A DNA stretch of 64,000 nucleotides from Histomonas meleagridis 2922-C6/04-290x (Eukaryota > Protista > Parabasalia). Every line of letters begins with the position of its first letter. Position 1 is the first letter of the stretch. Positions 1-64,000 of the stretch are shown here, in pieces. Where the stretch lies: contig JAANOX010000276.1 of NCBI GenBank assembly GCA_020184695.1, forward strand, positions 62,001 through 126,000. Reading direction: 5' to 3'. The notes beneath the pieces are model-generated. The model searched no databases. It worked only from the letters and a program-made list of their open reading frames with translations, and was not told the origin of the DNA. The position numbers and the translations under genes were made by a program.

Positions 1-189
1 TTTTGTTAGCTTTTCTCTTGGCACCAAAAAACGTTTTTATGTAAAGTAAAAAGTGACGTCATCATTTTTATCTGAAAAAAAAAATCGAAATTAAACCAAT
101 GTTAAATAGAATGAAAGAAAATTCATTTATTGCTGATGCCTATTAAAAAGATCTTTAAACTTTTATTCCCAATATTTAAACATATTACA

Positions 190-540
190 TTATTGAATTG
201 ATGGGGTACTATACTTCCATTCAAGGTTAAATGAATCTATATCAAAGTCATCAACACCTTCATCATTAGGTGGATTTTCTAATTCGTTTAAAGTTTGATC
301 AACAAGTTTGGCTTTTTCTTCAATTTCAGCGATACGCTTTTGTTTTGATTCTTCTTCATCTAACCTAACCACTTTCTTGATTTCAGTGGTTTCAACAATA
401 TCGTATGAATCATTATATTGATGATTATCATTTTTATGAATTTCTTGTTCACCGTAATTACCGTCATCTGAGTCATCTGAAATTCCAGCAAGTTCTTTAT
501 CCAATTCAGCCATTGCGGCATCAATATCTGAGTCTGCCAT
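190..540 (-). CDS. Small acidic hypothetical protein (116 aa)
   Basis: ATG-started ORF with D/E-rich coding-like composition, a short coiled-coil and a WKY motif near the C-terminus; no family recognised. Confidence 0.7.
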   Translation of the reverse strand: MADSDIDAAMAELDKELAGISDDSDDGNYGEQEIHKNDNHQYNDSYDIVETTEIKKVVRLDEEESKQKRIAEIEEKAKLVDQTLNELENPPNDEGVDDFDIDSFNLEWKYSTPSIQ

Positions 541-619
541 TACTTTGGTATCAATGTCATATCACATTTCAAAAAAAAATTTGAACGTTTAAACAAAAGC
601 ACTTTTCAAATTCTTATAA

Positions 620-2212
620 ACGTATTTTGCTTCGAAGCAACAATTTCCTAAAAACAGAAAGATAGACGCAAACCAACCAACCTATCTTTTTACCCAAATA
701 CAAAATAAAAGTGTTAATCACAAAACCCAGCGGATACTTTTTTTCCCAATCATTTTTGGAATCTTAATCCATTTTTTAGCAACATTATCATATCACAACA
801 CTGAAGTTCAGTGTTATCTGCATGCACATGATTTATGTTCAGTTAATTTAACAATAGTATATGACATACCAAATATTTCTTCATATTTAAAACATGAATC
901 TGAATATCATTTTTCTAACACTCCAAATTATGTTTACATCCGCGATACGCATGTCCCCGAAATGACATTTCTTGAAAGAGTAATTTTATCTAATTATCCA
1001 GATCGTGGATATATTCCACTTATAGCAGCAACTTACGCATATACTCTCCCTCAATATATTCTTTATATCAATGGATCCACTATAAGTGAATTTCCTTCTG
1101 ATGAATGGATTAACAATACATTATACAAAATGCAAAAAAATGATACACAAATTGCATTTGGTTGCCAAACAATGTATCATAACGAAAAAGTCGGATGCGG
1201 CTTAGCTATTATTCAAACTTCTGTTGTAAACGAACTTCTTTTTTACACAAATTCAAGTTCACAATCAATTCCACCACTTCTAGCATTATCTTTATACTCC
1301 AATATGCATCCAGATGAAATTCAAACCATATATGCACCATTTCAAGGAATCAAACCGAACATTAATTATAATTATGTTGATTCAACATATCAACCAATTC
1401 GTTCCCAAAGATGTCCACCACATAACGAAACATACAATGACACCTTTGCAATACTTTTACCACAATTTAAACGCGATTATATTTATAATTTTAGTAAAAA
1501 ATTCCAATTACAAAGTGTTCAACCCGAATTTTATTGTATTGTTCAATGTGAAAATCGAATTCATTATGACTTAACAACAATTCAAAACATATTACGACGA
1601 AAAGTATATCAAATATGGTGTTATAATTGGAGTCCATTATTTTATTTTCCTAATCATATCACATCTATTTTTCCTGTTGATTTTGTTATTCGATATGATG
1701 ATGATATGTATTCTAATAGCACAAACACACATTATGAAGTCATCAAAAAGTCCAAAAACGATGACGTTATTATCGGTAACGAATATTTTATTTTGAATAT
1801 AAATTTGTGCGGTTATGACGGCAAAATTAACTGCAAAGATTTTGACCATGTGACCTCACCTTATGTTTATCGTCCTTTTCATGCCAAGTTGAGTTGTAGG
1901 CTTAAACATTATACTTTCGCTGGTGGTGAAGATATTGGACTTTGCGTATCTTCAAATTTGTTATGTAATACAAAACATTCGGTTTATCCCTTTGATATAA
2001 TTGCATTTCATCAAGATAGAAAAGGACATATCGAAGATGAATCAATTAAAAGAGCATATATTGAGGAAAATATTAATGGAATTTTGTTGTTTAAAATTTA
2101 TTGTAATTATGTGGATGGCGGATATAAGCCAAAGTGTTATAATGGATACACAACGCCAATAAAGAAAAGAAAGAATTTGGTTCATGATCATTATAAAATG
2201 AATTTCATTTAA
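620..2212 (+). CDS. Glycosyltransferase-like type II membrane protein; first ATG at 962 but frame open from 620
   Basis: The ORF has a DxD-like motif (FVIRYDDDMY). Manual translation shows 114 further stop-free codons upstream (620-961), including a TM segment (ILFFPIIFGILIHFLATLSY, ~734-793). The start is uncertain. Confidence 0.6.
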   Translation, partial: TYFASKQQFPKNRKIDANQPTYLFTQIQNKSVNHKTQRILFFPIIFGILIHFLATLSYHNTEVQCYLHAHDLCSVNLTIVYDIPNISSYLKHESEYHFSNTPNYVYIRDTHVPEMTFLERVILSNYPDRGYIPLIAATYAYTLPQYILYINGSTISEFPSDEWINNTLYKMQKNDTQIAFGCQTMYHNEKVGCGLAIIQTSVVNELLFYTNSSSQSIPPLLALSLYSNMHPDEIQTIYAPFQGIKPNINYNYVDSTYQPIRSQRCPPHNETYNDTFAILLPQFKRDYIYNFSKKFQLQSVQPEFYCIVQCENRIHYDLTTIQNILRRKVYQIWCYNWSPLFYFPNHITSIFPVDFVIRYDDDMYSNSTNTHYEVIKKSKNDDVIIGNEYFILNINLCGYDGKINCKDFDHVTSPYVYRPFHAKLSCRLKHYTFAGGEDIGLCVSSNLLCNTKHSVYPFDIIAFHQDRKGHIEDESIKRAYIEENINGILLFKIYCNYVDGGYKPKCYNGYTTPIKKRKNLVHDHYKMNFI

Positions 2213-2697
2213 TGTAATAAAATATTTATTTGTTAATTGAATTTTTGTTTTATTTAACATGAAATAATGAAATTTTAATATCAAAATTTATTTGTTTGAT
2301 TAAGATTAAAAATAATTTATGCATTGCATCGAAATTTTGTAGTTCGGAATTTAATAAGGATAATATTAAATTTACAAATGGATTTTTACCAAATTAATTT
2401 AAAGAATATAATTTAGTAAGTCAATTATCTAGCTTTGAACAGCAGACACTTTCCCAGGACCAGCCAATAGAGCTAACACATTCCCCATTGCAAGACGACG
2501 CACTAATTAATTATTGAAATGGGTTGGTATCAATAAAAATAAGACAAAAAGTAATCCACGCATACAGTTTTTGCAAATTTTATTTTGATGATCCGTTTCA
2601 AGCTGCTGCACTCCAATTTTTAATAAATAGAAAAAATTTTTGGGACCATTTATTTTTTATTTTTCTTTTTCTTTTTTCCTATTAAAGGTCATCATCC

Positions 2698-5663
2698 TCA
2701 ATGATAAGGATTTTGATTTGCATACTCCATTATTTTATTTGCTTCTTCATTTGATATATTCATTCTTGGATCTTTAAATATGTATCTTCCTACATACTTT
2801 AATGAAATTGTACCTCTTGGACCCATATCAGCCATCTGAAAATCAGTCGAATGCACAGGCAAAAATGTGGCATTTGAAAAAAACCTTCTCTTGAAATAAT
2901 TACAAATTCTTTGCTTTTCTTTCTTGAATCCCAATTTATTTACTAGAATTACATGATACATTTTTTGTGATAACATTAGCACATTTAAATTATTTTGGTT
3001 TCGGGGACGTAATGTTAATTGCTGACCTTCAATGAGATCTTTTGGTTTATCACTACCACGTCTAAACAATCTCTCCATTAAATTTGATATTTGGATTCCA
3101 TCAAAGAAATGATTTTCTGTTTCATTGTTATTTGATTTAAATTCAATTCCAGTTAATGCTTGGAAAAGTAATTTTGAATTTTGATGTGGTTGTTCATAAT
3201 ATACCAATAAGGGATATCCTAATTTCTTTAAGCCACCAAAAAATCCAAAGAATGATGATTTAAAGAATGTACTTTCAGATTTTGTTATTAAATTATATTC
3301 CCATAAGTTGGTGTATAATGAGGTATCGATATCAACTTTAACATCTCGATTTGAAACATAATGTTTGTACACATAATTTACACTTAAGCCTGCAACTCCC
3401 AATAAAGCTAAAACACCAGTTCCTCCAAGAACTAATTTTCCAACAGTAGTTAATGCTGGTAAATAAGGAGTAATTAAATGAAAAATCTTTGAACCTAAAA
3501 AAGTAACTACCTCATGAGTAACTTTTCCAAGTTCTATTAATTTTTCAATTGATGATACATATACACCATGTTGAGCTAATACATCTAAACCTTCCAGGAA
3601 TGTTAGTGAATATATATAGGAAATTGATTTTATACCTCCAATCGCAACATTTTCCCCAGTTTCTCCAATTAAACCAACAATAGATGTTCCAATGTCTTGA
3701 ATATTTGATATATTTTCATCAGCATTTCTAATACAATCAATTACGTACTGACGAGCAAATTTGTTCCTTTTTAAAATTGAAAATGCATCCTTCAATATTT
3801 CATGAAAATATTGTTGATAATCGTTCGCAGAGATGTCATCTTCACCAATGACATAAGGTAAAACAACACAAATAACAATACCAATCGTTAAAGACAATTC
3901 TGAAAAAATTTGGCTAATGTTTTCTTGGTTAGCTTCTTTTAATTTATTGTTTATCAATGTGTTAAGATTAGCACAACATGTAGAACAATGTTTTGCCACT
4001 TCACTTGCATTACGTGGTAATATGTTGTTATCATGCGATTTGATTTCATTTCCAAAATCTACAAAAAAATTTTCAAATAACCCCACAGATAAAAGTGCTA
4101 AAGATTGAATCTGATCCTTTGGATGACATAATTTGTCATAACTGATAGATTTTAAGATATGGTATAATGAATAATAAACTGTAATATAAAATGTCACTGG
4201 ATGATTTATTGCATCTCCAATTGGTAAAAATTGAATAAATTCATTGAAATAATGTTCTGATGCAAGTGAATGTTCGTTCATCCAATCTCGTTTCAAATCT
4301 TCAAGTATTGAATTATATTTACTTAATGAATAATCCCCACTTAAATCCCTCATGTTATTATAATCTCGTACAAGAAATATAACTTTTGTCAATGATGAAG
4401 ATGAAAGTTGTGCTCTTCGAATTATTGTTAAAACAGGTTTAATGCTTTCTCCGATATCTTGGATTTTTGAAACAGTAATACAAATTGTTGAAATTGATGA
4501 GAATATTGCATGAATGCGATCAAGGTATCTTGCTCTTGCATCGATCGATCTTTCATCCCCAGTTCCTTGTGCATCAAATAATATTACACAAGTATTTTGA
4601 TTACTATTTGCTGCTTGAATACAAAAGTTTCGAATATCTTGAAATTGAACTGGAATTCTATTTATGAAATCAGAAACTCGGTAAATTCCATCTGCTAATA
4701 AACCTTTCGTTGTCGTATGTATTCCATTTCCGCTTGGAAATCCCATATTACCTGTAAGTGCTTGTAAATATGTTGATTTACCTGTTTGATATAATCCGAT
4801 AAGCATAATTAAAATAATTGGTACATCTCCAACTTGATTATACATTTCTTGAAGCTCATTTATTTTTATAGGTATTTGTGATCCACTATCAGGATTTGTA
4901 TTTTGTTCATTGATTAATTGATATGGGATATTAAAATAAGTTTTAGGCAATATTGATGAACATTTCAATTGTTGTTTATAACAATTAATGGTCTCTTGAT
5001 TTACAACAATATCATCATAACTTTGATTAATCATTTGGTAAACTGTTTCGAATGTTATGTTTGATCTATAATTAATACATATATCTATTAAGTCTCTAAA
5101 AACAAGATTTTGGGGAATTGTACCTGCATATGCATGACCTGAAAATAAATGAAACAAAATTCGCCCAAATGATTTAATATCGTTTTTTTTCATTTTTGTT
5201 GAATTTCTTTGGTTGGTTAAATGCGTAAATGTTGTTCCTGTTATGATTGGCCATTTATTGGAATCCAAATAAATATTTTCCATAATGAGATTGCAATGTG
5301 CATAATTATTTAAATGTAAATATTTCATCCCAGAAGCTACACCAATTGCAATTATAATTTTTTGAACAAGTGATAACGAAGAAAGTGTATTACCATTTAA
5401 TTTATTTTCGTAAAATGGCGTAATAAGAACTGAATGATGACTTGAATCCTGACAAAGGCCAACAGCTTTGATTGAGAAAGATTATTAAGAGCATTGAATG
5501 TGTTAAGAAGATTTCCTTCTGTTACATGTCCATTTGCTTTTTGCATTGAAACGATTTGACCTGTCGAATTAATCATTCCTTTATCGATTCCATTTCCAAT
5601 CCCTCTTCCAACAACAGTAAATGACTTCATTTCGACATGGCGATTTCGATTTGCACTCAACAT
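2698..5663 (-). pseudogene. Pseudokinase + GBP/atlastin-like GTPase fusion with one frameshift at ~5473
   Basis: ORF 5397-5663 carries a kinase N-lobe (GRGIGNG). Shifting frame at 5473/5472 continues IKAVGLCQDSSHHSVLITPFYEN...IAIGVASGMKYLH into ORF 2698-5328, which has a P-loop GLYQTGKS, TTKG and DAQG. Confidence 0.65.
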
Positions 5664-5856
5664 TGTTTTACGAAAAAATTTGTGAGATGAAATCAGCCAA
5701 TTGTTAACAATTGTGAATTCCTTTGAAAAATTGTATTAATCTTATGACATTTTGTCATAATATTTTTGACAGCGCTGACACGTATCTGGCAAATTCTAGA
5801 CTATTGAAAAAGTTGTGTTTATTTATCAGTTTTTGAAGCAAGTTCGTTTTTTCAGG

Positions 5857-6561
5857 ATGGACCAAGGAGAAGAAACAGAAGAGAATCATGAAATTAATGA
5901 AAAAATAAAAAACTTTCCTATACCCAGGTCAATGAAAACAAAAAACAAAGTTGAGCCAATAAAAGTTGAGTATAAATATAAACCTGAAGAATTTGATCCT
6001 GATCTTTTCCAATTGTTTTTTGGTCTTGTAAACTTTCATTTGCCTGCTTACGGACTCGAACAGACTCAACAATTTTCAATGGCTTTAAAAACAGTTGGAA
6101 CTGCTTTTGAACAAAGTGAATCAAATCTTCTTCAACTACATATTGCTCGACAATTCTTACTTGAATGCCATAACCAACTACTTGCTTTGACATCAAATCC
6201 AAAAATTTCAAAAATATCTGTTCTTCATAATGAATTATTTTTAGCTTCAGAATTCTTTCATTTACAAATGAAATTAGGCAAATTAATCGATTACTGTGAC
6301 ATGCTTATGGCAGAAACATGTGATATGTTTATATCTGTAATGACCAAAATTGCAAATGATTATTGGAAAAGTGGAAAAACAGCTGAAAAACTTATAAGCG
6401 AAGTATTGAAGAAAGAAATGGAAAAGATAAGAATCCTCAACAATGGAAGTTTCGAAATACTTTCAAAATGGGCTGTGAAATGTTCAATCGGAAGTGCGCC
6501 ACCAAATGATAAACAAAAAATTTTATATTGGGCGAAAGAAAACGAAATAAAATATGAATAA
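5857..6561 (+). CDS. Hypothetical protein (alpha-helical)
   Basis: Long ORF. The track start is GTG 5815; the first in-frame ATG is at 5857 (MDQGEE). Confidence 0.7.
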   Translation: MDQGEETEENHEINEKIKNFPIPRSMKTKNKVEPIKVEYKYKPEEFDPDLFQLFFGLVNFHLPAYGLEQTQQFSMALKTVGTAFEQSESNLLQLHIARQFLLECHNQLLALTSNPKISKISVLHNELFLASEFFHLQMKLGKLIDYCDMLMAETCDMFISVMTKIANDYWKSGKTAEKLISEVLKKEMEKIRILNNGSFEILSKWAVKCSIGSAPPNDKQKILYWAKENEIKYE

Positions 6562-6910
6562 AGTATCTCTAAAGTGTGACATAGTGTTCATTTTTAAATA
6601 TGAAACCCAATTTTTTAGAATAAAATTTATATTTCTCACATTTTGTGTATAATCTTCTGTTCACTTTCATATACACAAACAAAACTTCAAATTTTACTTG
6701 TAATGATTAAGAATTTTTCAAAGTTTGGAATAAATTAATTCATAATTAATCTCTTTTTATCAATTAAAATATGCTTTCGTATATACTTATATGTATTATT
6801 TCAACATTATCACTTGCAATTAATAAATTTTCAGACAAATTAAATTACAATTAGATAAAATAATTTATAAAGAAATAATTGCAAAAAAGAAATAACAAGG
6901 AATAAGCAGT

Positions 6911-7447
6911 TTAATGTTTTTTTCTTCGGTAATCAAAGCTTGGTGTAGAATCAACGTTGAAATCAGAAAAAGATTTAAAAATAGTATTTTCATTTTCTTG
7001 TGCATCTGTTTCATTTTCTGCTTTTATATGAATTCTGTCACGGTAGGTTTGCATCATTTCCCAAATTTGTTCAATTACTTGCACAGATGATTTTTCATTT
7101 TTTACTATACTTTTAGTACGATTACTCTTTGTCAACGTAGCAAGTTCCATTTCTAGTTCTTCTACTTTTCTTTGCTCATTTCTTAGTTGTCTTTGAAGAT
7201 CAATATATTTTGTTGTGAATTCTTTTTGTTCTTGTTGATATCTTTCACGTGCACTTAAGAAATGCTCTTTTAGTTTACATAGTTCTGAATTTTTTTGCTT
7301 CATTACAACATCTAACGAAACATTATCATTAGATGTTGATTGTTTAGCAATAGATATTGGACGATTCATTGATTGTTGACGCTTTAGCCCACTAAATTGG
7401 AATCTGCCAACACCACTGCTTGCTGCAAAAGAAGGCGAAATTTCCAT
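6911..7447 (-). CDS. Coiled-coil hypothetical protein
   Basis: Heptad-rich centre. Likely ATG at 7447 (MEISPSF), which avoids overlap with the divergent neighbour. Confidence 0.7.
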   Translation of the reverse strand: MEISPSFAASSGVGRFQFSGLKRQQSMNRPISIAKQSTSNDNVSLDVVMKQKNSELCKLKEHFLSARERYQQEQKEFTTKYIDLQRQLRNEQRKVEELEMELATLTKSNRTKSIVKNEKSSVQVIEQIWEMMQTYRDRIHIKAENETDAQENENTIFKSFSDFNVDSTPSFDYRRKKH

Positions 7448-7504
7448 TTGATGATGAGAAACATCAAAGCTTGTTATCACATCAAAGAAATCAAACAGAG
7501 TGAA

Positions 7505-9250
7505 ATGTCATGTGAAATTCATATGGGGAACAAAGAATTCTGTTTTTTTCGGGTAGAAAAGATCGAATTCCAAAATCCCATTGATACACCTGTTTATCTT
7601 TCAATCACAACAAATAAAGGAATCAATTTTTCTTCTCAAACAAAAGCAAAAAAATTTCAGGAAAATGTTATTGAATTTCAAGAAGAATTTTGTATTCCTT
7701 TTACATCAGATAAAAAATCATCACTTCAATATATAGATATTGATTTGAAAACTCAGGATAAAAAGAAAAACTTAAAAGAGAATTTGGGAAATTGGCGATT
7801 TGAAATAAAAAATATAAAGCATGAAGAAAATTATAAAGAACGACAAAGAGATGAAGAAATTGAGGATCAAAATTCGGTAACAATTTTTTACCGAATATCC
7901 ATTTTCCCGCAAACTTTTTTTGATCAAGAAACTCCTCCTGAAGACTTTTTGGAACTTTATAACACCAAAAAGTTCCAGAAAATTATTCAAAAAAATCGCA
8001 AAAAAATAATTAAATCAAAAGTGCCTCATTCAACAGAAAACATTGTCCTTGAGACAGAAATTAAAATGCCTAAAAGCCATGACTCACAAGAAGAAAACTC
8101 TAAAAAATTTTTGGATGAAGATATAAATGAGGTACCCTATAAACAATCTAAGAAATCCAAAGAAAAAGCACTTAAAGAGACAGAAACACCCAAACATAAG
8201 AAGCATCAAAGCGAAAAACCAAGTTCTGAAGCCTCAAAGCAAGGAAATCTCAAAACAAATTCGAGTCAATTATCAAAGAAAATCACTCCATCCAACTCAA
8301 GTGCAACCGCTTCTTCCATTATTGAAACCCAACGGAAGTGTGCTGAGTCTATTGCCTTATCCCAATTTCAAATTAAATTTAGCATAACTGTATTTCGTCT
8401 TATCTCTCATCCATCATCCATAGGCAATGATTTTTCCCAAGATTTGTTTCAGCCATTTCTTGATTTTGGCATATTTCAAAATTTTGATTTAAGTGAATCA
8501 CAATTTGAACAAATTATCTTTCCACTTATTCATTCCCTCATTTCTACTATGTCCAAGTCACATACTATCGAAGAGTTATTTACACTCCTTATCACGATCA
8601 TAAACTTCAGCCAAAGGATCGGCAAAGAAGCCGTTACGAAAACGACCGTTTACGTCGCGTCACTTCACCAACTCGAAATCATTGTAAACAAAATTATGTT
8701 CTTTTTAGTACAAAATTTAGCGTCTATTATAGCACCATCAGTTAATATGTATTCATTTACATATATTGATGAACTTTTAATCGATTCTGTTAAAGAAGAA
8801 ACAAATCATTTTTTAACAGTAGCAACAAATATGAAAATACCATTAACTATTAAGCAATCAATAATCACTGAAACATGTCGAACAATTGACTCTATGTTAT
8901 TTAATGTTGTCATCCAAAATGTAATGCCAATAGATTCTGAAATGATATGTTGTTTAATGCAAAAAATTAATGTAATGAAGAAACTGTTTCAGGTTGAAAT
9001 TGGTGATGACGCATTCGAATGGACAATGTACTTAATTAGGACAGTTGATGAATTAAATTCAGGCATCAAAAATTTTAGTGGAAATAACCCTTTTTTAAGG
9101 CTTATTGCAGAAAGGATCGAACCAAAAATAGTTTTGCCGAGTGGTATAACTTTGGAAATGTTGGGTCCATTAATTGATGACAAATCACAATTATGTTTAA
9201 CCAAATCAACAATCACTGAACAGTTTTCTTTTGATGATTTCTTTCAATAG
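7505..9250 (+). CDS. N-terminal C2-like domain + Dilute (DIL)-like domain protein
   Basis: Beta-rich N-terminus (FQEEFCIPF, LGNWRFEI), S/K-rich linker and helical C-terminus resembling DIL (CRTIDSMLFNVVI). Start at ATG 7505 or 7523. Confidence 0.7.
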   Translation: MSCEIHMGNKEFCFFRVEKIEFQNPIDTPVYLSITTNKGINFSSQTKAKKFQENVIEFQEEFCIPFTSDKKSSLQYIDIDLKTQDKKKNLKENLGNWRFEIKNIKHEENYKERQRDEEIEDQNSVTIFYRISIFPQTFFDQETPPEDFLELYNTKKFQKIIQKNRKKIIKSKVPHSTENIVLETEIKMPKSHDSQEENSKKFLDEDINEVPYKQSKKSKEKALKETETPKHKKHQSEKPSSEASKQGNLKTNSSQLSKKITPSNSSATASSIIETQRKCAESIALSQFQIKFSITVFRLISHPSSIGNDFSQDLFQPFLDFGIFQNFDLSESQFEQIIFPLIHSLISTMSKSHTIEELFTLLITIINFSQRIGKEAVTKTTVYVASLHQLEIIVNKIMFFLVQNLASIIAPSVNMYSFTYIDELLIDSVKEETNHFLTVATNMKIPLTIKQSIITETCRTIDSMLFNVVIQNVMPIDSEMICCLMQKINVMKKLFQVEIGDDAFEWTMYLIRTVDELNSGIKNFSGNNPFLRLIAERIEPKIVLPSGITLEMLGPLIDDKSQLCLTKSTITEQFSFDDFFQ

Positions 9251-9922
9251 AACATAATTAATAGAATGTTTTCTGAATAAAAGTTATATTTATAAATTTT
9301 TTCTAAAAAAATATTTGTTTTATTCGAAGTGGAGCCAAGAAGAATGTAATTGGTATCAATTTATTATAAATATTTACTGAATATATATTGATGAAAAATA
9401 AATTGACATTTATTGATATTTTTTGAAGAGCATTTCATAATAAATATAAGAAGCCCCTTTCATTTTGCATTATTTAGGGAGATTTATAATAAATAAGAAT
9501 AATTTTTCATCATTGCGAATTCGTTTCAAAAACTGACTTTGAGAAGCTTCTAGGAGCTTTTAGGCTCAGAATTTTCTGTCACTGTAAACAATATTTTGTG
9601 CAGAATTGAATCATCTGAAAAATTGAGCGTTTATTTGCGGTATCATCGTTTTAGATTGAGAGTATCGAAATCTTATCATTGAAAAGGTGAATTTACAACC
9701 ATTTAAATCAGTTTTAAATGCCAAACTTTTTAGTCAAAAAAATGATTTCACTTTTCGTTATTTGAAGTCAAACGTCAAAAAACCGCCTAATTGATTCCAT
9801 GGTTTTGTCGTTTTTAAGGTATTTTATGCATAATTCGGTCTTAAAAAGCAATGTGAATAACTTAAAATGTATTTTTATTTAATATTGGAAGGATTAAGCC
9901 AACCACCAAGTCCGAAATCTCA

Positions 9923-10639
9923 TTAGGCATTGGAGAATACTTCAAAATTCCGAGGTCGATTTAATAATGTATCGATTGAAATAAACTCACAAGGATCTAA
10001 TGAGTGTGGTTTTGGCTTTGCTAATTCATAATATTCTTTAACCATGGATATTTCACCAGGTATTACATAGCTCTTGTGAACTACGCCAATTGACTCAAGA
10101 ATATAAGCAATTTGATAAAGCTTGCAAACAGTTGTCTTGTATCTCCCATTATTTCTTGAAAGAAAAGTCCCCATTTTCTTAACATCCATTGTATCTGTTT
10201 TGTTTGCATAAAAAAGCATTACAAAGGAAACAGTTAATGAAGATATTGAGATGCATTTTTCGTCAGGAAATAGATTTACATTCTTTTCTACCAACTCTTT
10301 TAGGTCGGCGAAGGTCTTTTTGATGTTAGAAATCCCTAGCCAGTTTATGCAATCGACGCTAGGCTTTTTGCAGCAGCCAACAGCTTCAAGAACATTAATC
10401 AAATCATAAAATCTTCTTCTTTGGAAATTAAATTTTTCACATATTGCAGATATTGGATAAATTTTGAACTGGTGTGATTCCGCGTAGTTTATGAAGGATT
10501 GGATATTCATTCTGAATGAATCGGTTGTCTTTATTTCTGGTGGCTTATTTAAAATGCTTTCTCGTTTCACCAATTTTGCAGGCTCAATTTGTAAGGGGAT
10601 ATTTGGGGAAAAAAATTGGGGATTGACTGTGCCGAGCAT
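9923..10639 (-). CDS. E2F/DP-family winged-helix transcription factor with two DNA-binding repeats
   Basis: QRRRFYDLINVLEAVG matches the E2F RRxYD motif; second degenerate copy VCKLYQIAYILESIG. First in-frame ATG at 10639. Confidence 0.85.
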   Translation of the reverse strand: MLGTVNPQFFSPNIPLQIEPAKLVKRESILNKPPEIKTTDSFRMNIQSFINYAESHQFKIYPISAICEKFNFQRRRFYDLINVLEAVGCCKKPSVDCINWLGISNIKKTFADLKELVEKNVNLFPDEKCISISSLTVSFVMLFYANKTDTMDVKKMGTFLSRNNGRYKTTVCKLYQIAYILESIGVVHKSYVIPGEISMVKEYYELAKPKPHSLDPCEFISIDTLLNRPRNFEVFSNA

Positions 10640-11432
10640 ATAAAATGAAGTCACTAATTTGAATGGATGAATGGGAAACCACTGAAAAAGCTGACATTGG
10701 CCACATGTTTGAATGATGGATAACCGAATTTTTACTATGGCTTGTTATGGTCAAAAATTTATATCGACTTCAAAATCAATTGACATGCGATCGGGATTAC
10801 GCAATTTATCGCGTAAACAACACAAATTTCTTAACAAATTAAAAAATTCTGTGTTTAAAAACATCGGCACCATAAACAACGAAACAACCACCTGAATTTA
10901 TCCAAAAACTGTGGATAAAACTAACTCCTCAACTCAATGAAATAAAAGCTAAAATGCATTGATTTCTTAGTGCCCACACAAACAAGTATTTAAAGTTCAA
11001 TCTATCATAATATGAATAATACAAAAATTGAATATTTACATCTTCTCGATGTTTCAAGTTGTACCCTGAACCAATGAAATTCTGAAGTAATTCCGTTCCA
11101 ATCAATATTAATAGAAAAATATCCTTATCATAAAAAAACTATAAGCATTCTTTATATTCGAACGTAATGTTACAGGCGTTGAACGGGAAATGTATAGTTA
11201 AATTGTTCTGGTTGTATGCATGGTTTTGGTAAATAAAAATTCCGACAATAAAAAATTATTGCTTCTTGTTTGTAATAAAATGCTACACAAGTGTTACCCA
11301 CTGTATGTCGAATTTCAAGAGGTAATAAATTTTAGTATTTTGGTGTTAATACTTTTGTGATAATGAAAAAATTTGCTCATTGATGAAGCTCATCATCATT
11401 GGGGTGCCCGAAAGACGGTTCAGTTCAAAATC

Positions 11433-11440
11433 AACGGTTT
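11433..11440 (+). promoter_or_regulatory. M3 (Myb-type) core promoter element upstream of the snoRNA host transcript
   Basis: AACGGTTT matches the trichomonad M3 consensus DRCSGTTD and lies ~30 nt upstream of the 5' splice site. Confidence 0.5.
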
Positions 11441-11470
11441 GGCCATCCATTTCTCAAAAAAGAAAGAAGT

Positions 11471-11562
11471 GTATGTTTTCCCCTGATGAGACAGTACGGA
11501 CCTGTTCTGATTATAGATGATTCGTGCTTGTCTGATGGAAGTATCGACATTCTAACACATAG
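11471..11562 (+). other. Spliceosomal intron (92 nt, trichomonad type A) in an apparently non-coding transcript
   Basis: 5' splice site GTATGT at 11471 and fused branch/3' splice site TCTAACACATAG at 11551-11562 (consensus ACTAACACACAG). Confidence 0.8.
11478..11540 (+). ncRNA. Box C/D snoRNA, snR56/U25-like (predicted SSU rRNA 2'-O-methylation guide)
   Basis: C box CTGATGA 11483-89, D' CTGA 11507-10, C'-like ATGATTC 11517-23, D CTGA 11532-35, terminal stem TTCC/GGAA. The D' guide ACGGACCTGTT is antisense to the conserved SSU motif AACAGGUCYGU. Confidence 0.85.
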
Positions 11563-12206
11563 ATATTCTCAATCTTTTCCTTAGGTAACCTATGGTTATT
11601 AATCGTACATCTTAGACAGTAGCTTATCTTTGCTAAGCTTTGAATAAACAATCTAGTTTTTTACTTTCTGTTTTTATTCAATGTATTGTTTCATGCTACA
11701 TTTATTATACAATAGAAAGAATGAAAACCTTCTCTCTGTTTTTATAAAAAAAATGCGCCTTCACTCATAGGAAATTGTAATAATTAATAATTAATAACTT
11801 AAGAAAATTCTTACAAAAAATTAAATTTGCGCAAACTATCAACCAAGTAAAGCCCTACGGACCTTTTAAAACAATTCCAATAATTTTTGAAATAACTTGT
11901 GAATTACATGTTTCACAATGATATCACTGTTAATAATATCAATTGGAATATTCCAATTGATTTTTTAAAAATGAAAAAAATTATATATCCATTATTGCCA
12001 TTCACAACAAATTTTTTGAACTTTTCTTTATGGGATAATGCCCAAAATTAAGAACCTATAAATAGGGAATTCATCTGCACTGGGCACAATTCATTGCCCA
12101 TAAACGTTTTTTCACTACAATTTTGAATGAGTTAAACGGCTATTATTTTTGAAAAGGTTTAGCAGCATCAAAATGTTTGATGTGGTGATTGTTTACTTAT
12201 GGAAGT

Positions 12207-13562
12207 TTACATTTCGTCATCTTCCTCTTCTTCACCATCTTCGACTGATTCAGAAGCAACTTCATCATAATCCTTTTCAAGGAGTGCAAGATCTTCACGT
12301 GCTTCAGGGAATTCAGCTTCTTCCATACCTTCACCTACGTACCAATGAACGAAAGCTCTTTTAGCGTACATAAGGTCGAATTTATGGTCGAGTCTACTCC
12401 AAGCCTCAGCGATAGCAGTAGTGTTAGCCAACATGCAAACAGCGCGTTGAACCTTAGCAAGATCACCACCAGGAACAACAGTTGGAGGCTGATAGTTGAT
12501 ACCCATCTTGAAACCAGTTGGGCACCAATCGACGAATTGGATTGTGCGCTTTGTCTTGATTGTAGCTACGGCGGCAGATACATCCTTAGGTACGACATCA
12601 CCACGGTACAATAATGTGCATGCCATATACTTACCGTGACGTGGATCGCATTTAACCATCATATTAGCTGGCTCGAAAAGTGAGTTCGTGATTTCGGCGA
12701 CAGATAATTGTTCGTGATATGCCTTTTCGGCTGAGATGACTGGTGCATATGAACAGATTGGGAAGTGGATACGTGCATATGGAACAAGGTTAGTTTGGAA
12801 TTCGTTGAAATCGACGTTGAGTGCACCATCGAAACGAAGAGATGCAGTAAGGGAAGAAACAACTTGACCAATCAAACGGTTCAAGTTGGTGTAAGTTGGC
12901 CTTTCGATATCTAATGCACGGCGGCAGATATCATAAAGTGCTTCGTTATCGACCATGAATGCGCAATCAGAATGATCAATCATAGCATGGGTGGCGAGGA
13001 TTGAGTTGTATGGCTCGACAACTGCTGTTGATACTTGTGGTGCTGGATAAACTGTGAACTCGAGCTTGGACTTCTTGCCATAATCGACAGAAAGACGCTC
13101 AAGAAGAAGTGAACCAAAACCAGAGCCTGTGCCGCCACCGAAGGAGTGGAAGATAAGGAATCCTTGAAGACCAGTGCATTGGTCAGCGAGTTTACGGATA
13201 CGATCAAGAGTCAGATCGATGATTTCCTTACCAACGGTATAATGACCACGGGCATAGTTATTGGCTGCGTCTTCTTTGCCATTGATGAGTTGATCTGGGT
13301 GGAAAAGTTGACGATATGTACCAGTACGGACTTCATCCATACATGTGGGCTCGAGATCTACAAAGACTGCGCGCGGGACATGTTTGCCTGAGCCCGTTTC
13401 GGAGAAGAAGGTGTTGAAGGCATCATCGCATACACCGATAGTTTTATCGGAGGGCATTTGGCCATCTGGCTGAATGCCGTGCTCAAGGCAGTAGAGTTCC
13501 CAGCATCCGTTACCGATTTGAACGCCGCATTGACCAACATGGATAGAAATAACTTCACGCAT
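12207..13562 (-). CDS. TUBA: Alpha-tubulin
   Basis: [11 protein letters not shown] start, GGGTGSG motif, K40 retained, parabasalid-type [11 protein letters not shown]; Inr-like TCACTT ~12 nt upstream of the ATG. Confidence 0.99.
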
Positions 13563-14278
13563 TATGAAGAATGAAGTGACAGCGAAAAAGATAAACGGAC
13601 AATTATTTGAGAGCTATAATAACGTATTAATTTCAATGAAATAAACGGTTATTGGCCAATGAATTTTTATCGTTTTCAAACGACAAAAAAGTGCGATAAT
13701 TCGAACAGAGTACTGTTAACGTTTGTAAAATAAAATGGGCGGTGCAACGTAGAGGTGTTCTGCAGAAGGAGCTGAAGCACATCTGTTACCCCCGCACATG
13801 GATAACGTTGAATACAAAAGAAGCAAAAATTGCGTGGCGGTTTTATTTAACCAATTTTAACACAAAAACGAAATGTCATGTAAAGACGATAAGTACTCAA
13901 CCGTGCAAATTGTCAGATAAAATGAAAGTTTTTTGGACTTTTAAAACCGTTGTTTGCTTTGAAAATGTTCTCGCTCAAAAACAAGAATAATACAATGCGA
14001 TCATTTATTAGGGCTGAACACTCAAAGCGCAGAAATTTATTTTTATAGATTGTGGTCAATTTTTTGCGGAAAGAGAAATTTTGGTAAAGAATTTCTGGCA
14101 GATGAAAACTATTTTCTCTTCAAATAAAATGGATTTTTAATATAAAAATATTACAAGCTGCTTTTGATATTAAAAAAATTGTTGAGAAATTTAATATTAA
14201 TGCTGTATTTGAACACAAACATTATTTTTTTTCTTCAGCGAACAGCGGTTTTGATCGTCATTTACTTCATTTTTTTGG

Positions 14279-14863
14279 ATGGATGAAGTATCAAAATACA
14301 AAATTGTTCTTACTGGAAGTGCTGACGTCGGTAAAACATCTTTGTTGACTCGTATTACAAAAAATTATTTTTCCAAAACATATAATCCAACTGTTGGAAT
14401 TGGATTTGGATTTTGGGAAACAGTAGTGGAAGGACACACAGTCAGACTGCAAATTTGGGATACTGCAGGAACAGAAAGATATCAATCTATAACTCCAATT
14501 TATTATCAAAATGCAGAAGCAGCACTTATATGTTATTCCTTAAAACAAACAGAAAAAGAATCAGAAGAAGCAGTAAAATTTTGGGTTAAGAAATTTTTAG
14601 ATACTGTACAATCTAAACCAATATTTATTGTAGGAAATAAGAGAGACAAAAATGATACGATATCAGATGAAATGGAGAGGTACCTCAAAGAGCAAGGAAA
14701 ATATAAGTTATACAAAGTGTCTGCTAAAACTGGTGAAGGAGTAATTGATCTTTTCAGCAGTGTAGCTAAAGAGGTTTGGAAAAACTCATTTCCAAAATCC
14801 GAATTTTTGGAACAAAATACGAGGGTTTCTGGTCCTCCGCAAAAAACGAGTTGCTCATGCTGA
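14279..14863 (+). CDS. Rab-family small GTPase
   Basis: GSADVGKT, WDTAGTERY, NKRD, SAK motifs and a C-terminal CSC prenylation motif. Confidence 0.95.
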   Translation: MDEVSKYKIVLTGSADVGKTSLLTRITKNYFSKTYNPTVGIGFGFWETVVEGHTVRLQIWDTAGTERYQSITPIYYQNAEAALICYSLKQTEKESEEAVKFWVKKFLDTVQSKPIFIVGNKRDKNDTISDEMERYLKEQGKYKLYKVSAKTGEGVIDLFSSVAKEVWKNSFPKSEFLEQNTRVSGPPQKTSCSC

Positions 14864-15192
14864 TTATCTTGTTTTTTACTGTGTAAATATTATATATTGA
14901 AAAATGTATAAAACTGTATTGAAATAATGGTGGGCATTTTTTCTTCTTTCAAGGCAAAAAGTCATTTGTATTTAAAGTTGAAAAATTTTAAAAATTCTTT
15001 TACAAGTTAAAATTGATTTCAAACCAATTAACAACAATCTGCAACGCCCAATGTGTGTATAAAAACATATTCCATTTAAAAAAATTGCAAGAAAATTTTT
15101 GAAAAATCGTCTAATTTTAACTCTAATTTATGAAGAAAAAAAATACACTTCTTTGGAGTTGTTCGAAAAATCTACTTATTGTCAAATTACTT

Positions 15193-15702
15193 TTAGTAAG
15201 TCCAAGAACTACCATCCATGTACTTGCATCCTATCTCACATACTTCATATTGTTCTTCAGGATGACCAAGGGCAGTTGTATGCGCACGACACAAGGATTG
15301 GCATTTTGATAAACTTCCATAGAGAGGTGGATATGAGCAGCAACCGTATTCGCAATCATAGTATTCACTAGTATGCCCATTTTTTTTGTCGTAACGTCTT
15401 TCGCAATAACGCTCGTAATCATTCCTAACAACAACATAGTTCCAATTTTTCTCAGGTTTGATGGTTTGTTTTGGCTTTGTTATAAATTTCACTTGCTTCT
15501 TACTTTGTACAAGACAGCCTGCCTTGCAAGCATGTTCTAATGATGTAGTGTTAAATTTTTCGCAAAACTTGAAGCATTTTTTGCTTGAGGCAACGAAGCA
15601 ACCGCAACGATCAAACAGTTAAATTTTCTTATAGTTTGGATAAATCTCAGTGTTTCTTGATATTAAAATGATAAAAATTAGGGTATGTAACATCCAAAAC
15701 AT
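15193..15702 (-). pseudogene. Secreted cysteine-rich protein with a single in-frame TAA at codon 28
   Basis: ATG 15702 gives a signal peptide (MFWMLHTLIFIILISR) in frame with ORF 15193-15492. The only interruption is TAA at 15621-15619. Three C-x3-C...C-x2-G-C units (first Cys absent in unit 2). Confidence 0.7.
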
Positions 15703-16379
15703 CGCATTTACAAAAACATCAGTTTTAAGTTAGTAAATAATGATTCAAGAAATATTTAGGACACAGCTGCACGTGCTGATGTGAATTGCATGGCTGATAG
15801 GGAAATTAACCGGCAATTAAATAGTAAAGAATTGCTAGAAACTTTGCACAAAATATATTATGTAAAAAAACAAAACAGAGCCTATTTTCTATGGAAATTG
15901 ATTTATTGTGAAAAATCAAAATTTTATTGAAATTTAATAAAATATTCAGAAATTCCTAAATTACATTATGCATATTCATAATATATAGAGTTTTCAGGTA
16001 GGGACAAACCGTTGACATCATTTCTTCATTATTAAAAGGCAATTTATAAAAATACTCTATGTAATTCTTTGAGACAATTTTTTTTTTGAATGCACCCCCA
16101 CTAAACGAGGCATTCCAAAATTTTCCTGGATTTAATTTATTATAACGCCTAAATGAAATCTTAATTTTTTTCAACATAATTTCAAAAAAGCATTAACAAA
16201 ATATATAATATGACTAAATATTTAACGATCTTATATTACATATTATTTATGCTAAAATATTTCATTCATATAAAGAAATAAAACTTTACTTTTGTAAATA
16301 TTCCCAATTCTTCACATAAGAAGGCATAATCGAATGATAATATTATTTCAACACTTTACTTATTTACTTTTTATTAAAA

Positions 16380-17693
16380 TTATTCATCATAAGGCGTTAT
16401 AGGAAGCCTTATGTCATCCAAATTTAACTTACACAAATTAGCCTGTTCTGTAGTTGTTGCCTTCAGCATACAATAATAGTACGCCCAATTGTCCATAGCC
16501 AGCGCGGTCATCTTCGCCTTATAACTCCATTTGCCTCTGCTTGTTTCGATTACCCAACGCGCGGCTTTGCGGATACTTTCGTTACCCAAATCCGGCATTC
16601 CATACGCCTCCGAAAATCTGTATTCGAGGTCCCATTTGAGCTCATTATGTTTCGGATTCATTAATATATCTCCGTAATATTGCGCATAATCAATTAACCC
16701 GCGCTTGGAACTAACTGTGTATACTCGAAACGCGGGATTATTGTTGTGCGATGGTGAAATACTAGGACTGGAAAGGGTATAACCTTTCGATTGACCTGTT
16801 TCCCCAAAAATAGGCATGAATAAGTCATAATGACTATGACCAACTAAAAGATTTTCGATTTTATATTCTTTGACAATCTTGTCGAAAATGTCAATGTACT
16901 TAGTGTGCCAGCCTTGCGACGCTTTGACATCGGAATAGCCCGGTGGAATATGCATCGTAATCAAAATTTGGAGATCTTTGTTTTGAGCATCAATAATGGT
17001 TTTTCGGAGCCAGGAGAACTGGCCATGTGGATCTGTGTCATTGATTTCGGCTCGGACTGTACTATATGCGACCGTATTCAAAACGATGATTCGAAGATTT
17101 CCTTCAATGTAGTCATAATAATAATAGCCTCCTTTAAGAAATGTGTCCAATTGTTCGCCTTTTAGCGCTAGACGAGTAAATGTTGAAATTTTTTTGAAAT
17201 CTGTGGAATCAGTTTCGAAACTACCATAGTTCTTGAAAAAATCATTGTTCCCAAGGGAAAAGAATAGAGGAATATTAGGATAGATGTTGCCAATTTGATT
17301 AACAACATTTTCAACTAATGCTTTATGTTCTTCTTCATTGAGACCAAGACCATGTGCTGGTGCATCGCCTCCAAAAATAATAAATTTAGGATCTTTGCAA
17401 AATCTTGGCACTACTTCAAGCATTGACATGAATGTTGCATTCGGTGTGTCACAATTGTATTGGCCGTATTCATGTGTTGAATTTTCATGGAGAAATTCTG
17501 GATCTTGGCAATAATATGGATGTTGTGGTAATCCGTTTGGAACGTATTTTATATCTAAATGTACATCATTGACAAAAAGAAAATCAAAAATAATTTCTTT
17601 GTCCCATGGCCGCGTTAAAACTAACGATGATATGATTCCTATTACTACAATAACTGATGACAAAGCAAGCACAACAACAATAGAAGATTTCAT
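16380..17693 (-). CDS. Acid sphingomyelinase-like / endopolyphosphatase-like metallophosphoesterase
   Basis: DVHLD, GGD, GNND, MHIPPG and GHSH metal-binding motifs, SPSISP motif, N-terminal TM anchor. Confidence 0.9.
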   Translation of the reverse strand: MKSSIVVVLALSSVIVVIGIISSLVLTRPWDKEIIFDFLFVNDVHLDIKYVPNGLPQHPYYCQDPEFLHENSTHEYGQYNCDTPNATFMSMLEVVPRFCKDPKFIIFGGDAPAHGLGLNEEEHKALVENVVNQIGNIYPNIPLFFSLGNNDFFKNYGSFETDSTDFKKISTFTRLALKGEQLDTFLKGGYYYYDYIEGNLRIIVLNTVAYSTVRAEINDTDPHGQFSWLRKTIIDAQNKDLQILITMHIPPGYSDVKASQGWHTKYIDIFDKIVKEYKIENLLVGHSHYDLFMPIFGETGQSKGYTLSSPSISPSHNNNPAFRVYTVSSKRGLIDYAQYYGDILMNPKHNELKWDLEYRFSEAYGMPDLGNESIRKAARWVIETSRGKWSYKAKMTALAMDNWAYYYCMLKATTTEQANLCKLNLDDIRLPITPYDE

Positions 17694-17881
17694 GAAGTAT
17701 TGCTGTGTTGCTGGTGTTTGTCAGAAACCACTTTTTTAAGAACGATGCTTCAATTTCAATCAAATCGGCAGTTATGTGAGGTCAAAATTGTGTGATTGTA
17801 AACATTTCAAAAAGTCGTTTGAATAAAATTAAATTTTATTTGAAATGTTTATGTGGTAAACGGGTGAGTCTAAACGTAAAT

Positions 17882-19003
17882 ATGAAAAAAGGAAATGTAA
17901 AATCACCAAGAAGAATTATTCCAAAAGAAATTTCACATATAAAAAATAGTGGTTTTTCAACACCTAGATTTGAAAATAAGAAAATAAATCAAAATGATTT
18001 TGTCTTTAAAGACACAGATTCAAATCAAAGTAAAAAGCCATCAAAAACCATCAAAGAAAATATTGAAATGAGACATATAATAAATAAAAAACAAGAAGAA
18101 TATGAAAATCGAATTAATTCATTAAAAAAAGATATCCAACAAATTGACAATGAGTTAGAAATTTCAAAAAACATTTCTCAACAGAAGACAACACTTCTTT
18201 GGAAACAATTAAAATCATTAAATGAACATGTTTCTATTCTAGCAAATAAATCAAATCTTGATCAAAGTGATGAAACTCCTCAAATGTTAAAATCGCAAAT
18301 TAGTATTACACAAGATGAATTAGAAAGTCTTAAAAATACGGCACTTCATATTCAAAAATCATGTGAAGAGATTGAAAATGAAATCAATGAATTAAATTAT
18401 TTAATTAATATAATTCCAAATGATTCAGCCGATATTTTAGAAATTGCTAAGTTACAAATAAGTTGTAAAGTTCACCGTTCAATTAGAGACTCAAAACTTA
18501 AATATCAAAATCACCAAAAATTTGTTCAACAGCTTGAAGACCAATTTCAATGTATTACAATCGTCAACACAGAAATTTCAGAAGACAACCGTAATATTAA
18601 CAACAGAATTAAAAAACTCGAAGAAGATTATTTACAATTTCAAGACCAAAGAGAGAAAATGTTAGATTTATTAAACAATTCTACTACTAAAGTTTCATTA
18701 CCATCATTACGGTCAACACTTTCAGATATTAAATTACAACATCGAACTGAAATTTATGAAATTCGTTCAGAATATAAACGTCAAATATCAGAAATCGAAT
18801 CACAAATTCAACAACTATCTAAAGAAAATGATGAAAAATGTCAAATAATTGAATACTTAAATACTAAAATTAATGATTTAACAGCAGAAACGTTAAACAT
18901 TCAAGAAAAAGGCAGATTGGAAATCCAACGAATCCAACGTAAAAACAAAGAAGAGATCAATAACATTCGCAAACGATATCAATATCAAAACACGATTAAA
19001 TAG
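17882..19003 (+). CDS. Long coiled-coil protein
   Basis: Heptad-rich ORF; first convincing ATG at 17882; overlaps the convergent gene by 8 bp. Confidence 0.75.
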   Translation: MKKGNVKSPRRIIPKEISHIKNSGFSTPRFENKKINQNDFVFKDTDSNQSKKPSKTIKENIEMRHIINKKQEEYENRINSLKKDIQQIDNELEISKNISQQKTTLLWKQLKSLNEHVSILANKSNLDQSDETPQMLKSQISITQDELESLKNTALHIQKSCEEIENEINELNYLINIIPNDSADILEIAKLQISCKVHRSIRDSKLKYQNHQKFVQQLEDQFQCITIVNTEISEDNRNINNRIKKLEEDYLQFQDQREKMLDLLNNSTTKVSLPSLRSTLSDIKLQHRTEIYEIRSEYKRQISEIESQIQQLSKENDEKCQIIEYLNTKINDLTAETLNIQEKGRLEIQRIQRKNKEEINNIRKRYQYQNTIK

Positions 19004-20993
19004 ATTTTTTATTTAAAAAATTTTTAATTTCATCAAAAACGTTTTTATAATTATCAATTTCTATTCCATCAAATTCATTTTCATCAAATTTTTTAATAAT
19101 TTTTGGATACAATAAATATTTTGTTAATTCACTAATGTTTTCATTTTTATATAATTCCATCCATTTCGATTTCAATTTTTTTATTATTAAAATCCCAACT
19201 AAAATCAAATTAAATGGATTAACAAATATTTTATTATCAATTTCATCAACAAAAAACATATTAAAAAACGAAGAAGCACAAAAAACAAACCATTCGTAAG
19301 GTGAAATTCTTAACTTCGAAAATATAATATATTCATTTTCGATACATATTATATATTCGAATAAAATTCCTAATGGAATTATATCATTTGATGTATTTAA
19401 ATTTATGTTTTTGTTTATTATTTTTAATATTTTTTCATTGTTTATATCAAACTCTTTTACTAATTTTTGTAATTCCTTCTTTAATAAAAGATTTGTATAT
19501 AAAATTTGTTGAATATAAAATGAAAATTTTTCATTTTTCATTGTTTTCATTTCGTTTAAAAGTATTAATAACTCATTTTCATTCGAAATTAAGCACATTT
19601 TTAAATGAATAAAATTAAAATCTTGTGAATTATTTTGAAACTTTTTAATGTATTTATTCGAATAATTTTTTTCTTTTTCATTTTTATTATTCAAAAATAT
19701 TTTGAATAAAGAATTAATACTAAATTTTGGTAAAGGAATATTTTTAAAAAACGAAATTTTTTCTGTGATTTTAATTATGTCTATAAATCGAATAATACTA
19801 CTAAAAATAGAAGAAATAATTTTTTCTATTTCACTTTTATTATTTTCTTTTTCATTTTCTAAAAGTTTCAATAGTTTTAAATAAAATGTTTCATTAAAAG
19901 GTATTAAAGGATTCATATAATATAAAATTAAAAAGTCACAAAACAAAAATAAAATTAAATTTGTTTCAGTTTCAATTTTTTCGTTAATGAAATTTAATAT
20001 TTCATTAAAATTATCCAAATTAAACATTGATGAAAAAGAAGAAAAAATATTTTTAATATAATCTAAAACATCGAAAGAAAACTCATTCAAATACGAAAAA
20101 GTATTTTTCAACGAATTTATCATTTTTTTGATACTTATTAAACCTTTTTTAGTTCCAATTAAAACGAAAATGAAAAAAGTAAAATTTCCTTTTTCGATAT
20201 AATCATTCGAAACTAATAAAATCTTTTCGAAGTTATTAGTTGGAAGTGTTTCAGTAAACCATTTAAGCGAAACATTAAAATTTAATAAAAGTTTTAAATT
20301 TTTTGAATACGAAAATTGTTCTAAAGTTAAATATAAATTTTTTTCAAGTTCTTCATCAAGAACAAATGAAATGTAATTACAAAACTTATTAAGAAATAGT
20401 GAAAGAGATGCAGAAAATTCAAATGTTACATTTTCGTTTCGCCAAATGTTTACAATGTTTCGTATTAGTGATAAATATTCGATTGTTTCAACAAGTTCGG
20501 GACCGCAACGAATTAATGAATATGAATAATGTCGAACAAATGGATCATTAGAGTTACAACTTTTAAAGAGAAGAGTATAATAATCGATTAATGATGTTGA
20601 TGATAATTCATTCGGATCAATATCATGAATATTTTGAAGATATGATGTGTCGTAAGTAGTGGCTTTTCGAAGTTGTTCTAAAAGTTCTTCAGAATTTTCG
20701 TTTTTGGTTGTGTTTCCTATGGGTGACCATAAGCCATTTTTGATTATTGAATGAATGATTAAACGAATTTTAGAACACGTTTCACTTAAAAGTTTACTGT
20801 AATGTTCGCTGTTTATAAAATATGTTTCATTTGATAAATATTTTTGTTTTATTGATTTTGGGAATGAATAAATTATTTGTCTGATCTTTGGTTTCATAAT
20901 CAAAGACGAACCAGTTTCATAAATACCTAAGAATTCTACATCTTCACCAATCATCTGGAAAACGAAATAAAAGAGTTCAATGTCTTCATTCAT
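18996..20993 (-). CDS. Hypothetical helical-repeat protein (665 aa)
   Basis: Uninterrupted 2-kb ORF in very AT-rich sequence; I/L/F/N/K-rich; no family recognised. Confidence 0.75.
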   Translation of the reverse strand: MNEDIELFYFVFQMIGEDVEFLGIYETGSSLIMKPKIRQIIYSFPKSIKQKYLSNETYFINSEHYSKLLSETCSKIRLIIHSIIKNGLWSPIGNTTKNENSEELLEQLRKATTYDTSYLQNIHDIDPNELSSTSLIDYYTLLFKSCNSNDPFVRHYSYSLIRCGPELVETIEYLSLIRNIVNIWRNENVTFEFSASLSLFLNKFCNYISFVLDEELEKNLYLTLEQFSYSKNLKLLLNFNVSLKWFTETLPTNNFEKILLVSNDYIEKGNFTFFIFVLIGTKKGLISIKKMINSLKNTFSYLNEFSFDVLDYIKNIFSSFSSMFNLDNFNEILNFINEKIETETNLILFLFCDFLILYYMNPLIPFNETFYLKLLKLLENEKENNKSEIEKIISSIFSSIIRFIDIIKITEKISFFKNIPLPKFSINSLFKIFLNNKNEKEKNYSNKYIKKFQNNSQDFNFIHLKMCLISNENELLILLNEMKTMKNEKFSFYIQQILYTNLLLKKELQKLVKEFDINNEKILKIINKNINLNTSNDIIPLGILFEYIICIENEYIIFSKLRISPYEWFVFCASSFFNMFFVDEIDNKIFVNPFNLILVGILIIKKLKSKWMELYKNENISELTKYLLYPKIIKKFDENEFDGIEIDNYKNVFDEIKNFLNKKSI

Positions 20994-21547
20994 TCATTTG
21001 GAGACCGTTTAGTCTTGTGTTTTTTCAAAATGTTACAACTTGTTGCTAAACATATTTGATTTTTGAATTAAGGATAAAAAATTCAAAACCAAATGTTAAT
21101 GTATTTTTTATCGAAAACATAATAATAAAATATTCGAAATGATCAAATATGAAGGAATATATTCAATGAACTTTGACAATATTGTACGTAAAGTATTTTT
21201 TGATGAAATAAATACACCTGCAATACATTTTGGTTTTTTAACATAATGATGAATTCGACGAACATTTTATTTATTTTCAGCATTTTTACAAATACAATAA
21301 TCAGAAATATACTAGTCACACGATATATCACAACATCAATATCCAAATCGATTTCAGCATTACCAAATTATATATGTAACTTTAAACTAAGTGTAATTAT
21401 AATATAATCATAATTATATTAACAAAATTGTTTATCATTCATTTATTAAAAGCGAACAATGACTAAATACATAGCTAATTCATGTAATTTAATATATATA
21501 TATATATAAAATATATCATAATAAAAGTTATTTGATTTTTTCTTTAC

Positions 21548-22042
21548 TCAAGATTTTTTTTCCTTGAAGTTATTTATTTTTAATGTATCAACTATAACAC
21601 CTTCATCTTCATTACTTAACTCACTTTTTATTTTTTGAGTAACATTATACTTATCATAGTTGTCTTTGATTCCTTTAATAACATTTTTTGATATTTTGAA
21701 GAATTCATCAAAATCAAATCCTAGATAATAAAGAGAATAATTATATTCATATATATTTGAAAAATTATACATATTTATTTGGTGTGCATTGTTGAATTTC
21801 TTAACCATATATAAAGATCTCTTTGGAATAATATTAAATTTGCGAAGCATTACCAGTGAATCATTGACTTTTACCATAATGTTTCTGGAATAATAAGTTT
21901 TTTCATTACGAATAATAAATAGACTCATTGCAAATTTAATAGGAACCATTACTGAAGTATTAATATCATTATTCTCTAGTTTTTGCGTTAACTTTAAAGG
22001 TATCTTTGAGCATAATCTCAGCGACAATAGTATTGTAAACAT
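21548..22042 (-). CDS. Small hypothetical protein with possible signal peptide
   Basis: 164-aa ATG ORF beginning MFTILLSLRLCS. Confidence 0.5.
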   Translation of the reverse strand: MFTILLSLRLCSKIPLKLTQKLENNDINTSVMVPIKFAMSLFIIRNEKTYYSRNIMVKVNDSLVMLRKFNIIPKRSLYMVKKFNNAHQINMYNFSNIYEYNYSLYYLGFDFDEFFKISKNVIKGIKDNYDKYNVTQKIKSELSNEDEGVIVDTLKINNFKEKKS

Positions 22043-22595
22043 TTAAAATGATATGAAAAAAACATAAAATTCATCATAATTTTATTTTTTCAAATATTTC
22101 GTAAATTCAATTATATAAAATTAAAACGAAAATGCTTTGAATTTAAGTTCCATGATATTTATTTTAATGTATAAAAAATTGGATAAAAAGCAAAAAGAAT
22201 TTAATACACCTTGTCGTGAAATCAAAAAGTAATACCTTCAGTATTTATATATATTTAAATTTCACGATAGTTCTTGGGAAATATTTAATATGATATTAAG
22301 TCCTTGTAAAATGTTATAAACCAATTGGAACGTTATTTCTGAGTATGGTTTGTTCAACAATATTAACACCTATCTTTGGTTATAACAATTGGCTTCTAAG
22401 CAATTTATGATTGTTATTTATAAAATAATATTCTATTCTCTGGTTTCAACAATTGATTTAATGATCAAAAATTAAAAATATATCTATTTAACATTATGAT
22501 CATAAAATTATTAATTGCAAAATGTTAAATATTTTTATATAAATATTTGTATAAATTTTAATTTATTTACGCATATATTTATTAATAACAACAGT

Positions 22596-23786
22596 TTATG
22601 TCGACAATATCATTGCCAATTTTCTTGACTCATCGATTGCCTCATTTTTCGGTTCCATGCAAAAGGAGTACAGTTCCATTAACATCTCGGCGCCGAACTT
22701 TATTCCTTCCTCAGTCATTTTCCCCACAATCGTACAAAACAACGCGACGTGTCTTGCATAGACGTGTTGATCTCTTATTGTCTTACTGCATTTCATCATT
22801 TCGATTACGATTTTTTGAATTATTTCATTTGGCAATTTTTCTTTTGTTAATAACCATTTTAATATGTTCGCATTTGCCGCATTTAATGGAACATATGAAA
22901 GTTTTTCGATATGTTTATATGATTTAGCTTTAACAAGTTGTGATATTAATGATTTTGCAATAAGTGGATTTATTTGAATTAATGAATCAATTTCTTCGAA
23001 TTTTATGTTCGTGGAGAGTTCTTTATGAGAACAAATGTATTTAATGAGGGCATCGGTTTCCCCTCCATTAAGTGGAGATTTAATAGCTTTTTTATATAAA
23101 GTTTGCGCTTTTTCATTTGAATCAATTACAACGCATTCATCAAGTAAAAAAGTGACATCAAATGATGTGATATATGTAGAAGAAAGTTCGCTCACACTGA
23201 CGGGAAGGAGTGGAGGAGGTGGTAGAAGATGTGGCGGTTCGAAATCAGATAGAAGATTACTAGTTAAAAGTTCAGAAAGAATCTGATCATGAGTTTGGAT
23301 ATCATAAGAGATTGACGATTCGTCAATAATAATACATGGAAGGCTTGTTTGAACTGTATAATGAAGAGTTGGATTTTGTGTAGTTTGTGGAATTCGAAAT
23401 TTGGGATTTAGAATTGACTTAGTGGAATATCCACCAAAATATTGTATTGATGAGCCAGATAAAATTTGAGATAAAATACAAGTAACACGTGGTGAAGTAG
23501 AATCTGGTGATGAATTCAAAATTGAATATAAATATGAAAATAATGGAAGAAATGGATTATCGACTAAAGAAACATTATTGAATTCATTTGATAAAAGCCA
23601 AATTGCGACGATTTGTTGGGAATGTGTTAAAATTCGATTTGAAAGGAAAATTGAAATTCCTGTTAATGCGATCATTCTATATCTTTTTTTCAAGGAAGAA
23701 TGAAATTTATAAGTAATTGAAGTTAATGTATCTGTTTCATTTGATAATAAAGACACCAAAAAGTCGGCATCTTCTTTTTTGAGCAT
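22596..23786 (-). CDS. CNOT11: CCR4-NOT subunit 11-like
   Basis: C-terminus (LIQINPLIAK...KTIRDQHVYARHVALFC...ELYSFCME) follows the CNOT11/DUF2363 pattern. Confidence 0.78.
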   Translation of the reverse strand: MLKKEDADFLVSLLSNETDTLTSITYKFHSSLKKRYRMIALTGISIFLSNRILTHSQQIVAIWLLSNEFNNVSLVDNPFLPLFSYLYSILNSSPDSTSPRVTCILSQILSGSSIQYFGGYSTKSILNPKFRIPQTTQNPTLHYTVQTSLPCIIIDESSISYDIQTHDQILSELLTSNLLSDFEPPHLLPPPPLLPVSVSELSSTYITSFDVTFLLDECVVIDSNEKAQTLYKKAIKSPLNGGETDALIKYICSHKELSTNIKFEEIDSLIQINPLIAKSLISQLVKAKSYKHIEKLSYVPLNAANANILKWLLTKEKLPNEIIQKIVIEMMKCSKTIRDQHVYARHVALFCTIVGKMTEEGIKFGAEMLMELYSFCMEPKNEAIDESRKLAMILST

Positions 23787-23871
23787 TTTGGCTCTTGGCG
23801 AACAAACACAGTCAATTTGGCATAAGTCAAATATTTGTCAAAAACGGTTTGTTCAAAGATAATTCCTTTGA

Positions 23872-24132
23872 ATGGGGTGTGTATTGTCCCTTTGTAACAA
23901 GAAGGAAGGGGTTGATTTTCAACCTAATGAAATGCTTGACGGACCTGGTGGACAACATACTCGTGGTGTTAGAAATGATAAAGAAGATCCAAATGCTCCA
24001 CTTCTTACAAAGAAAAATCCTACACCATTTGACAAAGAACTTGACGAATTCGTGGAAGGATTAAGTACAGATGATGATATGATCCCTAATGATGAGGAAA
24101 TTGAGGCGATACTTGGGGAAAAACAGGATTAA
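23872..24132 (+). CDS. Small acidic protein with N-terminal myristoylation/palmitoylation motif
   Basis: Starts MGCVLSLC; M3 motif AACGGTTT and a CCTTT element lie just upstream. Confidence 0.7.
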   Translation: MGCVLSLCNKKEGVDFQPNEMLDGPGGQHTRGVRNDKEDPNAPLLTKKNPTPFDKELDEFVEGLSTDDDMIPNDEEIEAILGEKQD

Positions 24133-24313
24133 TGTTTTTCTGTATCATTGATAAAATACGTAAATATTACAAGTAGATTAATACATTTTTTAGTTGGAAT
24201 TTTTAGCACAAACAATTAATTTTTTTCTTGATTTCTTTCACAAAATAAATCAAAATTATTTCACACTTATAAAAAAAAAATAAATTATTGTGTAAAATAT
24301 TGTAAGAAAAGAT

Positions 24314-24634
24314 TTATTCGGCTTCTACTGTAATGACTGATTTATAAAGAAGTTCAACTAATTCATCAAGATGTTTTTCACCATTCTTCTTTTGTGCCTT
24401 GATTTGTTTCTTTGTTTTCTTCATCATTTCTTTTTCCTTTGCGTCATTTTCCTTTTTCAGGGAAGATTCAAGTTCTTTCAAAGCTTCTGCATTTTTAGCT
24501 TGGATTTGTATAATATACTTTTTAGCTTCGTCATGTGTTTGACTATGAAGTTCCTCCTGTCTTTGAATTGCTGCGTCAAGGACTGCGTTTACCTTTTTCT
24601 TATTTTCTTGGAGATCCTTAATGACTGACTCCAT
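24314..24634 (-). CDS. V-type ATPase subunit G-like
   Basis: 106-aa single long helix from ATG 24634 with G-subunit-like ends (VIKDLQE...LDELVELLYKSVITV). Confidence 0.6.
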   Translation of the reverse strand: MESVIKDLQENKKKVNAVLDAAIQRQEELHSQTHDEAKKYIIQIQAKNAEALKELESSLKKENDAKEKEMMKKTKKQIKAQKKNGEKHLDELVELLYKSVITVEAE

Positions 24635-24705
24635 TCGATTTGTCACTTTTTTGTGGATGTTTACCAATGACAGTGACTGTGAAAAATTTGACAAAGTAAA
24701 TCGGA

Positions 24706-25266
24706 ATGAATTTACTAGAAAATGATCAATTACCAATAATTGAAGAACAATCTGTAAAAAGACCTTTAAACTCTTATATTTTATACTGCAGTAAAAATAG
24801 AAGTAAACTTCAAGAACAAAATCCTTTCTTATCAAATAAAGAAATTACAAAAATCCTAGGAAATAATTGGAAAAATCTTTCTCCTGAAGAAAGAGAACCA
24901 TACGTTCAAGAGGCAAATGCTCTTTTAACAGTATTTAAATCATCGAATCCTGAATACCATTACACAAAATCAACAAAAAAACGCCTTCTACAAGGAGAAA
25001 GATCAACTGCTCTTTATGAATCTATTTCGAATTCTGCTAATCAGCTAATTCAGATGACAGAACCACCAACAGATCCATCAGAATTTCTTGCTTGGATTGG
25101 TGCACACATTTTCACACAATACATACAATCAAATGAAGCAATCCCAGATAAGCTTGTGTCAGTGTTGCTAAACGGAAACTTAATGGTACCTCCTACACAG
25201 GAAGATATTCAAACGATAATACAAAAACTCAAAAAAGAGCAAAAAAGAAATAAGTCCAAAACTTGA
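24706..25266 (+). CDS. HMG-box protein
   Basis: KRPLNSYILYC...ITKILGNNWKNLSPEEREPY...NPEYHY is a canonical HMG box. Confidence 0.9.
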   Translation: MNLLENDQLPIIEEQSVKRPLNSYILYCSKNRSKLQEQNPFLSNKEITKILGNNWKNLSPEEREPYVQEANALLTVFKSSNPEYHYTKSTKKRLLQGERSTALYESISNSANQLIQMTEPPTDPSEFLAWIGAHIFTQYIQSNEAIPDKLVSVLLNGNLMVPPTQEDIQTIIQKLKKEQKRNKSKT

Positions 25267-25617
25267 AAGAACAAACCTCATTATAAGTTTTGGTATTGTT
25301 TGATAATATTAAAGAATAAATGTTTTCAAAATATTAATATTTTGTAATTTATTGAACAATATTTTATAACAAACACTATTTAAAACAATATTAGTTCCTT
25401 TGTTGATAGGAAAAATTATATCATTTCATTTGAGATTGTGTCAATATGTTCAATGATCAAATATTTTTCAAACAAAAATTCATAAACACAAAACTAAAAG
25501 TCAGTGATTCTCAATGATCACAACTTGAAGAAAATTGAGTCATAAATTGTAAATTTTGATTATCGCAAATGGAAAATGTAATAATAAATATTCAAGAAAA
25601 AGGTATACCTTGTTTGT

Positions 25618-26169
25618 TTAATGAGTTGCAACTTCGAAAACTGTCTTAAGACCAGTCAAACGATGGTATGCAGCTGCAAAACCGTTAAGACGATCTTCAA
25701 CTCTTGTCTTGTCATGGGCGTCAAGGGTGACATATGTTGTTTGCTTTCCATCGGTGTCATAGTGGGTACGCTTTGCAACGATTGCTGTTGGGTATACAAC
25801 ATCATCAAGAAGGCCTTCGTGAACAGCGCGGAGTGTACGTCCAGCATTACGGATGGCCTTGTAACGGCGACCTGGTTGTGGTGTCTTTGGAAAAGCACGA
25901 CGTTTGGCAACGATGACAACTTGAGAATTTCCAAGTTTCTTTTCAAGTTCTGGAACAAGAGCTCCTTGAATTTGGTGGTAAGCTGAAATTTGCTTGTATG
26001 GAACTTCAACAATAACAACTTTAAGTCCATTAACAGTAGCTTCTTTAGCACCAGTGATCTTGAGAAGATTCATGGCTTTTTCGTTAGCAGCACCCTTGAT
26101 TTCAGTGAGTGCTGTTGCAACTTGTTTTTCGAGAGCTGTTGCTTCACCTTTTTTGTCGATGATGCTCAT
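25618..26169 (-). CDS. RPS7: 40S ribosomal protein S7 (eS7)
   Basis: LVPELEKKL, VVIVAKRR, GRTLRAVHEGLLDDVVYP and YHRLTGLKTVFE motifs. True start is ATG 26169 (MSIIDKK). Confidence 0.95.
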   Translation of the reverse strand: MSIIDKKGEATALEKQVATALTEIKGAANEKAMNLLKITGAKEATVNGLKVVIVEVPYKQISAYHQIQGALVPELEKKLGNSQVVIVAKRRAFPKTPQPGRRYKAIRNAGRTLRAVHEGLLDDVVYPTAIVAKRTHYDTDGKQTTYVTLDAHDKTRVEDRLNGFAAAYHRLTGLKTVFEVATH

Positions 26170-26175
26170 TTGCAG

Positions 26176-26196
26176 AAAGGGCCACGCATAACCGTT
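26176..26196 (-). promoter_or_regulatory. M3 + M5 core promoter of rpS7
   Basis: On the minus strand AACGGTTA (26196-26189) is followed by CCTTT (26180-26176) 6 nt before the ATG. This arrangement is known for trichomonad ribosomal protein genes. Confidence 0.7.
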
Positions 26197-27270
26197 AAAA
26201 CTCCTTTTTTGAATGACACTTTTCCAATTACCAAATAAACTAATTTTATTATAAAATAAAGATGAAAATGACAAAATAGAATAAGAAAAAAGTAAATTCA
26301 ATAAAAGTATAATCAGAGCAAGAAAGTATTTTAATAGGTAAAAAATAAATTTTTAATTATGATAATTATAAAGTTAAATAATAACACGAAAACGAAAAGC
26401 AAGGAAAGAATTCGTGTTCTTTTTAAATTGGAAGAGAATATGCTACCTAATTTTTATGACTTTCACATTATAATGAATGTCCAATTCAAGGAAAACATTG
26501 TATATTTTACTCGGGACATAATTTCAATTCACATGTCACGTTATTATATTGAAGATTGTTGTTGCTTAAATGGAAAATTTTTTGAAAATGCACAAGAGAA
26601 TTTTGATTAAATACAAAATATTTTTATATTCTATTTAGTGTTGCTTCAAATTTTTCAAACCCATTGTGGAGTGTTTGAGCATTTCGAAATATTTTCATAT
26701 CATAAAAAATTAAACATGATGAAAAATTTTGTTTGAAAACTATATCATAATAACTTTATTATTATAATCACCCGATAATAAATAAACCAAAGTATTCAAG
26801 TATCACAAAAATATATTAATATTTTAAGAATTAAGAAAAAATCAATAAATTTGTGATTTTAATTTTTTTTTGAATAAATATAAAATTATATTTACTAAAT
26901 ACCTTAATAATAAAGATAAAATTTTGCTTGATTTTATTAAGGATAAGGCTCATTTTTGAAGAGTTTTTTTCGCTTACTCCATACTGCCAATTTCAAGAAT
27001 CAGAAATTCCTTTTAATTTTTATATATTTGATTTAGAAACAAAAATTTTTAGTACAACTATGTGTCAAGCAATCAAATCCAAATCATAAATGATAACAAA
27101 CTGAGGCTTGAATCAAGCCGCTTGATTCAAACCAACGAGTTCAATACTTGGAACTGTTCAACATTCCAGTCCAAGTTTTACAACAACATTGAATTTCAAT
27201 TTTAATCATTTGAATTTTGTGAGAGCTGATTTTTGTGAAGACTCCGCAAGAAAGAAGACGTTAATTATCA

Positions 27271-28470
27271 ATGGGTGTGAACGAAAGCCAACTAAAGAAA
27301 GTCGATCCATCCTTTTCCCATGCAAACACATACGCCAACATACCACTGAATGTACGTGGCCGTGGGAGAGGCAATAGGTTCCCTCGAAATTCTGCAACAA
27401 ATAGAACAGAATATCGAAGAGAAGCAATTCTTCCTCAACCTGAGCTACTCAAAATGTCATTCGCAGCAACATGGAGCATTCAATTTCCAGAAAGTCTTGC
27501 ACCTACTCCTCGAGAAGGTCATTTTTCTACATATTCTGAAGAATTACAAAAACTATATATTGGATATGGAACTGATTCAGTAGGCACAATAATGAATGAC
27601 GTCTGGGAGTTAGATCTCGCCCAACAAAAGTGGCGTAGAATTATTCTCCATGATCCACTTTTCCCACGTACTAATTGTAGTGCTTCAATTTCTGGTGACT
27701 TGATTTATGTTTTTGGTGGCGAAACTAATGAATGTGAATATGTTTCACAGCTTCATTCAATTAACATAAAAACCGGTGAAATATCCATTGCAGATGACTC
27801 TCTTCCGGACTATCCAGAGCCACGTATTTCACCCATTATCCAAGCCTACAACCAAAAAATCTTCATTTGGGGCGGTTCCAATGGATCTAATCTATCAGAT
27901 TTATCAATATTAGACTTATCTGAAAATCATTGGCGTACCATCAAGATTGATTTCCAAGGCAGAAGTTCTGTACCATGGTGTTTAATTGACCACAAAGTAT
28001 ATTCATATGGCGGATCAAAAAATTCTAGTCTTATAATAATTGACCTTGAGGAAGAAAGTGTTGTGCAAGAGCAATGTATAGGATCACCTCCTCCGCCAGA
28101 GTCCTCAAGCGCCGGAATGGTTCGCGTTGAGAATTCAATACTTTACTTCGGAGGAAAGACACAAACAAATTGGAGCTTACTGTATGCATTGGATCTATCA
28201 CGTTCGTGGTGGTATGTTTTCCATGTCCTTCCCGATAATGAGACCGTCACAGTTCGCGATGGTAGGGTAAATGAGTATGGACAATTTATGCTTCCTCGAA
28301 CACATCATTTTTCGATCGGCTATTCGCCGAAAGATAAGAAAGTTGTGGCAACGCTTGGTGCGCCTTTTAATGAGCCGCCGACATTGTTTGTGCTGTCGAT
28401 TGGCGAGGCGCTTGGGGTGCTCCATATGAGGGACGATATGCTCGACGAGCTTGCACGCGCGCATACATAG
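27271..28470 (+). CDS. Kelch-repeat protein
   Basis: Repeated YVFGG, FIWGG, YSYGG and LYFGG blades; MG start. Confidence 0.9.
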   Translation: MGVNESQLKKVDPSFSHANTYANIPLNVRGRGRGNRFPRNSATNRTEYRREAILPQPELLKMSFAATWSIQFPESLAPTPREGHFSTYSEELQKLYIGYGTDSVGTIMNDVWELDLAQQKWRRIILHDPLFPRTNCSASISGDLIYVFGGETNECEYVSQLHSINIKTGEISIADDSLPDYPEPRISPIIQAYNQKIFIWGGSNGSNLSDLSILDLSENHWRTIKIDFQGRSSVPWCLIDHKVYSYGGSKNSSLIIIDLEEESVVQEQCIGSPPPPESSSAGMVRVENSILYFGGKTQTNWSLLYALDLSRSWWYVFHVLPDNETVTVRDGRVNEYGQFMLPRTHHFSIGYSPKDKKVVATLGAPFNEPPTLFVLSIGEALGVLHMRDDMLDELARAHT

Positions 28471-29654
28471 TCATCTTCTGTAAATGTTATGTCAAATTGC
28501 TTTTGTTTACAAAAAGAATAAAAGTATTAATTTTAATAATGAACTTTTTGTTTGTAAATGTTATACCTCTTGAGAAAATGCACTTTAAGTGTTCATTGTT
28601 TTAATTGCTGAATTTCATTATTTTTAGGAAGAATATTAACATTAAAACTTTCACTTTTTGGAAACTTACTATATAAATTAGCTGGTACTAATTTGATTTT
28701 CTAATAATATTTTGATTAAACTACATTTTGAATCTGTATTTGTTGGAATTTTTTTGTATTTTTGTTATCAATTAAATATATAATAATAGTAATGAAATTG
28801 TTTGGTGTAACTTTATTTATCTCCATAATATAAAAATAGCTGCATTGATAATGCATTTTTGTTCATTGCTCCAGTATAAAATCATCAAATTATCAACTTG
28901 AGGTTAACAAGGAATTTTGGTGAAAATTTCATGAATGAATCAAAAACATAATGGTGTTCTAATTAAAACATAAAAACAATGGAATAAATAAGTTAGTTAT
29001 AAATTATCATCAAAAAAATTAACATTTTTGAATGAGCATGTGTGTTTTATGTCTGAATAAAAAGATCGACTTTTTTCAAATTTATTCAAAAACACCTAAA
29101 TTTCATTTACGAATATTTTTATATAATTTTTAAATAAAACTAAACCCATTTAAACCACCCACATTTTGCTGTGCAATAATTTTTAGTTTAACGAGAAAAT
29201 TTATGCACCAAGCTATAAAATGATTTATTGAAATTTTTAAATTTTTTGAAGAAAATTGACAATTTCTGAATTATTTCCTGTTATCATAATAGTTAACCGA
29301 CATTTTTATTAATAATTATAAAATGAACATTTAATGGATATGTTTTACTTGAGATTTCATCAAAATTTAATTTTCTAAAATTATTATCAATTTTTGAATT
29401 TTTTCCTATCATAGTATTGCTCATTTAATAGAGCACTTAAAAAGAAATCGATTTATATAAAACAACTTAGATAAAAAATTATGAAGAATTACCAAGAAAA
29501 TTATATTCGTACAAATATTTATGAATGAAATTGTTCTCATTACAAACATTCAGATATTAAACTCCTTGACGCTTCTTACTCGTGTGGACAAGAAACACAT
29601 TGTAATTGTATTTGCACATACAAAAATTACATATAACTTGAGAACTCAGATTTA

Positions 29655-31439
29655 TTAAGCGTGAGCCTTTCTTACCTCGGCTAGGATTGACTGTGCCTGC
29701 TTCAATGCCTCTATCAGTTGTACGCATTTGTTACGCTTTTCTCTTACAATTGGGTCTTCGACCAAATCGGGGTTCAATACGAATCTTTCGACTAATCTCA
29801 AACGTAATTCATCAACGGAATCCGTCAGCAAATACTTGAAGATGGCTTTGGGGATAGAATCCATAACTTCTTTTCTTACAACGACATAATATCTATGTAC
29901 TAAATCTACAAGTGCTGATACATTGTTTATAACTGAGCCAAAATCGATTTTGATACCTTGGAAGTCAGGATGTGATGTATTAATGTAGGCTAATTGAATG
30001 TCAATTAATTGGTTGATAAACTTTTCGGCATCTTGTGTGGCTTGTATAACACTGTCTTGAGCTGATAAGACTATGTTATCACGTAATGAGCTAAAACGTG
30101 ATAATTCAGGAACATTAACAGAATTATGTAATTCAATTAATGCTTGTTTAACTTCTTGAACACAATCAATAGATGGCTGACGAAGCTTTTCTATTTCGTG
30201 GTCAATAAGTGTTTGGAATGTTTGTTGTGGGAAGAACATTGAGCTGTTGATACCAGCATTGTTGGCGATCAACTTTTGCACTTTTTCAATTTTGAGATCT
30301 TTAACCGATGGAATTGAAAGCATTTTCTGAGGAAATTCATCGATGAGTATTGAAATAATAGATGAACCTCCCTCGAGACCGTTTGGTGTCAAATTTTTAC
30401 TCGATCCATGGAGGAGACCGTTAAATTCTTCCATATATTTGCTGACAAGATCAAAGAGAAGAAGCTCTTGTTCTTCAAGGGTTAGACCAATTGAAGCTCC
30501 ATATGTTTGAAGTTCATTCTTCTTCGCTGCAAGAAGTTCATTGACTTGAGCATAAAGTGATGGGATTTTAGATTTGATGTGTTTCATTAAAAGTTCATTA
30601 AGTGTACGTGAAAGATATGCAGTACCACAGTTGTTGGCAATATCTGCATAAGCTGGGTGACTGGCAAAGAATTTACGTTCACTTTCAGCAGCATCTGAAA
30701 CTTTCTTATTAGAATTGATATCATGTTGTGAACGATTGACAACACCAATGTAACCAAGCTTGAGAGGATAAACTCGGTTGAGAAGAACTTCACGAGCATC
30801 AGTTCCTTTATCCATAATATCAAGTTTTGTTAATACACCAATTGTACGATTACCTTCTGGATCTACTTTACGTGCGGCAATAAGAGAGTCTGAGTTGGCA
30901 AGATCAGTGTTTGCTGGTGTAATAGCAAGGATGATAGCATTTTTAGGTTTGATATAACTCATAACCATCTTTTCGATTTGCTCTGAAATATCTTTAGGTT
31001 GATCTTCAACAGCAATTTTGGTAAGACCTGGAAGATCAACTAATGTGAGGTTGAGAACTGTTGGTGAATAAATTCTTAAATTGATTGGAACATCTTTAAC
31101 ACCTTTGTTTTTGCCACAGAGGCGGTCTGTTTCGTCTTCGATTTCTTTGCGAATCTTGGTGAAATCGGTATATTTATGTCCAGGATCATGAAGAAATTCA
31201 CCCCACTCACGTGGATTATTGCCTTCTTCGATGTGGACAAGTTGCAAAACTAATGGGCGACGTGTACAAATACCGGCATTACGTGGAAGGAAATCTTTTT
31301 GAACAATAGCTTCCAAAACAGAACTCTTACCGGCTGATTGACAACCTACAACGACAATTTGTGGCAAATCTATTGCATGTGATCCAACTGTTGAAAAAAC
31401 ATTTTGAAGTTTGTTTAAAACAGGAATCAAGTTTTGCAT
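29655..31439 (-). CDS. Dynamin-related protein
   Basis: GCQSAGKSS, DLPG and TKLD GTPase motifs, middle domain and GED; no PH or proline-rich domain. Confidence 0.97.
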   Translation of the reverse strand: MQNLIPVLNKLQNVFSTVGSHAIDLPQIVVVGCQSAGKSSVLEAIVQKDFLPRNAGICTRRPLVLQLVHIEEGNNPREWGEFLHDPGHKYTDFTKIRKEIEDETDRLCGKNKGVKDVPINLRIYSPTVLNLTLVDLPGLTKIAVEDQPKDISEQIEKMVMSYIKPKNAIILAITPANTDLANSDSLIAARKVDPEGNRTIGVLTKLDIMDKGTDAREVLLNRVYPLKLGYIGVVNRSQHDINSNKKVSDAAESERKFFASHPAYADIANNCGTAYLSRTLNELLMKHIKSKIPSLYAQVNELLAAKKNELQTYGASIGLTLEEQELLLFDLVSKYMEEFNGLLHGSSKNLTPNGLEGGSSIISILIDEFPQKMLSIPSVKDLKIEKVQKLIANNAGINSSMFFPQQTFQTLIDHEIEKLRQPSIDCVQEVKQALIELHNSVNVPELSRFSSLRDNIVLSAQDSVIQATQDAEKFINQLIDIQLAYINTSHPDFQGIKIDFGSVINNVSALVDLVHRYYVVVRKEVMDSIPKAIFKYLLTDSVDELRLRLVERFVLNPDLVEDPIVREKRNKCVQLIEALKQAQSILAEVRKAHA

Positions 31440-31854
31440 GGTTAAATTAGAGAGCGGTTTGACACTTGACGATAGATTTGAAATAAAGTTGCGAATATTA
31501 AAAAGTGACGATAATCAGCCATTTTTTAAATAAAACGGTTTCTTTGGCAAAAATAAACAACGATTTTGGCAATGATTAACCCGTTCAAAAGAAAATAAAA
31601 ATTAAAGAAAAGAATGTAGGGCATTTTAATGACTAACAAAAATGATATTTTCGTTTTTGATCCAATAAAATATAATTATTATCAATCACAACATTAATTT
31701 ATTTCTTTTCGTTTTGCTGAATAAGGAGAGTCTTGAAAGAAGCAATGAGCTCAGTAAGCTTATAAATAGGAAACATTTTCTCATAAAGAATAATTTATTG
31801 TTCTTTAGTTTGGTTTATGAAACCGTTATTTAGTAGTAAACGTGCTCTATAAAA

Positions 31855-32193
31855 ATGTCCAACCAAGAAGAAAATAAACCTATCCCAGATTGGGAAAAGA
31901 ATAGAATGAAACAAATCGAAGAGCAAGAAGAAGAAGAAAAAAGACAGAATGAGGAAATGAGAAAGAGAGCAGAATTAGAAAGAGAGAAATTTCTAAAAGC
32001 AATTCAGGAAAAACAAAAACAGAAAAAACTCGAAAACGCTAATATGAAAGCGCCACAGCCACTTCAGTCAGATCCAGATGATCCAATAGCAGGTTGGGGG
32101 CAGGTAATGGATGCAGTTAAACCTTTGAGACCAAATATCAGCCCAGAAGAAATGCGAAAAGTTAGGAACCTCTACTTTTCAATGAAGAAATGA
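31855..32193 (+). CDS. Clathrin light chain-like protein (short)
   Basis: W-started heavy-chain-binding-like helix (DWEKNRMKQIEEQ...) and C-terminal GWGQV...EMRKVRNLYFSMKK parallel the CLC EWERV...SRMRSVLISLKQ pattern. Confidence 0.65.
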   Translation: MSNQEENKPIPDWEKNRMKQIEEQEEEEKRQNEEMRKRAELEREKFLKAIQEKQKQKKLENANMKAPQPLQSDPDDPIAGWGQVMDAVKPLRPNISPEEMRKVRNLYFSMKK

Positions 32194-32465
32194 ATTTTTT
32201 TTTGTATTTTCAATTTCAATTCAAATTTAATATTAGTATATAAATAAATATATTTTTTTTATAACATTGCATATTGTACAAAAATAATATTATAATTTTA
32301 TTCATAATTTTGCTGAGTTGGAATCTGATTCATAAATGAAAAAAGAAAGAAAAAAACTCCCATAACGATCAAATTGTTCACAATTGATGTCGATTTTTTT
32401 TAAGTACTTTTTTTTGGCACAATTATTTTCTCACAATTGAACGCTGCTAAAAAATAAGGCCACAA

Positions 32466-34067
32466 ATGGAAAAAAAGCAACTTCAGCAGGATTTAGAAAT
32501 TAATGACTTCATTGACTTAGCTCGCCCACTTATTAATCGTAAAGGGAAAAGCACAACAACTTTATGCCTTGAGTATTCAAAAATATTTGAAAAGACTTCG
32601 TATTATGGCTTCCAAATGCAAGGCAAAATATGGCTTTTACTTTCAATGATTACCGATCGTTCTTCATCAGTTCCTCAAAGTTATCAGCCATTGATAAGAC
32701 AAATGCCTTCAATTGAGATTTATTTAATATTCTTCTTTTGGCTTTCAAAAATCTATGATTTCACCAAAGAAGAAAATCCTACTGATGAACCAAATACAAC
32801 ATTTGAATTTATTCGAAAAGGAGATTATGAAGGATTTCTTAATTACATACAAGAAATGCCAAAACACTGGAAACCTGTAATGTACACAGGTTCTTTTTCA
32901 CCTGCTTATTACAAAAGGTGGCGCCAAACAGCACTCAATTATATGGCGAATGCAAATACCACAGAAGAAGAAAAGACAATCATGTCTGCCCTGTGTGCGA
33001 ACAAGGATACGCTTTATTCCTTCTCACATAACTTCTTTGATAAATTATGGAGCGAACTTTACATATTGATTTCTAATGCAATATGCGGTACATACGAACA
33101 GAAAATAGAAACACCAGAACCACAGTCCTTGTTCGAGAAGTTAACGTTGTTGTTTCTTGATCCTAAAATTAATCATCTAAATTTCAAATCAATTTTGGGA
33201 AATAAAGAAGTTCCACTTGTACTCAGAGTTCACATATCCATAGTATTTGGCCAGATTGATCAGTCTGTTCTCGAAGATTTTATTGATCTTCTTGTTCAAA
33301 ATTATCTTCTTGATCATGTCATTTTGTATGCTTCATTTGCTCCCAAAGAAAATGCTCTTGAAATCATATCGAGAATATACTCTGGCCTTCCCGAACCAGA
33401 AAAGCGCGTTTTTAATGTTTCCCAGCAAGTTGGGCTTGATTCTTTCGAAGTCGCCGATGGAATTGTAAAGTTCACAATATGCTCTCAAAAAGACGATTTC
33501 GACGGTTATGTCAACGAACAAGAGCTTTCACAAAGAAAAATAAATTCATTAAAATGGATGAAACTCATCTCAGCAACAAAGGAACAAGAGCTACTGGAAG
33601 CTAGACGCCTTATATCACGCTTTGTAATTGAGGGTAATTTCATTGAAGCTAATAATGTCTTTAAACAATTCCAGAGTTACTTCGATGACAAATACGAAAT
33701 CTCATGTTGGAACATTCTCTTTAAGACTGAACATCTTTACGCTCAATGGAAGAATGGTTCTGGAGATGCCAAACAATTGATACAAAGTTTATACGATTTG
33801 ATTAAATATCCAAACGGATGGATGAAAAAGTCTGCGCTTGTGGATAGAGAGGTTGGCCAGCATTGTATTCCATTGGTAACAAATCAACTTTTAGAAGCGC
33901 TATGTTCTATCAAAGATTATGACCGAGCGCTTGGGCTTTCGTGTTTGCTGTGCGATGGCAGGCAGATCTTGCGCACGTACTTCCAGAGAAACGATGCGAT
34001 GCTCCTATTGCAAGAAATAAAAAGAATCGCAATCGGTAAGTATAGAATGAATCAAAGTGTTCAATAA
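32466..34067 (+). CDS. Nucleoporin Nup107/Nup84-like
   Basis: IRKG...W...RWRQTA...SALCAN...FDKLWSELY resembles the Nup107 core; all-helical. Confidence 0.62.
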   Translation: MEKKQLQQDLEINDFIDLARPLINRKGKSTTTLCLEYSKIFEKTSYYGFQMQGKIWLLLSMITDRSSSVPQSYQPLIRQMPSIEIYLIFFFWLSKIYDFTKEENPTDEPNTTFEFIRKGDYEGFLNYIQEMPKHWKPVMYTGSFSPAYYKRWRQTALNYMANANTTEEEKTIMSALCANKDTLYSFSHNFFDKLWSELYILISNAICGTYEQKIETPEPQSLFEKLTLLFLDPKINHLNFKSILGNKEVPLVLRVHISIVFGQIDQSVLEDFIDLLVQNYLLDHVILYASFAPKENALEIISRIYSGLPEPEKRVFNVSQQVGLDSFEVADGIVKFTICSQKDDFDGYVNEQELSQRKINSLKWMKLISATKEQELLEARRLISRFVIEGNFIEANNVFKQFQSYFDDKYEISCWNILFKTEHLYAQWKNGSGDAKQLIQSLYDLIKYPNGWMKKSALVDREVGQHCIPLVTNQLLEALCSIKDYDRALGLSCLLCDGRQILRTYFQRNDAMLLLQEIKRIAIGKYRMNQSVQ

Positions 34068-34634
34068 AACTGTAATATTTTTAGCAATCTTGGTGTTCTT
34101 TGAGAACTTAGTGATATGGATTTCAAATCATCTGGATGGAAAGATCCATTCCATACAAAAACGGTTGCCCAAAAAATCTGTACAATCAAAATTTCAATTA
34201 CAATCGATTTTTCTCAGAATCTGTGTTAAACTGTCGAATTCATTTGTCCGCAATCAAAAAGTTAAATAAATTTTGATTTGAATGGATTTTGATTTTTATA
34301 TTATCAAAAAGTTGTGCCAAATTCTTATTGGTTGACAAACAATTTCTTCTTGATGCTATCTATGCTTCTATTTTATACTTTCTTTAAACATAACTTAAGT
34401 CAAGAACACTTTAAAATCTTACAGAAAAAAAAGCAATTCAAAAAAATTGTTCCACTAATTCAAAATCTGAATGCACAAATTGAATTTATACAAATTGTTA
34501 ATACTGATCATTACGCTACTAGAGGCTATCAAAGGTTTAAGCTTTTTTTAAGATGCACTTTTGATTATTATAAAACAAATCTTGTAAATTCCAAAATGTA
34601 TTTTTGTAGAAACAATTTTATCGAAATTTTAGTG

Positions 34635-35998
34635 ATGTTTTCTTGTTTTCTATTTTCTTTTGTGTTTTTTTTATTTCTTTTTTCAAGATTTTTATTATTT
34701 TATAAAAAGAAAAAAAATATAACAGAACATAACAATAATCTCAAGATATTTTTGATATTTTTTGTTATATTTTTTGTAAATTCGATTCAAGAATATAATG
34801 AAGAAACTTTTACACTTACAGTCAATAGCACTAATGAATTTACACAAGATTATAAAGCAACAACCAAACATGTTATTATTGGTGGTGAAATCAAAGAAAT
34901 TCCTTCAATGTCATTTGAAAATTGGTCAAATCTTTATACTGCATATATTGGTGATTCAGTAATAACGATTCACTTTTCTGCATTTGGCACATGTTCCAAT
35001 TTGAAATCAGTTTATATTGGGAAAAAAATGTCACAACAATTTCTGGCGGTGCATCTGCATATTGCACAAGTTTGAAATGCATTTTCTTTAATGGTGAAAA
35101 AGAACCAACATTTCGATCAACATTATTTTTTTCATTAGCATTTGATAATGTTCCGTCAACAACAGTTATGGTTCCATCATCATATTCAGGAGATGAATTT
35201 GAAGAATTTGAAGTAATTCAAGATACAACGATTGAAGGATGTGAAAATGATGACTGGGGCTTGTCAAACATTAAAACAGAAACATTTACACAATCAAATA
35301 CATTTTCATTATCGAATACATTTACAAAGTCAAATACATATACTAAATCAAATACATTTACAAAGTCAAATACATTTTCTCAATCGAAAACATTTACAAA
35401 ATCAAATAATTTTACAAAGTCAAATAATTTCATTAATTCAAATACATTTACAAAGTCAAACACATTTGGTCAATCGAATACTTTTACTAAATCTAATACA
35501 TTCATTAAATCAATGAATTCTGACATTAATTCTAATACTAATTTTACGATTTCGTTTCTTTTAACATATTCATTAACATTTACACAAACGATTTCATATG
35601 AATTAATTGTTACGAATTCATTTACAATTTCACTATTTGAATCTAAATATATTTATAGTGAAGTTGAAATGATATATTATAATTATACGATTGTTCGATA
35701 TTCGACATATTTCACATATTTTTCACAATATTTCATTACACTTTATAGTGAAGAACAACAACTCCAAAAATCGAACTTCACCACCAGTCTTTTGATTGGA
35801 TGCATTTGTGGCGGCATTGCATTTGTTTTCATTGTTGTTGGACTGATCATTTTCCTTGTGCATCATCAACGAGGCAAAACAATCGCAATTTCAACGACAG
35901 AAGATCTCGAAGAACTTTCAACATCAAACACAGAAGAAAAGGAATCAATCCAAAGAATTCGTGACTTTGTTGTAAATGATAATGATCAATGGATTTGA
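34635..35998 (+). pseudogene. BspA-like (LRR_5) surface protein, copy A, frameshifted in an A7 run at 35022-35028
   Basis: Near-identical to copy B over 34690-35325, where B has A5. LRR, TxSNTF stalk, TM and tail are all present after the shift. Confidence 0.85.
35280..35512 (+). repeat. Coding 18-bp (6-aa, T-K/Q-S-N-T-F) degenerate tandem array, copy A stalk
   Basis: About 12-13 units such as acaaagtcaaatacattt. Confidence 0.85.
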
Positions 35999-36721
35999 AC
36001 TCAAGAACAAGAAATAAAAATGTAATAAAAATCCATGTAATCGATTTTTATAATATTCTTCGCAGTAAACCTTTTTGTTTTGAACTTCAAATACTCCTAA
36101 TACATTTGAAATTCATATTTATATTAGATTTCGAAACATATCATTAAAATAAGTTTAAGTTTTAATTTGAAAAAAATAATTTATCAACTATCATAAAAAA
36201 AGATATTTTATGTTAATCAAATCAACTATCATTATCATGAAGATTGATATAATCAAAATCTAATAATATTGATTGTGGTGTTCCTTTTTGTTGGTGCACC
36301 CCGCAAATGATATTCGTTAACGTTCTCTTCAATTTTCTTGAAAACATTTCCTTTGTTAATGAAAGCGAATCAATTCAGGTCTTTTGGCTATTTCACGTAT
36401 TTTTTTTGCATGCATCCGTATACATTTTATTTCATAAAGGGCATCCTTAATATTTTAAATTTCCTACCAGTTAAAATTAAAAACGATTTCTTTAACAAAC
36501 AAATTTCAAACAATATCTTAACATCGCCAAGCAATAGTTTTTCTTGTTTTAATAATTTGTTTGATCAATTTTTTTTTTATGATCATAACTCTTTTCCCAT
36601 TTATCAAAACTTGATTCACCTAAATGTAAATTCGTGTTTTTTATCTAATATTAATTCACTTTTCATAAGTAAATTGTTTAATATGTATAAAAACATTTTT
36701 TTGAATTCACATTTATTCTTA

Positions 36722-38089
36722 ATGTTTATTATTTTATTATTATTGATTTTCTCCAAACTTTTATTATTTTATAAAAAGAAAAAAAATATAACAAAACATA
36801 ACAATAATCTCAAGATATTTTTGATATTTTTTGTTATATTTTTTGTAAATTCGATTCAAGAATATAATGAAGAAACTTTTACACTTACAGTCAATAGCAC
36901 TAATGAATTTACACAAGATTATAAAGCAACAACCAAACATGTTATTATTGGTGGTGAAATCAAAGAAATTCCTTCAATGTCATTTGAAAATTGGTCAAAT
37001 CTTTATACTGCATATATTGGTGATTCAGTAATAACGATTCACTTTTCTGCATTTGGCACATGTTCCAATTTGAAATCAGTTTATATTGGGAAAAATGTCA
37101 CAACAATTTCTGGCGGTGCATTTGCATATTGCACAAGTTTGAAATGCATTTTCTTTAATGGTGAAAAAGAACCAACATTTCGATCAACATTATTTTTTTC
37201 ATTAGCATTTGATAATGTTCCGTCAACAACAGTTATGGTTCCATCATCATATTCAGGAGATGAATTTGAAGAATTTGAAGTAATTCGAGATACAAAAATT
37301 GAAGGATGTGAAAATGATGACTGGGGCTTGTCAAACATTAAAACAGAAACATTTACACAATCAAATACATTTTCATTATCGAATACATTTACTAAATCAA
37401 ATCTATTTACACAAAGTAATACGTTTACACCATCAAATGCATTTTCTCAAAGTAATACATATACTAAATCAAATACATTTATACCATCAAATACTTTCAC
37501 TAATTCGAATACATATACTAAATCGAATATATTCTCTCAATCTAGTACGTTCACAGAATCAAATACATTTTTTTACTTGAATACTTTCATTAAACCAATT
37601 AATTCTAATTCTAATTTCACGATTTCGTTTCTTTTAACATATTCATTAACATTTACACAAACGATTTCATATGAATTAATTGTTACAAATTCATTTACTA
37701 TTTCACTATTTGAATCTAAATATATTTACAGCCAAGTTGAAATGATATATTATAATTATACGATTGTTCAATATTCGACATATTTCACATATTTTTCTAA
37801 TTTTTATTTTATTTATCAAGGAAATTCATTTTTACAAGAAGAAACAAATGAAAATGTTATTATTATCATTGTTGTTGTAATTATTGTTATTATTATTGTA
37901 ATTTTCATAATTATTATTATGTACATTAAAAGAAAACAACTAAAAATTGAAACTTCAATGATCGAAACATCTAAAGAAGAAGAAATCAACTACATTAACG
38001 AAATCGAAACAATTGTACCGAATTCAAACATTGAAAATGATCCATTTGCGAATGATTTTCAAGAAGATAATACTATTAACCATTTGTAA
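36722..38089 (+). CDS. BspA-like (LRR_5) type I surface protein, copy B, intact
   Basis: LRR (LKSVYIGKNVTTISGGAFAYCTSL), TxSNTF stalk, S/T/Y-rich block, I/V-rich TM and an acidic tail with NDPF. The start is uncertain (ATG 36722 or ATA 36815). Confidence 0.9.
   Translation: MFIILLLLIFSKLLLFYKKKKNITKHNNNLKIFLIFFVIFFVNSIQEYNEETFTLTVNSTNEFTQDYKATTKHVIIGGEIKEIPSMSFENWSNLYTAYIGDSVITIHFSAFGTCSNLKSVYIGKNVTTISGGAFAYCTSLKCIFFNGEKEPTFRSTLFFSLAFDNVPSTTVMVPSSYSGDEFEEFEVIRDTKIEGCENDDWGLSNIKTETFTQSNTFSLSNTFTKSNLFTQSNTFTPSNAFSQSNTYTKSNTFIPSNTFTNSNTYTKSNIFSQSSTFTESNTFFYLNTFIKPINSNSNFTISFLLTYSLTFTQTISYELIVTNSFTISLFESKYIYSQVEMIYYNYTIVQYSTYFTYFSNFYFIYQGNSFLQEETNENVIIIIVVVIIVIIIVIFIIIIMYIKRKQLKIETSMIETSKEEEINYINEIETIVPNSNIENDPFANDFQEDNTINHL
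37347..37592 (+). repeat. Coding 18-bp (6-aa) degenerate tandem array, copy B stalk
   Basis: About 13-14 TxSNTF-type units, diverged from the copy A array after the second unit. Confidence 0.85.
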
Positions 38090-38775
38090 ATGTAAATATA
38101 ACTTAAATTTCAAATTATATTTTTATATCTCATAAGCAAATCTTTCCATCTGTTTCGAACAATTTGCATTATAAAAACAATGATAAAATATTTTTAACTT
38201 TGGGCTTATAAACGTGTAAATTTAACTCTTGAAAAATTATTTTACGACTCATTTAATATAAAAATTACCCAAACGCATTAAAATACGAAAACAAATTTAT
38301 AATGAATCTAACATTTCATATTTAGTGAAAACTTTAGATATAAATAAATGTTATATAAATTTTTCATTGATTTTGTATAATATATTCGTAAACTGTAATT
38401 TCAAAATATTTTTATGAAATTTGTGTTCCATCAAATATTTTAACATTTGAAAATTAATATCATTATATCTAAAATACAATACGTATAAGCAAAAATAAAT
38501 AAATGCAAACAAAAAGTATCAAACGAATTATTATATACTATTAAAATTTCTAATTTCATATAAAAGTCAAATATATTAAGGTTTAGCATGATAACATAAA
38601 TAATTTATTTCTTTTTCATAAATAAACTAAAAGTGTCATTTGTTCTAAATTTACGAAACGGTTTATCATCTGCCAAATTTTTTACTTTTGAGAGAAATTT
38701 CAACTTTTTGAAAGGGCAGATGTTCCAATTTAAAAATTAATCAAATTTTCAAAGAAACCAACTTTCACTTCACAA

Positions 38776-39777
38776 ATGTCGGATCATTCGGACAAATCCT
38801 CATCATCAAGTTATGATGTTCCTGAACCAGTTCAAGAACCAGTCCAAGAACCACCAAAACCTGAAGAACCTGCTTGCAAAATTGGTGGATCATGTGGTGG
38901 CTGCTGCCCATTAAAATGCTGCCGCAAATGCCCATGCGAAGCATTCAAACCAGAAAATATCCAAACCACCCTTGAAAAGAACGAAAAACTTGTTCATGAA
39001 GTTCAAGCCATGATTATGTTCAAGCGCCCAATTCCATTTGCTATCCTTCTTGTTTTCGTTAACCTTTGCTTCTGCCTTTATCGTGTTCTTGACCTTAACT
39101 TTTATGCCTTTGTTACACTTGTTGCTATCATTAGACTCCTTTTCAAAATATTCGGCTGCACAATCAAATCAATTGTTCTCAAGACATTCTTTGGTGGTGA
39201 AATTCCAAAGGGTGACGGTTCAAACCGCATTCGTTCTATCGAAGAAGTCAAATTCTTCCTTAACAAAGTTTTAGCACCACTTTTCAACCTCCAAAAGATC
39301 ATCAAGAAGCTTGCTTCCGATGATTCAGTTACAGGACTCCTTATCTATGCCGGAATTCTTTTCTTTGCATTTGTTTTAACCGCTGCAATTGATTTCTTCT
39401 GGCCAGTTGTCATTCTTGTTAACCTTCTCCTCATCCTCCCAGGCGTTCTCCTCCACCCATTAGTTCTTGAACAAATCCAAAAGATCAAAGGAAAGGCTGC
39501 ACAACAAGCACCAAAGGAAGAAAAGGAAGAAAAGAAAGAAAAAGACCTCAAGGAAAAGGCTGCTGATTTGAAGGAAAAGATGGAAGAAAAGGCTGAAGAC
39601 CTTAAAGAAAAGATGGAAAAGAAAGCTGAAGACCTTAAGGAAAAGATGGAGGAAAAGATGGAAGAAAAGAAAGAAGAAATCAAGGAAAATCTTGAAGAAA
39701 AGAAGAGTGAATCATCTGATAGTGAAAAGAAGGAAAAATCTTCTGAATCATCTGATTCAGAGAAAAAGAGTGATTAA
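38776..39777 (+). CDS. Reticulon/ARL6IP1-like ER-shaping protein with Cys-rich N-terminus and K/E-rich repeat tail
   Basis: IMFKRP followed by two long hydrophobic hairpins; CGGCCPLKCCRKCPC; repeated KAEDLKEKME units. Confidence 0.7.
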   Translation: MSDHSDKSSSSSYDVPEPVQEPVQEPPKPEEPACKIGGSCGGCCPLKCCRKCPCEAFKPENIQTTLEKNEKLVHEVQAMIMFKRPIPFAILLVFVNLCFCLYRVLDLNFYAFVTLVAIIRLLFKIFGCTIKSIVLKTFFGGEIPKGDGSNRIRSIEEVKFFLNKVLAPLFNLQKIIKKLASDDSVTGLLIYAGILFFAFVLTAAIDFFWPVVILVNLLLILPGVLLHPLVLEQIQKIKGKAAQQAPKEEKEEKKEKDLKEKAADLKEKMEEKAEDLKEKMEKKAEDLKEKMEEKMEEKKEEIKENLEEKKSESSDSEKKEKSSESSDSEKKSD

Positions 39778-40007
39778 ATCATTTGATCACAGCGTATACT
39801 TTACGCTGATCATTTATTCACTAATTTTTTTATTTTTTTTAGAAAATTCTCTTCATCCAATTTTTGTAAGGTTTTTTATATCTATTCCCATACTCTAAGT
39901 AATATATTATATTTGCTATTGATTTCTTTTATGCAATGCATTGCTTCTGATGACAGAAAGAAATGTGATGTAAATACGATAATTTTTTATTCATTTAATC
40001 TATCGTT

Positions 40008-40766
40008 ATGATTTGTAAAGTTTACAATGCCAAAATGAGTGAAATGAAGAACAAAAATATTTTAGTCAGCTTTGATATCGATGCAACGCTTTTGAAGGTA
40101 CCACTAACAAATAATTGCCATCACGAATCAATGGTAAAAGCTATGACAGATATTTTCGGAATTGACCCACCACAAAACTTATCGGAGTATGTTGGATTTA
40201 AATTTGCTGGTGTGTCAGATTACACAATAGTAAGAAGTGTTGTCGAAAAGGCTACAGGTAAAACAGAAAATAATGAAGATTTAATAAATCAAATGATTCT
40301 TCTTTCAGAAGAGAATTACGAGAAAAATTATGATGGTACAACCGAACTCCTTCCAGGATGTGAACATCTTTTGAAAACACTTAGTGAAAATCCAAATGTT
40401 ACTGTTGCAATATGCTCAGGAAATTTACCAAAAATCGGAGAATCAAAACTTGTTGCCGCTGGGCTTTGGAAGTATGTTAATCCTGGCTGTTGTGGTTGGG
40501 GACTTCATGAAGACAGAGCCGAAATTTTGAGGGATACTATCAGCAGATCTAGAGAAGCAACGAAAAAATCATTTGACAAAGTTTACCACATTGGCGATGC
40601 TGTACAAGATGTACAGGCTGCGCTTGATGTTAACAAAACAGAGGAAATCGATGTGATACCAATCGCTGTTCTCACTGGGCGAACCCGTGAATTCCCACCA
40701 AACACACGCATTGTAGAGAACCTAGAGAAAGGGTTCCAGGAGCTGGTGGACTTAATCACGTACTGA
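40008..40766 (+). CDS. HAD-superfamily hydrolase (phosphoglycolate phosphatase-like)
   Basis: Motif I FDIDAT, motif II CSGN, motif IV IGDAVQD; real start may be ATG 40035 or 40044. Confidence 0.85.
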   Translation: MICKVYNAKMSEMKNKNILVSFDIDATLLKVPLTNNCHHESMVKAMTDIFGIDPPQNLSEYVGFKFAGVSDYTIVRSVVEKATGKTENNEDLINQMILLSEENYEKNYDGTTELLPGCEHLLKTLSENPNVTVAICSGNLPKIGESKLVAAGLWKYVNPGCCGWGLHEDRAEILRDTISRSREATKKSFDKVYHIGDAVQDVQAALDVNKTEEIDVIPIAVLTGRTREFPPNTRIVENLEKGFQELVDLITY

Positions 40767-41714
40767 ATAAACGTTTTTGAAATTCATTCAATTAAAAATA
40801 TACTAAATAACAAATGATAAAAACATTCGTGAATAAATTTCTTTATTTCGTTGAACATAAATATGTAAAGTGTTATACGGAATAAAATTATTTTCCTTGA
40901 TTCGAGTATCATTTTATTTCAAGATCTTCAAATATTGTATGAGGATGACGCAATTTCAATCAATGATTGAATGTGAGCAATCTTTCATTTTATTAATTAT
41001 AATAATAATTTCGAATAAAGAACAATATTTATTCAAATTATTCAGTTGTTTTCACGCATTTTTAAATTTAAGAACAATGCCCAAAAGCATTTACCAGAAA
41101 TGAAACACTTGTTTGACCGGTCAAATATACAGTATATATTGTTGTATGATACATATGTGCGGACTCTAAACGTGAAAGGATGAATTATCTCAGATTTTGT
41201 TAACATTTTATTCATCATGAAGAAAATGATTATAAATATATTCTTTGTTGATTAATACATCAATTAATTGGACTCAGATTTTGAAACTCCCAAATTCTTC
41301 ATTCATTGCATTGATGTATTTTGATTCAGTTTATTTAATCTTTCTGCTGAATACAACAAATGCGTTTAAAAATTTAGTATGATAATACAAGAAGCATGTG
41401 TTTCATTGTGGAATATCTTTTTGCATGGAGTATTTTTGTTTTTTTAAGTTGAAAATTTAATAGTGGCATGAGCTTTAAGATTTTACATGCCATTCATCAA
41501 CAAAACTTGTATTCAAAAATCCGTGTAAAACATACGATAAGAACGCTGGTTTCTCTCAAATATTCTGAAAAATTTCAATTTAAACAGACCGAACATATAC
41601 ACAACTTTTGAATGGAAATCAGTGGTTACTTAAGTGGGTTTTGAATGGTATCGTTTATACTCCACAGAATTATAAACGTTATACAAAATCAAAATAATTA
41701 AAATCATTTAACAA

Positions 41715-42335
41715 ATGAAAGCTTCAACAAACAATGAAACTTATAAGATCATAGTTGTCGGCGACATCGGGTCTGGGAAGACATCATTAATTAAAAGATT
41801 AGTTCACCATACATTTTCAAATCTGTATCAATCAACAATAGGCGCAGACTTTGTAAAATTCGATATTCATTTAGGCCCACAAGAAATAATAAGTCTTCAA
41901 ATATGGGACATTGCTGGAGGTATAAAAAGAAATTGGGTAACAAGAATGTATTACGCATCTGCAACTGCTGCATTAGTACTTTTTGATATGGGAAACAAAA
42001 ACTCATTTAAATCAGTAATAGATTGGAAAAAAGACATTGATGATAATGTTGTTACATCGGAAAATAAACCAATTCCATGTTTACTGATTGGAAACAAATT
42101 TGATTTAGTAAGAAATACCCAAAAAGATTGGGGAAAGAGTCAAGAAGAGATGGAAAAATATTGCAAAAAATACGGTTTCTTGGATTTCTTCAAGGTGAGT
42201 GCAAAAGATGATATTAATATATCTGAATCAATAATGTTTTTAACAAATTATATCGTGGAAAACAGTATCCACTCAGAGGTTTTTTGCAGCACTGAATTGG
42301 TTGAGAACCCACAAAGAAATAATTGCTGCAGATAA
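41715..42335 (+). CDS. Rab32/38-like GTPase with divergent switch II
   Basis: GDIGSGKT, TIGADF, WDIAG (Rab32-type Ile), NKFD, SAK and a C-terminal CCR. Confidence 0.85.
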   Translation: MKASTNNETYKIIVVGDIGSGKTSLIKRLVHHTFSNLYQSTIGADFVKFDIHLGPQEIISLQIWDIAGGIKRNWVTRMYYASATAALVLFDMGNKNSFKSVIDWKKDIDDNVVTSENKPIPCLLIGNKFDLVRNTQKDWGKSQEEMEKYCKKYGFLDFFKVSAKDDINISESIMFLTNYIVENSIHSEVFCSTELVENPQRNNCCR

Positions 42336-42654
42336 GCAATTTTGTTTTGAAATTTTATATAAATAAAGAAGACCGTTGAATAAATAATTTTTTAATGCAA
42401 AATGCACAGCCTTAAAAAAGAATGAGATTCGAATGGGATTTTTTTCCTGAATCTAAATTTTTATAAGCATTTAAACGGTTTGATATTTGATAACGGTCAT
42501 CAGATTGCATCATGAATCAAGAATTTGAAGTAATTCGTGGCTCAAGTGATGGATATAGAAATACTACAGAGATTCCCAAATACCAAAAAGATGTATTTAC
42601 AAATTCAAAAAAATTTTTATTTTTAATTCTAATTCATAATTTTATTTCTTTTAA

Positions 42655-42869
42655 AATGTTCAATATATATTAAAATTGATATTTGTTACTCCCATTATAA
42701 TTCTTATAATTAATTTTATTTTTACCATCATGAAACATCTAAGAATTGACAGTAATACTGATATCAGAACAAACATACAAATAAGAGAAATCAACAACAT
42801 TCGTAATGAAACACATTAAGAGTTTAATGAACTTTTTCTTCAGTAAACAACAAACTTAAGTTTTAATCA
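42655..42869 (+). pseudogene. Relic TM/tail/3' flank of the same surface-protein family (copy D)
   Basis: Reads LIFVTPIIILIINFIFTIMKHLRID...IRT...EINNI. 42828-42869 matches the 3' flank of copy C (58576-58535, minus) at 39/42 nt. Confidence 0.5.
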
Positions 42870-42957
42870 AAATTTGTTTTTTAAATTGTGCGAATTTCTT
42901 TGTAATGACAGATATTAATTATTTATTAATTCCGATTCAGTGAATACTGAACATTTT

Positions 42958-43695
42958 TTAAATTATGAAACTACTTTCAACAAAATTTGTTTCCGATAGA
43001 TTCTGTAATTGGTTAGGAACAAATGATAACGGATCACTAAATATGTCCATTGGATCATTTTCAACAAAGTTATCAAATGATTCTGATTTCTGATCAAAAT
43101 ATTGATAATCACCTATACCTTCGATACGTAGCTCAGTGCTTTGATTAAAACTTGATATATCATCAATTTCGGTAGCCGGAGAGATATAATCAAAATTTGA
43201 ATCATTTGGAGTTACTGTTTCTTTTTTTATCCTTGAACTGGAGTTTCTTTGTCTAGTTGTCCACTGCCTAAGTTCGGAGAAGTTGTCTTTTAAGAAAGGA
43301 AATTGTTTTAATAATGAAGATGATTCATATTTTTGTGGTGTCAACCCATACCCAATAAGCTGAAATGACCCATTTATTGATGACTTACATTTCGAAGTAA
43401 GTAATCTAAGTTGTCTTGTATTGATTGCAATTTCATCATCATCGTTTAACCAACAAATTCCGCAAACAAGTGAACGCTTCCAATCATCTTTATTCCCTTG
43501 AACAACAAATGCTTTAATTGCGCTTATAATTTTTTGAAATGTTTCGATAGAATGATTTCTCCTATTTTTACAAGATGGGGCAGAAATAGCAGCTTGCAGT
43601 AGAAAATATGTAGCACGGTCTTCTTCAGAAAGAAGTTCATAATACATAGGTTTTTGTCGGGAATGATCTTTGAGTTGAGTCTTGTCCCCCCACAT
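42958..43695 (-). CDS. IBP39-type initiator-binding-domain transcription factor
   Basis: LSEEDRATY...DDWKRSLVCGICW...IAINTRQLRLLTSKCKSSINGSFQLIGY is the trichomonad IBD signature. ATG 43695 lies downstream of an M3 motif. Confidence 0.9.
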   Translation of the reverse strand: MWGDKTQLKDHSRQKPMYYELLSEEDRATYFLLQAAISAPSCKNRRNHSIETFQKIISAIKAFVVQGNKDDWKRSLVCGICWLNDDDEIAINTRQLRLLTSKCKSSINGSFQLIGYGLTPQKYESSSLLKQFPFLKDNFSELRQWTTRQRNSSSRIKKETVTPNDSNFDYISPATEIDDISSFNQSTELRIEGIGDYQYFDQKSESFDNFVENDPMDIFSDPLSFVPNQLQNLSETNFVESSFII

Positions 43696-44212
43696 CCCAA
43701 TTGTAAAACGGTTTTTTAAGAAATTCAACTTTATCACCATTCAAAACATTTCGTTTGATCGTAATAACCTCAAAAATTTTCTTGCTAAAAAACAACATGC
43801 TGTATAACTAATTAATTTGATTGATTGCAATTAAAACATCTCTAACTTCTCTTGTTAAAAAATTCTAAGCACATTTAAAAAAGTATAAATTGTAATTGAT
43901 GTGAACACTTTTATCTGTCATAAGTTTCAAAGCTTACTTTTACAGCTTATTTACCACACATGATAATATAAAAAGTTTCCAATATTAGTATAGCTAATTA
44001 TGTATTAAAAAAAAGCGATTTTATTTAAAAATTTGTTCTAGAACATCTACTTTTCAAAGTTAGTAAAAATAAATGTTACAAGGTATGGTAAATGTGTTGT
44101 ATTTCCTTTATTTTAAACAAATATATCTTGAATAAACGAAATTAGACATTATCATTTCCTGTATTAAAAGTGACGAAGAACTTTAACGGCCTCCAAATAC
44201 ACGTTACTAAAT

Positions 44213-47200
44213 ATGACTGATAGGTTTTCAAGAGCATGCCAAGATTTATTAAAAAATGAAGAAATAGCTGAATCAAAAAGAGCACAGTCTATTCGTATGG
44301 GTAAAACGCTTCCTGATCAAAATGTAGTAATTCCAAAAATTGGTGATTGGGTATTATCACCAGGAATTTCAACAATACATTCTAATCAAAAGAAGTCAAA
44401 AAATAAATCAATAAAACCATTTCCACAAGATATACCATTATCAGATGATCAAAAAGCTCGGAAACAATTAGCAATAAAAGAAGGTCGTCTTCCAATCGCA
44501 CAACCAACATCACATACTGCCAATGCTCCCTATCATGTTAAAGCTCCTCGATTAATTACAAATTCCAAAACTAATTCCAAATCACCAAAAAAGAATTACC
44601 CACCTGGGACACTTACAACAGATCTTAAATCGATAATTCGATCCAAGTATCGTCATATGACCGATTCTTTACCACCACTTGAAGATCATGAGAATTCTGA
44701 AATTCAATCATTAATATTACCATTAGAAGTATTTGATGATTCAACATATGAAGAATATCCCATTGAAGAGCTTATGAAACATCCAGATGCTGTTTCCAAA
44801 TTTAAAGCATCTAATGGTGATGTCATATGGAAGAAATGTAAAGTCATAAATTATAATTCTGAAAATGAACTTTTCACAATCCAATGGAAAGACAATGACA
44901 AAACCAAACAAGTTGCCAGGTTTAACATTCGATTTCTTATTGAAAATCCACAAAAGTTTGAAGAACGAGTTTTACATGCTAAAGAATCATGCGAAAAATA
45001 CATTACACAATTTCGCTTTAATTATCGTATTGAACAAATGCCTATTGATGATTTACCTGACATTAATTACGACACAATTCTAAATCCTAAGAACATAAAA
45101 TATCCACAATATAATATCCCGAATGATAAAAATTATGAAGAACTTAAACAAGAATTATTAAATGATGTATCAAAAGAATTCAAATTCTTAAATAATAAAC
45201 TTCAATTTATTTATGAATTAAATATGAATCCATTAATACCAAATCGTGATGAATTTTTATCATTAATACCACAAAATAAAACATCTAAAGATTATGGATT
45301 AATTATACATGTTAATTATGATTTTAATTTATTATTAAAGAAATTTTCGGCAAAATTTTTATTGGCAAATGAAAATGTATTAAATGGAATTCGTTCGATT
45401 TGGTGTATATTACAAGAATCTTCTTCATTAACATTTTTACGAAATGATTTTAATGAAGTATTAACATTAGATGAATTCATTAAAATACAAAATGAAAAAA
45501 TTGATAATACAAATGATTCATTAAAAGAAATCATTAAAGAATCACTTGAAGGTATTATTAGTTTAACTATATGTAATGTAACGACAGATGAACAAATTAA
45601 AAATCATGATTTATATCAAAATATGGTAAATTTATCAATAATTATGTTAAATACGATACTTCGATCAATTGTATTAAATACAATTTCGAATTTTATTAAT
45701 ATATTTAATCAAAAAAATCCAATTTTTTTATTTAATTTTAATTTCGATGAAACGAAAAATGAATTAAATTTAAATCCAACAATTAATGATTTTAAAGATT
45801 TAATAATTTCATTATTAAATCAACTTGAAAACACAATAAAAAATCTTCCATCAATAAGTTTAATTATATTTAATTTAGAAACAAAAAATATTTCATTTGA
45901 TTATTCGATAATCGAAGACAATAAAATGAAATTAAATGAAATATTAAATAATTTATGTAATGTTTTATCAGAATTTATAAATGAAAGAAAATATTTAGAA
46001 AATACATTAAAACTTAACACTAAAACATTTATAAATGAATTTGATCCAAATGGAACAAAATCATTAAATGATTATAAAACAAAAATTGATGAATTTGAAA
46101 ATGTTATTAATGTTATACAAAATGAAACTCAAACATTAAACATAATAAATATATTTCAAATTCATTGTCAACAATTTAAAGAAGAAGGATTAAAACATAC
46201 GAAACAATTAATTCAACAATTATTATTACATATGAAAAATTTTGCATTAAAAGAATTAAAAGAATTACAAAACGAATATATTGAAATCACAGAAAAGATA
46301 AAAAATATACCAAAAACACCCGAAGAATTAATGAAAATATTTCAATATATCGAAAATGTTATTAATAACACCGAGAAAAGAAAAATAAAATTAGAAAATG
46401 CTAATAAACGATTTGAATTTCTTGAGATATATAAATTCCAAATTAGTGATGAAGAATGTAAAATTAAATATGAATCTTCATTAATACCAAATAAAATTAA
46501 TAATATTATTAATGAATCGAAACAATTATTAGAAATAGAACAAAATAAAATGATAACAGAAATTAAAAATGATGAAAATGTTCTAAAAAATGAAATCGAA
46601 AATGAATTACCTCAAATTATTAATAAATTCCAAGATTTAGAAATGACTGTTGATGCATCAGAAGCAGTTAATTTATTACAAAATAAAATCCAAAAAATTC
46701 GTGAGAAACAAGAAAAATATTTAAAATGTGAAAAATTTTTTTCATCCGAAAAAATATTATCGAAACCATTACAAAAATTAATAGAAGAATTCCAACCATT
46801 TCATCTTTTATGGAATTTAGCTAATGATTGGTTAACTATATATAACCAATGGCTTGACACTCCATTTATACAAATAAAACCAGAATCAATAAATATATTT
46901 TTAAATCAATCGATTAAAAAGACAACGAAATTAAAAAAAGACTTAAAAACATATCAAATAATTATCGAAAAAGTATTAAATCCATTAACAGATCAAATAT
47001 TAAAATTTAAACAAATAATTCCATTTATAACTAAATTATTACATCCAGGAATTAAAACAAAACATTGGGAAAAGATATCAGAAATTGTTGGGTTTAAAAT
47101 AATTCCTTCAATGGAATTAAATCTTCAACAATTTTTAGATTTAAATCTAGAAAAATATCAACAAGAAATTACAGAAATTACAAATATTGCTATTAATGAA

Positions 47201-50200
47201 TATAATATCGAATCTATACTTGATCAACTTGATATCGAAATACAATCTAAACAATTCCAAACTTCAAAATATAAAGATACAAATGATTATATTTTAATTA
47301 ATATTGAAGATTTAATGAGTTTAATTGATGATCAAATAATTACTATACAAAACTTATTAATGAATCCATTCATTAAACCAATTAAAAAAAGAGCTATCGA
47401 GAAATTAGATTTCTTAAAAAACTCGCAAAATATTATTAATGAATGGATTGAAGTCCAAAAGAATTGGATTTATTTATATCCGATTTTTACTGAAACTACA
47501 ATTACAAAGAAATTAAATGTTGAATCACGTGATTGGAATTATGTTAATAAGAATTTTAGTAATATTATGATAAACACAAATAATTATCCTGACTTTCTAA
47601 CTGTCATTCATCGTAATAATCTGTTAGATAACCTAAAAGAATTAAATCGATTATTAGAATCAATTATTAAAGGATTAAATAAATATTTGGAAGATAAGCG
47701 TAACGGTTTCCCGAGATTTTACTTTTTGTCAAACGATGAATTGATTTCAATACTGTCTCATTCAAAAGATTTGAATTACATTCAAAAGTCATTCTCGAAA
47801 CTTTTTGAGTACGTCGCATCAATTGATGTGGATGACAACTTTTATATTACATCAATGAATGATAATGGTTTAGAGAAGGTCCAGCTCAAGAATTATGTGA
47901 ACGCTAATACAGAAGAAATAGAAGATTGGTTAAATGCTTTTGAAAATGAAATGAAAAACACATTAAAATCCGAAATTTCAAATGCAATACATACATCAAC
48001 AAAAAAGAAAAAAGAAAATTGGATTAGTGAATTCCCTTCGCAAGTTGTGTTAATTACAAACCAAATTTTGTTCACACAAATGGTTACATCAACAATTCGT
48101 TTAACTAAATCAAAAGGTTTACCAAATTTATTACAAAAATATATTGAACAACTTGAAATACTTACGACAATTATACGAAATCCAATCACATTATCATTAC
48201 GACAATTAATTTCGAGTTTATTAATAAATGAAGTACATAATCGCGACATTATCAATAATTTACTTAAGGAACAAGTCAATGATGTTAATTCATTTCATTG
48301 GATTAAACAATTACGTTATTATTGGGAAGATGATACAGTTATTATCCATAGTCTTAATAACATTTTCGAATATTCATATGAATACGCAGGTAATTCTACA
48401 AGATTAGTCATCACGTCATTAACAGATCGATGTTATCAAACATTATTAACAGCATTTAAACAAAACTTAGGTGGTGCTCCATCAGGTCCTGCGGGTACAG
48501 GTAAGACGGAAACTATAAAAGATTGTGCTAAAGCATTAGGTCGTTCATGTATTGTATATAATTGTAGTGAAGATGTAACACCAGAACAAATGTCGCAATT
48601 CTTTGCTGGTTTAATTAGCTCTGGTTCGTGGAGTTGTTTTGATGAGTTCAATCGTATTAACATTGAAGTCTTAAGTATAATATCACAACAAATTCGTATC
48701 ATTCAAAACGCGTTAAATTCTAATTCTGATTCGTTCGTATTAGATCAACGTAAGTTAAAGCTAAATATTAATTGTGCAATATGTATCACTATGAATCCTG
48801 GTTATCAAGGCCGAACTGAACTGCCGGATAATTTGAAAGCTTTATTCAGACCGATAGCGATGATTGTACCAGATTTTCAATTTATCGCAGAAATTTTATT
48901 ATTTTCAGGCGGATTTAAAAATGCAACGATATTAGCAGTTAAATTAATTGCGATAATTGATTTATGTAAGAAACAATTAAATAATTGTAAACATTATGAT
49001 TGGAGTTTACGAAGTATTAAATCGATATTAGAAATATCATCAAAATTAAAACGTAATAATGTTAATGAAGTTGAAGAAATTATATTAATTCAAGCAATTG
49101 TTAAATGTATTAAGCCAAGATTAATTAAAGAAGACATTATATTGTTTAATAATATTATTAATGATGTCTTTCCTAATGTAAATTATAAATTAAATGTTAT
49201 TGAAACATTAGAGAAATATTTACTTAAAGCATTTAATGAATTAAATTTAATACCTATTGATGAATATATCCAAAAATGTTTTGAAGTATATGAAACTGTT
49301 TTAGTTCGACATGGAATTATGTTCATTGGTAATAGTATGAGTGGCAAAAGTATTACATGGAAATGTTTACAATTAGCGTTAAATAAATTATATGAAACAG
49401 AAAAAATTGGAATGAAAATTAATATAAAAACATTAAATCCTAAATCAATAACTACATCTGAATTATATGGGTTATATGATCCAATTACTAATAATTGGAC
49501 CGATGGAATATTATCAAAAAATATTCGTGAATTTGATGATAATGAAAATAAATGGATAATAATTGATGGCCCTGTTGATTCATTATGGATTGAAACTATG
49601 AATTCATTATTAGATGATAATAAAGTTTTATGTTTATCTAATAATGAACGAATTTCATTAAATAATAATATGAAAATTATGTTCGAAACTGATAACTTAA
49701 ATCAAGCTTCACCTGCAACAGTATCACGTTGTGGAATGATATATTTTGATTCTAATTCATTACCTTATAATGTTTTAATTGATTCATGGATTAATTCCCA
49801 TAAAAATATTAATGAAATTGTTACTAATTATTTAAAGGAATTATTTGATGAATTCGTACCAATAATGATAAAATTCATTAGAAATGACGTGAAACCAATT
49901 ATAGGATCAAATTATTTATTCATTTTAAAGAACTTTTTGGATTTAATCGATTGCTTTTATGATATATTACGAAAGCAAATTATTAAAAAAGATGAAAATG
50001 AAAATGAAACATTAATTGATCCTTTAAATCATGAAATATATTATTCGGATTTTGTGAAGATGAAAAAAGAAATTCCTTTTATAGATGATTTTAAGGAAAT
50101 ATTTGAAAATATATTTTTCTTTTGTATTATTTGGAGTTTCGGTGCAATACTTCCCGATAATTCACGTAAATTATTTGATAACTTCTTAAAAGATATTATT

Positions 50201-53200
50201 GTTAAAAGTAAAAGAGAATTAAAATTACCAAAAACAAAAACTGTTTTTGATTATTTCATCGATATTTCGAATAATAAATGGATAGAATGGACTGATGGAG
50301 TTACAGGAACTGAATTAACTATTAATAAATCAATTGAAGAAATATTTATACCTACAAATGAAACTTCTTCGATTATATATTTAACAAAATTATTGATATA
50401 TCATTCGAAACATTTCTTATTATATGGACCAGAAACATCTAAAACTTTAAGTATTAAAACATTATTTGATAATATTTTAAATAAAACAAAATTCGACTTA
50501 AAGAAAATAACATTAACAAATTGTACTTTGGTAAATAATTTATTAAATATCATCAAAAGTTTCTTATATAAAAATCATAATAATTATTATGGACCATTAA
50601 ATAATGAACAAAAATTATTACTTTTCATTGATAATTTAAATTCCATTAAACCTGAAATGTATGGATCACAACCTACTTTAGAATTAATACGACAATTCTT
50701 TGATTATAATGGAATTTATAATCCGAATTCTATGGAATTTCTTAATATATTTAATACAATAATTATATCAACAATGAATATTAAAGGTAATTATGGATTT
50801 AATTCGATATCTGAACGACTTTTAAGACATTACTTTTATATATATATACCTAAATATAATGATGAAACTAATTTAAATATCATCAAACAAATATTAAATA
50901 TTAAATTTAATAAATTTAATGAAACAATTAAAAATATGATAAATTATATAAGTTCAGCAACATATTTAACATGTAAAAGTTGTCAAGAGAATTTATTACC
51001 ATTACCTTCGAAACTTCATTATCAATTTTCATTACGTAATATTATACGTATTATTAAAGGTATATTAAATGTTAATGAAGTTAATGATGAAAAACAATTT
51101 ATCCGTTTATGGTATCATGAAAGTAAACGAGAATTATATGATAAATTAAATGAAATCTCTGATAAAGAATGGTTTGATTCTATCATTAAGTTAAATATAT
51201 TAAAAGAATTTCATATTTCATATTTATTTGATGAACCTAAGTTTAATACATTAAATGGTAATTATCAAGAATGTAATTTAAATGATGAAGAAATGTTAAA
51301 ACAATGTCAAATGTTATTAGAGAATTATAATAATAATTCGAATATTAAAATTAACATAATATTATTTAATGAATTAATTAATCATTTGACAAATTTATTA
51401 CGAGTTTTATCAATTGAAAAAGGTCATATTATATTAATAGGTATTAAATCGAGTGGAAGAAAATCATTAACTAAATTATCATTGTATTTATCATCAATCG
51501 AATTATTTGAGATACAAATCACTAAAAATTATTCATTTAATGAATGGAGAGAAGATTTAAAGAATTTAATTAAACAATGTGCACTTAATGATATAACTAC
51601 AGCTTTTGTTATCTCTGATAATCAAATAATTCATAAGTTTCAACTTGAAGATATATCGAATTTATTAGTTAATAATGAAATTATTGATTTATTTGATAAT
51701 GATGAGAAAGAACAAATTAAAATCGAGTTAATCCAAAACGAATTATTAATTGATGATAATCCATGGGAAATATTTCTAAATAGAATCAAAAAGAATTTAC
51801 ATATAATATTATTATTTTCACCTTATTCGAATAATTATAAAGAATTTATATTATCTTTTCCTGCTTTAATTAATGAAACTACAATTGATTATTATCAATC
51901 ATGGAATGAAGAATCATTTAAAAATATATGTTATTATTCATTAACTAATTTTGAGAATTTAATGCCTATCATTAATTCATTAGTAAAAATTCATATGTCT
52001 GTAAAAGAAATTTCCGATTTATATTATAAAGAAGTAAAACGTTTTACTTCTTGTACACCTTCACGTTTCTTCCAATTAATTTCAACATTTAAAACAATTT
52101 TAACTAAAAAACAAAATGAATTAAATGAATCAATTACAAAATATTCGGGTGGAATTGAGAAAATTATAAAAACTAAATCACAAATTGAAATATTACGTAA
52201 AGAACTTGATGAAAATATACCGATTTTACAACAGAAACATAAAGAAGTTGAAGAAATGTTAAATGAATTAAAAGTGAAACAAAATGAAGTCGAAACTTTA
52301 AGAATTGATGTAAAGTCACAAAATGAAGAAGCTGAAAAAGAAACAAAAATTGCAAATGAAATTAATAATTTGGCTCAAGAACAATTAAAGAAAGCTGAGC
52401 CTATCTTAAAGTCTGCACAAGAAGCCGTAGATTCTATTGATCGTAATTCACTTATTAATATTAAAACATTAAAAAATATTCATCCAGCATTAAGAGAAAC
52501 ATTTGAAGCGATATGTATAATATTTGGTAAACAACCAAAGAAAAGCGATACTAATATACCGGGTGTTAAAGAAGAAGATTATTGGCCTGAAACTTTAACA
52601 TTATTAAATGATATACAATTCATTAAAAAAATTAAAAATTATGAAATTGAAAAAATACCAAAAAATATTATTGAAAAACTTAAGAAATATGTTGGTGAAA
52701 ATAAAAAAGAAAGAGAAAAGAAATATAATGAAGTAAAGAATGGATATCAAGCAGTAGCGAATTTATATTTATGGGTTTGTTCTGCTTATGATTATTGGTA
52801 TATTTATCAAGAAGTATTACCAAAGAAAATCGAAGCTGATAATGCTAAGAATAAACTGATTGAACGAGAAAAGATTTTAGAAGAAAAGAAATCATATTTA
52901 CAATCAATTGAAAACCAATATAATGAATTAGAAAATAAATATAATGAATTAAAACAAAATGAACAAGAATTATATAATAATGTCGAATTACTTAAAGTTA
53001 AAATTAATAGAGCAGAGAAAATTATTAATGGTTTAAGTAATGAATATAAACGTTGGAATGATAATTTAATTAATTTAAAGAATTCATCGAATTATATAAT
53101 TGGTGATTCAATATTAATATCTTCTACTTTAATATATTTTGGTGTATTTTCTTCTATTTATCGGAATAAATTATTAAATATATTTAAAGAAATATTAACA

Positions 53201-56200
53201 AAAGAAAATATTCAATTTTCGAATAATTTCTCTATAATAAAATCATTAGGAAATGAAGCAGAAATAAGGAAATGGATAGTTAAAGGGTTAACTAATGATA
53301 TAAATTCTATTGAAAATGCTCTCCTAATAAAATATAATGAAAATAATTTCCCATTATTAATTGACCCACAATTTAATGGTACGAAATGGTTATTTTCTGA
53401 AATTAATTCTGACGATTTAACAATTTTACGTTTTGATCAAAATGATTTCACTCAAAAACTTAAAAATTCAATAACTTTAGGTCAAAATGTATTAATAGAA
53501 AACGTCGGATTAAAATTAGATCCAATTATTGAGCCAATATTATCTAAAGAAATCATTGAAGTTGATGGTCAAAAGAAAATGTTAATTGGCGGTGAATATA
53601 TTAATTATAATGATAATTTTAAGTTATTTTTAAGTACTAAATATCCAAATCCAATATATACACCTGAAATATGTTCACAAGTTATATTAATTAACTTTAA
53701 TACTACTAAAGAAGGATTAATTGATTTATTAATGAATACTTTAATTGAAGTAAAACAAACTGATTTAGATAAGAAACGAATACAAATAATGGAAGAAAAT
53801 GCTATTAACATAAAGAAATTACAAGAAATTGAAGAAGAAATAATACAAATTGTTTCTAATAATAGTAATGATATCCTTAATGATGATAAAGCTATAAATA
53901 CTTTACAAAATGCTCAAAAGACTTCGATAAATATTGAACAACAAATGAAAATATCAGAGAAAACTGAAATATTAATACAACAATTTAAAGATAAATTTAT
54001 ATTAATAGCAGAACGTTCCAATATATTATATTTTTGTTCATCTGATTTTAATATTATTGATCCAATGTATCAATTTTCATTAAATTGGTTTTTAGAAATA
54101 TTTAAAAATTCGATTAAAAAAATCGAATTTAATTTAAATGATAATGAATTAATTAATAAGTTAAATTCTATAATAACAAAAAAGTTTTATCAATCAATTT
54201 CATATTCATTGTTTTCGAAACATAAATTATTGTTCTTAACTTTAATGACAATTCGAATTTTATATTATGAAAATAAAATTACATTAAATGAATCAAAGTT
54301 TTTTATATCGCCAAAGATTTCAAATATCGAAAATAAAATCGAATCTTTACCTAATGAAATTTGGAGAATCGTTGAACCTTTAACACATATTTCATCGAAT
54401 TTCGAATCAATAATTATCGATGTAATGTCACGTAAAGAAGAATGGAAAATATATTTCGAAAGTAATGAACCTGAAAACTTAAATATTCCAATTAATAATG
54501 AATTAACTGAATTCCAAAAACTTTTAATTCATCGAATATTTCATTTACATCGAATTCCATTTGCATTACGTATCTTTATAACTAAAACATTAGGAAATGA
54601 ATTTTTAGAATTACATCCTTTAAGTTTAACAAAAACATTTAAGAAATCGACAAATTTAACGCCAATAATTTTCATAATTAATTCTGGCATAGATCCATTA
54701 GATGAAATTATAAACATTTCGAATTCATTAGAATTAAATAAATATTTGAAATGTTATTCATTAGGTAAAGGTAAAGAGAAAGAAATCGAAGAATTTATTC
54801 TCAATGGAATTGAAAATGGTTATTGGATCTTATTACAAAATTGTCATTTGTTATGTAATTGGTTAAAACATTTAGAACATATATTAGATAATTTAAATCC
54901 GGAGAAAATTCATCAACGATTTCGATTAATATTAATAACTATGTCAACAAATGAATTTCCAATTGGTTTATTATATCAAAGCTTAAAAATTATTTATGAA
55001 ATTCCGAAAGGTATTAAAGAAAACATATTACGAATTTATGATGGATTTAATAAAGAAGAATTTGATAATGAATATACCGAATTAGAAAAGAAATTAATAT
55101 TTAATTTAGCAGTGTTTCATTCAATAGTATTAGAAAGAATTCATTTTGGTTCAATTGGTTGGAATATTTCATATGAATTTAATTCAAATGATTTTAATAT
55201 ATCATTAAAAATATTAAAACAATTTCTAAATGAATCAACTAAAAATAATAAAATTTCATTTAAAACTTTGAATTATATAATCGGCGAATTAAATTATGGT
55301 GGAAGAATTATTGATAAATTCGATCGTAGACTTTTATTAACTTTATTAAAAATATATTTTAAACATAAAGATGAAATCGAAATTGGTAAAAATTATCAAA
55401 TCCCTAAAGATTATAATATAAATTTCGATGAATTCATTTCGATAATTAAAACTTGGCCAAATATTACTGAAGGTGAAAACATTGGATTAAGTGAAAATGC
55501 AAATACTATAAATACACGACATGAATCAATACAAATCTTTAATTCGTTAATTGAGATTCAACCGAATTTAATAATAAATGATAATAATATTAATAATAAT
55601 AATGAAGAGAATTTTCAACTTAATTTAATTGATAATATAATAAATCAAATTCCTAATAAAATAAATTATAAAATCTTCATAAAGAAATTCGATTTAAATA
55701 ATATATTAAATAATGTAATTAATCATGAAATCATTAAATATAATTTGTTAATAAAATGTATAAAGAAATCATTGAATAAGTTAAAAAATGGATTAAAAGG
55801 ATTAATTATTATTAATAAAAAATTTGAATTATTTAACAAAGAAATTATATCAAATAAAATCCCAAATATTTGGTTAAAGAATTGTTACCCATTAAACCCA
55901 AATATGAAATTAAATGATTTCATCGATGACTTAAATCAAAGAATTAATTTCTTAAATGATTGGATTAGAATTAAAGAGCCGTCAATATATAAGTTAAACG
56001 TCTTCTTTAATCCTGAAGAATTTCTAATTGCACTTTTACAATTATATTCTCGAAGACTTAACGTTCCCTTCGATAACTTAAAATTTGAAACGTTAATCTC
56101 GGAGAAAGAAAAAGATCAAATTGTAAGTGATATAAATGATGGTATATACATCGAAGGTATTAAGATTGAAGGAGCGAAATGGAATAAGTCATTGAAATGT

Positions 56201-56455
56201 TTGATGGAATGTGAAAAGAAAGAACTGATTTCGGAACTACCAATCATTTGTCTAAAGCCAATTGATAAAAATGACGTCAACAACAACGAGAAAGAGAAGT
56301 TGTATCATTGCCCTTTGTACATAACTCAGAACAGAGGATCAAATTTAATTGGGACATCAAACTATTTGATGTCCTTGAATTTGCCGACGGGTGAAATGAC
56401 AAAAGAACATTGGACATTAAGATCGGTAGCAGCATTTGTAACTGCGGGAGAATAA
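44213..56455 (+). CDS. Axonemal dynein heavy chain (inner arm, DNAH1-like)
   Basis: FPRFYFLS linker, AAA1 GPAGTGKT and FDEFNRI, AAA2 GNSMSGKS, stalk, AAA6 GELNYGGR; the N-terminus resembles DNAH1. Confidence 0.98.
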   Translation: MTDRFSRACQDLLKNEEIAESKRAQSIRMGKTLPDQNVVIPKIGDWVLSPGISTIHSNQKKSKNKSIKPFPQDIPLSDDQKARKQLAIKEGRLPIAQPTSHTANAPYHVKAPRLITNSKTNSKSPKKNYPPGTLTTDLKSIIRSKYRHMTDSLPPLEDHENSEIQSLILPLEVFDDSTYEEYPIEELMKHPDAVSKFKASNGDVIWKKCKVINYNSENELFTIQWKDNDKTKQVARFNIRFLIENPQKFEERVLHAKESCEKYITQFRFNYRIEQMPIDDLPDINYDTILNPKNIKYPQYNIPNDKNYEELKQELLNDVSKEFKFLNNKLQFIYELNMNPLIPNRDEFLSLIPQNKTSKDYGLIIHVNYDFNLLLKKFSAKFLLANENVLNGIRSIWCILQESSSLTFLRNDFNEVLTLDEFIKIQNEKIDNTNDSLKEIIKESLEGIISLTICNVTTDEQIKNHDLYQNMVNLSIIMLNTILRSIVLNTISNFINIFNQKNPIFLFNFNFDETKNELNLNPTINDFKDLIISLLNQLENTIKNLPSISLIIFNLETKNISFDYSIIEDNKMKLNEILNNLCNVLSEFINERKYLENTLKLNTKTFINEFDPNGTKSLNDYKTKIDEFENVINVIQNETQTLNIINIFQIHCQQFKEEGLKHTKQLIQQLLLHMKNFALKELKELQNEYIEITEKIKNIPKTPEELMKIFQYIENVINNTEKRKIKLENANKRFEFLEIYKFQISDEECKIKYESSLIPNKINNIINESKQLLEIEQNKMITEIKNDENVLKNEIENELPQIINKFQDLEMTVDASEAVNLLQNKIQKIREKQEKYLKCEKFFSSEKILSKPLQKLIEEFQPFHLLWNLANDWLTIYNQWLDTPFIQIKPESINIFLNQSIKKTTKLKKDLKTYQIIIEKVLNPLTDQILKFKQIIPFITKLLHPGIKTKHWEKISEIVGFKIIPSMELNLQQFLDLNLEKYQQEITEITNIAINEYNIESILDQLDIEIQSKQFQTSKYKDTNDYILINIEDLMSLIDDQIITIQNLLMNPFIKPIKKRAIEKLDFLKNSQNIINEWIEVQKNWIYLYPIFTETTITKKLNVESRDWNYVNKNFSNIMINTNNYPDFLTVIHRNNLLDNLKELNRLLESIIKGLNKYLEDKRNGFPRFYFLSNDELISILSHSKDLNYIQKSFSKLFEYVASIDVDDNFYITSMNDNGLEKVQLKNYVNANTEEIEDWLNAFENEMKNTLKSEISNAIHTSTKKKKENWISEFPSQVVLITNQILFTQMVTSTIRLTKSKGLPNLLQKYIEQLEILTTIIRNPITLSLRQLISSLLINEVHNRDIINNLLKEQVNDVNSFHWIKQLRYYWEDDTVIIHSLNNIFEYSYEYAGNSTRLVITSLTDRCYQTLLTAFKQNLGGAPSGPAGTGKTETIKDCAKALGRSCIVYNCSEDVTPEQMSQFFAGLISSGSWSCFDEFNRINIEVLSIISQQIRIIQNALNSNSDSFVLDQRKLKLNINCAICITMNPGYQGRTELPDNLKALFRPIAMIVPDFQFIAEILLFSGGFKNATILAVKLIAIIDLCKKQLNNCKHYDWSLRSIKSILEISSKLKRNNVNEVEEIILIQAIVKCIKPRLIKEDIILFNNIINDVFPNVNYKLNVIETLEKYLLKAFNELNLIPIDEYIQKCFEVYETVLVRHGIMFIGNSMSGKSITWKCLQLALNKLYETEKIGMKINIKTLNPKSITTSELYGLYDPITNNWTDGILSKNIREFDDNENKWIIIDGPVDSLWIETMNSLLDDNKVLCLSNNERISLNNNMKIMFETDNLNQASPATVSRCGMIYFDSNSLPYNVLIDSWINSHKNINEIVTNYLKELFDEFVPIMIKFIRNDVKPIIGSNYLFILKNFLDLIDCFYDILRKQIIKKDENENETLIDPLNHEIYYSDFVKMKKEIPFIDDFKEIFENIFFFCIIWSFGAILPDNSRKLFDNFLKDIIVKSKRELKLPKTKTVFDYFIDISNNKWIEWTDGVTGTELTINKSIEEIFIPTNETSSIIYLTKLLIYHSKHFLLYGPETSKTLSIKTLFDNILNKTKFDLKKITLTNCTLVNNLLNIIKSFLYKNHNNYYGPLNNEQKLLLFIDNLNSIKPEMYGSQPTLELIRQFFDYNGIYNPNSMEFLNIFNTIIISTMNIKGNYGFNSISERLLRHYFYIYIPKYNDETNLNIIKQILNIKFNKFNETIKNMINYISSATYLTCKSCQENLLPLPSKLHYQFSLRNIIRIIKGILNVNEVNDEKQFIRLWYHESKRELYDKLNEISDKEWFDSIIKLNILKEFHISYLFDEPKFNTLNGNYQECNLNDEEMLKQCQMLLENYNNNSNIKINIILFNELINHLTNLLRVLSIEKGHIILIGIKSSGRKSLTKLSLYLSSIELFEIQITKNYSFNEWREDLKNLIKQCALNDITTAFVISDNQIIHKFQLEDISNLLVNNEIIDLFDNDEKEQIKIELIQNELLIDDNPWEIFLNRIKKNLHIILLFSPYSNNYKEFILSFPALINETTIDYYQSWNEESFKNICYYSLTNFENLMPIINSLVKIHMSVKEISDLYYKEVKRFTSCTPSRFFQLISTFKTILTKKQNELNESITKYSGGIEKIIKTKSQIEILRKELDENIPILQQKHKEVEEMLNELKVKQNEVETLRIDVKSQNEEAEKETKIANEINNLAQEQLKKAEPILKSAQEAVDSIDRNSLINIKTLKNIHPALRETFEAICIIFGKQPKKSDTNIPGVKEEDYWPETLTLLNDIQFIKKIKNYEIEKIPKNIIEKLKKYVGENKKEREKKYNEVKNGYQAVANLYLWVCSAYDYWYIYQEVLPKKIEADNAKNKLIEREKILEEKKSYLQSIENQYNELENKYNELKQNEQELYNNVELLKVKINRAEKIINGLSNEYKRWNDNLINLKNSSNYIIGDSILISSTLIYFGVFSSIYRNKLLNIFKEILTKENIQFSNNFSIIKSLGNEAEIRKWIVKGLTNDINSIENALLIKYNENNFPLLIDPQFNGTKWLFSEINSDDLTILRFDQNDFTQKLKNSITLGQNVLIENVGLKLDPIIEPILSKEIIEVDGQKKMLIGGEYINYNDNFKLFLSTKYPNPIYTPEICSQVILINFNTTKEGLIDLLMNTLIEVKQTDLDKKRIQIMEENAINIKKLQEIEEEIIQIVSNNSNDILNDDKAINTLQNAQKTSINIEQQMKISEKTEILIQQFKDKFILIAERSNILYFCSSDFNIIDPMYQFSLNWFLEIFKNSIKKIEFNLNDNELINKLNSIITKKFYQSISYSLFSKHKLLFLTLMTIRILYYENKITLNESKFFISPKISNIENKIESLPNEIWRIVEPLTHISSNFESIIIDVMSRKEEWKIYFESNEPENLNIPINNELTEFQKLLIHRIFHLHRIPFALRIFITKTLGNEFLELHPLSLTKTFKKSTNLTPIIFIINSGIDPLDEIINISNSLELNKYLKCYSLGKGKEKEIEEFILNGIENGYWILLQNCHLLCNWLKHLEHILDNLNPEKIHQRFRLILITMSTNEFPIGLLYQSLKIIYEIPKGIKENILRIYDGFNKEEFDNEYTELEKKLIFNLAVFHSIVLERIHFGSIGWNISYEFNSNDFNISLKILKQFLNESTKNNKISFKTLNYIIGELNYGGRIIDKFDRRLLLTLLKIYFKHKDEIEIGKNYQIPKDYNINFDEFISIIKTWPNITEGENIGLSENANTINTRHESIQIFNSLIEIQPNLIINDNNINNNNEENFQLNLIDNIINQIPNKINYKIFIKKFDLNNILNNVINHEIIKYNLLIKCIKKSLNKLKNGLKGLIIINKKFELFNKEIISNKIPNIWLKNCYPLNPNMKLNDFIDDLNQRINFLNDWIRIKEPSIYKLNVFFNPEEFLIALLQLYSRRLNVPFDNLKFETLISEKEKDQIVSDINDGIYIEGIKIEGAKWNKSLKCLMECEKKELISELPIICLKPIDKNDVNNNEKEKLYHCPLYITQNRGSNLIGTSNYLMSLNLPTGEMTKEHWTLRSVAAFVTAGE

Positions 56456-56799
56456 ATAAATAAAATGTGTTTTGTTTGAAAATCGTAGAAATCGATTTTT
56501 GTAAATTTATTTATAGAGATTAAAAATATTTGATTTCATAGGTAAAAGTGGCACTTTTCTTTACGCATAAATAAAAATATAAATTTCTTGATTAGATAAT
56601 TAGGGATTGTGGCGGCGGTCGAATGGAATGAATGTAAATTATGTGTTAATAATAAATTTAGAATATTATATCCTGTTTGTCAAAAAATTGACCGATTTAG
56701 ATAATATTTCATGTGTGATAATGTTCAATTTTTTATTTATAAAAAGTACTAAGAAGTGGTGTTACTTTTGACTTTGTGCAATAAGAAGTTTTATCAATT

Positions 56800-58445
56800 A
56801 AATTAATTTAATTCATTATTTTGAAATATTAAATTATTAAAACAAGTAAATATCTTGAGCATTGATATCAATTCCTTCTTGTTCAAGAAGTAATTTAACA
56901 ATTTCTATATGACCATTTTTAGATGCTAAGTGCTGTTTCATGTTTGGGATAAATTCCAAATATTCCTTTGAAATATTAAATTATTAAAACAAATAGTAAA
57001 TTAAACAAATAAATATTTCTAATATTAATATCAATTCCTTCTTGTTCAAGAAGTAATTTAACGATTTCTGTATGGCCTCTTGATGATGCTTTTATAAGTG
57101 CTGTTTCTACTTATTCAATATTTCCTGATTCTGCGGAAAAAATCAAGATGTCAACTGGAAGCTGATTTGTTTTTAGAAAATATTTTGTTAGAAATAAATT
57201 ACCTGTTCTTGATTCTATTATAATGAATCATCAATTTTCATTCCTTCTTCTTGTAAAAATGATAAAATTTCATAATTATAATGTAAAATACATTTCTTCT
57301 CTAACTTCTTGATGCTTTTGTTTTTTATTATTTGGTTTTCATAAATAAATATACCTTCATCGCGGAGACTATACAAACAATGGATTACTCAGAATCAGGC
57401 CAATAGTTCGGGAGATTAATAGATATAATAGTCCCCGTGATTATTATAATTATTTTGGCTTTAAGAACAGTATACAGGAACCAATACATTTAGCAGTATA
57501 CAAGAATCATTGGTTTGTATATGAAGAAACACCGTTTAATGATAATCTTGTAATAGCTGCTAAAAGAAATCTCAATAGTATACGCTTGGTAGTCGAATTG
57601 GAAAAAAGGGGTTTAATTAAACTAAGAACTATGTAAATTTTTTTTTTATTTAATAACCATAAGGGGTACCATTAGCATAATATTTCAATCCGTTGTGTAA
57701 ATCTAATGTGAAATAAGTATCTCGACATATGAATAGTTGTGGTGGAGGTGAATGATTTCCAGCATCAATCAATGAAACATCATATACATGAATATGTAAT
57801 GGTATATCTTTATTGTTAATGAATGAATATCTTTCAAAAATTGATGGCTCAATTTTCTGATTAAAATCAAAATTATTTTGTGATGACATTTCTTGAAGCT
57901 TTTCAATTTCATCATTTCGAATTATTTTTGAAATTTCATTCGGATTAACTCCTTCTTCAAAATATTTCTTATAAAGTTTCCAATTGTTCTTTGAAAGTTA
58001 TGCATAATTTTCTTTGATTTGATCAATGTATTTATAAAATTTCGATTTTTTAATAAATTGATCAAGTTTTTCATTTGAAACATAATGTATAAAATATGGT
58101 GTTATTTTATTTTGATAAATTGTTGATTTGACGAAATTGTTTTTAATTAAGTGATTAAGGAGATAACTTGATTCTTTAGTATTTTTATTCGGAAGAAATT
58201 TTGCAAATATTTCAAATATTTGGTTATTTTCTTCAAAAATTTTTAATTTCTTTCATAAAATCAATATATATATCAAAACAATTTATTCTAGCAACAAAAA
58301 ACGAATATAATATTTGACTTATCATAATATATAAAGAATAAATGTAATTTTCACTAAAATTATTTATTATCAAGCCTGCTGATTGTGCAATATTTCCTTT
58401 GTCTAAATTGAAAACTATTTGTTGAACTGATAAAAGTATTTCCAT
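56800..58445 (-). pseudogene. DUF3447 + ankyrin-repeat pseudogene
   Basis: ATG 58445, then NPNEISKIIRNDEIEKLQ...KIEPSIFER (DUF3447-like), then ETALIKASSRGHTEIVKLLLEQEGIDIN and ASKNGHIEIVKLLLEQEGIDINAQD. Several stops, indels and deletions. Confidence 0.75.
57361..57815. mobile_element. Foreign insert holding 3' ends of two convergent ORFs, possibly Maverick/Polinton-like
   Basis: Stop-free + frame 57361-57636 (EPIHLAVYKNHWFVYEET) and - frame ~57815-57650 (IHVYDVSLIDAGNH...GTPYGY) replace part of DUF3447. The origin is recalled similarity only. Confidence 0.4.
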
Positions 58446-58587
58446 TTCATTTTGATTTTTTGCTTCGCTTTTCTGATTAATGTTTGTACATTCTGAAAAC
58501 CGAAAAATAGATAAAATTCAGGATTAAAAAAAAATGATTAAAACTTAAATTTATTGTTTACTGAGGAAAAAGTTCAATGAACACTTT

Positions 58588-58956
58588 TTACAAATGTTTA
58601 ATAATATTATCTTCTTGAAAATCTTTCTCAAATGGATCATTTTCAATGTTTGGAATAGGTAAAATTGTTTCGATTTCGTTAATGTTATTAATTTCTTCTT
58701 CTTCTTTAGATGTATCCGTTCTTATTTTGCCTCGTTGATGATGAACAAGGAAAATGATCAGTCCAACAACAATGAAAACAAATGCAATGCCGCCACAAAT
58801 GCATCCAATCAAAAGACTGGTGGTGAAGTTCGATTTTTGGAGTTGTTGTCCTTCACTATAAAGTGTAATGAAATATTGTGAAAAATATGTGAAATATGTC
58901 GAATATCGAACAATCGTATAATTATAATATATCATTACAACTTCGCTATAAATATA
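58588..58956 (-). pseudogene. 3' fragment (stalk end, TM, tail) of surface-protein copy C, truncated by mariner
   Basis: Near-identical to copy A 35648-35879, followed by a copy-B-like tail; homology stops at the TA next to the transposon end. Confidence 0.88.
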
Positions 58957-59670
58957 TAGGGGGTGGAAAAAGTCTTTGCGTGCGAATTTTTTTATTCAAA
59001 ATAATTAAGTAAATATTTTTTTAATTATTGCTAATTAATGTACTCCCCTTGGTTTTCAATTACCATGAAAAGTCGGTACATCCATTCATTATACACGGAT
59101 TTAAATATATCTTTTTGGTATATTGTATAGCAATTCAGTCACTTTTTCCAAAAGTTCATTTTCATCCTGAAATTCACATCCTTCTAGTAACTTTTTAACA
59201 TACCCAAAGAGAAAAAAGTCCGAAGGAGCTAGATCCGGTGAGTACGGAGGATGATCAAGTCTTTTTATGCCTAAATCATTGAATTTTTGAGCAACCAAAT
59301 GTGGTCTTGCATTATCTAAATGTAAAAAGTATCCTTTTTGTTTCGATTTTTGAGCTAAATCTTCAAGAACAACTTCCGCAAAAAACTCCCTATTAAATTT
59401 TCTATCGAGCGGAAGCATTGTAATTGATTTAATACCTGTTATTCCCCAAATAACAGATATCATTGCTTTTTTCGCTCCAATAGTTTGTTTGACTTTTTGC
59501 GGACAAGGCTGCCCCGATTCTAACCACATTGTATTTCTAGGGTTTACAAAGTATACCCATGTTTCATCTTGTGTAAGAATCATCCTTATCTTTCGCTCGT
59601 TTGCAGTTGGGTACTCTCCAAGCAAAAGGGAAAATTTGAATACCTTCCTCTCAAAAAGTGGAAATGCCTT
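58957..59670 (-). mobile_element. 5'-truncated mariner transposon with one TIR
   Basis: QDETW, HLDNARPH and YSPDLAPSDF motifs. A frameshift in an A5 run near 59112 restores IPKDIFKSVYNEWMYRLFMVIENQGEYIN* ending at 59031. TIR-like TAGGGGGTGGAAAAAGT follows a TA target. Confidence 0.9.
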
Positions 59671-61139
59671 TCAATTATGCGTGATTTTTTGAATAGCATT
59701 GAAAAATTTTCATTCAAAATATTTTTGTGAGAAAATATTCCTTCTCAAATTCGATTTCTATGTTCTACATTTTTTGACATAAAAATTTCTGAAAATTTAT
59801 AAATTGCCATTGTATTTTTTAAATAATTTTAAATTATTCGATATTTTTCAATTTTAATATGACAAATATGCACTGACACGCAACATTCTCAGATATAATA
59901 TATTTATCGAACTCAATATTTATAATGATAATATATATTAAATTCGTTTCCGAAATTCGGTCATAGGTATACTGGGAAGATATAAGAACTAGCCATTAAA
60001 AATACATAATATATGCACATAATTGAGGATATTAATTAATATAAATATGAAATAATATTCATGATAAGTCAAGATAAATTTTTTTTCATTTTTAAAAGTG
60101 ACAAATATCACTTTTGTATGGTTTATTTTCGTCGGTGCGCCGATGGTAAACGATATGACCAATAGATGCAAGATAAATGAGCAATAAATAAACATATTTC
60201 TTGATCAATTCATTGCAAATAAAGTAAAAATTACCCAAAAATATCATTAATCATTATTTGAAATAAAAATATATGAGGAGGGGGGTGGGGGTAAAAAAAG
60301 AACGACCCTTTTATCTCGACTTCTATTCAATAAAAATTATTTTTAAATTATATCATATTTAAATATTCATTATTAAATCTAAATATGTGAGCATTATGTT
60401 CATCATGTCCAAATGCAATTGTTTTCAATCATTAAATTTTCTTTATAGACATTTAGAAATATTGCCAAATTGCATAATTATTGGTAGAGGAATGACATTA
60501 AATTCGATGAAGAAGTTATGTTTATATTAGATATATTAAATATACTATTAGTTAAAAAACCAATTTGTTACACTATCTATTGCATAATTCGAAGAATTGA
60601 GAATTTTTCTCCTGAGTTAGATTAGTTATGGTCATTTGAGTGATATTTGAAACTAATAATTTAGCGTATTTCAGAAAGAAGATTGAAATATTATCAAGTT
60701 TTTTAAGCACAAAATATAATATCTTATATACTCAGTACCAAAAACAAATAAAGATCATGAAACTGGATTCTGCAATATATTTATTAATATATTACCACAT
60801 ATAAGTAAACATGCAAACGAATTAGATAAAACGAGACTAATAATAAGAGTAATTAAAGATTACATTAATATTATATATATTTTTAATATCATAATTTAAA
60901 TTCCATTGAAAACAAAAAATCGGAAGACACAATCAACAATAAAAAAAACGTACATAAATATCTACAACAAAGAACAAACATAAAATATTATATAACGAGT
61001 TAAATATTACTAAAATACATCAGATAATGAGATAACTCATTATTATAATAATTAATACAATGAACAACACATGTGTTGATAATTTAATTTATTATTGTTG
61101 ATGATGCGAAATCATTTATTGTAAGTCATAATAAATCAA

Positions 61140-62781
61140 AAAGATACAACAATTTTATGCAACAAATTATTATCAAAAACCAATTTATCACTGAAATGAT
61201 TCATTAATAAATTATGATTCATTATTGCATTAATGGAATAATCTTCTATTATAATAATTCCAAGAACAGTGAAACTATGGCAATAACAATTCCTGTAATT
61301 GCACTTGGATGAAGCTTTGTACCATTACTATGGCTCAATGGGCATACATCGCTTATTTTGTTACCCTTGGTAACATTGATCTCTGCAAAAGTGCTTTTTA
61401 GAATATTCATTTGTTACATAAATAGTTGGACTATCAAATGTTGTATTATAACACGATGGTTCATTCTTACCATAGAAGCAAACAATTTCAAGACTCATGC
61501 ATGAACTAAAAAGCATAGTTATCTATCACATTAATGTTCTCTGGAATGATAACTTTCTTAATGCTATTGCAATTGATAAATGCGCCTAATCCAATCGTTC
61601 TTACTGAGCTGGGAATATCAATACTAGAAATCAAAGAACAACCTTCAAATGCATATTCTTGGATTGCTAATATGGTTTTTGGAATTACAACATCACCTGA
61701 TTTTCCAGAAGGGCAAAATATTAATTTAGTAATATTTTTGTTATATACAATTCCGTCATTGTTATAATTGGAGTAATATACATTATTTAGTGAGATGGTT
61801 ACAGATACTAAATTTGGACAATTTTGAAATGCAAATAGACCAATTGAAACCACTGAGTCTGGAATATTGACATTGTGGAACAAACATCCATAAAACTGGA
61901 AGTCTTGTAATACTGTGATTGAATTGGGAATACTTAAATTTGTCAACAAAGAACAATTAATGAACGAAAAGACACCAATTGATTTTTTACAGAATTGGGG
62001 ATATTTATATTTGTAATAAGAAAAACAATCCTCAAATGCATAATCTTCAATTAATTGAACAGAACTAGGAATATTAACAATACCTTCTACTACTTAGGGA
62101 CATAATATTACTTTTTGATATGTTTTTTTATCATAAACAATTCCATCATTATTATAATTCGAATAGATTTCATTATTTTCAGAGATTTTAATTGCCTTTA
62201 ATTTTGTGCATGCATCAAATGCAGATTCATTAATTAGGGAAACTGAAGAAGAAATTTCAATTTGCTCTAAATTTAAACACCTATAAAACGCAAATTCTTG
62301 AATTTTTTCAACAGAATCTGGAATTATAACATTTGTTATCTGCCTGCAATCAGAAAAAGAGGAATATCCTATTGATTTTACAGAATTGGGGATATTTATA
62401 TTTGTAATAAGAAAACAATCCTCAAATGCATAATCTTCAATTAATTGAACAGAACTAGGAATATTGACAATACCTTCTACTGCTGATGGACATAATATTA
62501 CTTTTTGATATGTTTTTTTATCATAAACAATTCCATCATTATTATAATTCGAATAGATTTCATTATTTTTCAGAGATTTTAATTGCCTTTAATTTTTGTG
62601 CATGCATCAAATAAAAAGCATGGCTATCAATCACAAATACATTGCTCCCAATTTGCAGTTTTGAAAAATGACCAATGGTTTCAATATCATCTCGTGTAAT
62701 AGTTGAAACATTAAAGACTTTAAGAGTATCATTTTCGAGAATAAAGTTACAGCATGTGAAAATAGGAAGAAGGTAAAACAT
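61140..62781 (-). pseudogene. BspA-like LRR_5 surface protein pseudogene
   Basis: Signal peptide from ATG 62781, many xxIPxSVxxIxxxAFxxC repeats and a TM at ~61250-61310; multiple frameshifts and stops. Confidence 0.85.
61979..62612. repeat. Internal direct duplication (~240 bp): 61979-62220 and 62371-62612
   Basis: Nearly identical blocks differing by four homopolymer-length changes and a few substitutions. Confidence 0.9.
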
Positions 62782-62830
62782 GTATAAAAATAAATGCCAT
62801 CTTTGGCAAATTTAAAATTCAATTGTTCAA

Positions 62831-63228
62831 ATGTTTTTCTTGATCCCTATTATCATTGTTGCCAGACAATCAACAGAAAATAATGAGGAAAACAGTGCTA
62901 AGCCAGGACTTTTAGTTAATGTTAAAGGAGATCTTGATTTCAACGAATTAATAGATCAAATCAGCAAAATAGTAGGTTTCTTGCTAACAGCAAAAAATGA
63001 AATTCCAACAAATGGAGGTGGTAGATTTATTACAGGTGTTGATTCCGGTAATGTTTATGCATTTTTTTTACCATCCGTCAAAGAGACACAGAGTTTCATG
63101 TAGACCAGGACATGGCCAAAGAATTCAACCAAAAGATCCAGTATGGTTTGAGGCAAATGAATGGGCCTATGTTATTCTTAAATCAGCCTGGTATGGAGGT
63201 AATCGATGCTGAGTATGATGATGAATAA
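62831..63228 (+). pseudogene. Lactococcin 972-family bacteriocin-like secreted protein with two +1 indels
   Basis: Joining ORFs 62831-63103 and 62997-63212 at the T8 run (63062-63069) gives GGRFITGVDSGNVYAFFYHPSKRHRVSC...ANEWAYV...GGNRC. One more +1 correction at ~63207-63212 gives YDDE*. Confidence 0.75.
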
Positions 63229-63619
63229 ATCTAGATTAAGTGTAAGAACTTCAATCGATTTATTTAATTTTTAATAATTAAATAATTTTTAAATATATTT
63301 TAAAAAAATTTTTAATATTATTTTATATTATTTAATGTTTTTTTATAATGTTTTATGTTATTACCATATAATAATTTAGCTATTTAAAAAAATATTATTC
63401 GATTTTTGATAAAAATGCCATTTTTGCTAAAAAAAATGCCATTATAATCCAAAATTTCATCAAAATATTTGCATGTAGGAATACAACAGATTATTTTAAA
63501 ATGTATATTGTTGATTGAAAACATGTGTTTTGATCAGAATTATTCTAATATTGAATAAAAAATATTATTTTTTTGATATATTAATTTGGGAATTGTATGA
63601 AAAAATAATATAATGATAG

Positions 63620-64000
63620 CCTAACATAAATTTATGTTATGTACATGCATAAAGCTTCATCAAATTTGTGTATTTTCACTTGTTTATTCATGCTTTTTCA
63701 TATTATCAAATGTTTTATCATGTTCATTCATGTTGTTCTATCTTATCTTGTGCTTATTCATGTTTTTTCTCATTATAAAACTTTTTTTTTTTTTTCTCAT
63801 TTGTATTAATAATTTTTTATGTTTGTTCACATAATTTCATATTTATTCGTGTTATATAATGTTTATAAATTAATTTTGAATGTTATCTCATGATTTTCTA
63901 TGTTATCTCATGTTATATCATATTTATTAATGTTTTTTCATATTATCTCATGATTTAATATGTTGATTCATGTTTATTCATGTTTTTCATTTTTATCTGA
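63620..64000. repeat. Degenerate 10-bp satellite (minus-strand consensus ~ATGARWAAAC), continuing past the window end
   Basis: Units such as atgaataaac, atgagataac, atgaaaaaac and atgatataac in register; roughly 35 units. Confidence 0.8.

Follow-up and report, generated by a model that had tools for sequence, protein, structure and literature searches.

The box C/D snoRNAs closest to the RNA described here guide methylation of one site in helix 34 of the SSU rRNA, in the decoding centre: Gm1428 by snR56 in yeast, Gm1490 by U25 (SNORD25) in human, Gm1431 by snoR19 in Arabidopsis and Gm1506 by CD1 in Dictyostelium. Splicing, debranching and exonucleolytic trimming form the standard route to intronic snoRNAs, and a few introns of the intron-poor yeast carry box C/D snoRNAs (U18, U24) that are released in this way. 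The yeast hosts are protein-coding; human U25 lies in an intron of the non-coding UHG (U22 host gene). Intronic box C/D snoRNAs in non-coding hosts are well known; what is new here is the lineage and the very compact version.

Trichomonads have only a few dozen introns, and the reason for their keeping a full spliceosome is unclear. The type A introns of T. vaginalis start with GTATGT, end in CTAAC-N4-AG at a branch-to-AG distance of 7 nt, and are 41–196 nt long (Vanacova 2005; Wang 2018, PMC6260720). In the latter study 22 of 41 matches to the Vanacova motif were dropped as lying in non-transcribed intergenic regions, and 10 more type A-like sequences were found outside protein-coding genes. 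The only prior hint of snoRNAs in such introns that was found is a mention of "intronic snoRNAs (our unpublished data)" in T. vaginalis (Simoes-Barbosa et al. 2008). In Giardia, like the organism studied here an intron-poor metamonad with a short conserved signal flanking its snoRNAs, ncRNA 3' ends carry the 12-nt motif CCTTYNHTHAA, common to trans-spliced introns (PMC3510501, Hudson et al. 2012). That motif is no splice site but a signal for the cleavage of mono- or dicistronic precursors, and the Giardia snoRNAs are not intronic.

The window, by which we mean the whole 64-kb stretch of Histomonas meleagridis DNA that was analysed (28% G+C), contains an intron-like cassette in a 1.5-kb gap between an E2F/DP gene and a tubulin gene, on the strand opposite to both. 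An earlier note on this DNA had described it as a box C/D snoRNA encoded in the intron of a non-coding host transcript. The features of the region are as follows.

9923-10654, minus strand: flanking gene, E2F/DP winged-helix protein (Pfam)
11434-11445, plus strand: M3/Myb-recognition-like motif AACGGTTTGGCC, 26 nt before GTATGT, putative promoter
11446-11470, plus strand: putative exon 1, at most about 25 nt if the start follows the M3-like motif, free of ATG
11471-11562, plus strand: intron-like cassette, 92 nt, GTATGT...TCTAACACATAG, read directly from the sequence
11471-11476, plus strand: GTATGT, 5' splice-site motif, read directly
11477-11541, plus strand: box C/D snoRNA, about 65 nt (boxes, terminal stem, strict pattern search, fold)
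11477-11481 with 11537-11541, plus strand: terminal stem, 5 bp, TTTCC with GGAAG, read directly
11484-11489, plus strand: C box TGATGA, preceded by C at 11483 (CTGATGA)
11496-11506, plus strand: D' guide ACGGACCTGTT, 11 nt, ending the 17-nt spacer after the C box
11507-11510, plus strand: D' box CTGA, read directly
11515-11520, plus strand: C' box AGATGA, read directly
11521-11531, plus strand: C'-to-D spacer TTCGTGCTTGT, TTCG its only conserved part
11532-11535, plus strand: D box CTGA, read directly
11551-11562, plus strand: TCTAACACATAG, fused branch/3' splice-site motif, branch A at 11555, 7 nt before the AG
11563-11660, plus strand: putative exon 2, non-coding, its end set by the poly(A)-signal-like TAAA
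11592-11615, plus strand: first-ATG ORF of putative exon 2, 7 codons
11643-11648, plus strand: AATAAA/TAAA, followed by a T-rich stretch
12207-13562, minus strand: flanking gene, tubulin (Pfam)

Direct reading found every sequence element listed by the earlier note at its place. The RNA has C and D boxes, internal D' and C' boxes and a terminal stem for which there is covariation, and these parts of the claimed complete C/D'/C'/D snoRNA stand; the C box core TGATGA is perfect, with the R position of RUGAUGA occupied by C, which is not a purine. When the snoRNA was folded in isolation (MFE -18.5 kcal/mol, z -2.29), the terminal stem was closed, and the TTCG of the C'-to-D spacer was able to pair with CGGA of the guide as an internal stem that would place D' and C' side by side. 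In agreement with the claim that it is nearly the whole intron, the snoRNA fills the GTATGT...TCTAACACATAG frame almost completely: it starts 7 nt past the first base of the intron and stops 14 nt short of the branch A (about 15 had been estimated).

The frame has the GTATGT, the 7-nt branch-to-AG spacing and, at 92 nt, a length within the range of about 40–200 nt that mark type A introns. Compared with the T. vaginalis type A consensus RCTAACACACAG, its 3' motif shows two departures, a T at position 1, as in type B introns, and a T at position 10 (TAG, not CAG). Validated type A introns lie in protein-coding genes or UTRs and their splicing is established by RT-PCR, whereas the cassette in the window has a non-coding context and is known from its motifs.

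The guide ACGGACCTGTT is complementary to SSU AACAGGUCCGU. Counting by the D+5 rule, the C at 11502, five bases upstream of D', is predicted to pair with the first G of SSU AACAGGUC (CAGG), the same helix-34 G that is selected by the D' element of U25, snR56, snoR19 and CD1; in the Rfam alignment the U25 guide likewise picks the G chosen by the window guide. The earlier assignment of the target to the snR56/U25 site is upheld by the D+5 register, by the equivalence of the sites in the literature and by the covariance search described below. A difference lies in the guide itself, which reads ACGGACC where the other guides have ACAGACC (G for A). With the common SSU variant AACAGGUCUGU, which has a U, pairing is kept through one G-U. 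The region upstream of box D was considered as a second guide and rejected: at 10–11 nt, with TTCG as its only conserved part, it is probably too short and too poorly conserved for that role.

An Rfam search of the window returned no family at gathering score for the locus and no SSU rRNA gene of the organism. With permissive settings SNORD25 (RF00054, in clan CL00049 with snR56) was the best match in the region, at 21.4 bits (E-value 0.055 in 501 nt and 0.18 in 1651 nt), and the alignment covers the whole model, with the C box, guide and D' region matching. The comparison with snR56 and SNORD25 that had been suggested as a check thus gave the expected family as best match, at a score below its gathering threshold of 39 bits. 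The RNA, much shorter than U25 at about 65 nt, would be an isofunctional guide to SNORD25 and, by descent, a putative member of the family.

Genome contigs were also scanned for the 18-mer target. The SSU variant AACAGGUCCGUGAUGCCC was found in 12 eukaryotic SSU genes, none of them parabasalid-like in length or ITS; viral contigs gave one match, without rRNA, and a literature search for the target 11-mer returned nothing relevant. The 12 records, all filed as bacterial MAG contigs but with a eukaryotic SSU (L005, L011, L018, L019, L031, L038, L041, L052, L053, L059, L061 and L067), are cases of contamination of bins. Several have 5.8S and LSU genes adjoining the SSU, and the SSU of L018 contains a group I intron.

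A chance resemblance, with neither a snoRNA nor an intron present, might be suspected from the missed Rfam gathering thresholds and from the AT-richness of the window, in which short motif matches are many (GTATGT occurs 25 times, against a single CTAACACAYAG). The combination of motifs is another matter. On both strands of the 64-kb window only this locus has a GTATG[TA]..CTAAC(N4-5)AG frame of 200 nt or less, and none of 300 first-order Markov shuffles of the window yields one. A strict search for TGATGA/D'/C'/D with a terminal stem of at least 4 bp likewise gives a single match in 64 kb, as against 0.005 per shuffled window. Taken with three other genomes in which the guide is identical and the stems covary, these counts leave chance scarcely credible, and the orthologues effectively refute it. 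The snoRNA is almost certainly real. Pattern and sequence searches found no further copies of the cassette in the 64-kb window or in viral contigs.

Two of the orthologues occur in published tables of Trichomonas introns. Callejas-Hernandez et al. (PLoS Pathog 2025, PMC12316389) list in their S3 Table "additional putative introns" that were "not validated by RNAseq". There, row 15 for T. vaginalis (chr_II:6862534-6862648, 115 nt) and row 10 for T. stableri carry the identical 11-nt guide, followed by CTGA, 4 nt of loop, GATGATTCG and a second CTGA, all inside GTATGT...ACTAACACACAG. As in the window, a C/D cassette with an identical guide stands in a GTATGT...CTAACACAYAG frame; the Trichomonas cassettes differ in their greater length (115 nt), in having an extended stem of 12 bp and a C box of degenerate sequence (ATGGTGA), and in the canonical ACTAACACACAG. 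The remark on the T. vaginalis row is "Not assembled, Low coverage", and most sister cassettes are marked "No RNAseq evidence". The T. vaginalis orthologue and five other cassette snoRNAs are absent from the supplement of Chen 2011.

The third orthologue was the single locus returned by a pattern scan of JGI metagenome contigs. It lies on an 87-kb contig of an uncultured parabasalid, L001, which is identical to an ENA assembly contig (L073). In feature searches one protein of L001, and likewise one encoded near the cassette in the window, came out nearest to clusters whose known members are mostly Parabasalia. Its cassette reads as follows.

13050-13147 of L001, 98 nt: GTATGT, GGGAG, ATGATGA, the same guide, CTGA, GATGATTCG, CTGA, CTCCC, ACTAACCTTCAG

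The four sequences, two of which are near-identical, were compared by eye for Trichomonas and with MAFFT for the window and L001. The 11-nt guide is invariant in the window, T. vaginalis, T. stableri and L001. The boxes are kept in all four; the window and L001 have them in perfect form, Trichomonas in degenerate form, and the internal D' and C' boxes are conserved throughout. The terminal stems differ wholly yet remain complementary (the window pairs TTTCC with GGAAG, L001 pairs GGGAG with CTCCC, and Trichomonas pairs GGCT with AGCC and has an extension). The spacers are unrelated, the orthologues having TTCG followed by unrelated bases. All four sequences keep GTATGT, CTAAC, the AG and the distance of 7 nt from branch A to AG, and L001 differs in the four bases that separate CTAAC from AG; changed bases at a kept spacing are what is expected if a spliceosome, and not a factor binding a fixed 12-mer, reads the signals. 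By the motif rules of Wang 2018 (PMC6260720) the conserved parts of the cassette are those that a spliceosome is predicted to read. At the level of sequence, the orthologues in Trichomonas and L001 show an architecture that is old and under selection, and the intron-type frame around the snoRNA is very probably itself a conserved, selected feature.

The surroundings of the cassette are non-coding. Between 10900 and 11770 there is no ORF of note on either strand, and the flanks hold no recognisable protein remnant. The putative exons are without coding potential: no ORF longer than 7 codons follows the cassette, in line with the 7-aa ORF claimed for the spliced product, and the one of that length is opened by the first ATG of putative exon 2. 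Putative exon sequence is not conserved between the window and L001 (MAFFT). The M3 element claimed upstream is borne out as an M3-like motif that is conserved in L001, where GGCGGTTTTGGCC stands about 30 nt before the GTATGT; CGGTTT(T)GGCC is common to both. M3 is a Myb-recognition-like core promoter element of T. vaginalis in the literature. Motifs of this kind, scored on a degenerate consensus, are also found 27–35 nt before two ORF starts in the window.

14244-14251: M3-like AGCGGTTT, 35 nt before the ATG of the ORF at 14279 (plus strand)
About 26189-26196: M3-like AACGGTTA, 27 nt before the ATG of the ORF at 26169 (minus strand)

The motif at the cassette, AACGGTTTGGCC, fits the M3 consensus. 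These positions suggest that the M3-like element may be a working promoter motif in this genome. The near-matches AACGGCC and AACGGTC precede two more ORFs of the window. Just after the AATAAA of putative exon 2 there is a hairpin at 11664-11719 (MFE -9.9 kcal/mol, z -2.29), overlapping a weak Rfam match of H/ACA type (16 bits, E-value 3.7).

In L001 a TAAA stands about 20 nt beyond the cassette, and 89 nt beyond the cassette is the start of an ORF of 301 aa. It is conceivable that the L001 cassette lies in the 5' UTR of this ORF. Such a position, the lack of an ORF in the exons of the window and the phrase "remnants of non-transcribed genes" used by the authors of the T. vaginalis list (PMC12316389) would all agree with a relic intron, left by a protein-coding gene that has decayed around a snoRNA and intron signals which persist as they are still needed. 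The same compact layout (M3-like motif, some 25–30 nt, cassette, near TAAA) is nevertheless found in two distant parabasalids, row 15 of T. vaginalis carries no remark on a nearby ORF, and the window flanks are free of any recognisable protein remnant; moreover, some 18 orphan cassettes in T. vaginalis fit a class of genes better than repeated decay. We regard gene decay as quite improbable and favour a dedicated, minimal non-coding gene. The 301-aa ORF (13236-14141, plus strand) and a 310-aa ORF (12050-12982, minus strand) flank the L001 cassette divergently; both have GGA[IV][FY]-type repeats and no Pfam match, and they may be paralogues. A search for further contigs with the downstream ORF returned only L073.

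Transcription was examined in four RNA-labelled runs of the same organism, which contain all sampled words of 11100-12000 and 11436-11665. Contigs of three RNA runs and one DNA run were then compared with the locus; after a filter that hides contigs, a single one, from an RNA run, was placed on the window, and the other three runs gave none.

10915-11752, undirected: RNA-run contig (run X3, Logan) of 838 nt with a mean word depth of 237.5, colinear with the genome and still containing the cassette

This contig is unspliced and lacks the 11470^11563 joint; Logan contigs are undirected, drop variants and show presence, not absence, and RNA libraries can contain DNA. It begins 520 nt upstream of the M3-like motif, in a stretch (10915-11433) without an ORF of more than 58 codons that comes from a non-coding transcript of greater length, from merged or antisense transcripts, or from carried-over DNA. 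As the contig starts so far upstream of the proposed start, the short exon 1 is not established: of the short exon said to follow the M3 element, the ATG-free interval 11446-11470 stands and its limits do not. A search for RNA-assembly contigs encoding the small ORFs of the window found none on record.

The unspliced contig agrees with another reading, in which the snoRNA gene is independently transcribed and nucleases mature the RNA from an unspliced precursor, the splice motifs serving the spliceosome or some other factor solely as marks for processing or assembly, with exon ligation absent or irrelevant. The 18 such cassettes of T. vaginalis, none with a validated junction in published pipelines (PMC12316389), and the closeness of the snoRNA to both splice signals point the same way, and the Giardia 3'-end motif offers a metamonad precedent (PMC3510501). 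It is the nature of the conserved pieces that speaks against it: they are exactly those of type A splicing, including the 7-nt spacing kept in L001 despite changed bases, and a transcript with such signals is by default a spliceosome substrate. The term "intronic snoRNAs" in the 2008 paper of a T. vaginalis laboratory also runs counter to it. On balance we consider maturation from an unspliced precursor unlikely, though it is the main competitor.

We lean instead, with some reserve, towards an intronic cassette of a tiny non-coding host gene, excised by the spliceosome from between throw-away exons. Our confidence goes no further since no junction was seen in the contigs compared, the only RNA contig is unspliced, and the snoRNP would lie within 7 and 14 nt of the splice signals. 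The claim that splicing releases the RNA gains no support from the one contig and stands as a prediction from the conserved type A frame. The host gene would consist of an M3-like promoter, a very short exon 1, one 92-nt intron and a short exon 2 that bears a TAAA signal. It would have one intron and one snoRNA against the eight of UHG; its splicing is predicted from motifs. Compared with the yeast hosts it is non-coding, and its snoRNA nearly fills the intron. The spliceosome would excise the cassette, the lariat would be debranched, and exonucleases would digest it back to where the snoRNP shields the RNA; for the ligated exons no separate function is expected. With the splice signals 7 and 14 nt from the snoRNA, snoRNP assembly and spliceosome binding could interfere with one another. 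The product, a single-guide box C/D snoRNA, would be the parabasalid counterpart of U25/snR56 and would 2'-O-methylate the helix-34 G of SSU rRNA.

The statement that such a gene had not been described for parabasalids needs qualification. No snoRNA is named at the orthologues in PMC12316389, where snoRNAs are mentioned only generically, for 5'-UTR introns, and a 2026 long-read re-analysis of T. vaginalis makes no mention of snoRNAs in its text; the orthologous sequences themselves have been published in PMC12316389 as unvalidated introns, and intronic snoRNAs of T. vaginalis were alluded to in 2008. In the intron catalogues published for T. vaginalis and T. stableri, some 20 perfect type A motifs in each genome are left out of account as unvalidated or "inactive". 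The orthologues show that at least one of these frames a deeply conserved guide for rRNA methylation, and inspection by eye suggests that nearly all may do so: rows 1–18 of the T. vaginalis S3 list (PMC12316389) all have a C-like box, CTGA/CCGA boxes and flanking complementary stems. These roughly 18 orphan cassettes, counted by eye, compare with 39 validated type A introns in the species. Rows 9, 10 and 12, and rows 8 and 13, are duplicated copies. To the eye, most type A rows of the T. stableri list look like box C/D cassettes as well.

A broader proposition, which we put forward tentatively and think somewhat doubtful, is that across Parabasalia a sizeable fraction of all long (type A) introns exists solely for box C/D snoRNAs, in minimal one-intron non-coding genes that predate the split between Histomonas and Trichomonas. 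If this were true, the "inactive introns" of the Trichomonas literature would be misread snoRNA genes, and snoRNA production would be a main selective reason to keep a type A-competent spliceosome; snoRNA release as the reason for spliceosome retention, which had been raised with the locus, is speculation. It would turn retention of the spliceosome into a testable matter, namely whether snoRNA output depends on the splice signals, and the connection of intronic snoRNAs with non-coding host genes, familiar from animals, would then hold in Metamonada too. Published data are hereby reinterpreted, and snoRNAs are supplied that RNA surveys missed. Three validated UTR introns of type A in T. vaginalis (S2 rows 6, 15 and 24 of PMC12316389) are 100–102 nt long, and they sit in two Prp18 paralogues (5' UTR) and in Lsm3 (3' UTR), all of them genes for splicing factors.

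Follow-up and report, generated by a model that had tools for sequence, protein, structure and literature searches.

The window analysed here, a 64,000-nucleotide stretch of the genome of the poultry parasite Histomonas meleagridis, contains one copy of a gene related to that of lactococcin 972 (Lcn972), arranged head-to-head with a gene for a BspA-type leucine-rich repeat protein inside the left part of a DNA transposon (Table 1). As assembled, the Lcn972-like gene is divided among three reading frames. The ATG at 62831 starts a 90-residue open reading frame on the forward strand (piece 1), MFFLIPIIIVARQ...GGGRFITGVDSGNVYAF, whose fuller start reads MFFLIPIIIVARQSTENNEENSAKPG...GGGRFITGVDSGNVYAF. 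Past a run of eight T residues, another frame gives FYHPSKRHRVSC...SAWYGGNRC and ends at the TGA of 63210-63212 (piece 2; in full after the T8 run, FYHPSKRHRVSCRPGHGQRIQPKDPVWFEANEWAYVILKSAWYGGNRC), and a third frame adds YDDE, followed by the TAA at 63226-63228. The second of the two breaks consists of an extra A at 63212. Re-reading of all three frames showed that an earlier sequence-only reading of this DNA had described the N-terminus, the pro-region and the two corrections leading to YDDE and the stop codon accurately. The GC content of the gene is 0.32-0.36 against a window average of 0.28, a composition that is host-like, as had also been claimed.

Table 1. Features of the Lcn972-like locus and of the surrounding transposon (coordinates of the window)
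Feature	Position	Strand	Remarks
Left 4.4 kb of ~11.3-kb Merlin/IS1595-type DNA transposon	59610..64000	+	runs off the window end
Left terminal inverted repeat	59610..59729	+	GGTACTCTCCAAGC...
Mariner/Tc1-type transposase fragment	59101..59609	-	PF01359 27.6 bits, PF13358 25.3 bits
BspA-type LRR gene	61361..62781	-	several ORF pieces in the window; PF13306 LRR_5
Divergent spacer between BspA-type and Lcn972-like genes	62782..62830	.	49 bp between ORF starts
Lcn972-like gene	62831..63228	+	one copy of a multi-copy H. meleagridis gene; three frames as assembled
Putative signal peptide MFFLIPIIIVA	62831..62863	+	short and hydrophobic; direct reading
Acidic stretch and pro-region	62864..63013	+	motif D.N.L(I/L)DQI..(I/V)G; conservation in alignment A1
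Lactococcin_972 domain (residues 62-131 of the intact protein)	63014..63228	+	contains both frame breaks
First frame break	63063..63070	+	T8 run; TTTTATT in six other copies
Second frame break	63210..63216	+	TGAGTAT; TGGTAT in six other copies; makes the in-frame TGA 63210-63212

A search with the 90-residue piece 1 retrieved P0001, a protein of 131 residues annotated in Histomonas meleagridis as 'hypothetical protein', which belongs to a cluster of four sequences (P0001-P0004) represented by 11 accessions from two published assemblies. The intact proteins read ...GNVYAFYYHPSKRH...GGNRCWYDDE. The intact paralogues predicted in the sequence-only reading are thus present in both H. meleagridis assemblies and run straight through to ...NRCWYDDE and the stop codon, and its joined version of the protein is the same as theirs apart from one residue, Y in place of the F that it had given. 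Among the six copies fetched, four (L001-L004) have a coding sequence identical to that of the window except at the two break sites, and one of these, L004, is a short-read Logan contig that carries the intact form. The other two (L005 and L006) show both break-site differences in the same way, together with an extra A in the N-terminal part. It is because of this extra A that three annotated copies, accounting for the two sequences P0002 and P0003, start later; the longer N-terminus of P0004 arises from a different T-run length. The stop codon of the intact copies lies within the sequence TAAATC, which we take to resemble the UAAA polyadenylation signal of Trichomonas.

Since the six other copies differ from the window in their coding sequence at exactly both places, the two joins made in the window are not arbitrary. 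Scored with a family profile from which Histomonas sequences were absent, piece 1 reached 36.6 bits, piece 2 reached 47.3 bits, and the read-through protein with an X at each break reached 94.3 bits over a single continuous stretch of the profile. Taken separately, the two pieces are too short and had no match in searches of Pfam, of PDB sequences and of the ESM Atlas; a search for homologous proteins with the 72-residue domain yielded no candidate with enough words in common. Programmed frameshifting at the T8 run was weighed as an alternative and dismissed, since all other copies can be read through without such a run.

The gene encodes a relative of Lcn972, as found by three independent tests. 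In the first, the Pfam profile PF09683, Lactococcin_972 (InterPro IPR006540), scored 23.0-23.7 bits for P0001-P0004 and 25.5 bits for the isolated domain, so that the Histomonas protein on its own exceeds the curated gathering cut-off of 22 bits by only 1-3.5 bits; the match spans residues 62-122 and profile positions 1-57/58 of 62. This is the profile search that the sequence-only reading had named as a check of its family assignment, and all four proteins lie above the cut-off. An exhaustive phmmer search found 28 proteins at E values up to 0.001, the query counted, with most of the matches beginning at query residues 26-38; in this and related searches the nearest relatives of the gene are parabasalid. 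P0001 was aligned with 19 relatives (alignment A1, 20 sequences), and PF09683 matches 18 of the 20, with a best E value of 9.9e-16.

The second test made use of a profile of this alignment. It retrieves two solved members of the family, namely Lcn972 itself (2lgn_A; residues 2-64 of 66 at E 1.7e-7) and 9hkj_A (E 1.3e-4). P0001 alone, compared by phmmer with the PDB sequences, gave no match, and Lcn972 was reached only by the family profile. All sequences of A1 have histidines at positions 81 and 86 (H81 and H86), which fall on HGSKTH of Lcn972. The Y-H-x4-H-S/T-A-T-V and G-x-W-A segments match their counterparts in 2lgn in the same order, and the Lcn972 sequence quoted in the sequence-only reading agrees with the 2lgn chain. 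The third test was structural: an AlphaFold2 model computed on A1 has pLDDT values above 90 for residues 61-131, and in Foldseek comparisons it matched Lcn972 of Lactococcus (2LGN) with a TM score of 0.80 normalised to the target, an rmsd of 2.4 Å and a probability of 1.00, the top match being Formosin D (9HKJ; E 6.7e-4, probability 1.00, target-normalised TM score 0.62). Profile, alignment and fold agree with the original assignment to the Lcn972 family, and each check named in the sequence-only reading that was carried out spoke in its favour.

The protist protein and its two solved relatives share the same beta-sandwich fold at an identity of only 14-19%. The protist protein departs from Lcn972 in its eukaryote-style N-terminus and in a pro-region of about 50 residues with a conserved helix, which the AlphaFold2 model places at residues 37-48 with moderate confidence. 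The N-terminal MFFLIPIIIVA aligns in A1 with similar hydrophobic N-termini of P0007, P0010 and P0011, and the eukaryote-type relatives of the alignment share the conserved pro-region, which is missing from the bacterial-looking P0028. The domain also contains two cysteines, C90 and C126, whereas the printed Lcn972 chain shows none; almost all aligned relatives of P0001 carry other residues at these two positions.

On the opposite strand, the BspA-type open reading frames of the window match PF13306 (LRR_5) with E values of 1.7e-28 to 1.1e-42. The first of them starts at 62781, which substantiates the 49-bp head-to-head spacing from a BspA gene noted in the sequence-only reading, and the divergent spacing is the same in L001 (starts at 3951 and 4001). 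In comparison with the other copies, that of the window is without 128 bp at 62613. This deletion affects the BspA-type gene in its 5' part, where the sequence is internally repetitive, 62111-62220 resembling 62501-62612.

Both genes lie within a longer repeated unit. The segment 59610-64000 of the window is 97-99.5% identical to seven fetched loci, in which the shared unit is 10.8-11.36 kb long; over about 11.3 kb the copies agree at 97-99% identity. The ends of the element are inverted copies of each other over at least 120 bp, with 112 of 120 positions identical (GGTACTCTCCAA... and ...TTGGAGAGTACC). Perfect 8-bp target duplications, TTCTTTTT, GAAATGAA and CCATCTTG, were found at three sites (L008/L011, L010 and L013), and no matching duplications at L007 and L009/L012, so that two of the five insertions visible at both ends lack them. 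The duplications present are evidence of movement of the gene by the transposon. The Lcn972-like gene is followed, about 3.3 kb further downstream, by an open reading frame for a transposase (ISXO2-like/IS1595 DDE, DDE_Tnp_IS1595), which in L011, where it is whole (13343-14308, 322 residues), matches PF12762 with an E value of 1.2e-16 and 61.5 bits, the cut-off being 27 bits. It is broken in L007 and L009; the fragments in L007 remained below the Pfam threshold, and the whole reading frame of L011 was needed. The other sizeable open reading frames of the element are solely BspA-type pieces and the Lcn972-like gene, and no reading frame for an ABC transporter or of another immunity type was found in it.

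The transposase, the long inverted repeats and the 8-bp duplications are those of the Merlin/IS1595 superfamily. The Histomonas element is unusual in its length (11.3 kb), and differs also in its two passenger genes and in long, AT-rich, non-coding stretches that contain short tandem repeats. AT-rich tandem repeats of a 10-nucleotide unit, ATGTTATCTC, and its multiples (20-60 nucleotides) are present at 63835-63988 of the window, in the non-coding part of the transposon downstream of the gene.

The window includes the left end of its copy, at 59610, but neither the right end nor the transposase gene, both of which lie beyond 64000; the duplication predicted there would be TGCAGTTG. The adjoining mariner-type fragment, which belongs to a flank unique to the window, stops where the 11-kb element starts, the boundary of homology falling at 59607-59610. 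This suggests that the element of the window is nested inside a mariner-type transposase gene, into which it would have inserted; the remaining half of that gene would then be expected past the right end of the element, outside the window. Judged by their flanking genes, L008 and L011 represent the same site in two strains, as do L009 and L012, while L007, L010, L013 and the window have distinct flanks; the element therefore occupies at least six sites. It is quite likely that the bacteriocin gene and the divergent BspA gene travel as cargo of this 11.3-kb transposon, which has multiplied its passengers to these at least six sites of the H. meleagridis genome. If this is true, a eukaryotic mobile element would amplify an antibacterial weapon. 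That an IS1595-type element also carried the original transfer from bacteria is very improbable and a speculation which nothing here supports.

In order to judge the two frame breaks, the private differences of the window over 59607-63275 were scored against the majority of five other copies. Within these 3.7 kb, 13 private insertions, each of one to three bases, add 16 bases in total, and all but one of them (62116-62118) lengthen A or T runs. The private deletions of the copy are the 128 bp at 62613 and two bases in a T run at 63273. Private substitutions form two clusters, at 60610-60681 with a majority of T to G changes and at 60928-60979 with a majority of T to C changes, and such clusters of a single type look like systematic base-calling or polishing errors and not like mutation. 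According to the 2021 genome paper, both H. meleagridis assemblies are short-read-polished Nanopore drafts from one parental lineage, and only 2 of 21,822 raw indels were accepted as true.

Sister-strain copies of the same insertion provide a further measure of accuracy. For L009 and L012, the unique flanks show no differences in 6,660 and 2,346 bp, and the first 3.9 kb of the element show 59 substitutions and 24 indel events; for L008 and L011, there are 9 differences in 6.6 kb of flank, against 8 substitutions and 28 indel events in the element. The disagreement between sister strains inside the element thus amounts to about 2% and consists mostly of indels, whereas the unique flanks are identical or nearly so. 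Because the sister assemblies differ inside the element and hardly outside it, base accuracy must collapse within the repeat, and two indels in a gene of 398 bp therefore fall within the noise. The extra A of L005 and L006 and the altered T-run length of P0004 are noise of a similar kind. These data argue, with moderate confidence, that the two frame breaks are uncorrected long-read assembly errors.

Alternatively, the copy in the window may be a genuine pseudogene with two frameshifts, its sisters being intact. The given sequence does hold two frame breaks, and the second, an A inserted between G residues, cannot be put down to a homopolymer error; the BspA deletion and the private substitution clusters belong to this copy as well, and the DNA runs contain only 74-77% of the words sampled from the stretch. 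A true pseudogene is nevertheless the less probable explanation, considering that the private differences are mostly insertions lengthening A or T runs, that orthologous sister-strain copies disagree equally inside the element and essentially not outside it, and that short-read polishing is expected to be poor in multi-copy repeats of assemblies built from Nanopore drafts. The gene had earlier been called invisible to ORF callers and this copy possibly dead. Both impressions probably go back to errors made in assembling a multi-copy element rather than to biology. As base accuracy collapses there, the annotated copy number and the apparently 'dead' copies in the public assemblies are unreliable inside this repeat and, more generally, gene models inside multi-copy elements of these assemblies should not be trusted as to frame or copy integrity.

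The family as such, including these Histomonas proteins, has been known since 2025, when laterally acquired AMP-Lcn972 genes were described in Trichomonas and other metamonads (Mol Biol Evol 2025;42(11):msaf276; PMC12612818). That paper lists homologues from T. foetus, H. meleagridis, Hexamita, Monocercomonoides and Streblomastix, and its Table S2 includes the H. meleagridis proteins KAH0788655.1 (P0004) and XP_067770210.1 (P0001), which are intact sisters of the window copy; Histomonas appears there as homology matches. AMP-Lcn972 proteins accordingly belong to the same family and are in part the same proteins as those studied here, with the same architecture, in which a Lac972 domain at the C-terminus may be preceded by a signal peptide; T. 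foetus P0014 and T. vaginalis P0022 are 34% and 36% identical to the Histomonas protein, and P0022 was already labelled 'bacteriocin (lactococcin 972) family' by one source. The two conserved histidines and AlphaFold overlays on 2LGN are likewise given there. Most of the relatives found here are metagenomic proteins, and those with names are already covered by the published tree.

The Lcn972-like peptides were stated in print in 2025 to be the first laterally acquired antimicrobial peptides reported in protists. The idea of a laterally acquired antibacterial peptide, put forward in the sequence-only reading, hence matches the published family and origin, but is not new. What the present analysis adds is the transposon context and a warning about assembly quality inside the element. 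The available text of PMC12612818 contains no mention of the multi-copy state, the transposon context, the BspA pairing or the unannotated copy of the window, and no mention of a transposon-borne cargo of bacteriocin and BspA genes was found in that text or in the available part of the 2021 genome paper.

Taken as a whole, the locus is very likely a copy of a gene for a presumably secreted Lcn972-family protein, carried by a transposon, with breaks that are probably assembly errors. The family entered metamonads from Gram-positive bacteria by lateral transfer. In the predicted protein, a signal-like N-terminus is followed by a pro-region with a conserved helix and, at the C-terminus, by the beta-sandwich domain of the Lcn972 type. 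The short hydrophobic N-terminus would direct its secretion, the pro-region (D.N.L(I/L)DQI..G) may either be cut off or aid folding, and the released domain would bind lipid II in the manner of Lcn972. Action against bacteria would serve a caecal parasite that feeds on and lives among them. Histomonas growth and virulence depend on caecal bacteria, and a lipid II binder, if secreted, could shape the bacteria which Histomonas lives with or eats. More broadly, protists living among bacteria have borrowed bacterial cell-wall weapons. The words sampled from the gene were absent from all RNA runs listed, which does not show that the gene is silent.

The protein might also be a true Lcn972 homologue that has been reused, for surface binding or for self-recognition together with BspA, and that no longer kills. 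Such a change of role would be in keeping with the pro-region, which the eukaryote-type relatives keep and a bacterial-looking member is without, with the existence of arrays of two to five domain units and with the head-to-head position of the gene next to one for a surface protein. It is nonetheless unlikely, given that the core motif, the two invariant histidines and the fold have been kept and that, according to PMC12612818, a T. gallinae homologue is induced by co-culture with bacteria and one of the published genes by E. coli in particular, and E. coli expressing recombinant Trichomonas domains shows growth defects or toxicity. This published toxicity is that of Trichomonas domains expressed inside a Gram-negative bacterium, which is not the classical spectrum of Lcn972, and it is no demonstration of binding to lipid II.

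That the gene comes from a co-cultured bacterium, through contamination or a chimeric assembly, has a negligible probability: Histomonas is grown with bacteria and the 2021 genome paper reports one phage-contaminated chimeric contig, but the same gene, host-like in composition and with parabasalid nearest relatives, is found in both assemblies at a total of no fewer than six places, and the transposon around it is of eukaryotic type and has target duplications. Contamination is ruled out because the intact copies adjoin eukaryotic genes in both assemblies, the flanking genes being Cpn60/TCP1, Rpb1 and Symplekin; the sequence-only reading, too, had argued against it.

Tandem units of pro-region and Lcn972 domain, two to five in number, occur in the metagenomic proteins P0005, P0008, P0013 and P0015. 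The first of these, a protein of 701 residues encoded at L014:760-2865, matches PF09683 with 97.4 bits in five stretches and could represent a polyprotein from which several antibacterial domains are released. Its scaffold is eukaryote-like, the neighbouring genes encoding a GH3 glycosidase, PCI-domain proteasome lid and UCH proteins.
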